A stretch of 64,000 nt of DNA from Verrucomicrobiia bacterium. GTDB taxonomy: Bacteria; Verrucomicrobiota; Verrucomicrobiia; Palsa-1439. The notes beneath the pieces are model-generated. The model saw only the letters and a program-made list of their open reading frames with translations, was not told where the DNA came from and searched no databases. The position numbers were made by a program, and so were the translations under genes. Of the stretch, positions 1-64,000 are shown piece after piece (the first letter of the stretch is position 1; every line of letters begins with the position of its first letter). The stretch covers positions 885 to 64,884 of the forward strand of contig JBKQMH010000175.1 of NCBI GenBank assembly GCA_052146795.1. Reading direction: 5' to 3'.

Positions 1-234
1 GGCACTTGATGAGCGAATACGCTGGCTGGGCGCAACACACCCTGCGCTTCATGGCCAGCAACCTCGTGGCCCATGCGCAACGCGTGGCATTTGACCAATT
101 CCCCCAACACAATCCGGGCAGGGTTGTACGGGCGATCTCCGAGCGTTGCCTGTTGGCAATGGGCGAGTCGCTGACGGTAATGGAGCCGGTACGTCACACG
201 ACCCGTCATGCGCGGGGCATTGGGGTTTGAGACC

Positions 235-660
235 ATGAACCCGCAACGGGAACAATTTCTGAACCTGAAAGCGACTCCGGCGCGGCTGACTGCCGAGGAG
301 GCCGCTTGGTATCTTGGATTTGGTGCCCATGAGATGCCGATTCTGGTCGCCAAAGGATTGCTCAACCCGCTCGGTCACCCACCCGCCAATGGGCTCAAAT
401 ACTTCTCCACTGCGGCACTGACGGAGCTACATCAGGACGTGAACTGGTTGACCCGCGCGTCCGATGCCATTGTCGAGCACTGGCGATACAAGAACGCCCG
501 GAAAACAAATGCCGACGCTGCCTTACCGGTCATGACTTCGACAACGACAGAATCTGTTGACACGTGTGGACATCGTCAACGCCTGTCAACGCGGCGTGAT
601 TCGCTGGCCACTCGCAGCAACTCCGCCACCGCCGGGCGTAACTCGCCCACTGCCCGCTAA
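235..660 (+). CDS. Putative HTH DNA-binding protein (excisionase/AlpA-like helix-turn-helix); C-terminal part low-complexity, true stop uncertain
   Basis: ORF 208..660, internal ATG at 235. Motif LTAEEAAWYLGF..HEMPILVAKGLL resembles HTH_17/excisionase-family DNA-binding helix. Lies in mobile-element module. Confidence 0.3.
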   Translation: MNPQREQFLNLKATPARLTAEEAAWYLGFGAHEMPILVAKGLLNPLGHPPANGLKYFSTAALTELHQDVNWLTRASDAIVEHWRYKNARKTNADAALPVMTSTTTESVDTCGHRQRLSTRRDSLATRSNSATAGRNSPTAR

Positions 661-1088
661 TGCATGGAGCACGATCTGCCGTAGTCTCGTTGCCGATGCA
701 TTCGGAAGCCACACCCAGCCCGAACCAGGGGAAACGGGCAAGAACCGGCGGCGGCCCGGCGTTTCACAGCCGGCTCGATCCCCACGTTGAATTCATCCGC
801 CAGCAACGACGGCAACGCAAGACCTGGAGGCAAATCGCCGAGCAGCTTCGCAGCGAGAAAACCTGCCCCATTACGTTCCAGGGTGTCCACGGGTTCTATC
901 GCCGATACTTGAGACGTTGCGCCCGGCCCCATTGGGAAAGAGACACGCCTGCTCCAAAGACGCAGGTTTCTCCGCGACCGGGAACCACAACGCAACGGAA
1001 ACCCCTGCTCGCAGCCACTCCGGTGGCGCGTCCGTTTCGGAAACCGAACCCCGACAACATCAATCTCAACGATCCCTCGACTCTATGA
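660..1088 (+). CDS. HTH-domain protein (resolvase/transposase-type HTH), mobile-element associated
   Basis: ORF 660..1088. Segment EFIRQQRRQRKTWRQIAEQLRSEKTCPITFQGVHGFYRRYLRR looks like a small HTH. TAATG overlap with upstream ORF and ATGA overlap with downstream gene suggest an operon. Confidence 0.3.
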   Translation: MHGARSAVVSLPMHSEATPSPNQGKRARTGGGPAFHSRLDPHVEFIRQQRRQRKTWRQIAEQLRSEKTCPITFQGVHGFYRRYLRRCARPHWERDTPAPKTQVSPRPGTTTQRKPLLAATPVARPFRKPNPDNINLNDPSTL

Positions 1089-1903
1089 ACATCACACAAC
1101 GCATTCACTTGAATCCTCAATCCAAAGGCAACCTTGGCAAGAGCTTTGAGGCCGAATTCCGTACCGCCTGGCTTGATCGCCTCGGCATCGCGTGGAACGG
1201 CTCCGATCTCGATGATCGTCATCATACCTTTGCCAGCCGCCACCCCGAGGCTGTCCGGTCGTATCCACTGGGCAACCAGCAAGAGAGCAAGACGGAGTTG
1301 CTCAGCTTGTTCCGCCGCGTGCTCAAGGACACCGCCCCCGTCCACATTATCGACACCCGCGCGCAAGCCGATGCCCTCATCCTCAGCGCACTGGAGGAAC
1401 TGCAGGTCCTGGAAGTTTGTGCCGAACAAGGCGTACGGCTGACGTTCTTTCTGTTTCCAACCGACGATACCGAGAGCATGACCAACGTCGGGCAGTTGTT
1501 CCTCCGGGCTGGTGACCGCGCGGATTACATCGTCGTACACAACCCGGCGAAAGCGCGGGGTGATTTGTTCCGTGGGTCGCAATTGGAAAAGGAGATGATC
1601 GCCTTCGGCACGCATTCCATCAGATTGCCGACCCTCACGCCCACCACGCTGCTGGCGGCGGAAAAGTCGGAGGCCATCGCCAAGCGCGGCCTGAGCTTTG
1701 CCGAACTATCGCGCGTGGACGCCGGTCATCTGGAACGGTTGCTGGCCGGCGAGATGCAGTGGGCCATGATGAGGATGTTCCAGCAATACGACGCGATTGC
1801 CAATCTGTTATTGCCCACGGCGTTGATTCCCAAACACAAATCAGTGCCAACGGTGGCGTTGCCTGTGGCGGGACCGACTCCGGAACTCAACTTTGGAGAC
1901 TAA
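1085..1903 (+). CDS. ParA/MinD-like ATPase, degenerate (mobile-element partition/transfer accessory protein)
   Basis: Internal start MNITQRIHL at 1085, with ATGA overlap to the previous stop. Possible deviant Walker A SKGNLGKS near the N-terminus. Otherwise no recognisable family. Confidence 0.3.
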   Translation: MNITQRIHLNPQSKGNLGKSFEAEFRTAWLDRLGIAWNGSDLDDRHHTFASRHPEAVRSYPLGNQQESKTELLSLFRRVLKDTAPVHIIDTRAQADALILSALEELQVLEVCAEQGVRLTFFLFPTDDTESMTNVGQLFLRAGDRADYIVVHNPAKARGDLFRGSQLEKEMIAFGTHSIRLPTLTPTTLLAAEKSEAIAKRGLSFAELSRVDAGHLERLLAGEMQWAMMRMFQQYDAIANLLLPTALIPKHKSVPTVALPVAGPTPELNFGD

Positions 1904-1905
1904 TC

Positions 1906-2478
1906 ATGGACGAGACGAATTTCGACGCGCTCTGTGAAGGAGCTTCCCCCGAGGAAGCCAAACGACTGCGAAAGATCCTCTCCGAATGGTGCCACGGAGA
2001 CGAGGATTCGTTTCCCGTTCAACTCGCCTTGCTGACCTGCGCGCAGTGGCGCGCGGCAGCGCGAATGCCGCAGCAATTGGCAGCGGCCCGTCAGCAACTG
2101 GATCAAGTTTTCGCCGAACATCAACGCCAAACGACCGCAGCCTTTGACGACTTCATCGACGACATGGCCATCCGTGCTGGGACGCTGGAACAGATCGTTG
2201 CCAGGCACACGGAGACCACGAAGAAGATCGTGGCCGAAATGCGCGTCGAATTGACCCATACAGAAGCGGCCGCCAAGCGCATCCAGAATCACTTGGAAGT
2301 CGGAGTTGCCGAGTGGCAGAAAGCGCGGACTGACTTCATGACTGAACGCGACCGACTGATGGAAAGAGTTATCGAGATCAGGAACGGGTACACGCAACAG
2401 GAATGGTTCTGCGTTATCCTGATACTGGCGGCGGTATTTACATTCGGGATTGTGCTCGGTATGCGCACCGCCCATTGA
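1906..2478 (+). CDS. Hypothetical protein with C-terminal transmembrane helix
   Basis: Start MDETNFDAL at 1906, immediately after the previous gene. Helical, charged protein ending in hydrophobic segment WFCVILILAAVFTFGIVLGM. Confidence 0.4.
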   Translation: MDETNFDALCEGASPEEAKRLRKILSEWCHGDEDSFPVQLALLTCAQWRAAARMPQQLAAARQQLDQVFAEHQRQTTAAFDDFIDDMAIRAGTLEQIVARHTETTKKIVAEMRVELTHTEAAAKRIQNHLEVGVAEWQKARTDFMTERDRLMERVIEIRNGYTQQEWFCVILILAAVFTFGIVLGMRTAH

Positions 2479-2479
2479 C

Positions 2480-2972
2480 CGTCCCGGTCGCCGCGCTGGC
2501 CCGTGCCGGTGGCCGGCTCCACTCATCTCGTTACGCCGCCCCTGGCACGCGCCGCGACGTTGCTGGTTCACCAGCGGTCCGTGCCGTCTTCCGTCGCGTC
2601 CAGCGGGAACGACTATGCGTCCGTTCCGCCTGCCGCTCCGTCCACCGGCACCGACCGCTCTTTTACACGCCGGTTGGCGCTCACACCCGCTTGATCATCG
2701 GCGAAGTCGCGCTACCCGCTCTGAACGGAATGGGCGGCGTGCTTTTGCGCCTCAATTATATGGCTCCGCTCGCGCCGTCAAGGTAAGAGCGTCCCTGTTG
2801 CCCTTACGCTTCCACCTGTGACCGCGCTCGTTTCGCCACCGGTTGGCGCTTAACAGTTCACGCTCGCCCTCTCATCGCCTGCTTTGGACTGCACACTATT
2901 TGCGCGTACCACGGTCGTTGCCGCCCGCTACTCGCTAACGCAGTCTGCCCCGGCCACCGTAATCTCCCTGGC
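2480..2972. promoter_or_regulatory. Non-coding region upstream of relaxase; candidate oriT/promoter with repeated CCGGTTGGCGCT motif
   Basis: About 490 bp without a convincing ORF. CCGGTTGGCGCT occurs twice (about 2676 and 2838). MobF-family oriT sites are usually adjacent to the relaxase gene. Confidence 0.25.
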
Positions 2973-5711
2973 ATGCTTACGGCCAAAGCACAATACAGTT
3001 TGCAGGACGCCGAGCGGTATTTCCAAGAGCACCTCTCCGTTGGCGATTACTACTCGGAGAACCAAGCCGTCGCGGGCCACTGGATCGGCAAAGGTGCGCA
3101 GGCGCTCGAATTGTCTGGAGACACCTACAAAGACGAGTTCGTGCGCCTGTGCGAGAATCTCCATCCGCAGACCGGCCAGCGACTCACGTTGCGGCATAAA
3201 ACCACCCGTCGCGAGGTTGGAGCGGATGGCGCCGAACGTCAAAGCGCTAATCGCCGCGTGTTCTACGACTTCACATTCTCTCCGCCCAAGTCCGTGTCCA
3301 TCGCCGCTCTGGTGGGCCAGGATCGCCGTATTGTCCAGGCGCACGAGCAGGCGGTGGCGACCGCGCTTTGTGAATTGGAATCGTTCGCTGCAACGCGCGT
3401 GCGTAAGGACGGGCAGTGCACCGCCCGCACCACGGGAAACATCGTGGCCGCCGTGTTTCGGCACGAGACCTCGCGTGCCCTGGACCCGCATTTGCACAGT
3501 CACTGCATCCTGTTCAATGCCACTCATGACCCGGTTGAGAACCGGTGGAAAGCCCTGGAGAATTACGAGATGTTGGTGGCCATCAAGTTCATCGAGGGTC
3601 TTTACTACCACGAGTTGGCCCGCGCGCTGCGCCGGTTTGGCTACGAGATCGACAACAAGCCCCGGGGGGATTTTGAAATCAAGGGGCTTGCCCCCTCATT
3701 GATCGAGAAGTTTTCCAAACGGCACCAGGAAATCGACCAGAAGACGCGTGAACTGTTGGAACGGGAACCGCAGAAGGCCAACGGCAATATCGCGGCGATC
3801 CGCGAGCACATCGCCCACAAAGAGCGCGCCCGCAAGATTCGGAACATCAGTCTGCCGGAACTCCAAGCTTCTTGGGACGCGCAATTGACCCAAGAGGAGA
3901 AAACATCCCTGCGTTATCTGACTACCGGGCAAACCGCACCGACCATATCCAGCGAGATTCTTGCCAAGCGGGCTGTCTCCTGGGCTGAGGAACACTTGTT
4001 GGAACGCCGGTCAGTGGTGCGTGAGCACGAACTGTGGCGGCACGCGCTGGAGCACGTGCGCGGTCAGAGCATCGGACTGTCCGATGTTCAGGCCGTGACC
4101 AGTCAACGCGGCTATGTGCGCGATGAAAAGCATCCCGGGAAGGTCACAACGAAGGAACTGCTGCGCAGGGAATGGGAGATTGTGTGTATGGCCAAAGACG
4201 GCATTGGCCGGTTCGGCCCGTACTGCTCCGGCCTGTCGATCCAGAATTTCAAACTGGACGCCGAGCAGCGTCAAGCCGTCGAGCGTATCCTGCGGTCGCG
4301 CGATTTTGTCACATTGTTTCGCGGCGGGGCCGGCACGGGCAAGAGTTACACGTTGCGGGAAGTGTATGGCGCTCTTCAACAAGCCGGGCACACGGTCACG
4401 GTCATCGCCCCGCAACGGCAACAGGTCATGGACCTGGAAAAGGACGGCTTTCGTGGCGCACAGACTGTCAGCGGCTTTTTGACGCGTGGAATCCTCTCCC
4501 AAGGCGGCGTGATATTGGTCGATGAAGCCGGACAGATTGGTGGTCGGCAAATGCACCAGCTCTTGAGCTTGGCGCAAGCCAACCAGGGCCGGGTGATCCT
4601 CTCCGGTGACACCCGCCAGCACGGCGCGGTGGAAGCGTCGGACGCGTTGCGTGCCATCGAGAAGTATTCAACATTGCGGGCCATCGAACTCACCGAGATT
4701 CGGCGTCAAGACCCGGCCCGGGCGAAGACCCGCGCCGAACGTGAGCAGATTGCGCAGTACAAGGAAGCCGTCAAAGAAGCGTCGGCAGGCAACCTCGACG
4801 CATCATTCAATCGGTTGGACCGTCAGGGAGCCATCGTGGTGTGTTCGCCGTCCGACCAGGAACAGCGCCTTGCTCAAAGCTACCTTGCGTTGGCCGAACG
4901 GCGTTCGTCCGTGGTCGTGGTTTCACAGACCTGGTCGGAGATCCACCGGGTCAATGAGCAAGTGCGCGCCGCGCTGAAATCGCGCGGCCTTCTCGGTGCC
5001 GAAGACCGGGCGATGACCACGCTGGAGACGGTCGATTTGACCCACGCCCAAAAACGGGATCGGCGGTTCTACAACGAGGATACTGTGATCGTGTTGAACC
5101 GTAGCGCAGCCGGATTCGACAGGGGTCAGGTTTGTCAACTCGTGGACATCACCGACAAGGGCTTTCTTCTGAAGAATGCGGACAAGACTCGCACCGTCCC
5201 ATTCCGGTTTGTGGAGCGGCTCACGGTGTGCCAGCCCAAGGAACTCATGTTGGCGGCCGGCGACCGTCTGCAACTGAAGGCCAACGCGAAGACACGAGCC
5301 GGCCAGCGCCTTGCCAATGGCGAACTGGTCACGGTGAAGGAAGTCGGCGCCGACGGACGAATCAGACTGACGGACCGGCGGGTTCTGCAGAAAGATTACC
5401 GGCAATTCGTACGCGGCTTTGCCATCACGTCCTATGCCTCGCAGGGCAAGACGGTCGATCACGTCTTGTTCTCCGATTCGGCCATCAAGGCCGCCACGAA
5501 CCAGCAACAGTGGTATGTGACCATTTCCCGGGGGCGCACGGGAATTCAGATTTTCACCGGCGACAAGGTGCAACTGCGGGAGAACATCCTGCGTTCCGGG
5601 AACCGCGAATTGGCGATTGATTTGGCAGAGCAACGCCATCTCCACAGGCTCTACTACGACGTGCTGCATGGGCCGGGCGTGGAACAACAAACCAGAGGGG
5701 TCAAGGTATGA
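2973..5711 (+). CDS. Conjugative relaxase/helicase, MobF family (TrwC/TraI/TraA-like): N-terminal relaxase domain with C-terminal RecD/UvrD-like helicase
   Basis: 912 aa. N-terminal relaxase motifs include FRHETSRALDPHLHSHCILFN (His triad) and upstream catalytic Tyr region. Central Walker A GGAGTGKS with helicase motifs downstream. Size and architecture match TrwC-type relaxases. Confidence 0.85.
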   Translation: MLTAKAQYSLQDAERYFQEHLSVGDYYSENQAVAGHWIGKGAQALELSGDTYKDEFVRLCENLHPQTGQRLTLRHKTTRREVGADGAERQSANRRVFYDFTFSPPKSVSIAALVGQDRRIVQAHEQAVATALCELESFAATRVRKDGQCTARTTGNIVAAVFRHETSRALDPHLHSHCILFNATHDPVENRWKALENYEMLVAIKFIEGLYYHELARALRRFGYEIDNKPRGDFEIKGLAPSLIEKFSKRHQEIDQKTRELLEREPQKANGNIAAIREHIAHKERARKIRNISLPELQASWDAQLTQEEKTSLRYLTTGQTAPTISSEILAKRAVSWAEEHLLERRSVVREHELWRHALEHVRGQSIGLSDVQAVTSQRGYVRDEKHPGKVTTKELLRREWEIVCMAKDGIGRFGPYCSGLSIQNFKLDAEQRQAVERILRSRDFVTLFRGGAGTGKSYTLREVYGALQQAGHTVTVIAPQRQQVMDLEKDGFRGAQTVSGFLTRGILSQGGVILVDEAGQIGGRQMHQLLSLAQANQGRVILSGDTRQHGAVEASDALRAIEKYSTLRAIELTEIRRQDPARAKTRAEREQIAQYKEAVKEASAGNLDASFNRLDRQGAIVVCSPSDQEQRLAQSYLALAERRSSVVVVSQTWSEIHRVNEQVRAALKSRGLLGAEDRAMTTLETVDLTHAQKRDRRFYNEDTVIVLNRSAAGFDRGQVCQLVDITDKGFLLKNADKTRTVPFRFVERLTVCQPKELMLAAGDRLQLKANAKTRAGQRLANGELVTVKEVGADGRIRLTDRRVLQKDYRQFVRGFAITSYASQGKTVDHVLFSDSAIKAATNQQQWYVTISRGRTGIQIFTGDKVQLRENILRSGNRELAIDLAEQRHLHRLYYDVLHGPGVEQQTRGVKV

Positions 5712-6127
5712 TTACGAAACGCGGCCACGACCAGAATCGTCCGAGTCGTCCTTGCTGGAATAAAGACTATCAGGCGCAGGCTCTGCGAGTGGAGTTGGCT
5801 GACGGAAATCTCTATGTGTTTCCTTACCGTCGTCTCGCCTTTGCACGATTCGAGTCCGGAAACGATTACGACACGCTTCTCGTCGTCCTGGACACACACC
5901 AGATTCGCATAACCGGGAAACATCTACGTGAAGTGGCGTTGGCTCTTCAGAAGTCTGCCGTGGATTGGGTGAGGGAATTGCCCGGCCGCTATGGCTCACA
6001 GGCGGAGGATGATCACGCTTGGATCGCGAGCATCAGCGTGCAGGAGGCACAAGGTGAACATGACGGTGCCACGGTGGCGCACAGTTTCAAACAATTCCAA
6101 GCCCACGAAGTGCGGCGGCGTCCGTGA
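5708..6127 (+). CDS. Hypothetical protein, translationally coupled to relaxase
   Basis: ATGA overlap with relaxase stop. 139 aa, no recognisable motif. Confidence 0.4.
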   Translation: MITKRGHDQNRPSRPCWNKDYQAQALRVELADGNLYVFPYRRLAFARFESGNDYDTLLVVLDTHQIRITGKHLREVALALQKSAVDWVRELPGRYGSQAEDDHAWIASISVQEAQGEHDGATVAHSFKQFQAHEVRRRP

Positions 6128-6131
6128 TGGC

Positions 6132-6416
6132 ATGAATGGTCCTGCAACAATCGTTGACAAGGGTACAGGAGCACCGCTGGCGCGCCTCTATCTTCGGCCC
6201 GATGAGGCTGCGCGGGCGATTGGCGTTTCGCGGCGCACGCTGGCGTCTTGGCAGGCCACCCGCGTCATCGGTTTCCGCCGCGTCGGCCGCACAATCCTTT
6301 TTTCTGTAGCGGACATCCAGGCGGCGCTCGACCGCTACCGCATCGCGCCCATCAGCGAGGCACCAAAGCGTAAACATCGGATGCAGCGCATCACGCCGGA
6401 GCCAGTCACGAAGTAG
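6132..6416 (+). CDS. Excisionase-family HTH DNA-binding protein (Xis/AlpA-like)
   Basis: Internal start MNGPATIVD at 6132. LRPDEAARAIGVSRRTLASWQATRVIGFRRVGRTILFSVADIQAAL matches the excisionase/MerR-type HTH_17 pattern (LT..EAA..LGVSR.T....G.LP....GR...). Confidence 0.6.
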   Translation: MNGPATIVDKGTGAPLARLYLRPDEAARAIGVSRRTLASWQATRVIGFRRVGRTILFSVADIQAALDRYRIAPISEAPKRKHRMQRITPEPVTK

Positions 6417-6548
6417 CTAACTCCACCGTCGGCCTCGCGTTGACAGCAACACCGGCCAGTTGCAGCACGTCCACCAGGGCCGCTACACCGCATCGTATTG
6501 CTTCCCAGTAGCCCGCCAGTGCCATGATCACCGTCGAAGAAGTGCATC

Positions 6549-6675
6549 ATGCGTGACTGGAAATCACGCACAAATCGAGTCTGACCGAAAAAGCTGCTGC
6601 TGGCGTGCGTGACTTTGCGTGACTTTTCCTCTCAATTACGCGCATCTGCTTGCATCTTGTTGCATAGTTGCAAAT
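6549..6675. repeat. Cluster of short direct/inverted repeats (GCGTGAC x4 including palindrome GCGTGACTGGAAATCACGC; TTGCA(T/A) x3); candidate att/oriT/operator at mobile-element boundary
   Basis: Read directly: gcgtgactggaaatcacgc (6551-6569), gcgtgcgtgactttgcgtgactttt (6604-6628), ttgcatcttgttgcatagttgcaaatg (6649-6675). Region 6417-6900 is ORF-poor and lower GC. Confidence 0.4.
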
Positions 6676-6899
6676 GTCTATCGAGACCAATAAACACAAG
6701 GGCTACATCGTTATCGCCAATGAAATCAGGAGGTAGCGCAAAGTGATGAAAAACAGCTTGGAAGGCTGGCGCATTACCACTATGCTACGCCCGCGCTCGC
6801 GCCCGTCGGCGTTCCGACAAATGCGCCGTCAACGTACACCAGCGGTTGCCACAGCGTCAAGCGTAAGCCCCGCGGTCCGGGGCCGTCAGTTACCGCGCG

Positions 6900-8219
6900 T
6901 TACTGCACGCGGCAGGGCGCCATGACGGCATCGGGCATCCCGTGGAGGATCTTCTTGTTGGCCGGGCAAATGGTCGCGAGGATGCCGCCCAGTTTGGCGT
7001 CGTCGCCCACCACGAAGTAGTATGGGCACAACCGCACACGCGCGCTGAACGTACGCGTCTCATGGCTCTCAAAATCGAGGTACTGCGCTTCAAACAGTTT
7101 CGATTTCTCGAATCGCTGGAGAATGAACGGGTGATCGGCGAAACCTTTCAGCGCCTGCTCAATCGCCTCCGCCCACTCGGTGGCGGGCAGATCGTGGCCG
7201 ACATACACGCCGCGACTACCCCACGCATGTTCGCTGAAGCCGGAGATTTTCAACACCAGTTCGCGCTGTTTTTGGGAGAACTTCGCCATGTCGCGCCAGT
7301 CGTGGATGCCGAGTTCGGGAATCACCGCGTGCGGCGGCAGCAGCGCAGGATCAAGAATCCATGTGTACGGTAACACTTCACGCAACGCCGCAAGCGTCTT
7401 GTCGCCGAGTTGCTCCCGCCAGAACGCGTGCAACTGTTCCATCCACAGTAAGGCGAAGAGCATCTTCTCTTCGAGCTGCGGTTTGAATGGCGGCGTCACA
7501 TGCACCTCGCCGCGCGCTGCGGCGTCCATCAATGCCCTGGCGTTGGGCACGTTGGGCAGATCGAATTGTTCGAAGAAGCGGTAGACGACCGCGGTCTTGT
7601 CGAAGCTCGTCACTTCTTCCGGGCGCACTACGCGGAAACCGACCTGCTGACCGAGCCATTCCATTTCGGGGCGATACGTCGCGGCTTCGTCGGACACGAC
7701 GACGACGGCCAATGGCTCGTCGCTTTTCGCCTCGGCGCGCAAGACGGCGTCGAATCCCTCCATCATTCCGTGCGCGCCGCCGACGATCGGATCGCCCAGC
7801 TCGGCGTAGGTTTTCCCGAGCCAGCCAGTCAGGCCGATGCCGCCCGGCACGGAATCGAGTTCGGCGACGAAGAAATGATCGTTGGTGAGAATCACGTCGG
7901 GACGAATCACGCGAGGGACATGGCTTTTGAAGCGGCCGAGGCGGGAGAACTCGATCAGCTCCTTCGGTTTGCCCGCGTCGAGATAGCTGGCGATCCACGG
8001 CGGCAACTTGCCCTCGACGCTGTGGCGGTACATCACGTTGCAGGCGCGGTAAAACGCCAGCAAATGCGGGCCGAGCGCTTCGAGGCGGGTGACGAGGTCC
8101 TGGGAGAGCGGGAAGGCTTCCGGGGAAATCCGCCAGGTCGCGCCGGCGAACAAGCCGCCCGCCGGCAGTTGATCGCGGACGTATTGCGCCCGCTGCGACG
8201 GTGTGGCCGTTGTCATCAT
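6900..8219 (-). CDS. Glutathionylspermidine synthase-family (pre-ATP-grasp, YgiC/YjfC-like) protein
   Basis: 439 aa. Segments EKMLFALLWMEQ and FVVGDDAKLGGILATI resemble conserved regions of E. coli YgiC (ALLPLLWEMFP, SWLVNDQPAGIGIRED). ATGA-type overlap with proA end. Confidence 0.5.
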   Translation of the reverse strand: MMTTATPSQRAQYVRDQLPAGGLFAGATWRISPEAFPLSQDLVTRLEALGPHLLAFYRACNVMYRHSVEGKLPPWIASYLDAGKPKELIEFSRLGRFKSHVPRVIRPDVILTNDHFFVAELDSVPGGIGLTGWLGKTYAELGDPIVGGAHGMMEGFDAVLRAEAKSDEPLAVVVVSDEAATYRPEMEWLGQQVGFRVVRPEEVTSFDKTAVVYRFFEQFDLPNVPNARALMDAAARGEVHVTPPFKPQLEEKMLFALLWMEQLHAFWREQLGDKTLAALREVLPYTWILDPALLPPHAVIPELGIHDWRDMAKFSQKQRELVLKISGFSEHAWGSRGVYVGHDLPATEWAEAIEQALKGFADHPFILQRFEKSKLFEAQYLDFESHETRTFSARVRLCPYYFVVGDDAKLGGILATICPANKKILHGMPDAVMAPCRVQ

Positions 8220-9460
8220 TCCCGCAATTGGCCGTCGCCAACGACAACGAACTTGTAGCTGGTCAATTCCTCCAGGCCCATCGGGCCGCGGGCGTGGATT
8301 TTGTCCGTAGAAATGCCGATTTCGGCGCCGAACCCGTATTGGCCGCCGTCGGCGAGGCGCGTGCTGGCGTTCCAGAACACGCTGGAGCTGTCCACTTCGC
8401 GCAGGAATTTTTCAGCGGTGGCCTTGTTGCCCGTGACGATGGCATCGCTGTGGGCGGACCCATATTTCGTGATGTGATCGATGGCTTCGTCCACGCTCTT
8501 GACGACGCGCACGGCGAGGATGAGATCGAGGTACTCCGCGTACCAATCGTCTTCGGTCGCGGCGCTCGCACTCGATACGAGCTGGCGCGTCCGCTCGTCA
8601 CCGCGCAGCTCGACTCTGTATTCGCCAAGCGCCTTGGCCACGCGCGGCAGAAACTTGTCGGCGATTGTTTCGTCAATGAGCAGCGTTTCGATGGCGTTGC
8701 AGACGCCGGGGCGCTGGCATTTGGCGTTGACGACGATCTTCTCCGCCATGTCGAAATCGGCGTCGCGGTCGACGTACACGTGACACACGCCCTTGTAGTG
8801 TTTGATGACGGGAATGCGCGATTTTTCCGCCACGGCGCGAATCAGCCCTTCCCCGCCCCGTGGGATGCAGAGATTGATCAGGTCATCGAGTTTCAGCAAC
8901 TCGTCGATGGCGGCGCGGTCCGTCGTGGGCACGACCGTGATGCTGTTGGGAGGAATCCATTTCAAGTTCATCGCTTCGGCAATGGCGAGGTTCGAGTGAA
9001 TGGCTTCCGATCCGCCGCGCAGGATCACGGCGTTGCCGGTCTTGTAACACAAACACGCCGCGTCGGCCGTCACGTTCGGACGCGATTCGTAAATGATCAG
9101 GATCACGCCGATGGGAACGCGGACTTTCTGGATGCGAATCCCGTTCGGGCGCGTCCATTCGCTGATGACCTTGCCGACGGGATCTTCGAGGGCCGCGACG
9201 TCGCGGACGCCCACGGCCATCTCCATGATCCGTCTGTCCGTGAGAATCAGACGATCCAGCATCGCGGACGACAACCCGGCCTTGCGCCCTGCTTCGATGT
9301 CTTTCGCATTGGCCTTTTTGATGGACGCGACGTTGCGTTCGATGGCGTCCTCCATTTCCAACAGGTCGTCGTTCTTCTTTTTCGTGGCGCGCCTGGCCAG
9401 CACACGCGCGGCATCCCGCGAACGCTCGGCCAGTATTCGAATCTGTTGTTTCAAATCCAT
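8216..9460 (-). CDS. proA: Gamma-glutamyl phosphate reductase
   Basis: 414 aa, full-length similarity to ProA (aldehyde dehydrogenase fold; catalytic Cys in GVCNAIETLL region). Confidence 0.93.
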   Translation of the reverse strand: MDLKQQIRILAERSRDAARVLARRATKKKNDDLLEMEDAIERNVASIKKANAKDIEAGRKAGLSSAMLDRLILTDRRIMEMAVGVRDVAALEDPVGKVISEWTRPNGIRIQKVRVPIGVILIIYESRPNVTADAACLCYKTGNAVILRGGSEAIHSNLAIAEAMNLKWIPPNSITVVPTTDRAAIDELLKLDDLINLCIPRGGEGLIRAVAEKSRIPVIKHYKGVCHVYVDRDADFDMAEKIVVNAKCQRPGVCNAIETLLIDETIADKFLPRVAKALGEYRVELRGDERTRQLVSSASAATEDDWYAEYLDLILAVRVVKSVDEAIDHITKYGSAHSDAIVTGNKATAEKFLREVDSSSVFWNASTRLADGGQYGFGAEIGISTDKIHARGPMGLEELTSYKFVVVGDGQLRE

Positions 9461-9461
9461 T

Positions 9462-10532
9462 TTAGAGAATCACCATGTCGTCCCGATGAATCACCACACC
9501 CGTGGCGGACTTAATTTGGATGCTGCTAACCTTCGTCAGGCCGCGCGCAAATTCAACCTGATTTTTGTCGCGGATACTGACGAGGTCGCCTTCCTCGAAT
9601 TTCCCCTCTGAGGAGACTATCCCTTTGGCCAGCAAGCTCTTACCCTTGGCGCAGAGGGCCTCTTTCGCGCCGTCGTCGACGACCACCACACCGGCGGGCC
9701 GCTGGAAAAACGCAATCCAGCGCTTCCGACCCGCCAGCTTGTCCGTTCGCGGCAGGAAGATCGTCCCGACCTCGTCGCCAGCCAGGATGTCGCGGAGGAC
9801 GTTCGGGCGCTCGCCATTGGCGATGACGAGCGGGATGCCGGCGCGCGTCACGATCTTGGCGGAATCGATCTTGGACTTCATCCCGCCGACGCTGGTCGTG
9901 CGGTCCGTGCCACCCGCGAGGGATTCGATCTCGCGCGTGATTTCGGGCACGGCGGGAATGACGCGCCCTTCCCCGTCCAATAGCCCCTCGACATGCGAGA
10001 GGATGACCAGCAAATCCGCGTCGATAAGCGTGGCCGCCAACGCGCCGAGTCGGTCGTTATCGCCGAACTTGATTTCCTCGACCGCGACCGTGTCGTTTTC
10101 GTTGACGATGGGAACCGCGCCGTGTGCGAGGATCGTGGCCAGCGTGTTATGCGCGTTGAGGTGACGCGTGCGGTCCTTCAAATCGTCGTGGGTCAGCAGA
10201 ATTTGCGCGACGGTGATGCCGAACTTTCCGAACAACTCGTCGTACACGGCCATCAACTTGCTCTGGCCGATGGCTGCGGCGGCCTGGAGTTCGTCGAGCC
10301 GTTTCGGGCGTTGTTTCAGGCCGAGTTCGGCCATGCCCGCGCCGATTGCGCCCGAAGACACGATGATGATCTGCTTTTTCTGTTCGTGGAGCGCGGCGAT
10401 TTGCGCGACCAGCCCTTCGATCTGCCGCAACGAAAGATGGTTCTGCGCATCGGTCAACAAGCCCGTCCCGAGCTTGATGACGATGCGATTCACCTTCGCG
10501 AGTATTTCGTGGCGGAGTTTCATGAAAGCCAT
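9462..10532 (-). CDS. proB: Glutamate 5-kinase
   Basis: 356 aa. Amino-acid kinase domain (IVIKLGTGLL...) plus C-terminal PUA domain. Immediately upstream of proA. Confidence 0.93.
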   Translation of the reverse strand: MAFMKLRHEILAKVNRIVIKLGTGLLTDAQNHLSLRQIEGLVAQIAALHEQKKQIIIVSSGAIGAGMAELGLKQRPKRLDELQAAAAIGQSKLMAVYDELFGKFGITVAQILLTHDDLKDRTRHLNAHNTLATILAHGAVPIVNENDTVAVEEIKFGDNDRLGALAATLIDADLLVILSHVEGLLDGEGRVIPAVPEITREIESLAGGTDRTTSVGGMKSKIDSAKIVTRAGIPLVIANGERPNVLRDILAGDEVGTIFLPRTDKLAGRKRWIAFFQRPAGVVVVDDGAKEALCAKGKSLLAKGIVSSEGKFEEGDLVSIRDKNQVEFARGLTKVSSIQIKSATGVVIHRDDMVIL

Positions 10533-10643
10533 AATTGATTACCAAACCCGGGCGGGTGTGTCGAGAAGCGAACAGGCCGCCGCGACGCTAGTCAGTCCCC
10601 TTCCCATTTTGCCTTTCATCCTGCGCGGGAAGAGGTTGCAATC

Positions 10644-10668
10644 TTGATATCGCAAATTGCGATATCAA
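10644..10668. promoter_or_regulatory. Perfect 25-bp palindrome TTGATATCGCAA-A-TTGCGATATCAA about 110 bp upstream of proB start; candidate operator
   Basis: Read directly from sequence. 12-bp arms with perfect dyad symmetry. No following T-tract, so an operator is more likely than a terminator. Confidence 0.5.
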
Positions 10669-10737
10669 AGAAAGGACGCGGCAGTCGGCGGAGATTGCCG
10701 CGGGCCCCCCGTCCGACAAAAGGCTTGGTCGAGCTCC

Positions 10738-11328
10738 CTATGCTGTCAGTTGCTGGTCTTGCTCCAGTTGCTTCAGATAACACTCAAGGTTGCCTGCGAT
10801 CTTCTCAAACACCCTGGGCAAGTACCCAGCCAGTTCGCGCATGTCTGGTTTGTCATTGCTAGGACCGCCATGGTAACGGCGCATGTGCGCCAGAACATGT
10901 TGCTTCTCGTCGTTACCAAGTCTCTCAAACGGGTTCTGCGTAAAGTGATTGTGGAAATCGGACAGGTGAACAAACGCACACCCAAAGCGATAGACGGACT
11001 GTGTCCAACCTTGAAGCTGCTGAGCAAGATCCACCATCTCGCGGTCAGTCACAAGCCGGTGCTTCCCTTTGGTCGCGCGAACCTTCCATTTCTTCCCTCG
11101 TAAGGTTGCGTTGATCAATCTTCTTCGTTCGGCGATGTCGTTGATCTTTAGCAAGAATATGACCCGAACCATCGAGTCCAGTTCCTGCCGGAGAATCGAG
11201 AATGCAGGGCTCATTGCCTCGTGAGGCCGCGTGAAGCAACCCATCGCTCGACGGTTCTCAGCCGACCGATTACGGATCATGGCGCAGAAGGTGTTTGTGT
11301 CAGTATCCATGCTTAGCCTCTCGGTCAC
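10738..11328 (-). CDS. Hypothetical protein co-operonic with ParE/antitoxin pair (lower-GC islet)
   Basis: 196 aa. Start overlaps ParE stop by 4 nt. Local GC about 50% against about 62% in flanks. No recognisable family. Confidence 0.45.
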   Translation of the reverse strand: MTERLSMDTDTNTFCAMIRNRSAENRRAMGCFTRPHEAMSPAFSILRQELDSMVRVIFLLKINDIAERRRLINATLRGKKWKVRATKGKHRLVTDREMVDLAQQLQGWTQSVYRFGCAFVHLSDFHNHFTQNPFERLGNDEKQHVLAHMRRYHGGPSNDKPDMRELAGYLPRVFEKIAGNLECYLKQLEQDQQLTA

Positions 11329-11630
11329 TTCGATTCGCTACGCCGCTTCCAGTAATCCGGACGTCTCTTGGCATGGGCGATGGCGGCAATCCAAATGGCG
11401 TTGGGCCGTTCCATGTAGAAGATCGAGTACGGGAAGCGTTCCACCAGATACTTCCGAAATCGCGGGTCGGCATGGGGTGGCCACGCTAGCGGACTCTGTT
11501 GAATCTTCTGGAACGCCTGCTCGATGCTGACGAGGAAATCCAATCCCAGTCCCGGCACTTGGGATTCGTACCAAGCAATTGCGCCATCCAACTCGGCTTT
11601 CGCCTGTGGATGGACAACGAGGGGTTTCAC
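11325..11630 (-). CDS. parE: Type II toxin, ParE/RelE family
   Basis: 101 aa. KAELDGAIAWY...FRKYLVERFPYSIFYMERPNAIWIAAIAHAKRRPDYW matches ParE/RelE plasmid-stabilisation toxins. Overlaps upstream antitoxin by 4 nt. Confidence 0.75.
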   Translation of the reverse strand: MKPLVVHPQAKAELDGAIAWYESQVPGLGLDFLVSIEQAFQKIQQSPLAWPPHADPRFRKYLVERFPYSIFYMERPNAIWIAAIAHAKRRPDYWKRRSESK

Positions 11631-11857
11631 GAGTATTTGGCGCGCATTTCCCGCAGGAGTTTTTCCGCCGGCTCGCCGGTGACACGACCGCTTTGGATTT
11701 CTTCGGCTCGCCGCTTCAACTCCTCGTCCCAGGCCACGGCAACGCCCTGTTCTTCATCGCCATCGAGCGATTCGATGAGAAACCGAACGAGTTCCGCGCG
11801 GTCTTGAGGCGTGAGGCCTGCCAATTCCGATTTCATGCGCTCCGCTTTTGCCGTCAT
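11627..11857 (-). CDS. Putative addiction-module antitoxin (TIGR02574-like component)
   Basis: 76 aa, acidic. LTPQDRAELVRFLIESLDGDEE...WDEELKRRAEEIQSG pattern typical of ParE-partner antitoxins. Confidence 0.65.
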   Translation of the reverse strand: MTAKAERMKSELAGLTPQDRAELVRFLIESLDGDEEQGVAVAWDEELKRRAEEIQSGRVTGEPAEKLLREMRAKYS

Positions 11858-12025
11858 GCCAGTAGTTTGGCCTGTTTCGCGGTTTCCGTCAACTGTACGC
11901 TGCAGGCCGAGGCTTCCCTTCCCCTTTTCCGCCGGGCGTTGCTGCAGTTGTCGGATAAATTACTCTATCTGGCATGGATAAACGGGCTGGATTTGGTGGG
12001 GCATTTGTGGTAGGGTCGGCGCGTT

Positions 12026-12125
12026 ATGGAAGATGGGGATCGGAGATGGATGATGGTCAATGGAAAATGGCTGATGGGGTCGGCGATGGTTAATGGGGAA
12101 TGGCTGGGGATGCGGCCACTGTGGG
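12026..12125. repeat. Heptad-like tandem array of about 10 (A/G)ATGGNN units
   Basis: gttATGGaagATGGggatcggagATGGatgATGGtcaATGGaaaATGGctgATGGggtcggcgATGGttaATGGggaATGGct. ATGG recurs every 6-12 nt. In the 700-bp divergent intergenic region between the TA operon and ppdK. A G8 tract follows at 12250-12257. Confidence 0.6.
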
Positions 12126-12564
12126 CCACGAATGTCACGAATCGGACACGAATACCGCGAAGCACGGCGACGGAGCGCCGTCGCTACAGTACGACGGCAT
12201 GCGGTGCGGTGGACAGGGCTACGGCTGCACGGCAGGGTCAGGGCAAACAGGGGGGGGAAGAGCCCCGAAGGGGTAAAATTACCAAACGAACCCAATTTTA
12301 ATCAAGCCGGCGTGGAAAACTGTGAAGCGGAAAGCCAAAAACGAAGCCAAGTTCCAGGGGTGGCAAAGCCTGTTTTGGAGCTCTGGAAGGGTCAAAATGA
12401 GCCGGGTTCGTCGCTGCCATGGCTGGCTACGGACGCCGGGCGAATGGACATTGACAGGGGGGGCATGTTTGATAGAGTGCGTCAGGCGTTTCCCCCGTGA
12501 TTTAAGAAGTTGATTCCTGCCTCTGATCAGGCAGTACAAACTCAGATAGAGGACGTTCAAAAAC

Positions 12565-15333
12565 ATGGCTACGAAATCAAAAAGCACTAGTAAGAAGTCG
12601 GCGAAGTACGTCTATTCCTTTGGTGGCGGCAAGGCGGACGGCAATGGCGGACAGAAGCCGTTGCTGGGCGGCAAAGGCGCGAACCTGCATGAGATGACGC
12701 GGATCGGGTTGCCGGTGCCCCCGGGATTCACGATCACGACGGAAGTCTGCACCTACTACTACGCGAACAAGAAGACGTACCCGAAGGTATTGACCGAGCA
12801 GGTGAACGTGGCGCTCGCGAAGCTCGAAGCGGTTACGGGAAAGAAGTTCGGCGACCGGCAGAACCCGCTGCTGGTGTCCGTGCGTTCGGGCGCGCGGGAA
12901 TCGATGCCCGGGATGATGGACACGATTTTGAACCTCGGGTTGAACGACGAGACGGTGGAAGTGCTCGCCAAGAAATCGGGTAACGCGCGCTGGGCGTGGG
13001 ATTGTTATCGCCGGTTCGTGCAGATGTACGGCGATGTCGTTATGGGCGTGCAGAAGGTCGGCAAGGACGACCACGAGCCGTTTGACGAGGTGATGGACCA
13101 TCTCAAGGAAGAAGCCGGTGTCAAGGAAGACACCGAACTCAGCGCGAAAGAATTGCACGTACTCGTCGACCGCTTCAAGGAACTGATCCAGAAGCGCACG
13201 GGCAAGGAATTCCCACAGGAGCCGGTCAAACAACTCTGGGGCGCTGTCGGCGCGGTGTTTGGTTCGTGGATGAACGATCGGGCGATCGTGTATCGCCGCA
13301 AATACCACATCCCGCACGAGTGGGGCACGGCGGTCAGCGTCCAGACGATGGTGTTCGGCAATCTTGGCGACACCAGCGCGACGGGCGTGGCATTCACGCG
13401 CGACCCGGCCACGGGCGAGAAGGTGTTCTATGGCGAATACCTGATCAACGCGCAGGGCGAAGACGTCGTCGCCGGGACGCGGACGCCGCAGCCGATTGCC
13501 AAGTTGAAACAGGAGATGCCCAAGGCGCACGCCGAACTCGTCACCGTCTGCAAGACGCTCGAGAGCCGGTTCAAGGACATGCAGGATTTCGAGTTCACCG
13601 TCGAGGACAACAAGCTGTACATGCTCCAGACCCGCAACGGCAAACGCACGGGTCTCGCGGCGGTGCGTATCGCGGTCGAGATGGTCGAGGAAAAACTGAT
13701 CGACTGGAAGGAAGCGGTCGGCCGCGTGCCCGCTGATTCATTGACACAGGTGCTCGCGCCGATTTTTGACCGCAAAGATCGCGATGCCGCCGTGAAGGGC
13801 GGACGGTTCCTTTGTAAAGGTCTCGCGGCCGGTCCCGGCGCGGCTTCGGGCCGGGTGGTGTTCAATGCCGAAGACGCCGTGGCACGCGCGCAGAAGGGCG
13901 AACACGTGTTGCTCTGCCGCGTGGAAACGAGCCCCGAAGATTTGCGCGGGATGATTGCCGCGGACGGCATACTTACGGCGCGCGGCGGCGTATCGTCGCA
14001 CGCGGCGCTGGTCGCCCGTCAAATGGGCAAGATCTGCGTGTGCGGCGCGGCGGAGATTGTGATCGACTACGGCACGAGGGTCATGAAGGTCGCCGGTCAC
14101 ACGATCAAGGAAGGCGATTTCATCTCCATCGACGGCACGCTCGGCGAGGTGTATGAGGGCGAACTAAAGACCGCGCCCAGCGAGGTCGTGCAGGTGTTGA
14201 TCGCCAAGACGCTCGATCCGAAGCAGGCCCCGACATTTCAGCGGTTCGAGAAGCTGATGAAGTGGGCGGACAAGATTCGCCGGCTCGGCATCCGCACCAA
14301 CGCCGACCAGCCCGACCAGGCGGCCAATGCCATAGCGTTCGGCGCGACGGGTATTGGGTTGTGCCGGACGGAGCACATGTTCTTCGAGGGCGACCGCATC
14401 TACGCGATGCGCGAGATGATTATTGCCGAGACGAAGGAAGCGCGGGAAGCGGCGTTGAAGAAGTTGTTGCCGCTGCAACGCGATGATTTTGCCGGCATCT
14501 TCCGCGCGATGAAGGGCTATCCGGTGACCATCCGCACGCTCGATCCGCCGTTGCATGAGTTCCTGCCGCACGATGAAGAGACGCAGCGCGAGACGGCGCA
14601 CAAACTGGGGATCAGCCCCGAGAAGGTTGCTGAGCGCGTGGCGGCGTTGCACGAAGCGAACCCGATGCTCGGCCATCGCGGTTGCCGCTTGGGCATCACC
14701 TACCCCGAGATCACCGAGATGCAGACCCGCGCCATTATTGAGGCGGCCATCGAGGTGCGCAAGGAGGGCATTCCCGTGAAACCCGAGATCATGATTGTGC
14801 TCGTCGGGTTCCCGAAGGAACTGCAGAACCAGTTGGAGATCGTCAATGCCACAGCCAAGAAGGTCATGGAAGAGAAGAAGACCCGGATCGATTATCTGGT
14901 CGGCACCATGATCGAGATCCCGCGCGGCGCGCTGTGCGCCGATGAGATCGCGAAGGACGCGCAGTTCTTCAGCTTCGGCACTAACGATCTCACCCAGACG
15001 ACGCTCGGCATGAGCCGCGACGACAGCGGTTCGTTCCTGCCGCAGTATCAGGAACTGGAAATCATCAAGCGCAACCCGTTTGAGGCAATTGACCAGGCGG
15101 GCGTCGGCCAGCTGATGCAGATCGCGATTGAAAAAGGCCGCAAGACGCGTCCCGATATCAAGCTGGGCATCTGCGGCGAGCATGGCGGCGAGCCGTCGTC
15201 GGTGGAGTTCTGCCACCGTATCGGGCTGACGTATGTGAGCTGCAGTCCATTCCGCGTACCCGTGGCAAGACTTGCCGCGGCGCAGGCAGCGCTGAAGGAA
15301 GAAAAGGCCGGTAAGTCGCGAGAGATCAGCTAA
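12565..15333 (+). CDS. ppdK: Pyruvate, phosphate dikinase
   Basis: 922 aa, full-length PPDK. N-terminal [31 protein letters not shown], central phosphohistidine domain and C-terminal PEP-utilising domain. Confidence 0.95.
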
Positions 15334-15362
15334 ACGACTCGAAATCCGCCGAATTACTGCAG

Positions 15363-15395
15363 GGCCGGGGCCATCCCCGGCCTTGTTGTTTTTTG
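15363..15395 (+). terminator. Rho-independent terminator after ppdK
   Basis: GGCCGGGG-ccat-CCCCGGCC hairpin followed by TTGTTGTTTTTT, 30 nt after the ppdK stop. Confidence 0.6.
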
Positions 15396-15560
15396 GCGCA
15401 GGTGTTGCTCTGAACCAAATGGCGGCGCGGTGCATCTAATTAACAGAATGGGTGAACGCGGTGGCAATCCGGTTTGAAAGTGCTTGCGTAACATGAAGTG
15501 AGGGCATAGCCTGCGCTAAAGGCCGACGAGTTCGGTCCTCGGGCTCAGCGTGAGAACAAC

Positions 15561-16415
15561 ATGGTGATTGATCACAACCGAGAGGGCGAGAACGGGATCA
15601 AGATCTATCTGCGCGAGATCGGGCAGATCGCTCTGTTGACTCCGAAGGACGAAATCCGTCTCGCGGCGCGCATCAAGAAGGGTGACAAGGCGGCCCGCGC
15701 CCAGATGATCAAGGCGAACCTGCGCCTCGTGGTCAAGATCGCCCACGATTATTCCAATTTCGGGCTGCCGTTGCTCGACCTCATCAGTGAGGGCAACATT
15801 GGCTTGATGAAGGCCGTGGAGCGCTTCGATCCCAAGAAGGGCGGAAAGCTTTCGACCTACGCCGCGTGGTGGATCAAACAATCCATCAAACGCGCGCTGG
15901 CCAATCAGGCCAAGACGATTCGTCTTCCCGTCCATCTCGTTGACAAGATCAGCAAGATGAAGCGGGCCGGCCACAAGCTCAGCGAACAACTGGGGCGCGA
16001 ACCGACCGATCAGGAATTGGCCGACGTGCTTGGCGTCACCCGGGCCAAGGTCGCGCAGCTCCGCACGATCAGCGTTCGGCCGGCCAGCCTTGACGCGCCC
16101 ATTGGCGACGACGACGCGACCGAATTCAGCGAAATCGTCGGCGACGAAGCCGCACTGACTCCGTTTGAATTGCTGCGCGACAAGACGCTACGGCAGGAAG
16201 TGCGCGACATCCTGGAAGAACTCGACCCGCGTGAGGCGGAGATTCTGACCTTGCGTTTCGGTCTGGACGGCAGCAAGCCGAAGACACTCGAGGAAGTCGG
16301 CCGGAAATTCAAGGTGACGAGAGAACGCGTCCGCCAGATCCAGAATATTGCGTTGACCAAGCTCCGTCATGTCATGGAGAAGCAGGATCGTCCGCAGGCG
16401 GTTTCCCGGAACTAG
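15561..16415 (+). CDS. RNA polymerase sigma factor, sigma-70 family (regions 1.2-4; RpoD/RpoS-like, lacks long region 1.1)
   Basis: 284 aa. Region 2 (DLISEGNIGLMKAVERFDPKKGGKLSTYAAWWIKQSI), region 3 and region 4 (LTLRFGLDG...TLEEVGRKFKVTRERVRQIQ) conserved. Confidence 0.85.
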   Translation: MVIDHNREGENGIKIYLREIGQIALLTPKDEIRLAARIKKGDKAARAQMIKANLRLVVKIAHDYSNFGLPLLDLISEGNIGLMKAVERFDPKKGGKLSTYAAWWIKQSIKRALANQAKTIRLPVHLVDKISKMKRAGHKLSEQLGREPTDQELADVLGVTRAKVAQLRTISVRPASLDAPIGDDDATEFSEIVGDEAALTPFELLRDKTLRQEVRDILEELDPREAEILTLRFGLDGSKPKTLEEVGRKFKVTRERVRQIQNIALTKLRHVMEKQDRPQAVSRN

Positions 16416-16493
16416 CCCGCGCATCATATTCGGGCTTCCCTTCCGTTGTTGAATTCGCTACAAACACGCTCGCCGTCCATTGGGCCATCTATC

Positions 16494-17012
16494 ATGTACG
16501 ACGAATTGAAAGCGGCTGTCCGTGATGTGCCGGATTTTCCGATCAAGGGAATCCTGTTCAAGGACATCACCCCGATTCTGCAGGACGGACGGCTCTTTCG
16601 AATCGCCATCGACGCCTTCGCTGACCGGCACCGGGGCAAGAAGATCGACGCGGTGGTTGGCGTCGACGCGCGCGGATTTATTTTCGCGGGCGCCGTGGCA
16701 TACAAGCTCGGCGTCGGATTCGTTCCCGTGCGCAAGAAGGGCAAGCTTCCCTACAAGACGGTTGTGACAAGCTATACACTCGAATACGGCAACGAGACCA
16801 GCGAGATGCATGTCGACGCCATCAAGAAAGGCGGCAACGTCGTCATTGTGGACGACCTGCTCGCCACTGGCGGGACGGCGATGGCCGCGGCCACGCTGGT
16901 CAGGCAACTCGGGGGTAATATCACCGAGATTGATTTCTTGATCGAACTCAGTTTTCTCAAAGGCCGGGAGCGCCTCAAGGACCTTCCCGTTTTCGCTGCC
17001 ATCGCGTATTGA
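16494..17012 (+). CDS. apt: Adenine phosphoribosyltransferase
   Basis: Start MYDELKAAVRDVPDFPIKGILFKDITP. PRPP-binding motif VVIVDDLLATGGT. ORF track start 16446 is probably too far upstream. Confidence 0.9.
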   Translation: MYDELKAAVRDVPDFPIKGILFKDITPILQDGRLFRIAIDAFADRHRGKKIDAVVGVDARGFIFAGAVAYKLGVGFVPVRKKGKLPYKTVVTSYTLEYGNETSEMHVDAIKKGGNVVIVDDLLATGGTAMAAATLVRQLGGNITEIDFLIELSFLKGRERLKDLPVFAAIAY

Positions 17013-17055
17013 CGTTGCTTCGTCGGCGAAGATCGTGCCGGCCAGCAGACGTCGC

Positions 17056-17460
17056 TTATAACGAAGATACCGACTTCAGCCAGCGAATGTCTTCGGTGTG
17101 GAGTTGACAAACCAGCGACAGCGCCGCGCGGTAAGGCTTCAACTCCGTCTCATCAATCACGGTATCCACCGCAGCCACAATGTGTTCTTGGGCAGATTCG
17201 GCCATGTTCAGGCTGTCGGCCAGCGATTCGTCGGAAAGCTTCAGCGAGAAGCGTGGACTCGGGATGTCCGTCGGGCCGCCGCCCAGGCCGCGCACGACGT
17301 TGGCGAGGCTGACACAATTGATACTGCAATCCTTGCGCACCCGCTTGATGACTTCGACCTTGCCGGGATCGTCACACAGCGACTGGGCGCGGCGCAGGGT
17401 GCGAACGCAGGCCCATTCGTCGGCCAAAATCTCATTCAGTTTGGCAACAATCTCAGCCAT
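17056..17460 (-). CDS. Hypothetical helical protein (possible ferritin-like four-helix bundle)
   Basis: 134 aa, predicted all-helical. No confident family. Confidence 0.35.
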   Translation of the reverse strand: MAEIVAKLNEILADEWACVRTLRRAQSLCDDPGKVEVIKRVRKDCSINCVSLANVVRGLGGGPTDIPSPRFSLKLSDESLADSLNMAESAQEHIVAAVDTVIDETELKPYRAALSLVCQLHTEDIRWLKSVSSL

Positions 17461-18013
17461 GTTTCTGGCGATACAGGCTCAACCAATACAACCCGCCGAT
17501 CACAATCCCGTGGGTGATTTCGCCCTTCTCGATCAAGCGCGGCACTTCCACCAGCGGAACCAGTTTCACTTGGATGTCTTCGGCGTGGTCGAGGTTTGGC
17601 TCGGCGACTTTACGGCAGTTCTTCGCGAGGAGATAGTGCTGGACATTGGTTTGAATTGCCGGGTTGGGATGCACCGTCCCCAACCGGACGACCTCACTCG
17701 TATCGTAGCCGGTTTCCTCCAACAGTTCGCGTCGAGCACTCTGTTCCGGCGTCTCGCCTTTCTCCATCAAGCCGCCCGGCGTTTCGAGGTGGATCGAGCG
17801 CGTGCCGTGACGCCATTGCTCGACCATAATGACCTGTTCGTCCACCGTCAGCGGAATGACGTTAACCCAATTGGGCTGTTCGAGAACGAACAACTCATGG
17901 GGCTGGCCGGTCCGCGGGTTCACACTTACGTCCCTCCGCACCCTGAAAATGCGGCAGTCAATCAGCTTCTCGGAAGATTGAACGCGCCAAGGTTGTGGAC
18001 GGCTACGGGTCAC
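17453..18013 (-). CDS. NUDIX hydrolase (ADP-ribose pyrophosphatase-like)
   Basis: 186 aa. Nudix box GGLMEKGETPEQSARRELLEETG. Confidence 0.8.
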   Translation of the reverse strand: MTRSRPQPWRVQSSEKLIDCRIFRVRRDVSVNPRTGQPHELFVLEQPNWVNVIPLTVDEQVIMVEQWRHGTRSIHLETPGGLMEKGETPEQSARRELLEETGYDTSEVVRLGTVHPNPAIQTNVQHYLLAKNCRKVAEPNLDHAEDIQVKLVPLVEVPRLIEKGEITHGIVIGGLYWLSLYRQKHG

Positions 18014-18432
18014 TTCTTTGCCGCTATTTTGGTGACATTCCGCAATTCGTCGCGGAATTGGTCCGCGGGGACAAACCCAACCATCTCCGACAGCTTCTTC
18101 CCGTTGGAATCGAAGAAGATAATATGCGGAATCGCTTCTGTATTGAGCTGGATCGCCAGGTCGCGGTTTTCCTTGCTCCCTTCGATGTTCACTTTTACGG
18201 CGACAAAATCCTTGGACAGTGCGGCTTGGACATCGGCGTTGCTAAACGTGAGCCGGTCCAGCATCTTGCAGGGACCGCACCAGTCAGCGTACAAATCCAT
18301 CATCACGAGCTTTTTTTCCTTCCCCGCCCGCTCGAGCGCAGACTTGTAATCTTGGGCCCAATCAACCGCCGCATACGCGCATACTCCCAAGGCCAGGAAG
18401 CCCACTGAAATGATTGAGACGAATCGTTTCAT
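18010..18432 (-). CDS. Secreted thioredoxin-family protein
   Basis: 140 aa. N-terminal signal peptide. WCGPC active site (YADWCGPCKMLD). ATGA overlap with NUDIX gene. Confidence 0.8.
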   Translation of the reverse strand: MKRFVSIISVGFLALGVCAYAAVDWAQDYKSALERAGKEKKLVMMDLYADWCGPCKMLDRLTFSNADVQAALSKDFVAVKVNIEGSKENRDLAIQLNTEAIPHIIFFDSNGKKLSEMVGFVPADQFRDELRNVTKIAAKK

Positions 18433-18442
18433 AAACTTCTCT

Positions 18443-20503
18443 CTACCGCGCGCTCAGTGCCACTTCCTTCGGCTCGGCCTTGGCGGGCGGGTCAATCCAT
18501 TTCCCATGCTCTTTAATCAACGTGATCAATTCGTCCACCGCCTGTTCTTCGGGAATGTGCTGTTTCACCTGCGTTTTGCCCACCCAAAGCGAAATCTTGC
18601 CCGGTGCCGTACCGACATAACCGAAGTCCGCATCGGCCATTTCTCCGGGGCCGTTGACGATGCAACCCATAACGGCAATTTTCACGCCTTTCAGATGGGA
18701 GGTGCGCGATTTGATGCGCGCAGTCACGGTTTGCAGATCGAACAGCGTGCGTCCACAACTCGGACAGGCCACGTAATCGGTCTTGAACGTGCGCGCGCCC
18801 GCCGCCTGCAAAATGTTGTAGGCCAGTTTGACTGATTTGAGCAAATTGTCTTCTCCCGTGACTTCCACGGCGTCCCCGATACCGTCACAAATCAACCCGC
18901 CGATGTGCGTGCTCGCCGCAATCAACGCGTTTTGTTGTGCATGGTGCGCACGTTGCGAATTGACCCGGTCACGGATTAGAATCGGCAAATTCAACCCGCG
19001 TTGATCAAGGGTTGCCGCCAGAATGCGGTACGCCGCGATCACGTCGAGTCCCTCCGCATGACCGACCGCGAGAACGACCTGGTTTTTCGGGAAGAGATTC
19101 AGTACGCCCGCCAGTGTGGCGCAATGGTTGGCAAATTGCTCAGGCGAGTCACCCATCACATCGAATTGTACTGTCAACTCGACGGCGTCCGTCAGCAACG
19201 CGGTCACATCTTCTTTGCCGTTGTATGGAACGTTGATTTTCTCCGCAACATCCGCCACGGGCAGCGTCACCTCCGCACTGTCCAGTTTCACCGCTATGGG
19301 TGTGTGGATGTGCCGCTTCCGCAACTCGGGCTTCAGGGCCGCAATCTTACCGATATCGGCCATCGTCTTGACGTGAAATTGCAGAATTTCGGCGAATGTG
19401 TCCGTCTCGGCGGTCGTGATCCGTTGGATGTCCCCGATGCGCACGGTCAGCGGCACGGGCAATTCGACACGTTGCGGATGGTCCTTGCCCATCCGCAAAC
19501 GCAATTCGCCGATAAAATATTCAGACGTGGGGCGGCGCGTATACACAAACGGATCGCGCTTCTCGACGACATGGATGGCCGGCCGCGTGGGCAACTCGCC
19601 CTTCCGTTGCAGCTCCCAAAGTTCATTGTACTTCTTGACGAGCTCCTGACAGACGGGAATTTCGTGGACGCTATCTTCCGTGAGCGATACACGCACGGTG
19701 TCCCCGATGCCATCTTCGAGAAGCGCGCCGATGCCGATGGCCGATTTAATGCGACCGTCTTCCCCTTCCCCGGCTTCGGTGACGCCCAGATGAAGCGGGT
19801 AATTCCAATCCGGGCCTTCCCGACCCATCCGCGCCACCAGCAGACGGTACGCTTCGATCATCACCTTGGGGTTACTGGCTTTCATCGAGAGGATGATCTC
19901 GTGGTAATTGTGTTTACGACAAACGCGGACGAATTCCAACGCGCTCTCGACCATGCCCAATGGCGTATCGCCGTACCGGTTCATGATCCGGTCGGACAAC
20001 GAGCCGTGGTTGGTGCCGATGCGCATCGCGCGGCCCAGTTCCTTGCATTTGAGGACGAGCGGCGTGAACGCCTTCTCCAGTCGTTCCAGTTCTTCCGCGT
20101 ATTGGCCGTCCGAGTACTCGCGCGTGGCGAATTTCTTGCGGTCGGCATAGTTGCCCGGGTTGATGCGAACTTTTTCGCACCAGAGCGCCGCTTCCATGGC
20201 CGCGGCGGGAACGAAATGAATGTCCGCGACAATGGGAGTGTCCAAACCGCGCTTCCGTAATTCGCCGACGATGTTCTTGAGGTTCTTTGAGTCGTTGATA
20301 CTTGGTGCCGTAATGCGCAGGATCTCGCACCCGGCCTCGATAATCGGAATGGCCTCGTTCACGCAGGCCTCCGTCTTCATCGTGTCGGAAATCAGCATCG
20401 TCTGGACGCGGATTGGGTTGTCCCCGCCGACTCCGACGCTGCCGACCTTTACTTCACGCGTGATGCGCCGTTGCCAAAAGAATGTGTTGCCACAGTAGTT
20501 CAT
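18443..20503 (-). CDS. ispG: 4-hydroxy-3-methylbut-2-en-1-yl diphosphate synthase, long form with A* insertion domain
   Basis: ORF track gives 797 aa. Start placed at MNYCGNTFFW (20503), which forms an ATGA overlap with the rseP stop. About 686 aa, two-part GcpE with a large central insert as in plant/Chlamydia/PVC-type enzymes. C-terminal [4Fe-4S] Cys motif CPSCGRT...GCIVNGPGE. Confidence 0.9.
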   Translation of the reverse strand: MNYCGNTFFWQRRITREVKVGSVGVGGDNPIRVQTMLISDTMKTEACVNEAIPIIEAGCEILRITAPSINDSKNLKNIVGELRKRGLDTPIVADIHFVPAAAMEAALWCEKVRINPGNYADRKKFATREYSDGQYAEELERLEKAFTPLVLKCKELGRAMRIGTNHGSLSDRIMNRYGDTPLGMVESALEFVRVCRKHNYHEIILSMKASNPKVMIEAYRLLVARMGREGPDWNYPLHLGVTEAGEGEDGRIKSAIGIGALLEDGIGDTVRVSLTEDSVHEIPVCQELVKKYNELWELQRKGELPTRPAIHVVEKRDPFVYTRRPTSEYFIGELRLRMGKDHPQRVELPVPLTVRIGDIQRITTAETDTFAEILQFHVKTMADIGKIAALKPELRKRHIHTPIAVKLDSAEVTLPVADVAEKINVPYNGKEDVTALLTDAVELTVQFDVMGDSPEQFANHCATLAGVLNLFPKNQVVLAVGHAEGLDVIAAYRILAATLDQRGLNLPILIRDRVNSQRAHHAQQNALIAASTHIGGLICDGIGDAVEVTGEDNLLKSVKLAYNILQAAGARTFKTDYVACPSCGRTLFDLQTVTARIKSRTSHLKGVKIAVMGCIVNGPGEMADADFGYVGTAPGKISLWVGKTQVKQHIPEEQAVDELITLIKEHGKWIDPPAKAEPKEVALSAR

Positions 20504-21906
20504 GGGTGTGAGGCCGGCTCCGTAGGCGGTGCGGTTTCCTCCGTTCCCGGTTTCGGCGTCATCTTGGATCGGCTGAACGCCAGCTTCTGAATGTCGAAAT
20601 ACGTAACGCATAACATGAAAGCGATTAACAGAACGGCAAATGTCATGGAGGCTGCGTGCACGAGCCGCGCGCTCAGCGGTTTGCGGCGCACGGCCTCGAT
20701 CGCGGCAAAGAGGATGTGTCCGCCGTCCAGCACAGGCAGAGGCAGCAAGTTGATGACGGCGAGGTTGATGTTCAGTAAAACCGCGATATGCAGTCCCTGG
20801 CGCAACCCGCCGCTCACGATGGCGTACCACCACCACGCCAAGATCCCCACCGGCCCGCTCATGCTGCGGGCCGTCATACCGGTTTCTTTGGAATGAGCCA
20901 GCCCTTTGACCATGCGCCCCATCGATACCAAGACCTCCTGGAATTGGGCCAGGGGCGTCAAGCCCGGCCGGACAATCTCCATATGATCGCCCAGTTCCAC
21001 ACCGATGCGCACGATCTCATATTTGGGGTCCATTTGCGGAACCACCACCAAGGATTGCATTACACCGGTGCGACGCACCTTGAGTTCGGTCGGCCGATCC
21101 AGACGCTTGCCAAACAATTCATGCAACTGGTCCGAGCTATAAATTGGCACACCTTCGACGGAGACGAATTCATCTCCAGGCACCAGCCCGGCTCGCTCCG
21201 CCGGCGAACCGGTGTCCACGCCCCGGGCGAACGGATGTTCACGAGGCCAGATGTGATCCAGTGTCTTGATGCTGAACTGTTCATTCAGCTTCGTCTCCAG
21301 AAGAAAGTCCTTTTGCTCGCCGTTTCGGTCGACCACCACGCGCACCGTCGGCTCGCGGCTGAAGGCCACAACTTCCATGAAATCGCTCCACGTCTTCACC
21401 TTCTGGTCGTTCACTTCCACGATGCGGTCGCCGGGGCGCACACCAGCCAGTTCCTCCGGGCTGCCCGAATCGACCCAGCCGACGACGGCCAGGTTGGTCG
21501 GCATCCCGACGTACCACAAAACCACCGCCAGCACCACGGCCAGACCGATGTTCATGAGCGGGCCGGCGATCGCCACCTTGAACTTGGAGGCAGGTGGGAC
21601 GGGAGGAAGATCTTCCGGTTTTGACTCCGTTTCCCCTTCGATCGTTTCCATCGGCGACATTTGCGGCAGCGCCACGTAACCCCCGAACGGAAACCACGAA
21701 ACTCGATAGTCGATCCCGTCCTTCGTGTATCCCCAAATTTTCGGGCCAAACCCCACCGAAAACCGCTCGATTTTCATTCCGCAGCGCTTCGCAACCAGAA
21801 AATGCCCCAACTCGTGGATGAAAATCGTAAGACCAAAAAAGAAAAGGACGAGAAGCGCGGGATACACCGCGTTCGTGATAAACACCACGACTGTATCAGG
21901 AGACAT
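20500..21906 (-). CDS. rseP: RIP zinc metalloprotease RseP (site-2 protease) with PDZ domains
   Basis: 468 aa. HELGH zinc motif in the first TM region. PDZ domains. C-terminal LDGG motif. Confidence 0.9.
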   Translation of the reverse strand: MSPDTVVVFITNAVYPALLVLFFFGLTIFIHELGHFLVAKRCGMKIERFSVGFGPKIWGYTKDGIDYRVSWFPFGGYVALPQMSPMETIEGETESKPEDLPPVPPASKFKVAIAGPLMNIGLAVVLAVVLWYVGMPTNLAVVGWVDSGSPEELAGVRPGDRIVEVNDQKVKTWSDFMEVVAFSREPTVRVVVDRNGEQKDFLLETKLNEQFSIKTLDHIWPREHPFARGVDTGSPAERAGLVPGDEFVSVEGVPIYSSDQLHELFGKRLDRPTELKVRRTGVMQSLVVVPQMDPKYEIVRIGVELGDHMEIVRPGLTPLAQFQEVLVSMGRMVKGLAHSKETGMTARSMSGPVGILAWWWYAIVSGGLRQGLHIAVLLNINLAVINLLPLPVLDGGHILFAAIEAVRRKPLSARLVHAASMTFAVLLIAFMLCVTYFDIQKLAFSRSKMTPKPGTEETAPPTEPASHP

Positions 21907-23071
21907 TGTCTGCTTCCTTCCTGGCCCAAAGGTCCGCCTTCAGTATAACATCCAATGTCACCGTTGCAACCCAGGAAGCCCCTGCTGGCCCGCCTTTGTG
22001 ATGCGCCCGCATGACCCTTTCCACGGTCTCAAAAATCTGCAGAAAGCCGATTTTCCCGTCCACAAACCTCGCCACCGCCACCTCATTGGCCGCGTTGAAC
22101 ACCGCCGGCATCGTTCCACCGGCGCGACCGGCTTCCTGCGCCAGCCGCAATGATGGAAACTTCTCCCGGTCCGGGTTTTCGAAAGTCAGTGACCCAATGT
22201 TGGCAAGGTCCGTTGGGGGCATGGAATTCGGCAACCGATGCGGCCACGTCAACGCGTACTGAATTGGGTAGCGCATATCCGGTACGCTCAACTGTGCCAG
22301 AATCGACCCGTCCCTGAATTCGACCATGGAGTGCACCACGCTCTGGGGATGAACCATCACGTCCACGCGGTCGACTTCGACGTCAAACAACCACCGCGCC
22401 TCGATCATCTCGAGTCCCTTGTTGAACAACGTGGCGGAGTCAATGGTGATCTTCTGGCCCATGTTCCAACTCGGATGCTTGAGCGCCTGTGCCACCGTGA
22501 TCCCGGCAAACTTCTCGCGCGGCGTCTGCCGAAAGGGTCCGCCGGATGCCGTGAGAATCAGCCGTTTTACGTCGTGCGGGTCGCGGCCTTCGAGACACTG
22601 GAAAATGGCGCTGTGCTCGCTATCCACGGTAAGCACTTTCACGCCGTGCTTGCGGGCCTCGCCCATGACGAGTTCGCCAGCCATCACCAGGATTTCCTTC
22701 GAGGCAACCGCCAAATCCTTCCCTGCCCGAATCGCCGCCAACGCCGGCTCCAACCCTGCTGTGCCAACAATTGCCACCAGCACAATATCCGCCTCCGGCA
22801 TCGTCGCCAATTCAACCAGCCCGCGTTCGCCTGCGTGCACGGGGATCTTCCCACCTAGGCGCCGCTTCAATTCTTCCGCCTTCTCGCGGTTCGTCATCCC
22901 GACAGCCAATGGCTTAAACTGGCGTATTGCCTGTTCCATGCCGTCGACGTTTTCACGCGACGCCATGCCAACAATGCGGATTTGATCCGGCAAATCCGCC
23001 GCCACCTTCTGCGTGCTCACGCCGATCGATCCAGTGCATCCGAGCAAGACAATGTTCTTTGGTTTCATCAC
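21896..23071 (-). CDS. dxr: 1-deoxy-D-xylulose 5-phosphate reductoisomerase
   Basis: 391 aa. N-terminal NADPH site LLGCTGSIG. Full-length Dxr similarity. Confidence 0.93.
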   Translation of the reverse strand: MMKPKNIVLLGCTGSIGVSTQKVAADLPDQIRIVGMASRENVDGMEQAIRQFKPLAVGMTNREKAEELKRRLGGKIPVHAGERGLVELATMPEADIVLVAIVGTAGLEPALAAIRAGKDLAVASKEILVMAGELVMGEARKHGVKVLTVDSEHSAIFQCLEGRDPHDVKRLILTASGGPFRQTPREKFAGITVAQALKHPSWNMGQKITIDSATLFNKGLEMIEARWLFDVEVDRVDVMVHPQSVVHSMVEFRDGSILAQLSVPDMRYPIQYALTWPHRLPNSMPPTDLANIGSLTFENPDREKFPSLRLAQEAGRAGGTMPAVFNAANEVAVARFVDGKIGFLQIFETVERVMRAHHKGGPAGASWVATVTLDVILKADLWARKEADNVS

Positions 23072-24171
23072 CGGAGCACCAGTCTCATGTACACATACAA
23101 CAGTGGCGCAGTGAAGAGGAGGCTGTCGATCATGTCGAGGCAGCCGCCGTGCCCTGGAAGGATCGTGCTGGAATCTTTGACCCCCGCCTCGCGCTTGACG
23201 AGCGATTCCGCCAGATCACCGATTACGGCAGCGCTACCGAGCAACAGCCCCAGCGAAACCATGTGAAGAAGATTCAATCCGTCCCGGGAGAGCTCGGGCA
23301 GGACCCGGAAGCACAACCATGAGCCGCCGATGGCAAACAGTATTCCACCGATGGTTCCTTCCCACGTTTTCTTCGGGCTGATACGCGGGATCATCTTGTG
23401 GCGACCGAGGCTTGAACCGATGAGGTACGCCCCGATGTCGGTGAATTTCGTGACCACGACCAGATACATGACCCAATACCGACCGTTGGCCGTCACGAAA
23501 TTGACGCGCGTGACGAAGTTCGCCAGCCACGCCACGTACATCAGTCCGAACAGCGTCACCGCCATCGTCTCAATGCCGTGCACATTCAGCTTTTGCGGGA
23601 ACTGGCGGATGAACACGCCCAGGGCAAAGATCAGCAGAATGCCGATATCGAAATCATACGACAATGCCGCGAAATCGGCGGTTGGTCGGGATTTTCTTAT
23701 GCCAAAGACAAACCAGCTTCCCGAAACCAGCGCGACCGTGCCGATCACACCCCAGACCTTGTACGAGGGCAACCCTTTGGCTTCGCAAATCTTGTAGAAC
23801 TCCCACACCGCGCGGGCGATGACCACATTCATAAAAATGTACATTGCGGTCGGCGGGAGCCAGAAGACCACCGCCAGCATGATGGCCCAGAGCGCCAGGG
23901 AACTGATCAGCCGCCATCGGAACCCACTGCGTGAGGGCGGCAATGTCGTAGCGACAGCATTGCTCGCGACATGGGGGGAAGGTTCACCCGAGGCGGGCTC
24001 GACGACACCGGAATTGCCGGAGGCGACGCTCACGCGGCCTCGTTCGGGCTGACCCGGCCGAACCGGCGGTCCCTGCCCCCGTAGTCCGCGAGCGCCTTCA
24101 GGTACTCGGACCGGCGGAAATCGGGCCAGAGCGTTTCGGTGACGTAAATCTCTGCGTACGAAATCTGCCAC
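23068..24171 (-). CDS. cdsA: Phosphatidate cytidylyltransferase (true start probably near 24030, downstream of ORF-track start)
   Basis: C-terminal CdsA signature LPGHGGCLDMIDSLLF. ORF-track start at 24171 would overlap uppS by about 140 nt, and the N-terminal 47 residues are Arg/Pro-rich junk, so an internal start (possibly GTG) is likely. Confidence 0.8.
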   Translation of the reverse strand: MADFVRRDLRHRNALARFPPVRVPEGARGLRGQGPPVRPGQPERGRVSVASGNSGVVEPASGEPSPHVASNAVATTLPPSRSGFRWRLISSLALWAIMLAVVFWLPPTAMYIFMNVVIARAVWEFYKICEAKGLPSYKVWGVIGTVALVSGSWFVFGIRKSRPTADFAALSYDFDIGILLIFALGVFIRQFPQKLNVHGIETMAVTLFGLMYVAWLANFVTRVNFVTANGRYWVMYLVVVTKFTDIGAYLIGSSLGRHKMIPRISPKKTWEGTIGGILFAIGGSWLCFRVLPELSRDGLNLLHMVSLGLLLGSAAVIGDLAESLVKREAGVKDSSTILPGHGGCLDMIDSLLFTAPLLYVYMRLVLR

Positions 24172-24761
24172 AGCAGGAAATTGCTCACGCGCATCTCGCC
24201 GCTGGTCCGAATCAGCAAATCCGGGTCAGGAATCGTGCGGGTGTACAGGTGCTGCGAGATGACCTTTTCATCCACTCCGGACACGTCGAGCCTCCCGCCC
24301 TTCACTTCCCGACAGATCGACCGCACCGCATCGACGATCTCCGCGCGTGCCCCGTAGCTCAGCGCGAGCACGAGCGTCAGGCCAGTGTTTTTCTTCAACG
24401 CATCGATGGATCTTTCCAGTTGGCGTTGTGCGCGCAGCGGCAACTCGTGCAAACGACCGATGGCGGTGAGCCGCACATTGTTCTTGTTCAGCTCGGCAAT
24501 TTCCTGTTTCAGGTAGAACTCGAGCAACCGCATCAATGCCGAAACCTCGGCTTTCGGGCGGTTCCAGTTTTCGACGGAAAACGCATAGACCGTCAAATAA
24601 TCGATACCCAACTCGCCGGAGACGCGAACGATCTCACGGACGCTTTCCGCGCCACGACGATGCCCCTCGATTCTGGGCAGCCCGCGCTCACGCGCCCAAC
24701 GTCCGTTGCCGTCCATGATCACGGCCACATGGCGGGGGATGTTTTTGAGGTGTGAAGTCAC
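24030..24761 (-). CDS. uppS: Isoprenyl transferase / undecaprenyl diphosphate synthase
   Basis: 243 aa. HVAVIMDGNGRWA motif and full UPP synthase similarity. Confidence 0.9.
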   Translation of the reverse strand: MTSHLKNIPRHVAVIMDGNGRWARERGLPRIEGHRRGAESVREIVRVSGELGIDYLTVYAFSVENWNRPKAEVSALMRLLEFYLKQEIAELNKNNVRLTAIGRLHELPLRAQRQLERSIDALKKNTGLTLVLALSYGARAEIVDAVRSICREVKGGRLDVSGVDEKVISQHLYTRTIPDPDLLIRTSGEMRVSNFLLWQISYAEIYVTETLWPDFRRSEYLKALADYGGRDRRFGRVSPNEAA

Positions 24762-24841
24762 TTGCTCTTGCGGTTATGTCAAGCGTTTCGGTGTTGATGT
24801 TACAAACAGGCAAACAAATTGAGCCGCCATCATCATATACA

Positions 24842-28703
<3,862 letters not shown>

Positions 28704-28749
28704 AGGAATTGCTGAAATCCATGCGACTTATGAACTGGAAACAGCACCG

Positions 28750-29235
28750 ATGATTTCAGCTCGTTCGCTTGGTCAGGCAGTCTTGGCCGCACTGGCCTTG
28801 CTCCTCTGCTCCTGCTCGCGGTTTGTCGTCGACCAGGGGAATATCAACCGTGACGCCGTGTCGCGTTGCGTCCGGAATATCGACGCGTGGAAGAAGGACC
28901 TGGCCAAGCTTGAGATGCTTGAGGGAAAGTTTGATCTCATTTCCGATCAGATCCGCCGCGATTACTCGAAAGCCGCTCCGGACGAGAAGAAAAAACTGCG
29001 CGCGCGGTTCGCCGATGTTCTCTCACAGACGGATCAGACCGAGACCGACGCCGACGCGTTATTCCGCGAAATCATCCGGGAGCTGGAATACGTCTCCCGC
29101 GACAAGCGAGCGCGTGCCCGGATCGCCGTGGTGACCACCCCGTTGCGAGACGCCGAAGGTATCCGCACCCCCGAGATCCAATACGCGATGGATGCCGTGT
29201 CCTCCCAGTTGCAGATCCTGCTGCGGGTCGATTAG
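28750..29235 (+). CDS. Putative lipoprotein
   Basis: 161 aa. Signal peptide with lipobox-like LLCSCS. Confidence 0.45.
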   Translation: MISARSLGQAVLAALALLLCSCSRFVVDQGNINRDAVSRCVRNIDAWKKDLAKLEMLEGKFDLISDQIRRDYSKAAPDEKKKLRARFADVLSQTDQTETDADALFREIIRELEYVSRDKRARARIAVVTTPLRDAEGIRTPEIQYAMDAVSSQLQILLRVD

Positions 29236-29347
29236 GCGGGCTGCCGATGATGCGCGCGGCGTCGAGGTGTTTCGTCGTGCCGCAGTTCTGGCACATCCAA
29301 CTGTCCCGCTCCATTACTGCTCTTGTCCAACGTTGATCTTTGTTCAT
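29236..29347 (-). pseudogene. HNH-endonuclease N-terminal remnant (copy 1)
   Basis: Strong RBS AAAGGAGTAGAGCCG-ATG, then MNKDQRWTRAVMERDSWMCQNCG, an HNH-type start (CxxC zinc-knuckle). The remainder diverges and runs into the convergent lipoprotein gene. Confidence 0.4.
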
Positions 29348-29466
29348 CGGCTCTACTCCTTTATTTTGATCGTGGGGAGTAGAGCGGATGAACGGTCGTT
29401 TGTAGCGACGCTGGGGGGTTCTGTCGTTTCCTGTTGCCTGCGTGCGAAGGAGTCGAAGCGATGGGG
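29302..29466. repeat. Imperfect direct repeat copy 1 (about 165 bp; contains HNH remnant start, RBS and upstream region)
   Basis: ccgctccattactgcTcttgTcca...ttgatc..tt...ctcctttNttttgatcgtg...gcgaaggNgt..g.g shared with 30709-30882. Confidence 0.6.
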
Positions 29467-29579
29467 AACCCGCTACTGAGGGAGCTGTGTGATGTTTTTT
29501 GGGATTGCTTCTGCTGTTGGAGAATGCGTAGACTCAGGTTTGTTTCGCCCCGCTTAAAGTTGCCGGAAGGAGAAGCGCA

Positions 29580-30536
29580 ATGAACCACAAAGCTGCGACC
29601 AGTTGGATGTCAATCGTCTGCATCTCGGTTTCTCTGCTCTGTTTCACGCTCCACTGTTTCGCCGGCGATGAAGATGCCCGACAGAAAAAACTCGTTCAGA
29701 AGCTAAATACCATCACGATTCCTGGGCTTAAATATCGTGAGGCAATGCCCTCTGACCTTCTTGCGTTCTTATCGGACGAAAGCAGAAGGCTCGACCCCGA
29801 AAAAGTTGGCGTGAATATCATTTTAGAGGGTGTGATTGACGAAACCAAAGTGACCATATCTGCGAACAACCTGTCGCTGTTTGATGCAGTGAAATACATC
29901 TGCCAATTGGCTGGTCTGACCTATCGCATTGACCCTAACGCAGTGATTATCACCAAAGGGGGCAAAACCGAATCGCTCGCGCAAGTTTCGGAGCTTCCGA
30001 CCAATATAACTGTCAATGGCGACACGTACGAAGATGTGCGCTGGCGACAGGTTACGCCAACAACGGTGACAATTTTCCACAAGACTGGCGTTGCGACCAT
30101 TCCCTTAGCAAGTTTGCCGCCTACTTTGCAGCAAAGATTTGGATACGACCCGCAGAAAGCAGCGGAATTCCAAGCTGCGGAAGATGCGAATGCAGCTAAA
30201 GCCTTAGCATCTAGGGACAGATTTGGACGCGTTTGGCATGTCGCTGAGTATGAGGCCCACAGTTGGTCAGGAGTTTGGGTTCGGCGCGGGAATAGTTTGG
30301 TTTTTGATGCAGAATTAAGAAGCGGTGATGCCCAAATTAACTATGTCGTTATGCTAACTGTGCAAGGCAATACAATTTACGCAGACAGGGTGCAGGACGG
30401 TCATGTTCGTCGCGGCGAAGGCCCGCATTCATACACCTATGTTGGAACAATCAGTGGTAATTCCGTAAGTGGGCGCACGACATTTGGTGACAATCCAAAC
30501 GGTGGTTGGGACTGGTACGCCACAATCGAACAGTGA
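29580..30536 (+). CDS. Secreted hypothetical protein (signal peptide; lower-GC)
   Basis: 318 aa. N-terminal signal peptide. GC about 48%. N-terminal region weakly reminiscent of secretin/TonB N-terminal (STN)-like folds. C-terminal half Gly/Asn-rich. Confidence 0.55.
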   Translation: MNHKAATSWMSIVCISVSLLCFTLHCFAGDEDARQKKLVQKLNTITIPGLKYREAMPSDLLAFLSDESRRLDPEKVGVNIILEGVIDETKVTISANNLSLFDAVKYICQLAGLTYRIDPNAVIITKGGKTESLAQVSELPTNITVNGDTYEDVRWRQVTPTTVTIFHKTGVATIPLASLPPTLQQRFGYDPQKAAEFQAAEDANAAKALASRDRFGRVWHVAEYEAHSWSGVWVRRGNSLVFDAELRSGDAQINYVVMLTVQGNTIYADRVQDGHVRRGEGPHSYTYVGTISGNSVSGRTTFGDNPNGGWDWYATIEQ

Positions 30537-30688
30537 CGTGGCGAAGCACAGCCATCGGCAAATATCGAAAATTCCAAAGGCGATACTAATAAACGTCCCT
30601 TGCGGTCTACGAACAAAAACGATACTCTCGAATGTTTCATCAATTTGGGGTTCGACTCAGGGGGGTCGTGGGTGCCCTGTCAGACGCT

Positions 30689-30751
30689 TTAGCGGCGACA
30701 TGTCCAATTGTACCGCTCCATTACTGCCCTTGCCCATTTTTGATCGTTCAT
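30689..30751 (-). pseudogene. HNH-endonuclease N-terminal remnant (copy 2, truncated after 20 codons)
   Basis: RBS AAAGGAGCCGGCGAGA-ATG, then MNDQKWARAVMERYNWTCRR-stop. Paralogous to copy 1. Confidence 0.35.
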
Positions 30752-30882
30752 TCTCGCCGGCTCCTTTCTTTGATCGTGTCGGGAGCCAGTTAGAGAATGA
30801 ATCACATCGGGGCGACCGTGGGTTTTGGATTGTGCCTTTGGTTGCCGTGCACGCGCGAGCGGCGAAGGCGTGCGGGTTTGGG
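30709..30882. repeat. Imperfect direct repeat copy 2
   Basis: See copy 1. The two copies bracket the secreted-protein gene 29580..30536. Confidence 0.6.
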
Positions 30883-30970
30883 TGTCGCTGTGCGGCGCGT
30901 GCGTGAGTCTGCGAAGGCAGCGATTGACAACTTCTGTAGAGCGGAGTTAAGGTAGGCGGAGGTTAAGGAG

Positions 30971-31438
30971 TTGTGTATGGCATCGGACACCGACCGCGAG
31001 AATCCTGAAAACATCCGGGCTCTTCATTCTGGGCTCGTCGCGAAACGGACGACATTGAACCAGATGATGTGGCAAGCTCCGGTTATATCTCTTACACGCC
31101 AAGCTTTTCTGTTGACCATTGCTTTTGGTGACGGCAAGAACATTTTCTACAGAATCATGAGCGGATTGGTCGCTATGTTAATCGGACTTATGTCTTGCCA
31201 ATTATTCCTGCGACATAAGAAGCTAGAGACTCATGCGACCTGTGAACTGTGCAAATTGGAGAAAGATTACTTCGGGCGGACTTTTCACGAGCGGCCCGAA
31301 AGTGGCCAGTGGCCCCCGTCTGCTTGGATGTCCCACCCCATTTGGAAGTGGGGTCTGATTCTAATCAGCCTAACAGGACTATTTCCATTGTTCGAATATA
31401 TCTGGCGAATTTGGCCGTGCTTGCGGCAGTGCCTTTAA
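30971..31438 (+). CDS. Hypothetical small membrane protein (lower-GC)
   Basis: 155 aa. Two or three hydrophobic helices. No family recognised. Confidence 0.4.
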   Translation: MCMASDTDRENPENIRALHSGLVAKRTTLNQMMWQAPVISLTRQAFLLTIAFGDGKNIFYRIMSGLVAMLIGLMSCQLFLRHKKLETHATCELCKLEKDYFGRTFHERPESGQWPPSAWMSHPIWKWGLILISLTGLFPLFEYIWRIWPCLRQCL

Positions 31439-31517
31439 ACTGGGGTCATGTTGGGTCGTCCTACAGCGGAGCGAGCGTTGAGCAGGTGTCGTTTCCTGCG
31501 ACAGTAGCCAGAGTATG

Positions 31518-32816
31518 TTAGGCCTGTTTGTTTCTCTTCTCAATGGGCACGTAATGCTGCTCGCGCGGGCCGACGTAGACCTGCCGCGGACGGTAGATGC
31601 GACTGCTGGGCTCGTCCATGATTTCCTTGTAGTTCGCAATCCAGCCCGGCATCCGTCCGATGGCGAAAATTACCGTGAACATCTCAACCGGTATGCCGAT
31701 GGCCCGCATGATGATGCCGCTGTAAAAATCCACGTTGGGATAGAGCTTGCGCTCGATGAAATACTCGTCGTGCATGGCCGCCTCTTCCAGCCTCTTCGCG
31801 ATCGCCAGCAACGGATCGTCAATGTGCAGCAACTGCAGGATCCTGTCACACTGCTCTTTGATGATCTTGGCGCGCGGGTCATAGTTCTTATAGACACGGT
31901 GCCCGAAACCCATAAGTTTTTTACCGCTCTTCTTGTCCTTGGCGGCGGCAATGAACTTCGATCCATCGTCGCCATCGCGGTGGATCAGTTCCAGCATTTC
32001 GATGACCGCCTGGTTGGCGCCGCCATGGAGCGGCCCCCACAACGCGCACACGCCGCCGGCGGCACAGGCGAACAGATTGGCGCGGCTCGAAGCGATCATG
32101 CGGACGGTCGAGGTCGAACAATTCTGCTCGTGGTCGGCATGCAGCAGAAAGATGAGATCCAGAGCGCGCACGACTTCCGGCTTTAAATCATAGTCCTGAT
32201 ACGGCTCGGAGAACATCATGTGCAGAAAGTTGGCCGTGTATTTGTACACCGGCTTCGGGTAGATGATCGGCAACCCGCGTGACTTGCGATAGGAAAACGC
32301 GGCAATGGTGCGCACCTTGGAAATCAGTCGGGCCGACTGCAGTTCGAACCTGTCGGGCTTGTACCCCTCCATGAGCCGCGGGTGAAAACAGCCTGCCGCG
32401 TTGATCATCGAGGACAAGATCGCCATCGGATGCGCGTTGGGCGGAAAGCCTTCGAAGTGAAACTTCATGTCCTCGTGCAACATTTCGTTTTGCGTCAGCA
32501 ATTCCGAGAACCGGTGCAATTCCTGGCTGGTCGGCAGATGGCCGTAGATGAGCAAATAGGCCGCTTCGATGAACGTGGATTTCTCGGCCAACTCCTCAAT
32601 CGGGATGCCGCGATACCGCAAAATCCCCTTCTCGCCGTCGATGAACGTGATCGCGCTGCTGCACGAGCCGGTGTTGGAATAGCCGTCATCGAGCGTGATC
32701 AGCCCGGACTCGTCCCGTAATTTCGTGATGTCAACCGCGTGCTCGTTCTCGGTTCCAACGACGACGGGCAGTTGATAAACCTTGCCGCCGACTTCCAGTT
32801 TCGCCTGCTCGCTCAT
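31518..32816 (-). CDS. gltA: Citrate synthase (type II)
   Basis: Start [17 protein letters not shown]. Conserved citrate synthase catalytic regions ([15 protein letters not shown]..., [11 protein letters not shown]). Confidence 0.9.
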
Positions 32817-32990
32817 AGCGCCTTCCTCCATCGAATCATTGTGGTCTTTACACCTATCTTTACCGTGATTCAGCCCGCACCGCCACTGTTTTTCGCGCCG
32901 AGTAGATCATGAAGACAATGTTGGTGCTGCGCCAGAATTCATTTACGACGCCGCGGACGGTTCGCCTCTTCAACAAGGGTTCGGCCAGAG

Positions 32991-33587
32991 CTAGCCGGAA
33001 GACTCCCCGTTTTTCTGAAATACGTCCAATCGGGCGGGTGGCACGTTGGCCCAGACGACCGTGGTGCGGATTCGTTTGAAACCAGACAGGCTCGGATGCG
33101 AGGTCTTGCCCAGATTGTAGGTGTACTGCACCAGCTTCCCTTCCTTGGGCAGTACGGCGTACACCTCGCGGATGATGTTCGTCACCACATTCTCGGGCAA
33201 CGACCGCAACGGCAGACTGGAAACGACGTGGCTGATCTCGATGTTGTCCTTCGCCAGGAACGTTCGGAGCAGCGCGCGCAGTTCGCTGGCGTCGCCGAGC
33301 GCGATCTTGAGGGACGGAAACCGTCGTTTCAACAATCGCACCATGGTTTCCGAGCGTTCGACCGACACGATCTGTTCGGGTGGGATTCCGCGCTTCAGCA
33401 GGGCGGCCGTAATCGCGCCTGTCCCCGCCCCCAACTCGATCACATATCCCCGAGGCGCCCGTGGCAGGTAGCTCGCCATGCGCCGCGCCAAAAAGGGAGA
33501 ACTCGGCACAGCCGACCCAATCGGCCGCGGGTTGTTCAGCAACTCGCTTCCGAACGCCACCAGCGATGTGACAGCTTCTAATGGCAT
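32991..33587 (-). CDS. Class I SAM-dependent methyltransferase
   Basis: 198 aa. Motif I VIELGAGTGAIT. Confidence 0.7.
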   Translation of the reverse strand: MPLEAVTSLVAFGSELLNNPRPIGSAVPSSPFLARRMASYLPRAPRGYVIELGAGTGAITAALLKRGIPPEQIVSVERSETMVRLLKRRFPSLKIALGDASELRALLRTFLAKDNIEISHVVSSLPLRSLPENVVTNIIREVYAVLPKEGKLVQYTYNLGKTSHPSLSGFKRIRTTVVWANVPPARLDVFQKNGESSG

Positions 33588-33813
33588 AACGAATCAGCTA
33601 GCTCGTTCCAAATCACAAGGCCATCTGCGACCCCGCAGCGTAACAGGAGCAGGCCGCAGGCCATGCGCTTATCGCGCTGCCTTCGGTCAACACGTGCCTC
33701 CTTGTCATCAAACAGTGGTAACTATTTCACATCTTGACGGAAAAAGCGACATATCTTTTTCGTCACTCGCCGACGGGTTGCAAACCACCTCAAAATGCCC
33801 TATTCATTGGCTC

Positions 33814-34905
33814 ATGTCGTTCGTGCTTGGCCAACTGTCGCTCGATTCCAATCTGTTCCTGTCTCCGCTCGCGGGCTATACCAACCTGCCCTTCCGTCTC
33901 ATCATCCGCGAAATCGGCGGGGTCGGCCTCTGCACCACCGATCTCGTCAACGCCCGCTCCTTGCTGGAGAAGAATCGCAAAGCCCTCCAGCTCATTCAGA
34001 CCCGACCACCAGACCGTCCGCTCGCCGTCCAGCTCTACGGTACCATCCCCGAAGAGATGCGCGATGCCGCTGTGTTGCTCGAATCGCTCGGCGTGAGTTC
34101 TGTGGACATCAACATGGGTTGTCCCGTCCGCAAAATTTGCAAGAACGGTGGCGGCTCCTCGATGATGGCCGATCACGCCAAAGCCGCGCGACTGGTCACC
34201 ACGATGGTCAATGCCGTGAAAATGCCCGTCACCGCCAAGATGCGGCTCGGCTGGGACGATGAAAACCTCACCGCGCCCGACCTCGCTCGCGCCCTCGAAG
34301 ATGCCGGCGTCGCCGCCATCGCCGTCCACGGACGCACCCGACAACAGGGCTTCAGCGGTTCGGTGAACCTCGCCGGCATCCGCGCTGTCGTGCAAGTGCT
34401 GAAACACGCGCCCGTGATTGGCAACGGCGACATCACGACGCCACAGACGGCGAAGATGATGTTCGATCGCACCGGCTGCGCCGCGATCAGTATCGGCCGC
34501 GGGGCGTTCTATAACCCGTGGATTTTCCGGCACGTCGCCCACTTTCTCACCACGGGTGAACTACCTCCCGAACCCGGCTTTGAAGAACACCTCGCTGTGA
34601 TGAAACGTCATCTCGATTTGATGGTGGAAGTCTTCGGCGAACGACAGGGCTGCCGTATGTTTCGCAAAGTCGCCATCCAATACTCGCGAAGCCTTGGCCC
34701 AACCAAGGAATTCCACAAGCTCGTCGTCCGTCTCAGCACCCGTGCCGAATTCGACGACATCCTCGCCGTCTATCGCACTTGGCGCGCCCAGTTCCTGGAC
34801 GCCGACGGCGATCTGCTCCCCCATTACAAACCCCACCCGCTCGGCTTGGCCATCGAACCCGCCACCGCCGTCAAGGTGCCCGCTGGACCGAATGAGTTGT
34901 GGTAG
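33814..34905 (+). CDS. dus: tRNA-dihydrouridine synthase
   Basis: Start MSFVLGQLSLDSNLFLSPLAGYTNLPFR at 33814. ORF-track 5' extension spurious. FMN-binding TIM barrel with catalytic Cys in DINMGCPVRK. Confidence 0.85.
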   Translation: MSFVLGQLSLDSNLFLSPLAGYTNLPFRLIIREIGGVGLCTTDLVNARSLLEKNRKALQLIQTRPPDRPLAVQLYGTIPEEMRDAAVLLESLGVSSVDINMGCPVRKICKNGGGSSMMADHAKAARLVTTMVNAVKMPVTAKMRLGWDDENLTAPDLARALEDAGVAAIAVHGRTRQQGFSGSVNLAGIRAVVQVLKHAPVIGNGDITTPQTAKMMFDRTGCAAISIGRGAFYNPWIFRHVAHFLTTGELPPEPGFEEHLAVMKRHLDLMVEVFGERQGCRMFRKVAIQYSRSLGPTKEFHKLVVRLSTRAEFDDILAVYRTWRAQFLDADGDLLPHYKPHPLGLAIEPATAVKVPAGPNELW

Positions 34906-34954
34906 CGCTTTCGGTGCCCACATGAGACGACGTACGCCGTCGGTGGATCCGCGT

Positions 34955-36166
34955 TCAGATCTTCTTGACCGATGACAGAACTTTGTAGCCGTGATCCTCG
35001 CATTCGACGCGGAAACCGCCAAAACAATCCCGGATCGTGTTCTCGTACGGCAAGCGGACGTTCGCCACAAGGTAGAACCGTCCACCGGGCTTCAACACCT
35101 CCCAGGCATCGCGAATGAACTGGCTGGCGATGTCGAACTCCGCGCGTCGTCCCACGTGAAACGGGGGGTTGGTGACCACGACATCGAAGGACGACGCCTT
35201 CACCGCGCTTCCCGCGTCGCTTGGTAGGACCGTGTAATTGGTCAGCGCATTGGCCTCGACAGATCGCGTTGCCGACCGAATGGCTTCGGCATCGCTGTCG
35301 AGCAGGACCACGTTTCCTCGTATCGTCATCTTCGCGGCCATCAGTCCGACAATTCCATTGCCGCACCCGAGATCCAGCACGGAGTCGCCCGGATTGATTC
35401 GCATTCGTTCCACCAACAGCCGCGTGCCGTCGTCGAGTCGATCCCAGGCAAAGACTCCGGGACGGGAATAAACGGCCGCGGAATTCCCCCCGATCTCCGC
35501 GGAAAATTCCAGAAAGGCCTTGTGGTCAAGCCACTGGACGTTAAGAGCGCTGGAATCAACGGGTGACGAAGTCTTCTTTTCCGAGCGGGCAATCCGATGT
35601 CCGCCGCCGTACCCCATGACCGTTGCATTGCCGAAAAGCTGCCCCATCAGGTCAATCCCCGTCTTGATCCCTTCCCGATTGGCGCCCGCCACATAGCACG
35701 CCCCGCCAACCTGAAGCGCGCGGAAACCGTCCCACAGCAACTGCAACAAGGGAAGACGTCCCTTGGGCAACCGAATCACAACGCAATCGACCGGCTCAGG
35801 CGACGAGAGACCGCACAAGCCATTGGAGAAATGCACCTCAACATTCGTCAACTGATTGGCCTCAACCGTCCGGCGGGCGGCCAGTACATTGACCAGGTTC
35901 CGGTCCGTCATGATGACCGTCGCATTGCTGGCGGTCATCGCCAGCGCCGCGCCCGCCAATCCGGCCCCGGCGTTCAAGTGCAACACGGTCGAGTCCTCCG
36001 CGATATCGACGCGCTCCGCCAGCAACATCAAGGCGGGATCGGGAGTATCCGAACAAGACACCCCCGGTTTCGAGACGAGCTTCACCACCCGCTGACGCAC
36101 CGGTACGTCAACCTGTCTCCACGAATAATATTGTGAATCTTCCTTCAATCTCCCGCCTCGTCGCAT
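34955..36166 (-). CDS. rsmC: rRNA guanine-N2 methyltransferase, RsmC/RlmG family (tandem MTase domains)
   Basis: 403 aa. Two Rossmann halves. C-terminal domain has VLDLGCGNG motif I and NPPFH motif IV. Confidence 0.75.
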   Translation of the reverse strand: MRRGGRLKEDSQYYSWRQVDVPVRQRVVKLVSKPGVSCSDTPDPALMLLAERVDIAEDSTVLHLNAGAGLAGAALAMTASNATVIMTDRNLVNVLAARRTVEANQLTNVEVHFSNGLCGLSSPEPVDCVVIRLPKGRLPLLQLLWDGFRALQVGGACYVAGANREGIKTGIDLMGQLFGNATVMGYGGGHRIARSEKKTSSPVDSSALNVQWLDHKAFLEFSAEIGGNSAAVYSRPGVFAWDRLDDGTRLLVERMRINPGDSVLDLGCGNGIVGLMAAKMTIRGNVVLLDSDAEAIRSATRSVEANALTNYTVLPSDAGSAVKASSFDVVVTNPPFHVGRRAEFDIASQFIRDAWEVLKPGGRFYLVANVRLPYENTIRDCFGGFRVECEDHGYKVLSSVKKI

Positions 36167-36380
36167 TATCGCAGCCCCTCAAAGCGGTTGACGCCGATGG
36201 CGGTCGCGGTCTTCAACGCTTCCCGACGAGTCATGGGTTGGTCGATCATGCTGGAGTCCTCGTCATTTGGAGGGCCACGCTCCGTCGTGGCCGCATTCAC
36301 GGACACTACCGAGTGTGCCGCAGAATCGCAAGCACCCTGAGCTTGCGGAAGGGTCTCTGACCGGCTAAAGTTCGTGCGTC

Positions 36381-37157
36381 ATGCAAAGCGTGCGAGCTAA
36401 GATTCGTGGTGTTGCCCCGATGCTGCAGAAGCCGCGACGAAACTTCACAATTATGAAAGGGGCACTTAAGCAGTCAATCGGGGCAGCTCTAGAGAACGGC
36501 AGAAGGTTGCTACAAGAAGCAGATTACCTGCAGTTCGAAGCGCCACCGGTGACCGCTTACTTTCTGACCGTGATAGCGCAGGAGGAATTCGCCAAGGCGT
36601 TTTTTCTTGATCTGGTTCGACGCGGGGTTGTGCCTTGGAATCGCCACATGCTGCGTACGACGTGTGATCACACATGCAAACAGTTGCTGAGCGTAGTGAT
36701 GGACTATCTCAATCCCGATATAGATGAATTTATCCAGCGGTGCAATGCCGTAGTTCTAAGGGGTGAATTGCGCCCGATACCCACGAGAATTGCCGATGCC
36801 ATCAACATCCTCCGATACGAGAAGATTGGACGATGGGAATCAAAGAATTGGGTTTGGGCGGAGGAACCAGATTATGACTCGCAAGCCCTTTCAGTTGCGG
36901 AGGGAAGGTATGATCGGCTTAAACAGGACGCGATTTATGTACGACTGGGCCCGAACGGTCAACTGGTTAGTTCACCTCTACGCGCAAACGTCGGTAAAGC
37001 GTTAGAGGCTGAAACGGATCGAGCTAGACGACTAGGTCAGTTGGTCGAAACGATGTTCGAAGATTCGGCACACCTAGGACTGGACTATGACAAGGTGGAA
37101 GGTGCGCTTCGGTTGTTGTTTACAAACGTCCAGCAGCCCGCAGAATCTGATGACTAG
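36381..37157 (+). CDS. AbiV-family abortive-infection-like protein
   Basis: N-terminal region ALENGRRLLQEADYLQFEAPPVTAYFLTVIAQEEFAKAFFL matches the conserved AbiV start (ENA..LL.DA..L...g.y..A..L...A.EE.gK). Lower GC (about 50%). Start could be at an internal Met (36420 or 36453). Confidence 0.5.
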   Translation: MQSVRAKIRGVAPMLQKPRRNFTIMKGALKQSIGAALENGRRLLQEADYLQFEAPPVTAYFLTVIAQEEFAKAFFLDLVRRGVVPWNRHMLRTTCDHTCKQLLSVVMDYLNPDIDEFIQRCNAVVLRGELRPIPTRIADAINILRYEKIGRWESKNWVWAEEPDYDSQALSVAEGRYDRLKQDAIYVRLGPNGQLVSSPLRANVGKALEAETDRARRLGQLVETMFEDSAHLGLDYDKVEGALRLLFTNVQQPAESDD

Positions 37158-37342
37158 AACTGTGTCCATCAACACTCCAGTCGTAGGTCGCGTCAGACGA
37201 CGGTCTCATGCTCGTACATCTGCTGGCACTATGCCAACACGAGCGGTTGCTGGTAAGCGTGTCCAGTGGTGGAAGAGCTCGACCGCCGGACCCTCGCCGC
37301 CAAACCCCCACCGCAGAATACCCGAGGAACAACCCTGCCATT

Positions 37343-38311
37343 CTACCGACGGCGCGAAGCTTGTTCCTTCGACTTCTGCACAGATTCCCTCCATTTTCGC
37401 CTGAAACCCAACGTGCCCAAGTCATTTTGAATCTCCAACAGAAGTAGTGGCGCGTTGATATTAGCTGGAGGCCGCATATGTTCCGATACTCGAACTCGAA
37501 TATTCAGCCGCCGTCTCTCCAAAATCACCGAAATTGCGGAATGCAGTGAATCGTTCACCCAGGTTGAGTTGAACGGACTGAGGATGATTTCCCTAACTAA
37601 CTTTTGCGCCGAGACACCGATAGAGCTTCCTAGCTCACTTCTCGCCCAAGCGCTTTCGGGGAGTTCGTGGCAGATTCGCACTTCTTTCTCATGTCTAAAA
37701 GCGCTTCGTTTAAGCATCCAAGGGTGGTCTTTGTAAAATTGTGGAAGACGTGAAAGCTTAGAGTTGCCGACGTACCGCACCGGCGCTACCAAATACTCCT
37801 GCGGATCGTACGAGGTAATCAAATTCGAATACTGACCCTTCAAAGAGGATGCCAGTCGCCCAACTGTACTAACGAGAGCGACACCGAGCCGATCTGCATA
37901 CACTTTCCACATCGCGTCCGACTCTTCGTCGCCCAGGTACCAGCAGCTGCAAACAATGCGCTGCCTGAATTTACGCATCTCCATGTCCAGAATACAGTTT
38001 TGAAGTGCAACGCCCTTCAGCTTGTCAATCACCTCGAAGAAGTCTTCGCGCAAATCGCCATCGTTGCATCTGAAGTTGGAGTACGGTAAATACTTGCTAA
38101 GGTCGATAGCTAAACCTCGGAGCTTCTTCGTGTTTCTCTCCTTGCATCTGCTTCGGATCACGAATCCCGATTCAAAGGGATCAGTCTGTGCAAGCGTTTC
38201 AACCTTTGGGAAAAAAGTGCGGTCCCGGAGTAGCAAGTCAAAAAGCTTTGGGAGGTCAACAAATCGCCGTACCAAGGCGCTTTTGGGGAGGCCGACAATT
38301 TTCACTTTCAT
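37343..38311 (-). CDS. DUF2971-like hypothetical protein (defence-island associated family)
   Basis: Start MKVKIVGLPKS at 38311. ORF-track 5' extension is Arg-rich junk. C-terminal FRHEKEVRI resembles the conserved DUF2971 Y/F-x-x-E-x-E-W/V-R motif. GC about 47%. Confidence 0.45.
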   Translation of the reverse strand: MKVKIVGLPKSALVRRFVDLPKLFDLLLRDRTFFPKVETLAQTDPFESGFVIRSRCKERNTKKLRGLAIDLSKYLPYSNFRCNDGDLREDFFEVIDKLKGVALQNCILDMEMRKFRQRIVCSCWYLGDEESDAMWKVYADRLGVALVSTVGRLASSLKGQYSNLITSYDPQEYLVAPVRYVGNSKLSRLPQFYKDHPWMLKRSAFRHEKEVRICHELPESAWARSELGSSIGVSAQKLVREIILSPFNSTWVNDSLHSAISVILERRRLNIRVRVSEHMRPPANINAPLLLLEIQNDLGTLGFRRKWRESVQKSKEQASRRR

Positions 38312-38388
38312 TGCGCTAGCACAACCTATTTTTGAGACCCAACGGGATCTCGTAGATTGCAACCTCTTGAGCTTGTTCCCCGTGCGGC

Positions 38389-39876
38389 TCAATATTGCGG
38401 CACGTTCGGATCGATCCGCTCGGCCCACGCGTTGATGCCCCCGGCGACGTTCTTGAGTTTGCCGTAGCCCTGCGAGCGAAGAAACTTCAGCGCCCGGCCG
38501 CTGCGGCCGCCGGACTTGCAGTGCAGGACGAGGAGCTTGTCCTTGGGCAGTTCTTGGAACCGCTGCGGCAATTCGGGCAGCGGGAGCTTCACCGAGCCGT
38601 CGATGGTGCAGATGGCGAACTCGTCGGGATTGCGCACGTCCACAAGCACGAAATCCTGTTTCGCATCGCGCATTTTCTTGAGTGTCTCGACACTGATATC
38701 GTCGGGACCGAGGCCTTCGTCTTTGGTTTCCACGATGGAATCTCCTGATGAACCACCTTCCTCGCCGCGGCCAATGCCGCAGAATTCGAGGTAATCGATC
38801 AATTTGGTAATGGTCGGATTCTTGCCGCACACGGGGCAATTCGGGTCACGCGGGATTTTGTACTCGCGGAAACTCATGTCCATCGCGTCGAACCGCAGCA
38901 ACCGCCCCATCAGCGGTTTGCCCTTGCCGATGATGAGTTTGACCGCTTCGTTCGCCTGAATGTTGCCGATAATGCCGCAAATGACGCCCAGCACGCCGCC
39001 TTCCGCGCAGCTCGGCACGAGGCCGGGCGGAGGAGGTTCGGGATACCAGCAGCGGTAGCATGGTCCGCCGAGATGCGGCGCGAACACGCTGGCCATGCCT
39101 TCCCAGCGGAAAATCGAGCCGTACACGTTCGGCTTCTTCAGCATCACACACGCGTCATTGACCAGATACCGCGTCGGAAAATTGTCCGTGCCGTCGATAA
39201 CCAGATCGTAGTCCTTGATGATGTCGAGCGCGTTGTCGCTGGTGATCTTCACGGGGTGGGGGATGAAATTCAGGTTCGGGTTGATCGCCTTGAGTTTTTC
39301 CTCGGCGCTCTTGAGCTTGTGTTTGCCCACGTCGCCCGTGAAATGAATGATCTGACGCTGCAGATTGCTGAAATCGACCGTGTCGAACTCGACCATGCCA
39401 ATCGTGCCCACGCCCGCCGCCGTGAGATATAGCGCAATCGGCGAACCGAGTCCGCCCGAGCCGATGAGCAGCACCTTCGCCGCCTTGAGCCGCTCCTGAC
39501 CTTCCATGCCGACTTCCGGCAGGATCAAATGGCGCGAATAGCGTTTGATCTCTTCGTTGGTCAGCTTCGCGCGGTCTTTGATGATCGGATCGAGTTTCGC
39601 GAGGTTTCCGCCCGCGATTGACGGCACAATGGAGATTTCATCGCCTTCCTTGACTTGCGCGTCATCACCTTTGGCGCGGATGTCCTCGTCGTTGACGTAG
39701 ACCCGTACGAAATTGCGGAGCTTGCCGTCATCGCCGTACAGATGGGGACGCAGTTGCGCATGCTCAGCGGTCAGGTTGCCCAGCACTTCGCTGATCGTCC
39801 CGCCGGGCACTTCGACCGTCGCTTGCCCATTGGCAAAACGCCGGAGCGCTGTTGGTATCGTGACTTTAATGGCCAT
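38389..39876 (-). CDS. moeZ: Tri-domain fusion: MoaD/ThiS/CysO-like sulfur carrier (ends in GG) + MoeB/ThiF/MoeZ E1-like adenylyltransferase + C-terminal rhodanese
   Basis: 495 aa. N-terminal about 90 aa beta-grasp ending ...SIVPSIAGG, then E1 domain (LLIGSGGLGSP, CxxC pairs), then rhodanese with active Cys (LHCKSGGRSGRA). Confidence 0.85.
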   Translation of the reverse strand: MAIKVTIPTALRRFANGQATVEVPGGTISEVLGNLTAEHAQLRPHLYGDDGKLRNFVRVYVNDEDIRAKGDDAQVKEGDEISIVPSIAGGNLAKLDPIIKDRAKLTNEEIKRYSRHLILPEVGMEGQERLKAAKVLLIGSGGLGSPIALYLTAAGVGTIGMVEFDTVDFSNLQRQIIHFTGDVGKHKLKSAEEKLKAINPNLNFIPHPVKITSDNALDIIKDYDLVIDGTDNFPTRYLVNDACVMLKKPNVYGSIFRWEGMASVFAPHLGGPCYRCWYPEPPPPGLVPSCAEGGVLGVICGIIGNIQANEAVKLIIGKGKPLMGRLLRFDAMDMSFREYKIPRDPNCPVCGKNPTITKLIDYLEFCGIGRGEEGGSSGDSIVETKDEGLGPDDISVETLKKMRDAKQDFVLVDVRNPDEFAICTIDGSVKLPLPELPQRFQELPKDKLLVLHCKSGGRSGRALKFLRSQGYGKLKNVAGGINAWAERIDPNVPQY

Positions 39877-39926
39877 GCGTGTTCTCCTGAATCAAATCCG
39901 CGGCCCGCGCTGGATAGTCTATCGCA

Positions 39927-40355
39927 TTACTCGGAAAATTCAACTGCCTCTTGGTCGAACGCCGAGCGGTCGTCCCGTAGCCGCCACGAGTTGGATTCGA
40001 CGGCCTTACCCTTCACCACGGAGACGATCAGGTACGAAAAATTCGGCCAGGCGTGATCGAGGTCGAATTGCGACGGGCGCGCGGCGACATCCGGGTGCGA
40101 ATGATAAATCCCCAGCACGTCCATCCCGCGTTTGTCAGCTTCACGCTCGATCTTCCTATACGCGAGTGGATCGATGAGGTAACGGTTCCGAGCGCTCTCC
40201 CCGCCTGAGGCGGGCAAGTCGGTCCGCTCGTTGTCGGCGGACACGATCTCCGTAATCACGCCGCGTTTGCCGAGCATCACCCCGCACGCCTCGTTCGGAT
40301 AACCTGATTCCAAATGCTCGTGAATTTGATGCAAAAGTTGCTGTGAGAGTTTCAT
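39927..40355 (-). CDS. mec: JAMM/MPN+ metalloprotease (Mec+-like)
   Basis: Start MKLSQQLLHQIHEHL. JAMM motif E...HSHP..A.PS.D (GIYHSHPDVAARPSQFD). ATGA overlap with cysM. Confidence 0.8.
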   Translation of the reverse strand: MKLSQQLLHQIHEHLESGYPNEACGVMLGKRGVITEIVSADNERTDLPASGGESARNRYLIDPLAYRKIEREADKRGMDVLGIYHSHPDVAARPSQFDLDHAWPNFSYLIVSVVKGKAVESNSWRLRDDRSAFDQEAVEFSE

Positions 40356-41287
40356 GCGGCCTCCCAGAACTTCTCGCTTTGGTAGCGCGCGCCGGCATCG
40401 GGACAGATGGCCGCGATCACGCCCTCCTTGATGCTGGCCGCGACCTTGAGCGCGGCGCAAATGGCAGCGCCCGCGCTGACACCGACGTACAGACCCTCCT
40501 CCCGCGTCATGCGCCGGGCCATTTGCTGCGCGGCTTCGGTTGAGATTCCGACGACCTGATCAGGAACCTTCGGGTCGTACAACGCCGGCACGTGCGATGC
40601 CGTTTCCATGTGCTTAAGCCCTTCCAAGCCGTGAAACGGCCCCTCGGGTTGGACGGCGATGAGCTTGATGTCGGGATTGAATTCGCGGAGCCGCTGGCCC
40701 GTACCCATCAACGTGCCGCTCGTGCCAAGCCCGGCGAGGAAATGCGTGATCTTGCCCTCAGCCTGCTTGAGAATCTCCGGCCCCGTGGTTTCATAATGCG
40801 CGCGCGGGTTTTCGGGATTGCCGTATTGATCGGGGTAAAAATACAGGTCGGGCTGCTCCTTGTACAACCGCTGCGCCGCGTAGAACGCTCCGTCACTGCC
40901 TTCCGCCGGGTCGGTGAGCACCACTTCCGCGCCGTAGGCCTTGAGGAGTTTCTTGCGCTCGGGACTGGCATTCGCCGGCATCAGCAGCTTGCAGCGGTAG
41001 CCGCGCCGCGCGGCGATCATGGCATAGGCAATGCCCGTGTTGCCGCTGGTGGCGTCGAGGATCATCTTGCCGGGCGTAAGCTGGCCGGACACTTCCGCGG
41101 CGCGAATCATGCGGTACGCAGGCCGGTCCTTCACGGAACCGCCGGGGTTGTACCACTCCGCCTTGCCAAGAATCCGGACCCGGGGGAATTCGCGCCCGAT
41201 GCGCAGCAGGGGAATCAGCGGCGTGTTGCCAATCGTCCGCAACAACGCGTCCGAATCCGACGACGGCAGGAGCGAGGCTTCACCCAT
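40352..41287 (-). CDS. cysM: Cysteine synthase (CysM/CysK family; likely CysO-thiocarboxylate-dependent)
   Basis: 311 aa. PLP-fold with lysine motif (SVKDRPA) and GTSGNTGIA region. Confidence 0.88.
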   Translation of the reverse strand: MGEASLLPSSDSDALLRTIGNTPLIPLLRIGREFPRVRILGKAEWYNPGGSVKDRPAYRMIRAAEVSGQLTPGKMILDATSGNTGIAYAMIAARRGYRCKLLMPANASPERKKLLKAYGAEVVLTDPAEGSDGAFYAAQRLYKEQPDLYFYPDQYGNPENPRAHYETTGPEILKQAEGKITHFLAGLGTSGTLMGTGQRLREFNPDIKLIAVQPEGPFHGLEGLKHMETASHVPALYDPKVPDQVVGISTEAAQQMARRMTREEGLYVGVSAGAAICAALKVAASIKEGVIAAICPDAGARYQSEKFWEAA

Positions 41288-41289
41288 CG

Positions 41290-42147
41290 TCAGGCGGGCT
41301 TGTCACCCTTGATGATCGGTGCGTTGACCAGATTGCCCCACTCGGTCCACGACCCATCGTAATTTTTCACGCTCGGATAGCCGAGCAGATACTTCAGCAC
41401 AAACCACGTGTGTGCCGACCGTTCGCCGATGCGGCAGTAGGCAATGGTATCGTCGTACGGGGTGACCCCACGGCCGCGGTACAATTCCAACAACGCGTCA
41501 TGGTCTTTGAATGTGCCGTCCTCGTTGACCGCCTGCGCCCACGGGACGTTCAACGCCGTGGGTATGTGGCCGCCGCGTTGAGCGGTTTCGGTCATTCCCG
41601 GCGGGGCAATCACCTTGCCGGTGTATTCGTCCGGCGAACGCACATCCACGAGATTGAACTTGCTCTCCTTGATCGCCTGCGTCACATCGTCGCGAAATGC
41701 GCGCACCGATGTGTCCGCCGGGTGGGTGCGGTAGCTGGACGCCGGGTACTGGGGCGCGTCTTTGGTGATCGCGCGGTTCTCGGCGAGCCATTTCTTGCGT
41801 CCGCCGTTCATAATGCGGGCGTCGCGGTGGCCGTACAGCTTGAGTTGCCAAAACGCGTAGCACGCGAACCAGTTGTTATTGTCACCGTACAGGACGACGG
41901 TTGTCCCCGGGTCGATGCCGGACTCGCTCATCAACTTCTCGAATGCTTCTTCGGTAAGCACGTCGCGGCGGATGTTGTCACAGAGCTGGCTCTGCCAGTT
42001 CCAGGCGATGGCGCTGGCGATGTGCCCCTGCTCGTAGGCCGACGTGTCAACGTCCACCTCGACGAGACGCAGATTGGCGTCGTTCTTGTGTTGTTCAACC
42101 CAATCGGTTGAAACGAGAACATCGGGATGTGAATACGGCTTCGTCAT
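41290..42147 (-). CDS. sseA: Thiosulfate/3-mercaptopyruvate sulfurtransferase (tandem rhodanese)
   Basis: Start MTKPYSHPDVLVSTDW. Two rhodanese domains. Active site CRIGERS. Confidence 0.85.
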   Translation of the reverse strand: MTKPYSHPDVLVSTDWVEQHKNDANLRLVEVDVDTSAYEQGHIASAIAWNWQSQLCDNIRRDVLTEEAFEKLMSESGIDPGTTVVLYGDNNNWFACYAFWQLKLYGHRDARIMNGGRKKWLAENRAITKDAPQYPASSYRTHPADTSVRAFRDDVTQAIKESKFNLVDVRSPDEYTGKVIAPPGMTETAQRGGHIPTALNVPWAQAVNEDGTFKDHDALLELYRGRGVTPYDDTIAYCRIGERSAHTWFVLKYLLGYPSVKNYDGSWTEWGNLVNAPIIKGDKPA

Positions 42148-42278
42148 GGAAGGTCCCTTTTCATTTTGTGCTTTCAAACCAGTTGTGGAATGTGCCGCCC
42201 GCCAACACCAGCGTGATTATACCACGAAGATGCGGTGGGGCAATCATGCTTTCGACGGCGCGGAGGCCATATGAGGAA

Positions 42279-42354
42279 TGGTGGAGATGAGGGGATTTGA
42301 ACCCCTGACCTCCTCGTTGCGAACGAGGCGCTCTCCCAACTGAGCTACATCCCC
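42279..42354 (-). tRNA. tRNA-Ala (anticodon CGC), CCA encoded
   Basis: Manually folded: GGGGATG acceptor with G3:U70 Ala identity pair, D-arm GCTC/GAGC, anticodon stem CCTCG/CGAGG, loop TTCGCAA (anticodon CGC), T-arm AGGGG-TTCAAAT-CCCCT, discriminator A, CCA. Confidence 0.85.
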
Positions 42355-43002
42355 AACATTGCGCTTACAACACTATGGCAAATGCTTCACTTTCCCCAAC
42401 AAATCCAGCAGTCGAGGGCAGGTAGTGCGGTGCGATTGTGACCGAAGCTCCGCTATCATCACCGACCGGACCGAGTAACACATGGCATTCGCGATATTTG
42501 ATAATAACAACTGGTGCGTAGACTTTACCGGACCCGACGACCGTCGTCAACGACGGATCGTCGGTGACAGTTCCAACAAGGAGGCTGCTGAAGACCAGTC
42601 TCTTTGAGATCGTCCCCCGTTCAGCGGTGGCCTTTGTTTGGCCACCCAGGCTCAACGGAAGTACAGGTTCTCGATGATCAGTAGAGCCAGCGCAAATCCC
42701 AATCCCCAGATGGAAACACAGAACAACAACCACAGTAGTCGCGTCAGTGGGCGATCTCCCGTCAGAAACGCGTGTTGGACGCTACGCACCTTCATCCCAG
42801 ACCTCTGAGGAAACGTAGTCCCTCGCTGGCGGAAGTCAACTCGCTGTTGTCGGAGAGGGTGGCATTAACGGTAGCATTCCTCGAACTATTTGCCTTTTCG
42901 GAATCAAGGCTTAGGTTATCTGGGGCCGAAAACAAGCCCCTCAGCGTGGCGGTAAGGCGAGATCGAGAACGCATTCGAACCACCGCTGGAGGAAAGGCCA
43001 AC

Positions 43003-43311
43003 ATGGTAGTCATCAACAGCATTGGGCAACTGGCATTCCACCAGTTGCTGCCAGCGAACGCAGTCCCTGAGATGGCTGCCGGCGAAGGGGTCGAATGGTT
43101 TGCTGACGTGGCGGACACGATCATCGGCAATATCGGATTTGACGCGAAGAACAAGGGTTGGAACTACGTCATACTGACACGTGATGCGGGGGGAGAGTTC
43201 CGAATTTCCGAGCGGCATGGAAATTTCCCCACCCGCCACGGGGCACGGATCACATTATTGCGCCGGATGGTGGAGGCCGAGGCGGCAGAAGCGCGGCGGC
43301 TTGCGGCATAG
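43003..43311 (+). CDS. Hypothetical small protein, paralog A
   Basis: About 102 aa. VEWFADVADTIIGNIGFDAKNKGWNYVILTRDAGGEFRISERHG aligns with IEWFANKAETTIGTLAKGKVTTGWDYAVLEREQTGNFRVRKLGG of 45177..45605. Confidence 0.45.
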   Translation: MVVINSIGQLAFHQLLPANAVPEMAAGEGVEWFADVADTIIGNIGFDAKNKGWNYVILTRDAGGEFRISERHGNFPTRHGARITLLRRMVEAEAAEARRLAA

Positions 43312-43349
43312 GGCGGGCGGGACAGGCGGTTGTGGCATCGACATTTTTC

Positions 43350-43496
43350 ATGGGAGTTGGGGCCGTCGGAGCTGCTCTGGCAAGAGTGGTAATTTCTCTG
43401 ATTACCGGGCTGGTCCGTTTCGTAATCGGTTTGGCACGGACAATTGTGGCGATGGCGTGGGTCTTGTTGAGGGCCATTTTCGGCAGGCGGGATTAG
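43350..43496 (+). CDS. Possible 48-aa single-TM micro-protein
   Basis: ATG at 43350. MGVGAVGAALARVVISLITGLVRFVIGLARTIVAMAWVLLRAIFGRRD. Below the ORF-track size cut-off. Immediately follows paralog A. Confidence 0.25.
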   Translation: MGVGAVGAALARVVISLITGLVRFVIGLARTIVAMAWVLLRAIFGRRD

Positions 43497-43638
43497 CGAA
43501 ATCTTTTGGCAACACGGTTGGCGGCGTAACAGACGGACCCGTTGAAAGCGCTGCGAAGTTGTACGAGGCGCGTTCCAAACCGGTTGAGCTATGCACTCGC
43601 GCCAACAAATTGCCGACCTCCACTATCCGGTGCGCGCC

Positions 43639-44187
43639 TCATTTCGCATCATCGGCTTTCTGAATAGGGAATCCTTTGTCGATCCAATCCTGCCGCAGAT
43701 TTTTGGGGAGGTACAGAACTCTGACGTTCTTGAACCCTAACTCTTTCATGGTGCGAACCGCGGGGCGGATATTGGGACACTCCTTCCAGGGACAACAACC
43801 ACAGTAGAGAACGATTTGCTCATCCCGCGGGAGACCCTCCGCCGCCTGCGTCAACTTTTGGAGGCCGTCAGGTTTGGAGGCCGGACCTGCGAATTTTGAC
43901 CCCGCGATGTGACCGCCGTGGTAAAGAAGCGGATATCCTACGTAAAGCACCAGCGGCTTTTCACCCACAGCTTCCGACTGGGTCTTTACGAGTTCTTCGG
44001 GGTTCATCAGCTGGTTGGTTTGCCACGGGTCCGATGGCAAGGTGGAAAGCTGCTCAGATTGGTTGGACTTGGAAGTTGTAGACACCGCCGGCTGCTCAGA
44101 GAACGCCGGCGTCTGCCAAACAGAAAAGACCGCGCTGCCCAACGCAGCAACTGTAACAATCACCGTAATCGCTCGTTTGGTCATCAT
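43639..44187 (-). CDS. Periplasmic rhodanese-domain protein
   Basis: Start MMTKRAITVIVTVAALGSAVF (signal peptide). C-terminal rhodanese with Cys-rich active-site loop (LYCGCCPWKECP). ORF-track 5' extension spurious. Confidence 0.65.
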   Translation of the reverse strand: MMTKRAITVIVTVAALGSAVFSVWQTPAFSEQPAVSTTSKSNQSEQLSTLPSDPWQTNQLMNPEELVKTQSEAVGEKPLVLYVGYPLLYHGGHIAGSKFAGPASKPDGLQKLTQAAEGLPRDEQIVLYCGCCPWKECPNIRPAVRTMKELGFKNVRVLYLPKNLRQDWIDKGFPIQKADDAK

Positions 44188-44484
44188 TTTCCCCCTTTTC
44201 GGAATTGACGCATTCCCCTCAGTAGTTTTGACGAATATCGAACGAGGTAGGTGAGCATGTTCGATTGCATGATGGCTTCGATGTATTTCCTCGTTGCCAG
44301 ATACTACTCCCCACGATTCTCGCGGCAAGGAGGAATGCATGAAACAAACCTCAAAACCGACTGCCGTACAGCCACCAATTTTGGCACACGATATGCAATG
44401 TTGGTCAAGCATGGCACGCGCCTCTCAGACATTTGTCGAAGGGAACAGCAACGAGCAATAGACCAGCACGGGGCATGAGCGATT

Positions 44485-45003
44485 ATGGCAATCGAAGAAA
44501 TTCCTCACAACGACTCTGACTTGTCTCAGCCCAATCATTCCACAACCGGCGGGCCTGCCAAGGTCGGGCAAGATGCCATCCTCTTCATCGACGATGACAC
44601 GGAAGTCTTGAACAGCGTCCGCAGGTTGTTGAGACGCGAAGGCTGGGTGGTGCTGACCGCCTCCGACCCGCTTGAAGGCCTCGTGTTGTATGAGGCCCAT
44701 TGGCGGGAAATCCAACTGGTGTTGTTGGACTATTTCATGCCCATCCTCCGCGGCGACGAAGTCTTTGAACGCCTGCGACGCATCAATCCGCACGTTCGCG
44801 TCGCGTTAACAACTGCCTGTGACGACGATGTTCCACAAAAGATGCTCCAGGGTGGACTTTGTGGTTTCCTCCAGAAACCACTCACGCCACGAGCCCTCAT
44901 TGGCGGGATTCGCAAATCCCTGAATCACCATGACCCGACGGGGCCCCACGCACCTGGCCGAGACGGCTCAAATCGATCAGACCAGTTGAACCCACGTTGT
45001 TAG
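44485..45003 (+). CDS. Single-domain response regulator (REC/CheY-like)
   Basis: Phospho-acceptor fold: ILFIDDD...LVLLDYFMP...T.T..K. Confidence 0.75.
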   Translation: MAIEEIPHNDSDLSQPNHSTTGGPAKVGQDAILFIDDDTEVLNSVRRLLRREGWVVLTASDPLEGLVLYEAHWREIQLVLLDYFMPILRGDEVFERLRRINPHVRVALTTACDDDVPQKMLQGGLCGFLQKPLTPRALIGGIRKSLNHHDPTGPHAPGRDGSNRSDQLNPRC

Positions 45004-45176
45004 GCCGGTACGCTTTCCCAGTAGCCTCCCCTGCTTCTCGTTGACGCTTGACTGGGCCGTTTTCCTATCACGTCGGCTCCGTTTCGCCCCAGCGGAGCTG
45101 CCGTCTTGGCGGGTGGATTCTGGCAGCGGAGTTGCGGCCGGAAAATGGCAAACTCCATGCTTCTTGCGGTCGTATT

Positions 45177-45605
45177 ATGAGCAGCGCTCGTAACACGCAA
45201 AACGGCTTCACCCTGGTTACGGCACAGCAAGCCAGCAAGAATCAACCTCAACCGTCGCTGGTGGGAGCGGCATCTGTGTCATTTGAAAGCATACGCAAGG
45301 AGAAGTTCGACCAGTTTCGACCGCCCCCTCTTGGATTGGAGAGTTTGATGGCGTGGCAGATTGAATGGTTCGCCAACAAGGCGGAAACGACCATCGGCAC
45401 CCTCGCAAAAGGGAAGGTGACCACGGGTTGGGATTACGCCGTCTTGGAGCGGGAGCAGACGGGCAACTTCCGGGTCCGCAAACTGGGCGGGGACGCGTTC
45501 AGTATCGATGATGCACGGGCGGACCTCCTCCTTGAAATGGCGGCGGTAGAGAGAAATAAAAGCGGCCTGTCGCGTGTTCAAAAGCTCTCAGGTGAGACGG
45601 CCTAG
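45177..45605 (+). CDS. Hypothetical small protein, paralog B
   Basis: See paralog A. Start could be the later Met (MAWQIEWF). Confidence 0.45.
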   Translation: MSSARNTQNGFTLVTAQQASKNQPQPSLVGAASVSFESIRKEKFDQFRPPPLGLESLMAWQIEWFANKAETTIGTLAKGKVTTGWDYAVLEREQTGNFRVRKLGGDAFSIDDARADLLLEMAAVERNKSGLSRVQKLSGETA

Positions 45606-45894
45606 CTAAATCGCATGAATCAAAGCTTACCGTTGAAGGCGCAAACTCGGCTCGGAACGCAGCGCCTGGCGCAGAAGAAGTTTCCGTCTTGGGATCGAGG
45701 CGTAAGCTAGTACAGCCCGTCGAAGTGTTGCACAGAATTGTCCCCGCGGTCGCCAAAATTGTATCTCCAGCCAGGTTCCACGGTTGGAACGCCCTCAGCC
45801 ATGGATGGGGACACATCCGGGACAGGCGCTTGAAGATGGCCGCTTTAATACAGACGCAGTTTTGAGTAGTCTGATTCACAACCAGAGGTTCCCG

Positions 45895-46887
45895 ATGCCC
45901 AAGCAATGGACTGCCGATGAGATTCTCGACCTCGCCCGAGGTTTTCAACCGGCCTGCGTGTTGGCCGCCGCCGCCGATCTCGATCTCTTTGATGCCGTCG
46001 GCACTGACTCTTTGACCGCTGATGCCATCGCCGCTCGCCTGCACTGTAACAAACGCGGCATCACAATCCTGCTGGATGCCTTGGTCGCTTTGCAGATGTT
46101 GAACAAGCGGTCCACCCGCTACTCGGCGCCTGCCAGCATCGCCAAACTCCTAGCCCAGGACGAATCGGACAGCGTTCTGGCCATGGCGCAGCATCAGGCG
46201 AATTGTCTGCGTCGCTGGGATCAGTTGGCGAAAGTCATCAAGACGGGAAAGCCAGCACAACGCATTCCCAGCATTCGCGGCAAACAGGAGGATACGGCTT
46301 CCTTCATCGGGGCCATGCACGCCATCAGTGCGCGAGTCGCTGCCAAGGTGGTGCGGGACATTCAGCCTTTGCCTTTTCACCGCCTGCTCGATGTCGGCAG
46401 GGCTTCGGGGACTTGGACCATTGCCTTCCTGCATGCCAACCGTTCGGGCAACGCGACCATCTTCGACCTGCCGCCGGTGATCCATTTGGCAGAAAAGCGA
46501 CTGACGGAGGTGGGATTGCGGCACCGCGTCAACTTGGTCACCGGAAACTTCTACACCGACCAGTTACCGAAGGGCTGTGATCTCGCTTGGGTCAGCGCCA
46601 TCGTCCATCAGAATTCCCGGCACCAGAATCGGATGTTATTCCGAAAGGTGCATCGGGCTTTGGACCACGGTGGGCGAATTGCGATTCGGGATGTCCTGAT
46701 GGAAGAGTCTCGCACGGCTCCGATCTCGGGGGCGCTATTCGCAGTCAACATGCTGGTGGGAACGGAGGGCGGAGGGACGCTTACCTTCGAGGAATTGCGG
46801 GACGACCTGAAAGCGGCAGGCTTCGACGGGGCCAGGGTGGTGCGGCATGACGAGGGGATGAACTCGGTCATTGTTGCCAGAACGTGA
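45895..46887 (+). CDS. SAM-dependent O-methyltransferase (plant/bacterial OMT class, with N-terminal dimerisation domain)
   Basis: Start MPKQWTADEILDLARGFQ. Motif LLDVGRASG. Overall OMT architecture. Confidence 0.75.
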   Translation: MPKQWTADEILDLARGFQPACVLAAAADLDLFDAVGTDSLTADAIAARLHCNKRGITILLDALVALQMLNKRSTRYSAPASIAKLLAQDESDSVLAMAQHQANCLRRWDQLAKVIKTGKPAQRIPSIRGKQEDTASFIGAMHAISARVAAKVVRDIQPLPFHRLLDVGRASGTWTIAFLHANRSGNATIFDLPPVIHLAEKRLTEVGLRHRVNLVTGNFYTDQLPKGCDLAWVSAIVHQNSRHQNRMLFRKVHRALDHGGRIAIRDVLMEESRTAPISGALFAVNMLVGTEGGGTLTFEELRDDLKAAGFDGARVVRHDEGMNSVIVART

Positions 46888-46936
46888 TCATAGCGGCCGA
46901 CTACCGATTCACAGCCTTCATCGTCAAGAGGAACCG

Positions 46937-48460
46937 CTAGTGCCTTGGAAGTGAATGCCGGCCTGCATCACCGGCCGCGTCAACGAAAAGCCGCAACACC
47001 CGGTCGATCCCCGCTGGGATCTCGTCACGCCGATGCGTGACGTAGATGACCGTTGTGTGCCGCAGCAACGCCTCGACCGTTCGGATGAACCGCGCCCGGT
47101 GCGCTGCGTCGAGCCCTTGGCACGGCTCGTCGAGTACGAGCAGGTTAGGCGCCTTCACCACCGCCCGCGCCAGCAACGTCATCCGTTGCAATCCCGCCGA
47201 CAAAGACCCGAACGACCGCTCGGCACAGCCCGCCAACATGAAACTCGCGAGCCACCGTCTCGCGATCTTGCGTTGCCGTCCCGTTGGTCGACGGTAACAG
47301 CCGGTCGCATCGTCGAAACCGGAGAGCACGACTTCGAGGCACGTCTGCGCTTCCGGAAAATGCAGATGCAACTCAGGCGATACCCAGCCAATCCGCCGCT
47401 TCAACGCCCACACGCTTCCCCCATCGCCGCGCCGCCGCCCGAAAACGCGCACGTCATTGGCGTAGGCCTGCGGGTTGTCGCCGATGATCAAACTCAGTAA
47501 GGTGCTCTTGCCCGACCCGTTCGGCCCGAGCAACGCCCAGCTCTCGCCGCGACGGACAACCCAATTGATGTTCTCCAAGATCGTCCGTGCACCGTACCGC
47601 ACGGTCACGTCGGTCAGGCGGACCAGCTCTGGTGCTGCTCGCCCAACCGTTTTGCCTGTGGTCGTTCTCAGACAGGGTAACGCCCGCACGCGAGACGCAT
47701 GCGCTACCGTCAACGATTCGCGTCCGCGCCGCTTTGTGAACCGACCTTGTTCCACGACCCGGCATTGGCCGACGCGCAACAAATGCGTAATGCCGCGAGG
47801 CAATTCGTCGAGGTGTGTCGCGATCAACAGCAGATGCACCGCCCCGTGCCTCATCAACTTCTCCAAAATCTCCTTCAAGTGCTTACGGAACCGCACATCG
47901 AGCCCGGTAAATGGATCATCGAGGATCAACAATTGCGGTTGCTGCAACAGCGCCCGGGCCAGCAATACCTTTCGCATTTCACCATTCGACAGCGATGGCA
48001 GTGGTTGCACGAGCAACGGCGCAATGCCGAGGAGCCGGACGACGCGCCGTTGGTGGTGCGTGAACGTACGCGCCGCCGCCTGTGAGCGCATCACGATCTC
48101 GAACGGGTTGATATCCTCGACACTGTCCTGTGACAGGAACTGATGCACCGGTGGTGCTGCGTCTTCTTCGAGGCTGAACCACCGGGCCGCTGCTGGCGTG
48201 TTACCGGCAATAAATTTCTGTTGTTCGAACGACACGTGCGCTACCGCACCGGCGGGCACGTGGAATTCACCACGGACGACCGGTACCGCGCCGGTCAAAG
48301 CGCTCGCGAACAGCGTCTTGCCTGACCCATTGGGCCCCACCAGCGCCCACTGCTCGCCGCGCCGGAAAATCCAGTTGGTGTTGCGAAACAACAACCTTTC
48401 GCCAACCCGCAGGCTGGCACCGGCTAGTTCAACGAGCGGTGGTGAAACAGTTTTGGCCAT
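46937..48460 (-). CDS. ABC transporter ATP-binding protein with duplicated ATPase domains (ModF-like)
   Basis: 507 aa. Two Walker A sites (GPNGSGKT..., GPNGSGKST) and two ABC signature/Walker B sets. No TM domain. Confidence 0.85.
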   Translation of the reverse strand: MAKTVSPPLVELAGASLRVGERLLFRNTNWIFRRGEQWALVGPNGSGKTLFASALTGAVPVVRGEFHVPAGAVAHVSFEQQKFIAGNTPAAARWFSLEEDAAPPVHQFLSQDSVEDINPFEIVMRSQAAARTFTHHQRRVVRLLGIAPLLVQPLPSLSNGEMRKVLLARALLQQPQLLILDDPFTGLDVRFRKHLKEILEKLMRHGAVHLLLIATHLDELPRGITHLLRVGQCRVVEQGRFTKRRGRESLTVAHASRVRALPCLRTTTGKTVGRAAPELVRLTDVTVRYGARTILENINWVVRRGESWALLGPNGSGKSTLLSLIIGDNPQAYANDVRVFGRRRGDGGSVWALKRRIGWVSPELHLHFPEAQTCLEVVLSGFDDATGCYRRPTGRQRKIARRWLASFMLAGCAERSFGSLSAGLQRMTLLARAVVKAPNLLVLDEPCQGLDAAHRARFIRTVEALLRHTTVIYVTHRRDEIPAGIDRVLRLFVDAAGDAGRHSLPRH

Positions 48461-49149
48461 CGCGCTGCATCATGCCACACAGCTTGGTTTGGCGCAAAAG
48501 TAGTCTGGATGTTTGTGCCGGATCAGACCCCCTTGTACGGTTGCATAACTCATCCGTATCTGTGACACACTGAATTACCAAATGATGCATGGTACTCAGC
48601 AGAAACCCGAGTTCGTCATTTGAAGACTGCCTTCTATGTGGCGGGCATCACAACCGGGGAAGAGCGTCTGACAAACCCGTCTTTGGCCGCCAGATGAGCG
48701 GCAAAACCCTGAACAATCAATCGTTACCAGCGTTTTGGGCTACTTTGAAATTTGAATTCCAAATCGGAGCCATCGGTGGCAGTCTGCGCGCATGGCCCCA
48801 ACAGTTATAACCACTGGAGAGGCCGTAACTGTTCCCGGCATTTATCGTTCATCTGGCTGCGATCATCCAGTTGAACGCGCACTTCTGAAGGGGCACTACG
48901 CGCCGCCTTGTGATCATTGCCGATCGGAAGTCACCTGGACTCTCCTGCGAGAGACTCACACAACGTAGTCGCCAACTCAACCGCCCCGGTTGGCGAACCG
49001 ATGGAAAGTTCTGATGCCCTGGTTGCCGTGGTTCCGCAGTCAACGACAGTCGAGTAAGCCCTGCATTTTAGATGGGCGACACGTGCAGAGAAAAGGGGCC
49101 GTTTAACAGCCTTTTCTGGGGCTGCCGATGTCCACACTATTTGCACTCC

Positions 49150-50070
49150 CTAATAATATCGGCTCGATGGTAGCTTAACGGCGCCCCGTGTCTCGGGAAT
49201 GACGGCCAGTTTTCCATCGAGCAACTTCACCGGGCCTGTGATCGTGAGGGCCTGGCCCGGCTGTAGTTTGTCAGCCGGCAGCCCCGCCAACACAGTCTGA
49301 CCCAGCAAGATCTGGATCTCACCGGTTGCGTCCCGAAGGCTGAACCGACGGCCTTTGTCGGTGCTGCCGCTTCCTGAAATGGTGCCGGAAATGACCACCA
49401 CGCGACCTACCCAATCCTCCTTGATTTTCCCGATGCCGGTTGCCACGGGCGCGGGTGGGGAGCTGGTTGTCAAAGCGGCGTTGGTAGATCGAGCGGACGG
49501 AGAAGCACCGGCAACCGGGATGTTTGTCGGAGCCGCGTTGGTAGATGGAGCGGGCGGAGAAGCACCGGCAGCCGGGGTGTTTGTCGAAGCCGCGGGTATG
49601 GGGGCTGTGCCCACCACCCGGATCGCATCGTTGCTGGAAATGCGCAGTTGTATATTATGGCGATAGGTGGACACCTTGACCTCGGCGTTGATGATATTGC
49701 CGAGTTTCACCTTCGAGGAAAGTTGCGTTTCCATGTCCGACCAATACACCAGTGGGACTGTCGCATTGCTTTCCGTGAGGGTGACGATGTAGGGCGAACG
49801 CGGGCCGGTCGGTTCCCGGATGTTCGTGATGAGAGCTTGCACCGTGATCAGTTGGTTGGTCAATGACAGGTCAATGCTGGGAATCGGCGTGAGAGGTGCG
49901 TCCTCCGCCAGGGCGGACGCCAAGCCCACCAAATTCGTGCAGACGATCGTGACAAAAATGCGCAAAAGCCTGCGCAGGCGCCTGTTTTCCGCAGAAGCGA
50001 TCCCGGTTCCTAACCGGGGACAATCGGGCTTTGGCATCGGCATTTCCTCTCCTTCTCCAAACATGTGCAA
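49150..50070 (-). CDS. Secreted protein with two OB-fold-like halves joined by a Pro/Ala/Thr/Asn-rich repetitive linker
   Basis: 306 aa. Signal-like hydrophobic segment. Internal 19-aa tandem repeat. Start among the N-terminal Met codons uncertain. Confidence 0.5.
   Translation of the reverse strand: MHMFGEGEEMPMPKPDCPRLGTGIASAENRRLRRLLRIFVTIVCTNLVGLASALAEDAPLTPIPSIDLSLTNQLITVQALITNIREPTGPRSPYIVTLTESNATVPLVYWSDMETQLSSKVKLGNIINAEVKVSTYRHNIQLRISSNDAIRVVGTAPIPAASTNTPAAGASPPAPSTNAAPTNIPVAGASPSARSTNAALTTSSPPAPVATGIGKIKEDWVGRVVVISGTISGSGSTDKGRRFSLRDATGEIQILLGQTVLAGLPADKLQPGQALTITGPVKLLDGKLAVIPETRGAVKLPSSRYY
49440..49570. repeat. Tandem about 57-bp repeat (2 copies) inside OB-fold protein gene
   Basis: gcgttggtagatNgagcgg(a/g)cggagaagcaccggca(a/g)ccggg(a/g)tgtttgtcg(g/a)agcc repeated head-to-tail. 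Confidence 0.7.
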
Positions 50071-50169
50071 AAGGCGCTTCTCTACGAGCGGGATGGATTC
50101 TTTCAGTTTGTGGCAGGCGGATCAAGAAAAAACTTGCCGCCTTGGCCCATTGGCTGCCGTGGCAGCCGT

Positions 50170-50851
50170 CTAGTTGCTGGCCGAAGGAGTCGGGGTGTCT
50201 TCAACCACGATTTGCGCGGGGTCGCTGACCGCGATCTGCGCCTTGCCGCGGTAGTCCATCGTGATGACACCGGTGACACAAACCCATTTCCCCCAGAACG
50301 CCGTTTCGGGAGCGACTTTGAACTTGGCACGCCTCGCCTCGGCAATCACGACGGAGCAACTCTGGTGGGGGTAGGGACGGTCGAAGTTCAAATACGTGGG
50401 ATTCCCCGCCGCGCCTACCGCGTATTTCGTGCTGGCGATCAACCCACAGACGGTATTGGTCTCCCCGCGAATGGCGTGGGCATCGGCGTAATGGTCGGCG
50501 TTTGCGAGCAGATTGAACGCCACCGAGAAGCCCAAAAGTGCACCCCAACCACAGCGCGCTGCACGCCGCCGGCATCGGCCACACCTGCCGCCGTTCACGC
50601 CACGCTTGGGCCACCGGCACCAGCAGGGCGACCGCGCCGAACAACAAGTTTGGTCGTGCCCCCACTGCCAGCCCGTACGCCGCACTCGCCGCGGCCAGCC
50701 ACCGCCACCTCCGCTCCGGCTCGTGTAACGCGCACCAAATGCCTCCCAGTGCCAACACCGTTAGCATGTACCCGCAACTGTGCGCCACTTGGTAAAAACC
50801 CGCTTGCGACAACTGTGCCAGCGCGCCTGTCGCCAAGCCGAGCGCCGACAA
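50170..50851 (-). pseudogene. Possible frameshifted gene: membrane-helix N-terminal part (frame A) + OB-fold-like C-terminal part (frame B)
   Basis: Frame A (50851 down) reads plausible TM helices for about 105 aa then junk. Frame B (ending 50170) is junk then plausible soluble domain from about 50541. The frames switch near 50530-50545. Very high GC, so weak. Confidence 0.3.
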
Positions 50852-51312
50852 CCCACCCTCTCAGCAGAGGTTGCCCATTTGCTTCTCCACTTCCGCAAGC
50901 ACGGGCCAGGTGCCGATGCGGAGTTGACCCGTTTGCTCGATACCCCACGCATGCTGCCCCAAAAAACCCTGCCTGAGTCAAGCTGATCGAGCCAGACCTG
51001 CGGACCATGGCACGTACCCTGCTTAACATACCGTCCATGAAACGCAATGCGCAGAAGGGTAACCGCAAAAACCCCCCAACGCTGGCGGATTTGATCGCCA
51101 CCGTAAACCAACTCACGCGTGACGAACAGCTTGGCGCATACATAGTTGCCGACCTGATTAATTCACGTAAAGTCCGTCTGGAAGGCCAGTTCCAGGGACA
51201 TAACGTGATTGTTTCGGACTAGTCGTAACCGCTGGGTTGGAGGCCGGCGGGGTCTTACCCTTGCAAAAAAGTCCTGCCCTTTTGCGCTCATTTTTGCCAC
51301 ACTCGCGCAAAA

Positions 51313-52104
51313 ATGAGCGCCCTATTTCGTCCCCACCATAAATTCGTCATTGGCGTCGTTCACCTGAAACCTCTCCCCGGCTCCCCCAACTGGGGTGGCA
51401 ACCTGCGGGCCGTCATCGACTTTGCCCTCGCGGACGCCCGGGCCTACGAGCATGGCGGCGTTGACGCGATCATCATCGAAAACTTCGGCGACGCGCCGTT
51501 CACCAAGTCCCGTGTCGGGCCTGAGACCGTCGCCGCCATGTCCGCCGCAGGCACGGCGGTGCGCGCCGCAATCAAACTGCCGCTGGGATTCAACGTTCTG
51601 CGCAACGACCCGCAAACCGCGTTGGCGCTGTGCGCCGCGTGTCGCGGGGGCTTCATGCGGGTGAACGTCCATACCGGCGCCATGCTGACCGATCAGGGCA
51701 TCATTGAAGGCGACGCTTACGGAACTGTCCGTTACCGCGAACGAATTTGCCCGACCGCGTCCATTTTTGCCGATGTCCACGTGAAGCACGCGGTCCCGCT
51801 CGGTAATTTTGAAATCGAAGACTCGGCGCATGATACGTTGGATCGCGGGCTGGCCGATGCGCTGATTATTTCGGGCACGGGCACGGGCCGGGTTGCGGAC
51901 ATCACGGACGTGCAGCGCGTGCGCAAGGCGTGTCCGTCAGCAAAGATCCTCATCGGCAGCGGTATCAATGTCGACAACGTCCGCGAATTCCTCCGCTTTG
52001 CCGATGGCGTGATTGTGGGCACGTCGCTCAAGGTCGGCGGCAAATTATTCAGTGCGGTCGATCCCAGGCGCGTGGCCGCGCTCGTCAAAGCCGCCCGCGC
52101 GTGA
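51313..52104 (+). CDS. btpA: BtpA/SgcQ-family TIM-barrel protein
   Basis: 263 aa. VIGVVHLKPLPGSPNWGGNL...DAIIIENFGD pattern typical of the BtpA family. Confidence 0.6.
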   Translation: MSALFRPHHKFVIGVVHLKPLPGSPNWGGNLRAVIDFALADARAYEHGGVDAIIIENFGDAPFTKSRVGPETVAAMSAAGTAVRAAIKLPLGFNVLRNDPQTALALCAACRGGFMRVNVHTGAMLTDQGIIEGDAYGTVRYRERICPTASIFADVHVKHAVPLGNFEIEDSAHDTLDRGLADALIISGTGTGRVADITDVQRVRKACPSAKILIGSGINVDNVREFLRFADGVIVGTSLKVGGKLFSAVDPRRVAALVKAARA

Positions 52105-52856
52105 ACACGATTCGATTGAGCCGCGATTGGCCGGCGGTTGAAATCCTCCACGAAGACGCGGCCATTCTGGCGTTGAACAAACCGGCCGGCTTGCTCGCCG
52201 TCCCGGATCGCTTCGACAAGACCATCCCCGACCTGATCTCGCTGCTCCAGGCGGCGCGTCCGGGTGAATGGCTGGCGAACGTCCATCGCCTTGATTTCAA
52301 CACCACCGGCGTGTTCGTTGTGGCAAAGACCCAGGAAGTCTTTCGCGATCTGGTCCGCCAATTCCGCGACCGTGAGACACGAAAGACATACACGGCGCTG
52401 GTCCGGGGCACACCCGACATTTCACCGTTGACGATTGACCTTCCCATTGGGCGACATCCCAAGGTTCCCGGGCTGGCCAGAATCGATCACAGCCGCGGCA
52501 GCGACGCGCGGAGTATCGTCCACGTTCGGGAGAGATTCCGCGGGTATGCGTTGCTCGAGGTCGTCATCGAAACCGGTCGGATGCATCAGATTCGCGTCCA
52601 TGTGCAAGCCGTCGGTTGCCCGCTTGTCGGTGATCCCGATTACGGTGGCGCGCCGCTGCTGCTCTCGCAGATCAAGCCTGACTACAAGGCGAAGGATGAG
52701 GAACCGGAACGTCCGTTGCTGGATCGCCCGGCATTGCACGCCGAGAAATTGACGCTTGCCCGGGCCGTGACGGGCAAGAGTCTCACCCTCGAAGCCCCAT
52801 GGCCGAAGGATTTGACCGTGGCGTTGAAGCAACTGCGAAAGTACGCCGCGCTTTAG
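52101..52856 (+). CDS. rluA: RluA-family pseudouridine synthase
   Basis: GTG start overlapping btpA stop (GTGA). HRLDFNTTGV catalytic Asp motif. Confidence 0.8.
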   Translation: MNTIRLSRDWPAVEILHEDAAILALNKPAGLLAVPDRFDKTIPDLISLLQAARPGEWLANVHRLDFNTTGVFVVAKTQEVFRDLVRQFRDRETRKTYTALVRGTPDISPLTIDLPIGRHPKVPGLARIDHSRGSDARSIVHVRERFRGYALLEVVIETGRMHQIRVHVQAVGCPLVGDPDYGGAPLLLSQIKPDYKAKDEEPERPLLDRPALHAEKLTLARAVTGKSLTLEAPWPKDLTVALKQLRKYAAL

Positions 52857-52965
52857 CGCGGTCGCGATACACGTCATGGCCCGCCCGTGCGAGTTGGGTC
52901 CACACCGCGGCGTTCGCGTCCCACATCCGCCCGACGTCACGATCATCCATGTGCGATTTCCAGCG

Positions 52966-54519
52966 CTACAGCGTCGGTTTTTCGGTCTCGGCGGTTTGGC
53001 GTTGCTCGTAGAGGTAGCGGTTGAGTGCGTTCAAGTAGGCGAGGGCGCTGGCTTCGATGATGTCCGTCGAGGAGCCTTTGCCGGTGACAATGCGGCCCGC
53101 GTCGCCATTAAAATGGACGCGGACGGTGACTTCGCCGATGGCGTCTTTGCCGCGCGTGACGCTGTTGACGCTGTAATCCGCGAGGCTGCCCTTGAGACCC
53201 GTGATGCGGTCGATGGTCTTGAGCATCGCGTCGATCGGACCGTCGCCGGTGCCGGCGTCGGAAATCGGCTCTTTCTTGTCGGCGCGGATGAGGCGCACAG
53301 AGGCGGTCGGGATTTCGCCCGTGGTCACGCTGAGGTAGCCCAATTTCCACACCTGCGGCACCTCGGTGAACTGGCCTTCGACGAGTGCCATCACATCCTC
53401 GTCGTACACCTGCTTCTTCTTGTCGGCGAGCGCCTTGATCTGGTCGGTGATACGGCGAACTTCGTCCTCGCTGAGTTTGTAGCCCATTTCGTCGAGCTTC
53501 TTGCCGACGGCGTGGTGCCCCATGTGTTTGCCCCAGGTGAGCTCGCTCGACCGGCCCACGTCCTCGGCGCTCATGATTTCGTACGTCGCGCGATTGGCCA
53601 TCATGCCGTGCTGGTGAATACCGGCTTCGTGCGCGAACGCGTTGTCGCCGACGATGGCCTTGTTGCGTTGCACCACCATGCCCGTCATGTGCGACACGAG
53701 GCGGCTGCTGCGGTAGATCTGCGTGCTATCGACGTTCGTTTGAAACCCTCCAAACGCATCCTTGCGGACCTTGAGGGCCATGACGATTTCTTCGAGCGAG
53801 GCGTTGCCGGCGCGTTCGCCGATGCCGTTGATCGTGCATTCGACCTGGCGGGCGCCGTTCTGGACGGCAACCAACGAATTCGCCACGGCGAGCCCGAGAT
53901 CATTGTGACAATGGACGCTGATGACGGCGTTTTTGATGTTCGGGACGTGGTCGAAGAGATATTTGATGAGCGCGCCGTATTCGTGAGGCGCGGCGTAGCC
54001 GACCGTGTCGGGGATGTTGACCGTTCTCGCGCCGGCTTCGATGACGGCCTGCGTCACCTCGGCCAAGAACTCGGGTTCCGTGCGCGAGGCATCCTCGGGC
54101 GAGAACTCGACGTCTTTACAATAACCGAGAGCGCGTTGGACGCCTTCGACGCTGCGCTTGAGGATCTCGCTCTGGGCCATCTTGAGTTTGAACTCGCGAT
54201 GGATAGCGCTGGTGGCGAGGAATACGTGAATGCGCGCGCGGTCGCCCGCGGGTTTCACGGCTTCGGCGGCGCGGTCGATGTCTTTATCGACGCAACGGGC
54301 CAAGCCGGCGATGCGCGGGCCTTGGATCTCACCGGCAATGGACTTTACGGCCTCGAAATCGCCGTCACTGGCGATGGGGAAGCCCGCCTCGATGATGTCC
54401 ACGCGCAACCGCGCCAATTGTCGCGCGACCTCGAGTTTCTCGCGAATGTGCATGGATGCGCCCGGGCATTGCTCGCCGTCGCGCAACGTCGTGTCGAATA
54501 TCAATATTTGCTCACTCAT
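52966..54519 (-). CDS. leuA: 2-isopropylmalate synthase
   Basis: 517 aa. [13 protein letters not shown]-terminus, HxH metal site, C-terminal LeuA dimerisation/regulatory domain. Confidence 0.93.
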
Positions 54520-54740
54520 GGCCTGATCCTTTCGATTCTAGCCGTGGACAGGGGGCAAACAACAAAAAACCCACTGCCGCGCGGCGACAGTGGGTTTCGA
54601 TTTCCTGTGTACAGACCTCAACCCGCCGTCTGCCGCGTGAGCAGCAGCGCCAGCAAAGCCAGCAGCAGGTTGAAATTACGATTCATCACAACTCTATACG
54701 TAGCAGGTCGCGGGCCATTCGTCAAGCCCGGCGTACTCGC

Positions 54741-54998
54741 CTATTTCTTGACCGCCAGCGCGAAGCCTATCGCAAGCACGCCGACGGGGACAACGATGGC
54801 GAACATCACTTCATCCTTCATCCAATCGCCAAAAAACGACTTGTCCATAAACGGATTGGAGACGGTGGCGCTCTCGTGTTGGCCGAACGGATTGCTCACG
54901 GTCGTGCTGTTCTTGTTGGCATAGTCGTACCGCGCGTAGGCGAAGCTGATGATCGCCAGCACGATCGCCACGGCGAGGACATTGATTCGTTTGCGCAT
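54741..54998 (-). CDS. Hypothetical small membrane protein (2 TM)
   Basis: 85 aa with two hydrophobic helices, between ilvC and leuA. Confidence 0.4.
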   Translation of the reverse strand: MRKRINVLAVAIVLAIISFAYARYDYANKNSTTVSNPFGQHESATVSNPFMDKSFFGDWMKDEVMFAIVVPVGVLAIGFALAVKK

Positions 54999-55083
54999 GT
55001 TGACCTCCTAGTAACCAGCTTGCACGCTACTCGATTTGCGTTTGAGCGAATTCGCCACTCTGAATTTTTTGATTCTTCTTCGA

Positions 55084-56181
55084 TCAACCACCGCGACCGA
55101 CAAGGCCTTTGGTCCCGCGGGAAATCGCCCGGGCTTTCTCCGTCGGACGCAACGCGCGGACAGCCGCACCGGCCTGCCACATTTCGGAATTGCGCATGGC
55201 GGCGAGTTCCCGGGCGACGCGTTGCGGATAGTTCTTCGCGCCGCACACTTTGATCACGCGCTCGGCCTCTTTGCCGGACGACACGCGCCCATAAAGTTTC
55301 TTGAAGACCGGCAGGACGGCCGATTTAAACTTCGGCTTCCAATCGAGCGCGCCGCGTTGGGCCGTGGCGGAGCAGTTGGAATACATCCAGTCCATGCCCC
55401 TTTCATCCACGAGGCGGATAAGGCTTTGGGTGAGTTCTTCAACGGTCTCGTTGAATGCTTCACTCGGGGAATGGCGGTGGGCGCGCAGGACGTCGTACTG
55501 CGCTTCCATGATGGCCGCCAGGCACCCCATCAATACGCCGCGCTCGCCCGTCAGATCGCTGTTGGTTTCGTGCGGGAACGTGGTAGGGAACAGGTAGCCC
55601 GACCCAATGGCGATCCCGACGGCCAGGCAACGCTCCTTGGCGTGACCGGTCGCGTCCTGATGAACGGCGAAACTGGAATTGATACCGGCGCCGGACAGGA
55701 AATTGCGGCGCACGTTCAGGCCGGACCCTTTGGGAGCGACCATAATCACATCGACATTCCTGGGGGGAACGACGCCGCTCTTCTTGCGGTAGGTGATCGA
55801 GAAGCCGTGCGAGAAGTACAAGGCATCGCCCGGTTTGAGGTGCTTCTTGATTGTCGGCCAAACCGCGCGTTGGGCCGCGTCGGAAACGAGTACTTGAATG
55901 ATGGTGCCCTTCTTGACGGCGGTTTCGATGTCGAACAGGTTTTTGCCGGGCACCCAGCCGTCGGCAACCGCGCGATCCCAGTCACGCTTGAACTCGCGCG
56001 CCTGGCCGACGATCACGTTGAATCCGTTATCTTTCATGTTCAACCCCTGGGCCGGGCCCTGGACGCCGTAGCCGATGACAGCGATGACCTCGTTCTTGAG
56101 GACGCTGCGGGCTTTGGCCAGGGTGAATTCCTTGCGCGTGACAACGTGTTCTCTTACGCCGCCAAAATCAATAATTGCCAT
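55084..56181 (-). CDS. ilvC: Ketol-acid reductoisomerase
   Basis: 365 aa. NADP site IGYGVQG. Full KARI similarity. Confidence 0.93.
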   Translation of the reverse strand: MAIIDFGGVREHVVTRKEFTLAKARSVLKNEVIAVIGYGVQGPAQGLNMKDNGFNVIVGQAREFKRDWDRAVADGWVPGKNLFDIETAVKKGTIIQVLVSDAAQRAVWPTIKKHLKPGDALYFSHGFSITYRKKSGVVPPRNVDVIMVAPKGSGLNVRRNFLSGAGINSSFAVHQDATGHAKERCLAVGIAIGSGYLFPTTFPHETNSDLTGERGVLMGCLAAIMEAQYDVLRAHRHSPSEAFNETVEELTQSLIRLVDERGMDWMYSNCSATAQRGALDWKPKFKSAVLPVFKKLYGRVSSGKEAERVIKVCGAKNYPQRVARELAAMRNSEMWQAGAAVRALRPTEKARAISRGTKGLVGRGG

Positions 56182-56258
56182 GATTCATGTTCTCCATTGC
56201 TGATTTTCTGTGCTGAGATCCTTCATTCGTCAAGCGGGTTCCGGGTAGCCACGCCGGG

Positions 56259-56732
56259 TTACTTGCGCGGCATCGCGACTTTACCGGTCCGTGTGATGTC
56301 GCGGACGCCAAACGGTTCCATCAACCCCAGAAACGCGCTGATTTTCGATTCGTCGCCGGTGATCTCGATGGTCAACGCCTTGTGGGCGACATCGACGATC
56401 TTCGCGCGGAAAATATCGCAAATCTGCATGATCTCGGGGCGCGTCTTGTTGTCGGCGCCGACCTTGATAAGCACGAGTTCGCGGTCAACGTACTCGCCTT
56501 CCTTGAAATCCTGCACCTTGATGATGTCGACGAGCTTGTTGAGCTGCTTGGTGACCTGCTCGAGGACGGTGTCGTCGCCTTTGACCACGATGGTCATGCG
56601 GGACTGGGTCGGGTCCTGCGTCGGGGCGACGTTGAGTGTGTCGATGTTGAACCCGCGGCCGCTGAACAGCCCCGAGATGCGGGTCAACACGCCGAATTTA
56701 TTCTCGACCAAAACTGACAGGGTATGCCTCAT
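56259..56732 (-). CDS. ilvN: Acetolactate synthase small (regulatory) subunit
   Basis: 157 aa. ACT domain (HTLSVLVENKFGVLTRISGLFSGRGFNI). Confidence 0.9.
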   Translation of the reverse strand: MRHTLSVLVENKFGVLTRISGLFSGRGFNIDTLNVAPTQDPTQSRMTIVVKGDDTVLEQVTKQLNKLVDIIKVQDFKEGEYVDRELVLIKVGADNKTRPEIMQICDIFRAKIVDVAHKALTIEITGDESKISAFLGLMEPFGVRDITRTGKVAMPRK

Positions 56733-56925
56733 AGAGCGCTCCGCTTATACGGCAATCCGTGCCGTCAATCAACCCCCATTTCCGGTGCCACGGCGCAAGG
56801 TGGCTCACGATGTGCTTTATCGAAAGGAACTCGTGATTTCGCAAGCAGCGGGCGGATCGGCCGCCAAACGCCACGAAGGACCCCCCCTTCTGGCCGTACC
56901 TCGCGAAGCAGCGATGGAACGGCTC

Positions 56926-57414
56926 ATGAATGAGATAGCAGTTTCAGTTTCGAGACAATTCGACCCTCCACGATTGCGTCTTCCCGTCCTCCGCGGCAAC
57001 CGTCGGTCGATTCTCTTGTGCGGGTTGTGCGCCGGGGCGGTTCTGCTCGCGGTCCCAACGGGACGCAATGCCGATCAAGTGCCCGCCCCGGCGCCGGCAC
57101 GCGTCGTACGGGCGCTCGGCGCGCCAGACGGCGACGGATCGCCGTTCTCGCCATCGGAGATCACCCGGGAGGCGGCGGCCCGGAGCGCGATGATGCGATC
57201 GAAAACGGACTCGGCGGGAGTTCGAAATCGATTCGAGCCGGAGACGGCGGGTGACGGTCGACGGCAGGTGGCCGTGGTCTGCGACCCGGTGCGTCGGGGC
57301 TTTGACGGTCCGATGTGGAGATTTCTCCTGAACGAGCCCGTACGGCCCGACATCGACCTCGCGCATAACCAGACGTACTTTGGCGTCACGGTGACTCTGC
57401 CCTTCGGGGGCTGA
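56926..57414 (+). CDS. Hypothetical secreted/membrane-anchored protein
   Basis: Terminal part of the long ORF 55036..57414, which is otherwise antisense to ilvC/ilvN. From MNEIAV, a hydrophobic segment SILLCGLCAGAVLLAV follows. Divergent from ilvN. Confidence 0.35.
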   Translation: MNEIAVSVSRQFDPPRLRLPVLRGNRRSILLCGLCAGAVLLAVPTGRNADQVPAPAPARVVRALGAPDGDGSPFSPSEITREAAARSAMMRSKTDSAGVRNRFEPETAGDGRRQVAVVCDPVRRGFDGPMWRFLLNEPVRPDIDLAHNQTYFGVTVTLPFGG

Positions 57415-57467
57415 GCGGCGGGTAAATCAGGTCTTGTTAATAGCGCCGGTGGCCCTTACCATACCTT

Positions 57468-58691
57468 ATGCCTTTCAAACAACTTGGACTTTCTGAGGAA
57501 GTACTTCGCGGCGTGCAGGCGGCGGGATATACCGAGCCGACGCCGATCCAACTACGCGCCATCCCGCTCATCCTCGCCGGCAAAGACGTCATCGGTTCGG
57601 CGCAAACCGGCACCGGCAAGACCGCGGCGTTTGCGCTGCCGATTCTCACCCTCCTGAAAACGCACGGCAAATGCCGTTGCCTGGTGCTGGGACCGACCCG
57701 CGAACTGGCGGCGCAGGTGGAGACCGCCTTCCGTGATTACGGGCGGTTCACCAACTTGAAAACCGTTGTCATATTTGGCGGCGTCGGTTACGGCGATCAG
57801 AAGCAGGGATTGCATCAGGGCGTGGACACGATCGTCGCGACGCCTGGTCGGCTGTTGGATTTGATGGGGCAAGGGTTGGTGAAGTTGCAGGACGTGAACC
57901 TGCTCGTGCTCGACGAGGTGGACCGAATGCTGGACATGGGATTCCTGCCCGACGTGCGGCGGATCGTCGACCGCTGCCCGAAGAACCGGCAGACGTTCCT
58001 GTTTTCCGCGACGATCCCGCCCGAGATCGAACGGCTGGCGGCGTGGGTACTGCGGCAACCCGAAAAAATTGAAATCGGCATCAGCCGTTCGCCCGCCGAC
58101 ACCGTGACGCACGCGTGTTACCCGGTCGCGACCAGCCAGAAGTTCCAGTTGCTCGCGGCGTTGCTGCAGCGGACCAATTTCGACAGCGTGCTGATCTTCT
58201 CGCGCACCAAACACGGCGCCGACAAGATCGCGACACGATTGCGGGCCGAGCGGCACTCCGTGGCGGCGTTGCACTCGAACCGCACGCAACGCGAGCGCGT
58301 TGAGGCTCTGGATGGTTTCAAGTCGGGCAAATACGAAGTGATGGTGGCGACGGATATCGCTGCACGCGGGCTGGACGTGGAAGGCGTCACGCACGTGATC
58401 AATTACGACGTGCCGCAGCATCCCGAGGATTACGTGCATCGGATTGGCCGCACGGGCCGCGCGCAGAAGGTGGGTGACGCGTTCACGCTCGTGACGGTCG
58501 AGGAACTCGAGTATCTGCGGGCCATCGAACGGTTCATTGGCCAGAAAATTCCCCAGCTCAAGCTGGACAATTTCACTTACGTTCTAACCCCGATGTTTGA
58601 AGGGAAGCAAATCTCCGGGGACCGCCGCAGCGTCCGCGCCGTCCGGACGATGAAGGGCTACTCGTTCAGTCCGAGCCGGCGGAGACGGTAG
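57468..58691 (+). CDS. rhlE: DEAD-box ATP-dependent RNA helicase (RhlE-like)
   Basis: 407 aa. Q-motif, AQTGTGKT, DEVD, SAT, HRIGRTGR motifs. Confidence 0.9.
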   Translation: MPFKQLGLSEEVLRGVQAAGYTEPTPIQLRAIPLILAGKDVIGSAQTGTGKTAAFALPILTLLKTHGKCRCLVLGPTRELAAQVETAFRDYGRFTNLKTVVIFGGVGYGDQKQGLHQGVDTIVATPGRLLDLMGQGLVKLQDVNLLVLDEVDRMLDMGFLPDVRRIVDRCPKNRQTFLFSATIPPEIERLAAWVLRQPEKIEIGISRSPADTVTHACYPVATSQKFQLLAALLQRTNFDSVLIFSRTKHGADKIATRLRAERHSVAALHSNRTQRERVEALDGFKSGKYEVMVATDIAARGLDVEGVTHVINYDVPQHPEDYVHRIGRTGRAQKVGDAFTLVTVEELEYLRAIERFIGQKIPQLKLDNFTYVLTPMFEGKQISGDRRSVRAVRTMKGYSFSPSRRRR

Positions 58692-58770
58692 GGCCTGGTC
58701 GCTCGCCCTCAAGGTCAACCCCGATTCGGCGGTCGTAGACCGCGGCGACATGGTTTGGTATAGTCGCGGC

Positions 58771-59556
58771 ATGTCGATACATCCGACAGCCATTATCAGT
58801 CCGAAGGCGGAATTGGATTCGTCCGTCGAGGTGGGGCCGAACGTGATCATCGAAGAGCACGTGAAGGTCGGCGCGGGGACGCGGATCTGGGCGAATGCGT
58901 ATCTGACGGGCCACACGGAGATCGGGCACGACAACGAAATCCACATGGGCGCGGTGATCGGGCATGAACCGCAGGACCTGAAGTTTGACCGGTCGCGGCG
59001 GACCTACCTGCGCATCGGCGACCGCAATGTGTTTCGCGAATACTGCAACATCCACCGCGGGACGGAACCGGAATCGGCGACCGTCATCGGTAACGGGTGT
59101 TACATCATGGCCACGGCGCATGTCGGCCACAACTGCGTGATCGGCGACCACGTGATTATCTGCAATTGCGCGCTGGTGGCGGGCCACGTGCACGTGGGCG
59201 ACCGCGCGTTCATTTCGGGCGGCGTGGTGATCCACCAATTCACGCACGTGGGACGATTGGCGATGTTTTCCGGGAATGCGCGGGTGTCGATGGACGTGCC
59301 GCCGTTCACGCTGGCGGCGGAGCGCAACGAGATCCACGCGCTGAACCTGGTCGGCCTGCGGCGAGCGAAGATTTCCCGGGAAGCGCTCGCCGAATTGAAA
59401 AAGCTCTATCAGATGTTTTATCTCTCGGGGATGAACGGCACGCAGGCGTTGACGGAAGCGACACGGGACGGGGCGTTCACCACGCTCGAAGCGCGGGAGT
59501 TCATCGAATTCGTGCGGAACTCGCCGAATGGGATTTGTCCCCCGGCGCGGGCGTGA
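58771..59556 (+). CDS. lpxA: Acyl-ACP--UDP-N-acetylglucosamine O-acyltransferase
   Basis: Start MSIHPTAIISPKAEL. Left-handed beta-helix hexapeptide repeats and LpxA C-terminal helical domain. Confidence 0.88.
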   Translation: MSIHPTAIISPKAELDSSVEVGPNVIIEEHVKVGAGTRIWANAYLTGHTEIGHDNEIHMGAVIGHEPQDLKFDRSRRTYLRIGDRNVFREYCNIHRGTEPESATVIGNGCYIMATAHVGHNCVIGDHVIICNCALVAGHVHVGDRAFISGGVVIHQFTHVGRLAMFSGNARVSMDVPPFTLAAERNEIHALNLVGLRRAKISREALAELKKLYQMFYLSGMNGTQALTEATRDGAFTTLEAREFIEFVRNSPNGICPPARA

Positions 59557-59750
59557 GCGGTGTTACGTCGTAGCTGACGGGCACGTGGGTCGAGTTCGGT
59601 ATCTGAGGGGGTGGCGGTGCTCGATCGGTCGAACCCTCGTCCGCTCCACTGCACCCCCGTTAGTTTGGTGTGCCGGGCATACAGGTGAAACTTTGCGATG
59701 CAGCTCCCGTTTCGTAACAGACAGGAATTTCTGGTTGTGATAACAACCGA

Positions 59751-62312
59751 TTGTTACAATTCCAACGTATGACACTACGGAGTGGGATTCGTGTACTTAT
59801 CGTGCTTGTCACGTTCGCGGTCGTCTTTATCGCATTGGATGTCGCCAGCTTCACGCGAACATCAGCCACATGGGACGAACCGCCACACCTCACAGCCGGT
59901 TATCTGGCGTTGAAGACCGGCGACTGCCGGCTCGACCCCGAACATCCACCGTTCATCCGCTTGTGGGCTGCGTTGCCGCTGCTCGCGCGGCATATCCCCG
60001 AGCTGAACGCTCACATTATCGATGGGATTAATCCGCTCGAGTGGGTTGCCAGTGAGCAATTCCAGTACGCGCATGTGTTTCTTTACAAGACGAACGATGC
60101 CGACACCCTGCTCTACACCTCTCGATTTATGATCGTACTGTTGGGGGTTCTGTTGGGGATTCTGCTATTTTTCTGGGTACTGGAGTGGCTCGGCTTTTTC
60201 TGGGCGGTCATTGCGTTGGGATGCTACACAATCGAGCCCAATATTCTTGCCCATTCATCATTGGTGACCACGGATTTTGGCATCGCGTGTTTTCTTTTTG
60301 GTAGCGTGTACTTTCTATGGCGCACCACTCGTTGCTTGGGCATCGGAAATCTTGTTGGTTTCGCAGCGTTTTCTGCACTCTCGGTTGTGAGCAAGTTCGC
60401 TGCCGTCTTATTGGGGCCAATCGTTGTGTTGCTCTTGGCGGTTCGCGTCGGTCGAAGTACGCCGTGGGCATGCCGAATCGGCCAGCTCCGGGAAATCCGT
60501 ACGCGTCTTGGCAGAACAGCCGCGGCTGTAGCTGCCCTGTTCCTTGTTGGGTTCACTTGCTGGGGCGTAATTTGGGCAACGTATGGTTTCCGCTATTTGC
60601 CGAGTTCAACACCGGGGTGGCGTTACGATTTTGAAGAGGACGCTGTCTTGCGTGCATTTGGAAAGGATGCTTCCGATGCACGCCCGTTGAGAATTGAAGG
60701 CATGGTACGGTGGATTGATGCACACCATCTGTTGCCAAACGCGTATTCGGAAGGGTTTCTGCTGGGTCAGATTAAGGCGGGGAGCCACGCCAGTTATATC
60801 GCGGGCAAGATCAGTCGGCATGGTTGTTGGTATTATTTTCCTGTCGCATTTCTGATCAAAACCCCCACTTCGTTGGTTGTGCTTTCTCTTGGAGGGCTAC
60901 TCGTCTGTGCCATGCGACAGAAGGAGTTTTTGCCTAACAGCCTCTTTGTGTTTCTGCCGGTGTGCATTTGTTTGGCCGCGGCAATGTCCTTTAACCTCAA
61001 CATCGGGTTGCGTCATGTCCTCACGATCTATCCGTTCACAATCATGCTGGCCACCCTGTGCGCCGCTGAGTTCATCCGCACCCAGCAAAAGATGGCCATC
61101 GTGGTGCTGAGCGTGTTGTACATATTCTGGCTCTTTGAGTTTGCCCGTGCATACCCACACAACCTCGCGTTCTTCAACCAATTCGTCGGCGGGCCGAGGA
61201 ATGGAGATAAATACCTCGTTGACTCCAATATCGATTGGGGACAGGAGTTGAAAGGCTTGAAACGCTGGATGGACGAGCACAACGTGCGCCACATCAATTT
61301 GAGTTACTTCGGTACGGCTGACCCGGCGTATTACAACATGGACTGTACGTATCTGCCCGGCAGTCCTTCCTTTGACGCGACACTTGTGACAGACCCGGTC
61401 TTGCCGGGCTACGTGGCTGTGAGTGTCACCAACCTGCGTGTTCTCTTTTCGCAAGAAAAGCGTGAGCTTTTCAAGCCGCTGCTGGACATGAAGCCCGCCG
61501 CGGTAATTGGCTACTCGATCCGGGTTTATTGGGTTGAACCAGGGCGATTGAACCCGGCTCTTTGGTCCACCCTGAGGGCTCGGGCCCATTGCAATTTGGC
61601 AAATGCGCTTCTGGGACAAGGCAAGACGACGGAGGCAGTCGCGCAGTACCAAGAGGCGCTGCGGATCAATCCCAACTTTGTGGATGCGCATTTCGATCTG
61701 GGGAACGCTCTGCGTCAAGCCGGCGAGTTTGAAGAAGCGGTTCGGCAATACCAGCAGGTGCTGGAAATTGACCCCGAGTACGCCGAAGCGTACGGCAATT
61801 GGGGATATGCTCTGGCTCGACTGGGCAGGATGTCGGAGGCAATTGGGCAGTATGAGAAGGCGCTCAAGATCAACCCCAAGATTGCCGAAGTCCACTACAA
61901 TTTTGCAAATGCTCTGGTTCGTGTGCGCAAGGTGCAGGAGGCAATTGGACAGTACGATCAGGCCCTGCGGATAAAGCCTGATTTGGTCGAGGCACAAAAC
62001 AATCTGGCGTGGCTGCTCGCGACACTCCCGCCAGCGGAAGGTGGCGACCCCGTGCGGGCGGTGGGGTTAGCGCAGCAAGCGTGCGGGCTTTCCGGTAATC
62101 GTGTCCCGGGTGATCTTGACACATTGGCCGTCGCGTATGCCGCCGCCGGTCGATTCGATGCCGCCGTCGCTACGGCTCAAAAGGCCATCGATCTGGCACG
62201 CTCTGCCGGGCAAGCCAAGTTGGTGGAAGAAATCGAGGCCCGGCTAGAGTTGTATCGCAGTAAACGTGCTTTCCGTCCGTCCACGGGAACGGTGAGTCCA
62301 GGCAACCCCTAA
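59751..62312 (+). CDS. Membrane glycosyltransferase-like protein (GT39/ArnT/PMT-like multi-TM N-domain) with C-terminal TPR repeats
   Basis: 853 aa. About 11 TM helices in first about 430 aa including DEPPH-like loop (WDEPPHLTAGY). C-terminal half has about 6 TPR units (AHCNLANALLGQGKTTEAVAQYQEALRINPN...). Confidence 0.7.
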   Translation: MLQFQRMTLRSGIRVLIVLVTFAVVFIALDVASFTRTSATWDEPPHLTAGYLALKTGDCRLDPEHPPFIRLWAALPLLARHIPELNAHIIDGINPLEWVASEQFQYAHVFLYKTNDADTLLYTSRFMIVLLGVLLGILLFFWVLEWLGFFWAVIALGCYTIEPNILAHSSLVTTDFGIACFLFGSVYFLWRTTRCLGIGNLVGFAAFSALSVVSKFAAVLLGPIVVLLLAVRVGRSTPWACRIGQLREIRTRLGRTAAAVAALFLVGFTCWGVIWATYGFRYLPSSTPGWRYDFEEDAVLRAFGKDASDARPLRIEGMVRWIDAHHLLPNAYSEGFLLGQIKAGSHASYIAGKISRHGCWYYFPVAFLIKTPTSLVVLSLGGLLVCAMRQKEFLPNSLFVFLPVCICLAAAMSFNLNIGLRHVLTIYPFTIMLATLCAAEFIRTQQKMAIVVLSVLYIFWLFEFARAYPHNLAFFNQFVGGPRNGDKYLVDSNIDWGQELKGLKRWMDEHNVRHINLSYFGTADPAYYNMDCTYLPGSPSFDATLVTDPVLPGYVAVSVTNLRVLFSQEKRELFKPLLDMKPAAVIGYSIRVYWVEPGRLNPALWSTLRARAHCNLANALLGQGKTTEAVAQYQEALRINPNFVDAHFDLGNALRQAGEFEEAVRQYQQVLEIDPEYAEAYGNWGYALARLGRMSEAIGQYEKALKINPKIAEVHYNFANALVRVRKVQEAIGQYDQALRIKPDLVEAQNNLAWLLATLPPAEGGDPVRAVGLAQQACGLSGNRVPGDLDTLAVAYAAAGRFDAAVATAQKAIDLARSAGQAKLVEEIEARLELYRSKRAFRPSTGTVSPGNP

Positions 62313-62611
62313 CGACAGGACCAAGAGAGAGGCACGTGCAACTCGATGACCGATGAACCGCGAGTGAAGAGGGCCAGGAGTGGAGGAAGTCGCATCGTTT
62401 CTGGCGCAACTCATCGGTGCGTGTTTTCGTGCGGCACTTCCGCCGCTTGACACCCGCACTCTTTCTCTGCAGGCGACCTACCATGGCCCGCAACCGTCGC
62501 CAGCGAGGAAGCCGCGAGAGACGCGGGGCGGTCGCTTTGGGACGTAGATACAATTCCTGACCCTCAGAACAAGGCTCTTCTGTCTTTCTTAAATGTGATA
62601 TTCTCCGCTCG

Positions 62612-64000
62612 ATGACAAGGCGGAAGCCTATCGATGACGCCCCGCATCAACAGACGGCGGCGTTGTCCCCTGTAACGGAAGCTTACTTTGCCCACCGGCC
62701 CTGGCTCCCCGCTTTGGTTTTGGTGATCGTCACATTAACAGCTTACCAGCCAACATGGCACGCGGGTTTCATCTGGGATGACAATTACTACGTGACACAG
62801 AATCGGGCGCTCCGATCCCTGGACGGTTTGGGAAGAATCTGGGTCAAGCCGGGGACGACCGCGCAGTACTATCCGTTGGTGTTCACCACGTTCTGGGCGG
62901 AGTATCATCTCTGGAAGTTGCAGCCTCTCGGGTATCATCTCGCCAACATTTTCTTGCACGCGTTGAATGCGGTCCTGCTCTGGCACGTGTTGCGCCGGTT
63001 GGAGATCCCGGGCTCGTGGTGGGCTGCGGCCATCTTTGCGGTTCACCCGGTAAGCGTGGAGTCCGTGGCGTGGATTACCGAACGCAAGAATGTCCTTTCG
63101 GGATTGTTCTATTTTCTGGCGGTGCTGGCGTATCTTCGGTTTCGACCGTTGACAGGTCCGGACGCAGCCCGTGCGTGCGACTGGCGGTACTATCCGCTGG
63201 TTCTGGTGTTGTTTGTGTGCGCCCTGCTCAGCAAGACGGTGACATGTTCGCTGCCGGCGGTTCTCATGCTCTTGATTTGGTGGAAGACCGGCCGGGTTGA
63301 ACGGCGGGATGTCCTGGCGCTGGCTCCGCTGTTTGTCATGGGAGTTGCGTCGGGCTTCATGACGATCTGGATGGAGAAACATTCTGTGGGTGCCAGCGGA
63401 GCGGAATGGGCGCTGTCGTTTGTGCAGCGTTGCCTGGTCGCCGGACGGGCGCTATGGTTTTACGCGGGCAAGCTGTTCTGGCCGCGCAACTTCACTTTCA
63501 TCTATCCGCGCTGGGAAATTGATACCGGCGCGCCGTGGCAGTACTTGTTCCCGGTGGCCGCCTTGGTTGTTGTGATTGCGTTGTGGTGGCTGCGGTCGGG
63601 GATTGGAAGAGGGCCGCTGGTGGCCGTGTTGTGCTTTGCGGGCACCTTGGTGCCCGCCCTGGGGTTTTTTGATGTCTTTCCATTCCGCTACTCCTACGTT
63701 GCCGACCACTTTCAATACCTGGCCTGCATCGGGTTGATCTCTCTCGCCGTGAGCACCGGCGCCGCGATCTGCCAGCGGGGAGGTTCATGGGGCCGCAATT
63801 TGGGAACAGTCGCCGCCGCAATCGTATTGTTGGTATTGGGCGTGTCCACGTGGAAGCGGACACATGTCTATCAGAACCTGGAGACGCTCTGGCAAGATAC
63901 CGTGAGCAGGAATCCCGGTGCCTACATGGCGCACAACAATCTGGGAGTTGCCTTATCCCAGGCAGGCAGGTTACAGGAAGCCATCGGGCAGTTCGAGCAG
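62612..64000 (+). CDS. TMTC-like (DUF1736) multi-TM + TPR protein, 3' partial at window end
   Basis: Manually translated in frame 2 from ATG 62612 (MTRRKPIDD...AYQPTWHAGFIWDDNYYVT...). Multi-TM N-domain, then TPR begins at window end (AHNNLGVALSQAGRLQEAIGQ). Not in ORF track as a single ORF because it runs off the end. Confidence 0.7.
   Translation, partial: MTRRKPIDDAPHQQTAALSPVTEAYFAHRPWLPALVLVIVTLTAYQPTWHAGFIWDDNYYVTQNRALRSLDGLGRIWVKPGTTAQYYPLVFTTFWAEYHLWKLQPLGYHLANIFLHALNAVLLWHVLRRLEIPGSWWAAAIFAVHPVSVESVAWITERKNVLSGLFYFLAVLAYLRFRPLTGPDAARACDWRYYPLVLVLFVCALLSKTVTCSLPAVLMLLIWWKTGRVERRDVLALAPLFVMGVASGFMTIWMEKHSVGASGAEWALSFVQRCLVAGRALWFYAGKLFWPRNFTFIYPRWEIDTGAPWQYLFPVAALVVVIALWWLRSGIGRGPLVAVLCFAGTLVPALGFFDVFPFRYSYVADHFQYLACIGLISLAVSTGAAICQRGGSWGRNLGTVAAAIVLLVLGVSTWKRTHVYQNLETLWQDTVSRNPGAYMAHNNLGVALSQAGRLQEAIGQFEQ

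Follow-up and report, generated by a model that had tools for sequence, protein, structure and literature searches.

In IS91/ISCR elements, adjacent DNA tends to be carried along, as in one-ended transposition (PMC13181058). The element described here, a previously undescribed small integrative element which is seen in peat-bog Verrucomicrobia and leaves foreign secreted or membrane protein genes behind, resembles them in its probable HUH-type initiator (the Rep-like protein), its subterminal palindrome and its insertion beside a short CTTG-containing sequence without a conventional target-site duplication. More exactly, it is always inserted directly 3' of CCTTGT, and near its other end there is a palindromic motif, followed by a piece of the target gene ending in CCTTGT. 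The likeness in insertion is one of behaviour only. No IS91-type transposase domain (Y2_Tnp / Zn_Tnp_IS91) is present (no Pfam match at E <= 5), and the Rep-like protein has a single conserved tyrosine and is linked instead to phage-type initiators (REP_ORF2-G2P, microvirus Rep folds). The element further differs from IS91 in its iterons, its HNH gene, its functional replacement of the end of the target gene and its locus specificity (gltA, grx).

The RS1/CTX-phi arrays in Vibrio are an example of satellite or filamentous-phage-like integrative elements with a gpII-type Rep. Elements of this type share with the one described here a size of a few kb, a G2P/ORF2-related initiator, site-specific integration and the formation of tandem arrays, whereas the sites used here are gene ends (gltA 3', grx 5' UTR) rather than dif, no Xer-type site was recognised, morphogenesis genes are lacking, and there is both an HNH gene and a slot for cargo; moreover, neither Rep nor element DNA found a match in IMG/VR, PLSDB or INPHARED. 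Integrase-encoding islets at the 3' ends of genes also duplicate the gene end and leave the gene intact, with newcomers adjoining the gene and decayed units lying distally, but the intact elements examined in this work all lack a gene for a tyrosine or serine recombinase. Finally, the small HNH endonucleases of phages and mobile elements (PF01844, PHROG) show the CxxC...H...N...CxxH layout that is also found, above threshold, in the intact relatives, whereas the copies at our locus are cut off ahead of the Asn and of the second Cys/His pair.

The locus lies within a window of 64,000 nucleotides, i.e., the whole stretch of DNA that was analysed. The low GC of its islet (29236-31517) in relation to the window was confirmed (0.495 for sec318 and 0.494 for mem153, versus 0.587 for the whole window), and the 318-aa gene and the small membrane protein gene that the original prediction had seen there are both present. 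With a probability of about 0.8, the islet represents the remains of two successive insertions of the element at the 3' end of the citrate synthase gene gltA, which then lost most of their contents through internal deletions. The homology, layout, junctions and decay underlying this reading are directly observed in the window and in matching loci from other genomes (related bog Verrucomicrobia; labels L004-L029). The features of the locus are collected in Table 1.

Table 1. Features of the islet and its chromosomal flanks (positions in the window)
Feature	Position	Strand	Remarks
lipo161, resident 161-aa lipoprotein-like gene	28750..29235	+	chromosomal flank; synteny in L007, L017, L020, L029
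HNH fragment A, subtype 1	29241..29347	-	first 35 codons only
Predicted hairpin A	29342..29393	-	stems pair Shine-Dalgarno GGAG and AUGAAC with upstream sequence
5' leader of HNH copy A	29348..29436	-	end of conserved element core; cargo beyond
sec318 ORF	29580..30536	+	318 aa
HNH fragment B, subtype 2	30703..30751	-	~16 homologous codons; ORF stop at 30689
Predicted hairpin B	30747..30801	-	architecture as in hairpin A, stem sequences differ
5' leader of HNH copy B, subtype 2	30752..30885	-	blastn match to L013 2036-2217
mem153 ORF	30977..31438	+	153 aa
72-nt segment just downstream of gltA stop	31448..31519	+	93% identical to L010 1436-1508
gltA end (last 37 codons and stop)	31518..31631	-	segment duplicated in relatives as displaced fragment beyond each insert
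Unoccupied insertion site ATGATTTCCTTGTA	31618..31631	+	in relatives, element left end directly after CCTTGT(A)

Two HNH gene starts had been reported on the minus strand of the islet as direct repeats of about 170 bp, each with about 20 codons. Both truncated starts are indeed present at these places, but their mutual similarity covers only ~84 nt, and the number of homologous codons is 35 in copy A and ~16 in copy B. The ATG of copy A (29347, minus strand) is preceded by GGAG, and its reading is MNKDQRWTRAVMERDSWMCQNCGTTKHLDAARIIG; it keeps the first CxxC only, has another residue for the first His of the HNH motif (DAAR instead of DAAH in the protein alignment) and shows no homology after codon 35. 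Past this codon the listed 91-aa ORF is spurious, because it represents an antisense run into the lipoprotein gene (28750-29235). Copy B begins with an ATG at 30751 (minus strand), reads MNDQKWARAVMERYNWTCRR and then meets a stop, so that it ends at codon 16-20. No HNH was detected by Pfam in either window ORF, and both lack the complete beta-beta-alpha-metal core of HNH (PF01844), which comprises the first CxxC, the catalytic His, the Asn and the second CxxH/His. Judging from the sequences, fragments A and B are the decayed 5' ends of a real HNH gene, i.e., pseudogene remnants, and, as had been anticipated, neither of them could be an active nuclease.

The formal alignment of the repeats is significant: the best local match (29296-29379 versus 30703-30785, ~84 nt, ~80% identity) scored 68 against 18.6 +/- 2.4 and a maximum of 32 in 500 shuffles, and the 64 kb window contains exactly two occurrences of a 24-nt degenerate core, for which the expected number is 0. 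Beyond the hairpin, the leaders of A and B do not align (score of 16, shuffle mean of 17.3). Set against its own subtype elsewhere, each copy becomes an element-derived segment of ~180-195 nt. Thus, fragment A (29241-29416) is 94.9% identical to the intact-gene locus in L008/L020, with homology ending at 29241/29242, and the longer segment 29241-29436 is 93-95% identical to L008/L010, while fragment B (30703-30885) is 85% identical to L013, which carries an intact 85-aa gene, and 94% identical to L015 over 103 nt. The homology of leader A to L010, L009, L005, L024, and L029 ends at 29417-29444, and L007 (the orthologous locus) diverges completely beyond ~29436. Today A and B form at most an 84-nt direct repeat, recombination within which could delete sec318. 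The HNH copy in L017 belongs to a third variant, in which an A-type junction is combined with a leader of subtype 2; it is possibly an A/B recombinant.

Intact full-length HNH genes, which the original prediction had proposed to look for in the genome, were found in relatives. These genes of 85-87 aa, with the same leader and first codons, are present in L008/L011/L020, L013, L024, L027, and L029; they exceed the Pfam gathering score for HNH (PF01844; 25.3 bits for L008 and 30.0 bits for L013, versus 21.4) and match many PHROG HNH families (E down to 1.5e-9). The word-indexed protein search with a 44-aa fragment as the query yielded just three further truncated ORFs and none of the intact genes, which were recovered by DNA-pattern scans. 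In every intact case, the HNH gene is one part of a conserved, larger unit that also has Rep and zinc-ribbon genes.

The intact element in relatives has 2.2-4.2 kb. Its left end, TA(A)TA(A/G)(G/A)ATGCACA, is followed, in some copies only, by three 97-nt iterons, then by genes for a zinc-ribbon/HTH protein of ~150 aa and a rolling-circle Rep-like protein of 273-296 aa, and by one to three small zinc-ribbon ORFs. The 85-87-aa HNH gene, with its ribosome-binding site and start codon in a predicted hairpin, lies on the opposite strand; after it comes a variable cargo slot and, past this slot, the palindromic motif GAGCACGAGAGNGCTAGCGTCTCG. At the far end stands a spare target-gene end, whose last nucleotides are CCTTGT. 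The minimal, 2.2-kb element (L027) is devoid of cargo, and its 55-nt terminal overlap could equally well reflect an assembly loop between direct repeats as a circle. L009 and L004 are derivatives with internal deletions, where HNH codon 37-40 follows directly upon 35-45 nt of the left end. Diversity-generating retroelements, integron cassettes, and MITEs were dropped as candidates, given that neither a reverse transcriptase nor an attC-like site nor terminal inverted repeats occur and that a genome has only 1-2 copies.

At the junction between the target and the left end, CCTTGT is directly followed by TATAAGATGCAC. Three places of insertion directly after (T)CCTTGT were found: one lies in gltA, 114 nt ahead of its stop, another in the 5' UTR of glutaredoxin (grx), and a third site has a flank that ends in TCCTTGT; at the gltA and grx 5' UTR sites, the left end is preceded by ATGATTT(TT)CCTTGT (14-16 nt in common). 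A dif/Xer-type junction site was also considered and was rejected by eye, as the three gene-proximal loci are different and their arms are mutually dissimilar. The comparison of the locus with relatives showed that the same place carries the element in L020 and L029, where the order is the DUF748 gene, lipo161, ..., Rep, Zn, HNH, cargo, gltA; the flanks of L029 share 92% nucleotide identity with the window. The elements are flanked by direct repeats of 100-260 nt with 98-99% identity. For example, L011 348-448 and 4539-4639 are 98% identical, and L013 1-119 and 3007-3125, which bound a 3006-bp unit, are 99% identical. Displaced gltA fragments (L009, L011, L013 (two), L020, and L029) all start at the equivalent of 31631. 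Stacking of units was seen as well: in L013 the 3006-bp unit is followed in tandem by a second element (75-83% identical), and L029 has an older, decayed unit, without any HNH, together with an intact one.

The following course of events would account for these observations. The element would enter immediately after (T)CCTTGT, and the original gene end would be displaced by the insert as a fragment; the target gene would stay whole because the element brings a spare copy of the gene end. New elements would enter the regenerated site, and older units would therefore lie farther from gltA. In the window, unit A would be the older one (subtype 1), of which the HNH leader, 35 codons and the cargo sec318 are left, while unit B, adjoining gltA, would be the younger one (subtype 2), with the leader, ~16 codons and the cargo mem153 left. 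Rep, the element ends and the gltA duplicate would have been lost from both units: no Rep remnant, element left end, other element end or palindromic motif was found in the window islet, and no gltA fragment outside gltA itself, of the kind present in relatives, occurs in the window. The 72-nt segment that follows the gltA stop could represent a different end of the element, as its counterpart in L010 adjoins the stop of an unrelated 599-aa gene. Fragment A adjoins lipo161, starting 6 nt past its stop, and in L029 a 51-nt gltA 3' remnant overlaps the lipo161 stop. In the ancestral arrangement, lipo161 and gltA were convergent; no empty-site allele, with lipo161 directly convergent with gltA, was recovered among the matching loci.

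The Rep-like protein (281 aa), which is absent from the window, has three conserved motifs: FGTTTF, RLH(E/G)(Q/H), and YxxKEMGK. The second one reads RLHEQ among close members of the family and R(L/I/V)HGH among distant ones. Few if any members deviate at Y160, K163 or K167, and the single conserved Tyr is that of YxxK. In the AF2 model (pLDDT 79), the motifs fall on a strand (68-74), a strand (122-128) and a helix (160-166), which we interpret as motif I (FxTxT-like), motif II (HUH/HUQ on a strand) and motif III (YxxK on a helix). The BFVD fold search gave 116 matches at E <= 1e-3, and the named ones were microvirus replication initiators, while the PDB fold matches were weak (E of 0.02-0.1) and mixed with other ferredoxin-like folds. 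The family itself had no direct Pfam, PHROG or PDB sequence match, also in a PDB profile search with the alignment, but its distant members match Pfam REP_ORF2-G2P (PF23343), with P0053 above the gathering score. We call the protein Rep-like, as its assignment to rolling-circle initiators is drawn from the predicted fold and this transitive profile link only. The protein is rare, with 12 clusters among 5.8 billion proteins and 28 matches among 1.84 billion representatives.

The agent of integration would be Rep, the HNH protein or host recombination. By analogy with IS91-type and other HUH systems, Rep would nick at CCTTGT and catalyse the integration, and homology with the carried gene end possibly helps. 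In its fullest form, the proposal is that of a new family of integrase-free rolling-circle-type elements, in which a phage-like HUH Rep nicks between CCTTGT and TA(A)TAAGATGCAC and joins the DNA to matching chromosomal sites, the carried gene end keeps the host gene intact and the hairpin-guarded HNH module has a cis or trans role in mobilisation or in the exchange of cargo; we put this forward tentatively, as a possible but rather doubtful scheme. Ordinary homologous (Campbell-type) recombination via the carried copy of the gene end, without any sequence-specific enzyme step, would also explain the long and nearly identical flanking repeats and the lack of an encoded integrase. It is unlikely, since homology alone would not yield three unrelated flanks that end in (T)CCTTGT exactly at the left end, and the common stretch of the gltA and grx sites speaks against it too.

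The hairpin at the HNH start was present in 13 of the 13 copies examined, the truncated ones included. Its MFE is -34.3 kcal/mol (z = -3.5) for hairpin A and -28.5 kcal/mol (z = -2.4) for hairpin B, and in the inner stem of hairpin B four consecutive pairs are changed on both sides in comparison with subtype 1. The ribosome-binding site and AUG appear to be sequestered by a hairpin that is kept via compensatory changes and that may repress HNH translation. The hairpin, leader and short ORF could form a functional module under selection, e.g., a cis element (single-strand origin or recombination hotspot), a regulatory RNA or a peptide of 20-40 aa. Such a module would fit the persistence of the hairpin, the seven or eight independent HNH truncations that all fall within codons 16-48 and the deleted derivatives L009 and L004, in which the module and the left end are retained. 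Still, the constant retention of the HNH 5' end is partly an effect of ascertainment, because the DNA pattern by which copies were found lies in codons 7-14; the truncation points and the downstream peptide sequences are all different; erosion is ongoing in L007 and the window, including the loss of the motif His; and the module is missing from the old unit of L029. Between L017 and the window, the fragment and the neighbouring gene have diverged to a similar extent (83-85% and 82% identity, respectively). Moreover, Rfam recognised only a tRNA at gathering score in the window, no family in the islet at E <= 1 (apart from one far sub-threshold chance match) and none of the known HNH-associated RNA families (e.g., HEARO/omega RNA) by covariance-model match in the window. 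On balance, selection for such a module is unlikely.

The original prediction saw decayed mobile HNH homing-endonuclease copies that delivered or flank cargo. Its first part holds, as intact versions exist in relatives, the HNH gene is part of a mobile unit and the two ORFs occupy the cargo position; the homing part found no support. Repeated homing of free-standing HNH genes downstream of gltA, followed by decay, with unrelated resident genes as neighbours, would agree with a bona fide small HNH gene, its recurrence at the same locus across several genomes and the frequency of decayed copies that a homing cycle predicts. We nevertheless regard it as improbable: the HNH gene does not occur as a mobile unit by itself, and all intact copies are embedded in the conserved unit of a Rep-encoding element with fixed ends, a fixed insertion point and a duplicated target-gene end, 1.5-3 kb away from that insertion point, and the element also occurs at unrelated loci which have only the (T)CCTTGT core in common. 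A local duplication of one HNH 5' segment in this genome, by insertion of the sec318 cassette, as the original prediction had alternatively proposed, or by unequal crossing-over, would suit direct repeats 1.4 kb apart around a single gene, but is contradicted by the data and very improbable, as A and B are two subtypes, each with much nearer counterparts (85-95%) in other genomes than in its partner here, with unalignable leaders and hairpin stems differing at four paired positions, and the junction of fragment A with lipo161 is common to L007 and L017, both of which have no sec318 beyond it.

The remaining part of the islet is taken up by sec318 and mem153, predicted from their N-terminal hydrophobic segments to be a secreted and a membrane protein, respectively. 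In sec318, we distinguished a weak STN-like segment (aa 88-125; Pfam STN at 22.6 bits, under the cutoff of 28.4), a small beta module typical of the lineage (aa 143-200) and a C-terminal part rich in beta structure; its homologues have in common only the module at aa 143-195. The structure prediction suggested for this protein gave an AF2 model that was poor (pLDDT 60) except at aa 143-200. No family could be assigned to mem153 with Pfam and PHROG. This gene lies between the HNH leader and the end of gltA, in a slot that other genes occupy in relatives, and sec318 is absent at the equivalent locus of the closest relatives, L029 and L020. In relatives, the cargo slot has variable contents and low GC. 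The label of cargo rests on position, low GC and absence from relatives, because there are no flanking ends in the window.

On the preferred reading, two successive insertions of the element, the low-GC islet is accounted for, and sec318 and mem153 would be horizontally delivered cargo and not core genes, while the 3' end of gltA (31618-31631) would be an insertion hotspot that is still open. The element family is very rare, without plasmid, phage or other viral relatives in the databases named above, and in 2.2-4.2 kb it combines a probable phage-type rolling-circle initiator, a small HNH gene, an exact insertion point, the replacement of a gene end and a slot for exchangeable cargo. If Rep or HNH integrates it, this would be a compact recombinase-free site-specific insertion system and a new example of HUH enzymes shaping bacterial chromosomes. 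Should the integrase-free rolling-circle family prove true, it would represent a compact natural system that inserts cargo genes site-specifically without a conventional recombinase.

The HNH islet of the window (Table) has genes with a GC content of 0.495 and 0.494, vs. 0.587 for the whole window. The best local alignment of its two minus-strand HNH gene starts, copies A and B, joined positions 29296-29379 with 30703-30785 at a score of 68, compared with 18.6 +/- 2.4 (maximum 32) in 500 shuffles, and their degenerate 24-nt core occurs nowhere else in the 64 kb window (0 expected). The direct repeat proposed in the original prediction is significant when aligned against shuffles, but its length of about 170 bp was an overstatement, because outside approximately 84 nt local alignment found no mutual similarity between the upstream leaders. 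Elsewhere in the window (49464-49577) there is a tandem pair of 57-nt copies (86% identical), which has no relation to the HNH islet.

Table. Features of the HNH islet and its flanks (window coordinates)
Feature	Position	Strand	Remarks
DUF748/AsmA gene			opposite flank from gltA, with the lipoprotein-like gene
Lipoprotein-like gene, 161 aa (lipo161)	28750-29235		opposite flank of the islet from gltA
Copy A ORF start	29347	-	GGAG upstream; reads MNKDQRWTRAVMERDSWMCQNCGTTKHLDAARIIG
318-aa ORF (sec318)	29580-30536	+	between copies A and B
Copy B ORF start	30751	-	GGAG upstream; reads MNDQKWARAVMERYNWTCRR, stop directly after
153-aa ORF (mem153)	30977-31438	+	past copy B
gltA	31518-32831	-	Pfam Citrate_synt, E 6e-133; next after mem153

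A word-indexed protein search with the fragment returned three other ORFs, all truncated, and scanning the DNA of GTDB genomes and JGI metagenomes for an exact pattern yielded 12 additional loci, all 12 from peat-bog Verrucomicrobia. Intact HNH genes of 85-87 aa (e.g., MNKDQRWTRAVMERDSWMCQNCGTTKHLDAAHIVGRHVNPSLRHDITNGVTLCRWCHDFYHQF...), sharing the leader and first codons with the window copies, are present in the related loci L008/L011/L020, L013, L024, L027, and L029; with 25.3 and 30.0 bits they exceed the gathering score of Pfam HNH (21.4), and they match many PHROG HNH families. What the window retains of this gene is therefore two 5' remnants, and the first interpretation of the original prediction (decayed mobile HNH copies that delivered or flank cargo) was essentially correct. 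The homology of copy A to the intact genes reaches 29241 (35 codons, with Arg replacing the motif His), and that of copy B spans about 16 codons. The 91-aa ORF listed for copy A is an artefact past codon 35, because it is antisense to lipo161. As the probe used for finding copies sits in HNH codons 7-14, the apparently constant retention of the HNH 5' end is partly an effect of ascertainment. At the glutaredoxin locus of L024, the intact HNH gene is directly followed downstream by a short stretch (9373-9429) that repeats its codons 26-44 in inverted orientation (68% aa identity).

Copies A and B each have a long hairpin whose 3' arm contains the Shine-Dalgarno GGAG and the AUG(AAC) (MFE -34.3 kcal/mol, z = -3.5 for A; -28.5 kcal/mol, z = -2.4 for B). 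Its architecture is kept in 13 of the 13 distinct copies collected. Between the two leader subtypes, four consecutive inner-stem pairs are changed on both sides (A-U, U-A, C-G, U-A vs. G-C, G-C, U-A/G, C-G), and the outer-stem variants co-vary (CUCC/GGAG vs. UCUC/GAGA). The simplest reading is that the hairpin would occlude translation of the nuclease gene. It matched no Rfam family.

Relatives carry the HNH gene at this chromosomal locus within a conserved unit, the parent element. In L020 (in window orientation), a displaced gltA 3' fragment comes first, then three tandem repeats of 97 nt, a zinc-ribbon/HTH protein of ~150 aa, a protein of 281-287 aa, and small zinc-ribbon ORFs (one or two); after these come HNH, encoded on the opposite strand, the cargo (one or two genes), a palindromic motif, and intact gltA. 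The tandem repeats (L020 9090-9380, corresponding to L011 436-734), each beginning TATATATAAGATGCACAACTGAACC, are located directly at the left end of the element; they resemble iterons and could represent several copies of an origin. The closest relative is L029, with flanks of 92% nucleotide identity. The element also occurs between glutaredoxin and serA in L024 (truncated in L004-L006), beside accB/accC in L028, and at another site in L025/L026. L027, a metagenome contig of 2,283 nt, holds a minimal but complete, cargo-less element of 2,228 nt with Rep, a 101-aa zinc-ribbon ORF, intact HNH, the palindrome, and 68 glutaredoxin codons. Its termini (1-55 and 2229-2283) overlap exactly over 55 nt, ending precisely at CCTTGT, which is compatible with either a free circular form or an assembly (de Bruijn) loop between direct repeats.

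The 281-aa protein has no match in Pfam, PHROG, or PDB sequences, and none was found in IMG/VR, PLSDB, or INPHARED. It is very rare (12 clusters among 5.8 billion proteins; 28 matches at E <= 1e-3 in a set of 1.84 billion representatives). Its alignment contains FGTTTF, RLHEQ, which distant members replace by RLHGH, and Y160xxKEMGK; we read these as the putative motifs I, II (HUH/HUQ), and III of a rolling-circle Rep. In the AlphaFold model (pLDDT 79), these motifs fall on two strands and one helix. Foldseek searches of viral models gave 116 matches at E <= 1e-3, those named being microvirus replication initiators, while the PDB fold matches to the Rep nuclease domains of circoviruses, parvoviruses, and geminiviruses were weak (E 0.02-0.1) and stood amid other ferredoxin-like folds. 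Distant family members matched Pfam PF23343 (REP_ORF2-G2P), one above the gathering score and several just below. With moderate confidence, the protein is a relative of rolling-circle initiators.

All gltA fragments start at the equivalent of window position 31631. At this junction, ...CCATGATTTCCTTGTA is followed by either gltA (GTTCGC...) or the left end of the element (TATAAGATGCACAA...). The glutaredoxin junction, 13 nt upstream of the start codon, reads ...CTCATGATTTTTCCTTGT / TAATAGAATGCACAA, and the third flank reads ...GGTTGTCCTTGT / TAATAAGATGCACA; insertion is thus always directly after (T)CCTTGT, and 14-16 nt at this point are common to two unrelated loci. On the other side of the element, the near-palindrome GAGCACGAGAGNGCTAGCGTCTCG was found in 18 of the 31 loci and at both target loci; after it comes a duplicate of the target gene end terminating in CCTTGT. 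The direct repeats that flank the elements measure 100-260 nt, with 98-99% identity, and the other copy of the duplicated segment runs on into the chromosome. Elements are also stacked in tandem: L013 carries two (75-83% identical, 3006-bp period), and L029 an intact unit with an old decayed one, in which no HNH remnant was found. A 51-nt gltA remnant in L029 overlaps the lipoprotein gene stop, and lipo161 was therefore ancestrally convergent with gltA.

L002 (JBKQLH010000171.1, GCA_052147155.1) is otherwise identical to window 26900-31630, and its gltA match (4740-5140) ends ...GATTTCCTT / AACCCAAC, 3 nt short of the element insertion point, after which the contig runs into unrelated sequence with a Flp/Fap pilin gene in place of the gltA body; this could be a further hotspot insertion or an assembly chimera at a repeat boundary. 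In L020 (8357-8806), a fragment of 149 aa of an rve (IS integrase core) protein separates the lipoprotein gene from the displaced gltA fragment, and so IS debris also gathers at the gltA hotspot. Shortly after the gltA stop, the 72-nt segment 31448-31519 shares 93% identity with L010 1436-1508, which is preceded by element cargo and abuts the stop codon of a membrane protein gene (599 aa) unrelated to gltA; the segment may mark an alternative end of the element or a fourth site of insertion.

With CTTG in the insertion point, a subterminal palindrome, a putative HUH-type protein, and no integrase, the parent element resembles IS91-type rolling-circle transposition. IS91-type elements insert beside CTTG/GTTC without target duplication and often carry adjacent DNA along (PMC13181058), and HUH proteins such as AAV Rep or the relaxase TrwC provide another precedent, as they integrate DNA site-specifically (PMC6049929). 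We infer a comparable rolling-circle integration at CCTTGT, in which read-through to the next CCTTGT could have captured the carried target-gene end, preserving the host gene and adding homology; HNH might contribute, e.g., by nicking the target or the element. The fixed junction makes integration purely by homologous recombination a weaker alternative.

The cargo slot is variable: 246+96 aa in L020, 209/228 aa in L029, 151 aa in L013, 201 aa (PEP-CTERM-like) in L015, 177+152 aa in L010, and 140+71 aa in L024. The low-GC gene on the 5' side of each window fragment stands in this position. The N-terminus of sec318 is hydrophobic, and an STN-like match to it stays below threshold (22.6 vs. 28.4 bits); the sec318 model is poor (pLDDT 60) outside a small beta module (aa 143-200), the sole part common to ~28 other proteins. 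At aa 143-195 this module reads ITxxGxxYxxVxWxxVTPxxVTIxHxxGxxTIPLxxLPxxLQxxFGYDP; it is a lineage-specific shuffled domain, found in ~28 otherwise dissimilar small secreted proteins (P0017-P0044), some with a precomputed PF01847 (VHL) match. No family was found for mem153. Both cargo proteins look like lineage-specific envelope proteins. The 151-aa cargo protein of L013 (2372-2827) has a weak restriction-endonuclease-like signature (Mrr_cat_2, E 0.12; phrog_5018, E 1.6e-6), and envelope proteins are therefore not the invariable cargo type.

Fragment A with its leader (29241-29436) belongs to subtype 1 (93-95% identical to L008/L010), and fragment B with its leader (30703-30885) to subtype 2 (85% identical to L013, 94% to L015); the other explanation offered in the original prediction, a duplication created by insertion of the secreted-protein cassette, proved wrong. 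Since Rep and zinc-ribbon remnants, the left end, the palindromic motif, and the displaced gltA fragment are all absent from the window, both units lost everything from within the HNH gene onward, the deletion in unit A extending to 6 nt beyond the lipoprotein stop; an intact element may exist elsewhere in the genome. Sequence past the leader differs at the orthologous A-type junctions of L007 and L017, a difference compatible with the loss of units through recombination between HNH 5' repeats. Other internally deleted derivatives, L009 (gltA) and L004 (glutaredoxin), join a 35-45 nt left end to HNH codon 37-40. The window itself holds only fossils and two delivered genes; of greater interest is the family of the parent element, apparently an undescribed one.

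Follow-up and report, generated by a model that had tools for sequence, protein, structure and literature searches.

An AbiV-family HEPN gene and a divergent DUF2971-superfamily gene side by side in a variable slot 3' of moeZ in a Verrucomicrobiia genome: probably two separate acquisitions and not a two-gene defence system

Two genes of low GC content, here called A and B, interrupt a block of core genes in a Verrucomicrobiia genome, and their arrangement raises the question of whether they are partners in one anti-phage system or separate arrivals at the same site. A first-pass annotation of the window (the whole stretch of 64,000 nucleotides that was analysed) had described a convergent pair of an AbiV-like and a DUF2971-like gene and had proposed that together they form a horizontally acquired abortive-infection or defence module. 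The two open reading frames and their convergent orientation were confirmed (Table 1); in the list of open reading frames, 185 nt separate the two stops. The function proposed for the pair has to be revised. Probably, two self-contained defence genes of the toxin type were acquired independently in the slot 3' of moeZ, without forming a two-gene system. Each belongs to its own known family of single-gene anti-phage genes.

Table 1. Features of the slot between rsmC and moeZ and of its surroundings (positions in the window)
Feature	Position	Strand	Basis or remark
Gene A, AbiV-family HEPN protein	36420..37157 (245 aa, M14) or longest ORF 36381..37157 (258 aa)	+	ORF list, homolog alignment
Gene B, divergent DUF2971 / PDC-S31-like ADP-ribosyltransferase-fold protein, 322 aa	37343..38311	-	ORF list, homologs
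A segment, 1129 nt, contains A, leader and trailer	36192..37320	.	blastn of L082 against the window
Leader within the A segment, 228 nt, hairpin around 36369-36400	36192..36419	+	
Inverted repeat, left arm, 19 nt, imperfect	36199..36217	+	16/19 complementary
Inverted repeat, right arm	37269..37287	-	same repeat pair, near the ends of the A segment
Spacer from moeZ stop to B start, 77 nt	38312..38388	-	same layout in L082
MoaD-MoeZ fusion (ThiS-ThiF-Rhodanese), core gene bounding the slot	38389..39876	-	
RsmC/RlmG-like tandem-MTS methyltransferase, core gene bounding the other side of the slot in this genome	34955..36166	-	
lpxA	58750..59556	+	21 kb from the slot in the window

The GC contents of A and B are 0.51 and 0.50, respectively, compared with a mean of 0.587 in the window and about 0.58-0.64 in the flanks. 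The low GC content of the insert reported earlier is thus real; the values given for it (47-50%) were slightly too low, and the surrounding block is not uniformly at 62%. GC3 distinguishes the two genes from their neighbors more clearly than plain GC, with 0.53 in A and 0.57 in B versus 0.71-0.82 in rsmC, moeZ, mec, cysM, the rhodanese gene and lpxA. Pfam searches on the identical NCBI contig identified an RsmC-like methyltransferase on one side of the insert and MoaD-MoeZ, Prok-JAB (Mec) and PALP (CysM) on the other, which bears out the described gene order of rsmC, insert and moaD-moeZ-mec-cysM. A and B look horizontally acquired, as had been proposed, and they lie in a core block. The start of A at M14 is 253 nt away from the divergent rsmC start. 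B is oriented like moeZ and may be transcribed by read-through from the co-oriented cysM-mec-moeZ genes. Two MAG assemblies contain the locus with A and B at 99.9% identity, and both genes are intact in three near-identical assemblies. A search for defence genes in a second patch of low GC content in the window, at 29.2-31.4 kb, found none.

Gene A encodes a putative HEPN RNase of the AbiV family. Its translation start at M14 (36420) is favored by homolog alignments and by one of the two NCBI gene calls for the locus. The protein scores 31.3 bits against Pfam HEPN_AbiV (PF18728; cut-off 27.1 bits, residues 33-215) and 30.1 bits against the NCBIfam model TIGR04498 (AbiV_defense; cut-off 27), so that the N-terminal AbiV signature noticed in the first reading proved to be genuine. 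More than 210 clusters of homologs were found, typically of 225-250 residues and nearly all with PF18728; their hosts are Verrucomicrobia, Proteobacteria and Actinobacteria, and the clade is large and environmental. A has the four-helix HEPN fold, and its catalytic pair is of the Rx4-6H form, here Rx4H in RTTCDH (residues 92-97, nt 36654-36671); across 37 aligned homologs the arginine is at least 90% conserved and the histidine invariant. In the N-terminal helix AQEEFAKAF (36576-36602), the pattern QEE-AK-F is conserved among homologs. A search of the PDB with the A-family profile returned nothing useful. An SMC-like partner for A was considered and rejected: LmuB-like ATPases are encoded directly 5' of some homologs and none is near A in the window, and an apparent cluster of 17 loci with SMC neighbors of A homologs owes part of its size to similarity between coiled coils.

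[quoted passage not shown] Since abiV2 is upstream of abiV1 in Lactococcus, the leader of A is, by its position, a candidate site for an abiV2-like RNA antitoxin. The leader is not significantly more stably folded than shuffled sequences (z = -1.46), nor is the trailer (z = -0.82); the leader has no match in Rfam, and at the nucleotide level it is not conserved in the sequences 5' of 75 homologs. The two arms of the inverted repeat close to the limits of the A segment are its only copies in the 64 kb, where 0.03 are expected, and 3-7 of 2000 controls score equally high. Flanking inverted repeats around cassettes of the A family reached p ≤ 0.05 in only 11% of 45 loci, so that the repeat seen here is best taken as an isolated case.

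Gene B is a member of the DUF2971 superfamily with a DarT-like ADP-ribosyltransferase (ART) fold. Its start at MKVKI agrees with all 41 of the 41 aligned homologs, and a longer open reading frame reaching to 38839 was discarded as an artefact, because it overlaps moeZ and the homologs start at MKVKI. The assignment to DUF2971 made in the first-pass annotation holds at the level of the superfamily and fails as a direct Pfam match: against PF11185, B aligns over the full 89-position model with 18.7 bits (E = 0.0044), below the cut-off of 22. The best match in the PADLOC library is PDC-S31 (E = 1.9e-16, 58 bits; residues 113-259 of B, profile positions 66-218 of 245), and phrog_34615 is matched at 3.8e-18. 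A word-indexed search yielded 48 homologs, mainly from Verrucomicrobiota MAGs and from peat or soil metagenomes, and a full HMMER scan with the B-family profile recovered 66 clusters at E ≤ 1e-30; with thresholds of 1e-10 and 1e-3 the count rose to 5468 and 9843, respectively. In the tier just below the close B clade, DUF2971 is the best Pfam family in ten of ten proteins, seven of them above the cut-off, and tblastn matches of B on plasmids are annotated as "DUF2971 domain-containing protein", at 24-32% identity. These transitive profile matches and the plasmid hits place B in a compact, divergent clade within the DUF2971 superfamily. More distant relatives of B occur on phage or prophage contigs and on plasmids.

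DUF2971 has been predicted to be an ART related to DarT and AbiGi, with a conserved tyrosine and an ExE motif (PMC12522546), and the conservation of both in B fits this description. The ART fold of B has the conserved tyrosine of motif II and the ExE of motif III. The latter is contained in FRHEKEVRI (residues 205-213, 37673-37699), a motif that had already been pointed out and that is nearly invariant in the family. Further motifs are R16 (in 38246-38269), VCSCW (37940-37954) and ESDAMWKVY (37898-37924). E208, E210, R16 and Y138 are each at least 90% conserved in the family; C121, C123, W124 and the residues SDAMW are invariant. Relative to a 91%-identical homolog, the dN/dS of B is 0.13, indicative of purifying selection. 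A search of the PDB with the B-family profile returned nothing useful. On a MAG contig of 99.8% identity, the sequence diverges from B after about codon 94. In the window, the neighbors of B are MoeZ and the AbiV-family protein; neither the 77-nt nor the 185-nt spacer accommodates a further open reading frame, and no DarG macrodomain gene lies next to B. The helical insert (residues 37-118) and the C-terminal extension (residues 250-322) are candidate elements through which B might control itself.

If A and B were one system, members of the two families should be found together elsewhere. This was examined with an HMM of the A family built from 120 homologs, which recognized A in the window as a positive control at 2e-104 and which very distant AbiV relatives would escape. 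Among 80 B-anchored genome loci, one genome per species and up to 10 kb on each side, none contained an A-family gene at E ≤ 1e-3; the best score was E = 0.046. The same was true of 80 viral-contig relatives of B, none of which had an A-family gene nearby, and of the other B-anchored loci; relatives of A were not found in viral contigs. Conversely, 80 A-anchored metagenome loci (514 kb) contained no B-family open reading frame even at E ≤ 10. The first-pass annotation had named a lack of co-occurrence elsewhere among the findings that would count against its proposal, and in the anchored loci the two families were never found together. A conserved co-occurrence was thus not observed, and a two-gene AbiV-DUF2971 system is not supported; a functional synergy confined to this one lineage would be compatible with this result.

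In a Pfam scan of 98 open reading frames flanking 80 B-like genes, which was meant to catch AbiV relatives of greater divergence and took in the nearest frame of up to 420 residues on each side, no recurrent partner family appeared among the 25 commonest families listed: phage integrase was the most frequent with three occurrences, AbiJ, HepT, DDE transposase and others occurred twice or less, and a macrodomain was absent from the listed families. The closest B homologs for which context was available, of 66% and 62% identity and from two divergent genomes, each sit by themselves between nuoL and nuoM, in the orientation of these genes and closely spaced, with a stop codon that overlaps the nuoM start; other, unrelated insertions in those nuo operons are an IS200-like gene and a Cdd1 gene. 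B homologs of greater divergence have as neighbors a NERD gene together with an SMC ATPase gene, or a toxin-antitoxin pair of the ParE type, or are flanked by a DUF4258 toxin-antitoxin pair on one side and ribH on the other; one homolog lies 12 nt upstream of ribH. On the A side, the 75%-identical homolog P0002 has a convergent neighbor that is absent among the B homologs found.

A comparison of the site in relatives separates the two genes further. A 2.3-kb metagenome contig (L082), with a B gene of 91% identity and a moeZ of 88% nucleotide identity, has, in this order, the 3' end of moeZ, B, 69 nt, an rsmC 5' remnant and lpxA. The remnant is degraded, with 75% identity and a reading frame that is no longer intact. 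By blastn, positions 1601-1690 of this contig correspond to 37410-37321 of the window and positions 1760-1897 to 36191-36053, so that 69 nt stand where the window has the A segment, which occupies nearly all of the space from the rsmC start to the B stop. In this layout B is retained at the site without A. Since this is a single short contig on which the rsmC remnant is broken, a partial mis-assembly is conceivable. The empty site that the first-pass annotation had suggested looking for exists: in two relatives whose MoeZ proteins are 86-87% identical (L173 and L259-261), lpxA comes immediately after moeZ, at a distance of 144 nt in one case and 3 nt in the other, and neither A nor B is present. 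In another relative (L172; MoeZ 90% identical), the site contains a DUF6306 gene, type I hsdM fragments, a Fic toxin with a MazE-like antitoxin and an IS200/605 transposase. The variable cargo points to a small hotspot with a turnover of toxin and defence genes, which A and B reached as two separate arrivals. In the relatives lpxA comes directly after moeZ or after moeZ and B, and in the window it is far away in the opposite orientation, which indicates that the slot is also a breakpoint of rearrangement.

The idea of a single co-functional abortive-infection module, in which one protein would serve as sensor or antitoxin for the other as effector, or in which the convergent transcripts would regulate each other, draws on the adjacency of the genes, the short distance between their ends, their shared low GC content and the intactness of both in three near-identical assemblies. 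The distribution of the families largely refutes it. All 240 anchored loci lack the other family, L082 keeps B without A at the same site, the convergent neighbor of P0002 did not turn up among the B homologs, members of either family function in the absence of the other, there is a small difference in GC3 between the genes, and the A segment has boundaries of its own; the module is very improbable. Another possibility is that the clade of B is an operon-embedded ART with a function for the host, for example in the regulation of respiration or sulfur metabolism. The close homologs packed into the nuo operon, the homolog just before ribH and the position of B itself, behind moeZ on the same strand, would suit such a role. 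However, the host operon varies from case to case, B is missing from close relatives and has a foreign composition, its distant relatives reside on phage or prophage contigs and plasmids, and the nuo operons concerned also received unrelated insertions, all of which make a host function very improbable.

A and B might instead be selfish toxin or addiction-type genes, or relics, that have no anti-phage role and are either hard to lose or not yet decayed. In keeping with this, relatives of B are found amid toxin-antitoxin modules (ParE, DUF4258, Fic) and insertion sequences and not in classical large defence islands, PDC-S31 is a candidate family only, and one MAG contig departs from B partway through the gene. 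Arguing against it are the low dN/dS of B, the conservation of the catalytic motifs in both proteins, the experimentally active anti-phage members in both families and the lack of a visible cognate antitoxin gene for B; we consider it unlikely. The link of both families to abortive infection or defence made in the first-pass annotation holds through these active members, AbiV and Aristaios, and anti-phage activity of A and B themselves is predicted from family membership. Two independent acquisitions of self-contained defence genes remain the preferred explanation.

According to this explanation, the adjacency of A and B would result from repeated insertion and loss at the site, and each gene product would halt the growth of an infected cell. 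By analogy with lactococcal AbiV, A would act as a dimer that cleaves rRNA upon sensing a phage, which would abort the infection, and it may be restrained by an RNA from its own 228-nt leader. B would use NAD+ to ADP-ribosylate a DNA, RNA or protein target such that replication stops; in this it would resemble the single-gene Aristaios and DarT, with no DarG-type antitoxin nearby.

With these results a false lead is removed, in that the adjacency of A and B at this locus does not imply a partnership. The locus is a natural example of a defence or toxin integration slot in an uncultured Verrucomicrobiia lineage, with the empty, B-only, A plus B and other-cargo states all visible among relatives, and it extends AbiV HEPN RNases and DUF2971 ARTs to a phylum in which neither has been studied. 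What remains of most interest is the clade of B, a solo DarT-like enzyme repeatedly found in or right after essential operons; compact and lacking a visible antitoxin, it is a reasonable target for studying how such enzymes stay silent. A more specific proposal is that the verrucomicrobial clade, roughly 35-45 clusters at 50% identity, represents a distinct stand-alone DarT-like ART without a DarG-type antitoxin, encoded by a promoter-less single gene that inserts into or right after essential operons (nuoL|nuoM, moeZ|lpxA, upstream of ribH). We regard this as decidedly unlikely. If it were true, expression or retention of B would be tied to housekeeping transcription, and B would be a toxin or defence gene that hitchhikes on operons and carries its own means of control.

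Among the known systems, lactococcal AbiV, a metal-independent HEPN RNase (bioRxiv 10.1101/2024.05.05.592566), is the counterpart of A. The sequence match between them is remote and at the level of the family. Lactococcal AbiV has the abiV2 RNA, whereas no recognizable equivalent was found near A, and some members of the A clade are encoded directly 3' of LmuB-like SMC ATPases, unlike lactococcal AbiV. For B, PDC-S31 is one of 145 untested single-gene candidates defined by their embedding in known systems (bioRxiv 10.1101/2024.01.29.577857); a literature search under this name gave no match. The stretch of B matched by PDC-S31 is the ART core, from motif II to past the ExE. The match is partial, covering 153 of 245 profile positions and leaving the N- and C-terminal parts of B uncovered, and the PDC families were defined by embedding in RM, BREX or DISARM systems, whereas the locus of B is not so embedded. 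DarT shares only 9-13% sequence identity with B, which is about 110 residues longer and has the helical insert and the C-terminal extension that DarT lacks; DarTG encodes the DarG macrodomain antitoxin, and none adjoins B. The closest parallel in organization is Aristaios, a lactococcal DUF2971 protein of 316 residues with an ART fold, which is an experimentally active single-gene system of the abortive-infection type (PMC11381338). A tblastn search with B in 72,556 plasmids found no Lactococcus among the ten genera named (four minor genera were unnamed), and the likeness of B to Aristaios was judged without the sequence of the latter, from which B appears too distant for a direct sequence match. 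B differs from Aristaios in scoring below the Pfam cut-off for DUF2971, in belonging to a different host phylum and in its chromosomal position beside core operons. It resembles Aristaios in being a single gene for a DUF2971 protein of about 320 residues with a predicted ART fold and without a partner gene.

Gene A, the AbiV-family HEPN gene, lies on a 1129-nt segment with a 19-nt imperfect inverted repeat, the arms of which sit 7 nt and 33 nt inward from the two ends of the segment. The 64-kb window has no copies of the repeat besides these two arms, where 0.03 would be expected by chance; an equally high score was reached by 3-7 of 2000 controls. Among A-family loci in general, flanking repeats are not the rule (11% at p<=0.05). 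Within the segment, an 11-bp hairpin (window 36369-36400) straddles position 36381, where the longest open reading frame for A has its first ATG, and lies immediately 5' of the favoured start at 36420; the leader has no other notable structure. The hairpin speaks against a start of A at 36381.

Relatives have lpxA directly after moeZ or after moeZ and gene B, the convergent DUF2971-like gene. The distant and inverted position of lpxA in the window implies that this DNA was inverted or rearranged, one of the breakpoints falling just 3' of B. In L082, a metagenome contig that lacks the A segment, a degraded 5' remnant of rsmC is retained between B and lpxA. L170, a MAG contig (GCA_052147155.1) that is 99.8% identical to the window, diverges from it after about codon 94 of B, where an unrelated ORF follows on the minus strand. 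Either B is disrupted in that strain or the contig end is chimeric. In close relatives, the cysM-mec-moeZ neighbourhood accumulates toxin-antitoxin and mobile genes (L172 and L173 in the table). A second low-GC patch (window 29200-31450, GC 0.49-0.53) lies 5 kb upstream; its sole Pfam match is a weak STN domain, and it has no match in PADLOC.

Homologs of B with 62-66% identity are also found at the nuoL/nuoM junction of the complex I operon (L083-L087, two divergent genomes), where they share the orientation of the nuo genes and the B stop overlaps the nuoM start. These operons hold further insertions: nuoH and nuoI are separated by an IS200-like Y1 transposase, nuoF and nuoG by an uncharacterised 299-aa gene, and there is also a Cdd1-like gene.

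Coordinates of features in the window and in homologous loci
Feature	Position	Remarks
Inverted repeat, two arms	window 36199-36217 and 37269-37287	16/19 complementary
L082 junctions	window 37321 and 58735	
lpxA	window 58750-59556	21 kb away; inverted relative to relatives
L170 point of divergence	L170 4315-4561 = window 38031	within gene B
Low-GC patch ORFs	window 29580-30536, 30469-30906, 30971-31438	GC3 0.50-0.57
Downstream of moeZ	L172 7577-11955	Fic + MazE-like gene, split hsdM, DUF6306, IS200/605 transposase
Between mec and moeZ	L173 5190-5910	three small genes, one ParE-like
B homologs in nuo operon (examples)	L083 10001-10987; L087 10001-10987	
A-family loci with SMC-type ATPases	L157 5090-7879; L135/L136 7641-9914; L132 2-1117; L095 11015-13483	

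No SMC-type ATPase lies near gene A in the window. Several A-family genes elsewhere adjoin, or sit directly downstream of, large ATPases of this type, which in PADLOC match Lamassu LmuB best (down to 1.8e-32). This proximity of LmuB-like ATPases suggests that in some genomes the AbiV-like HEPN protein is the effector of a Lamassu-like system.
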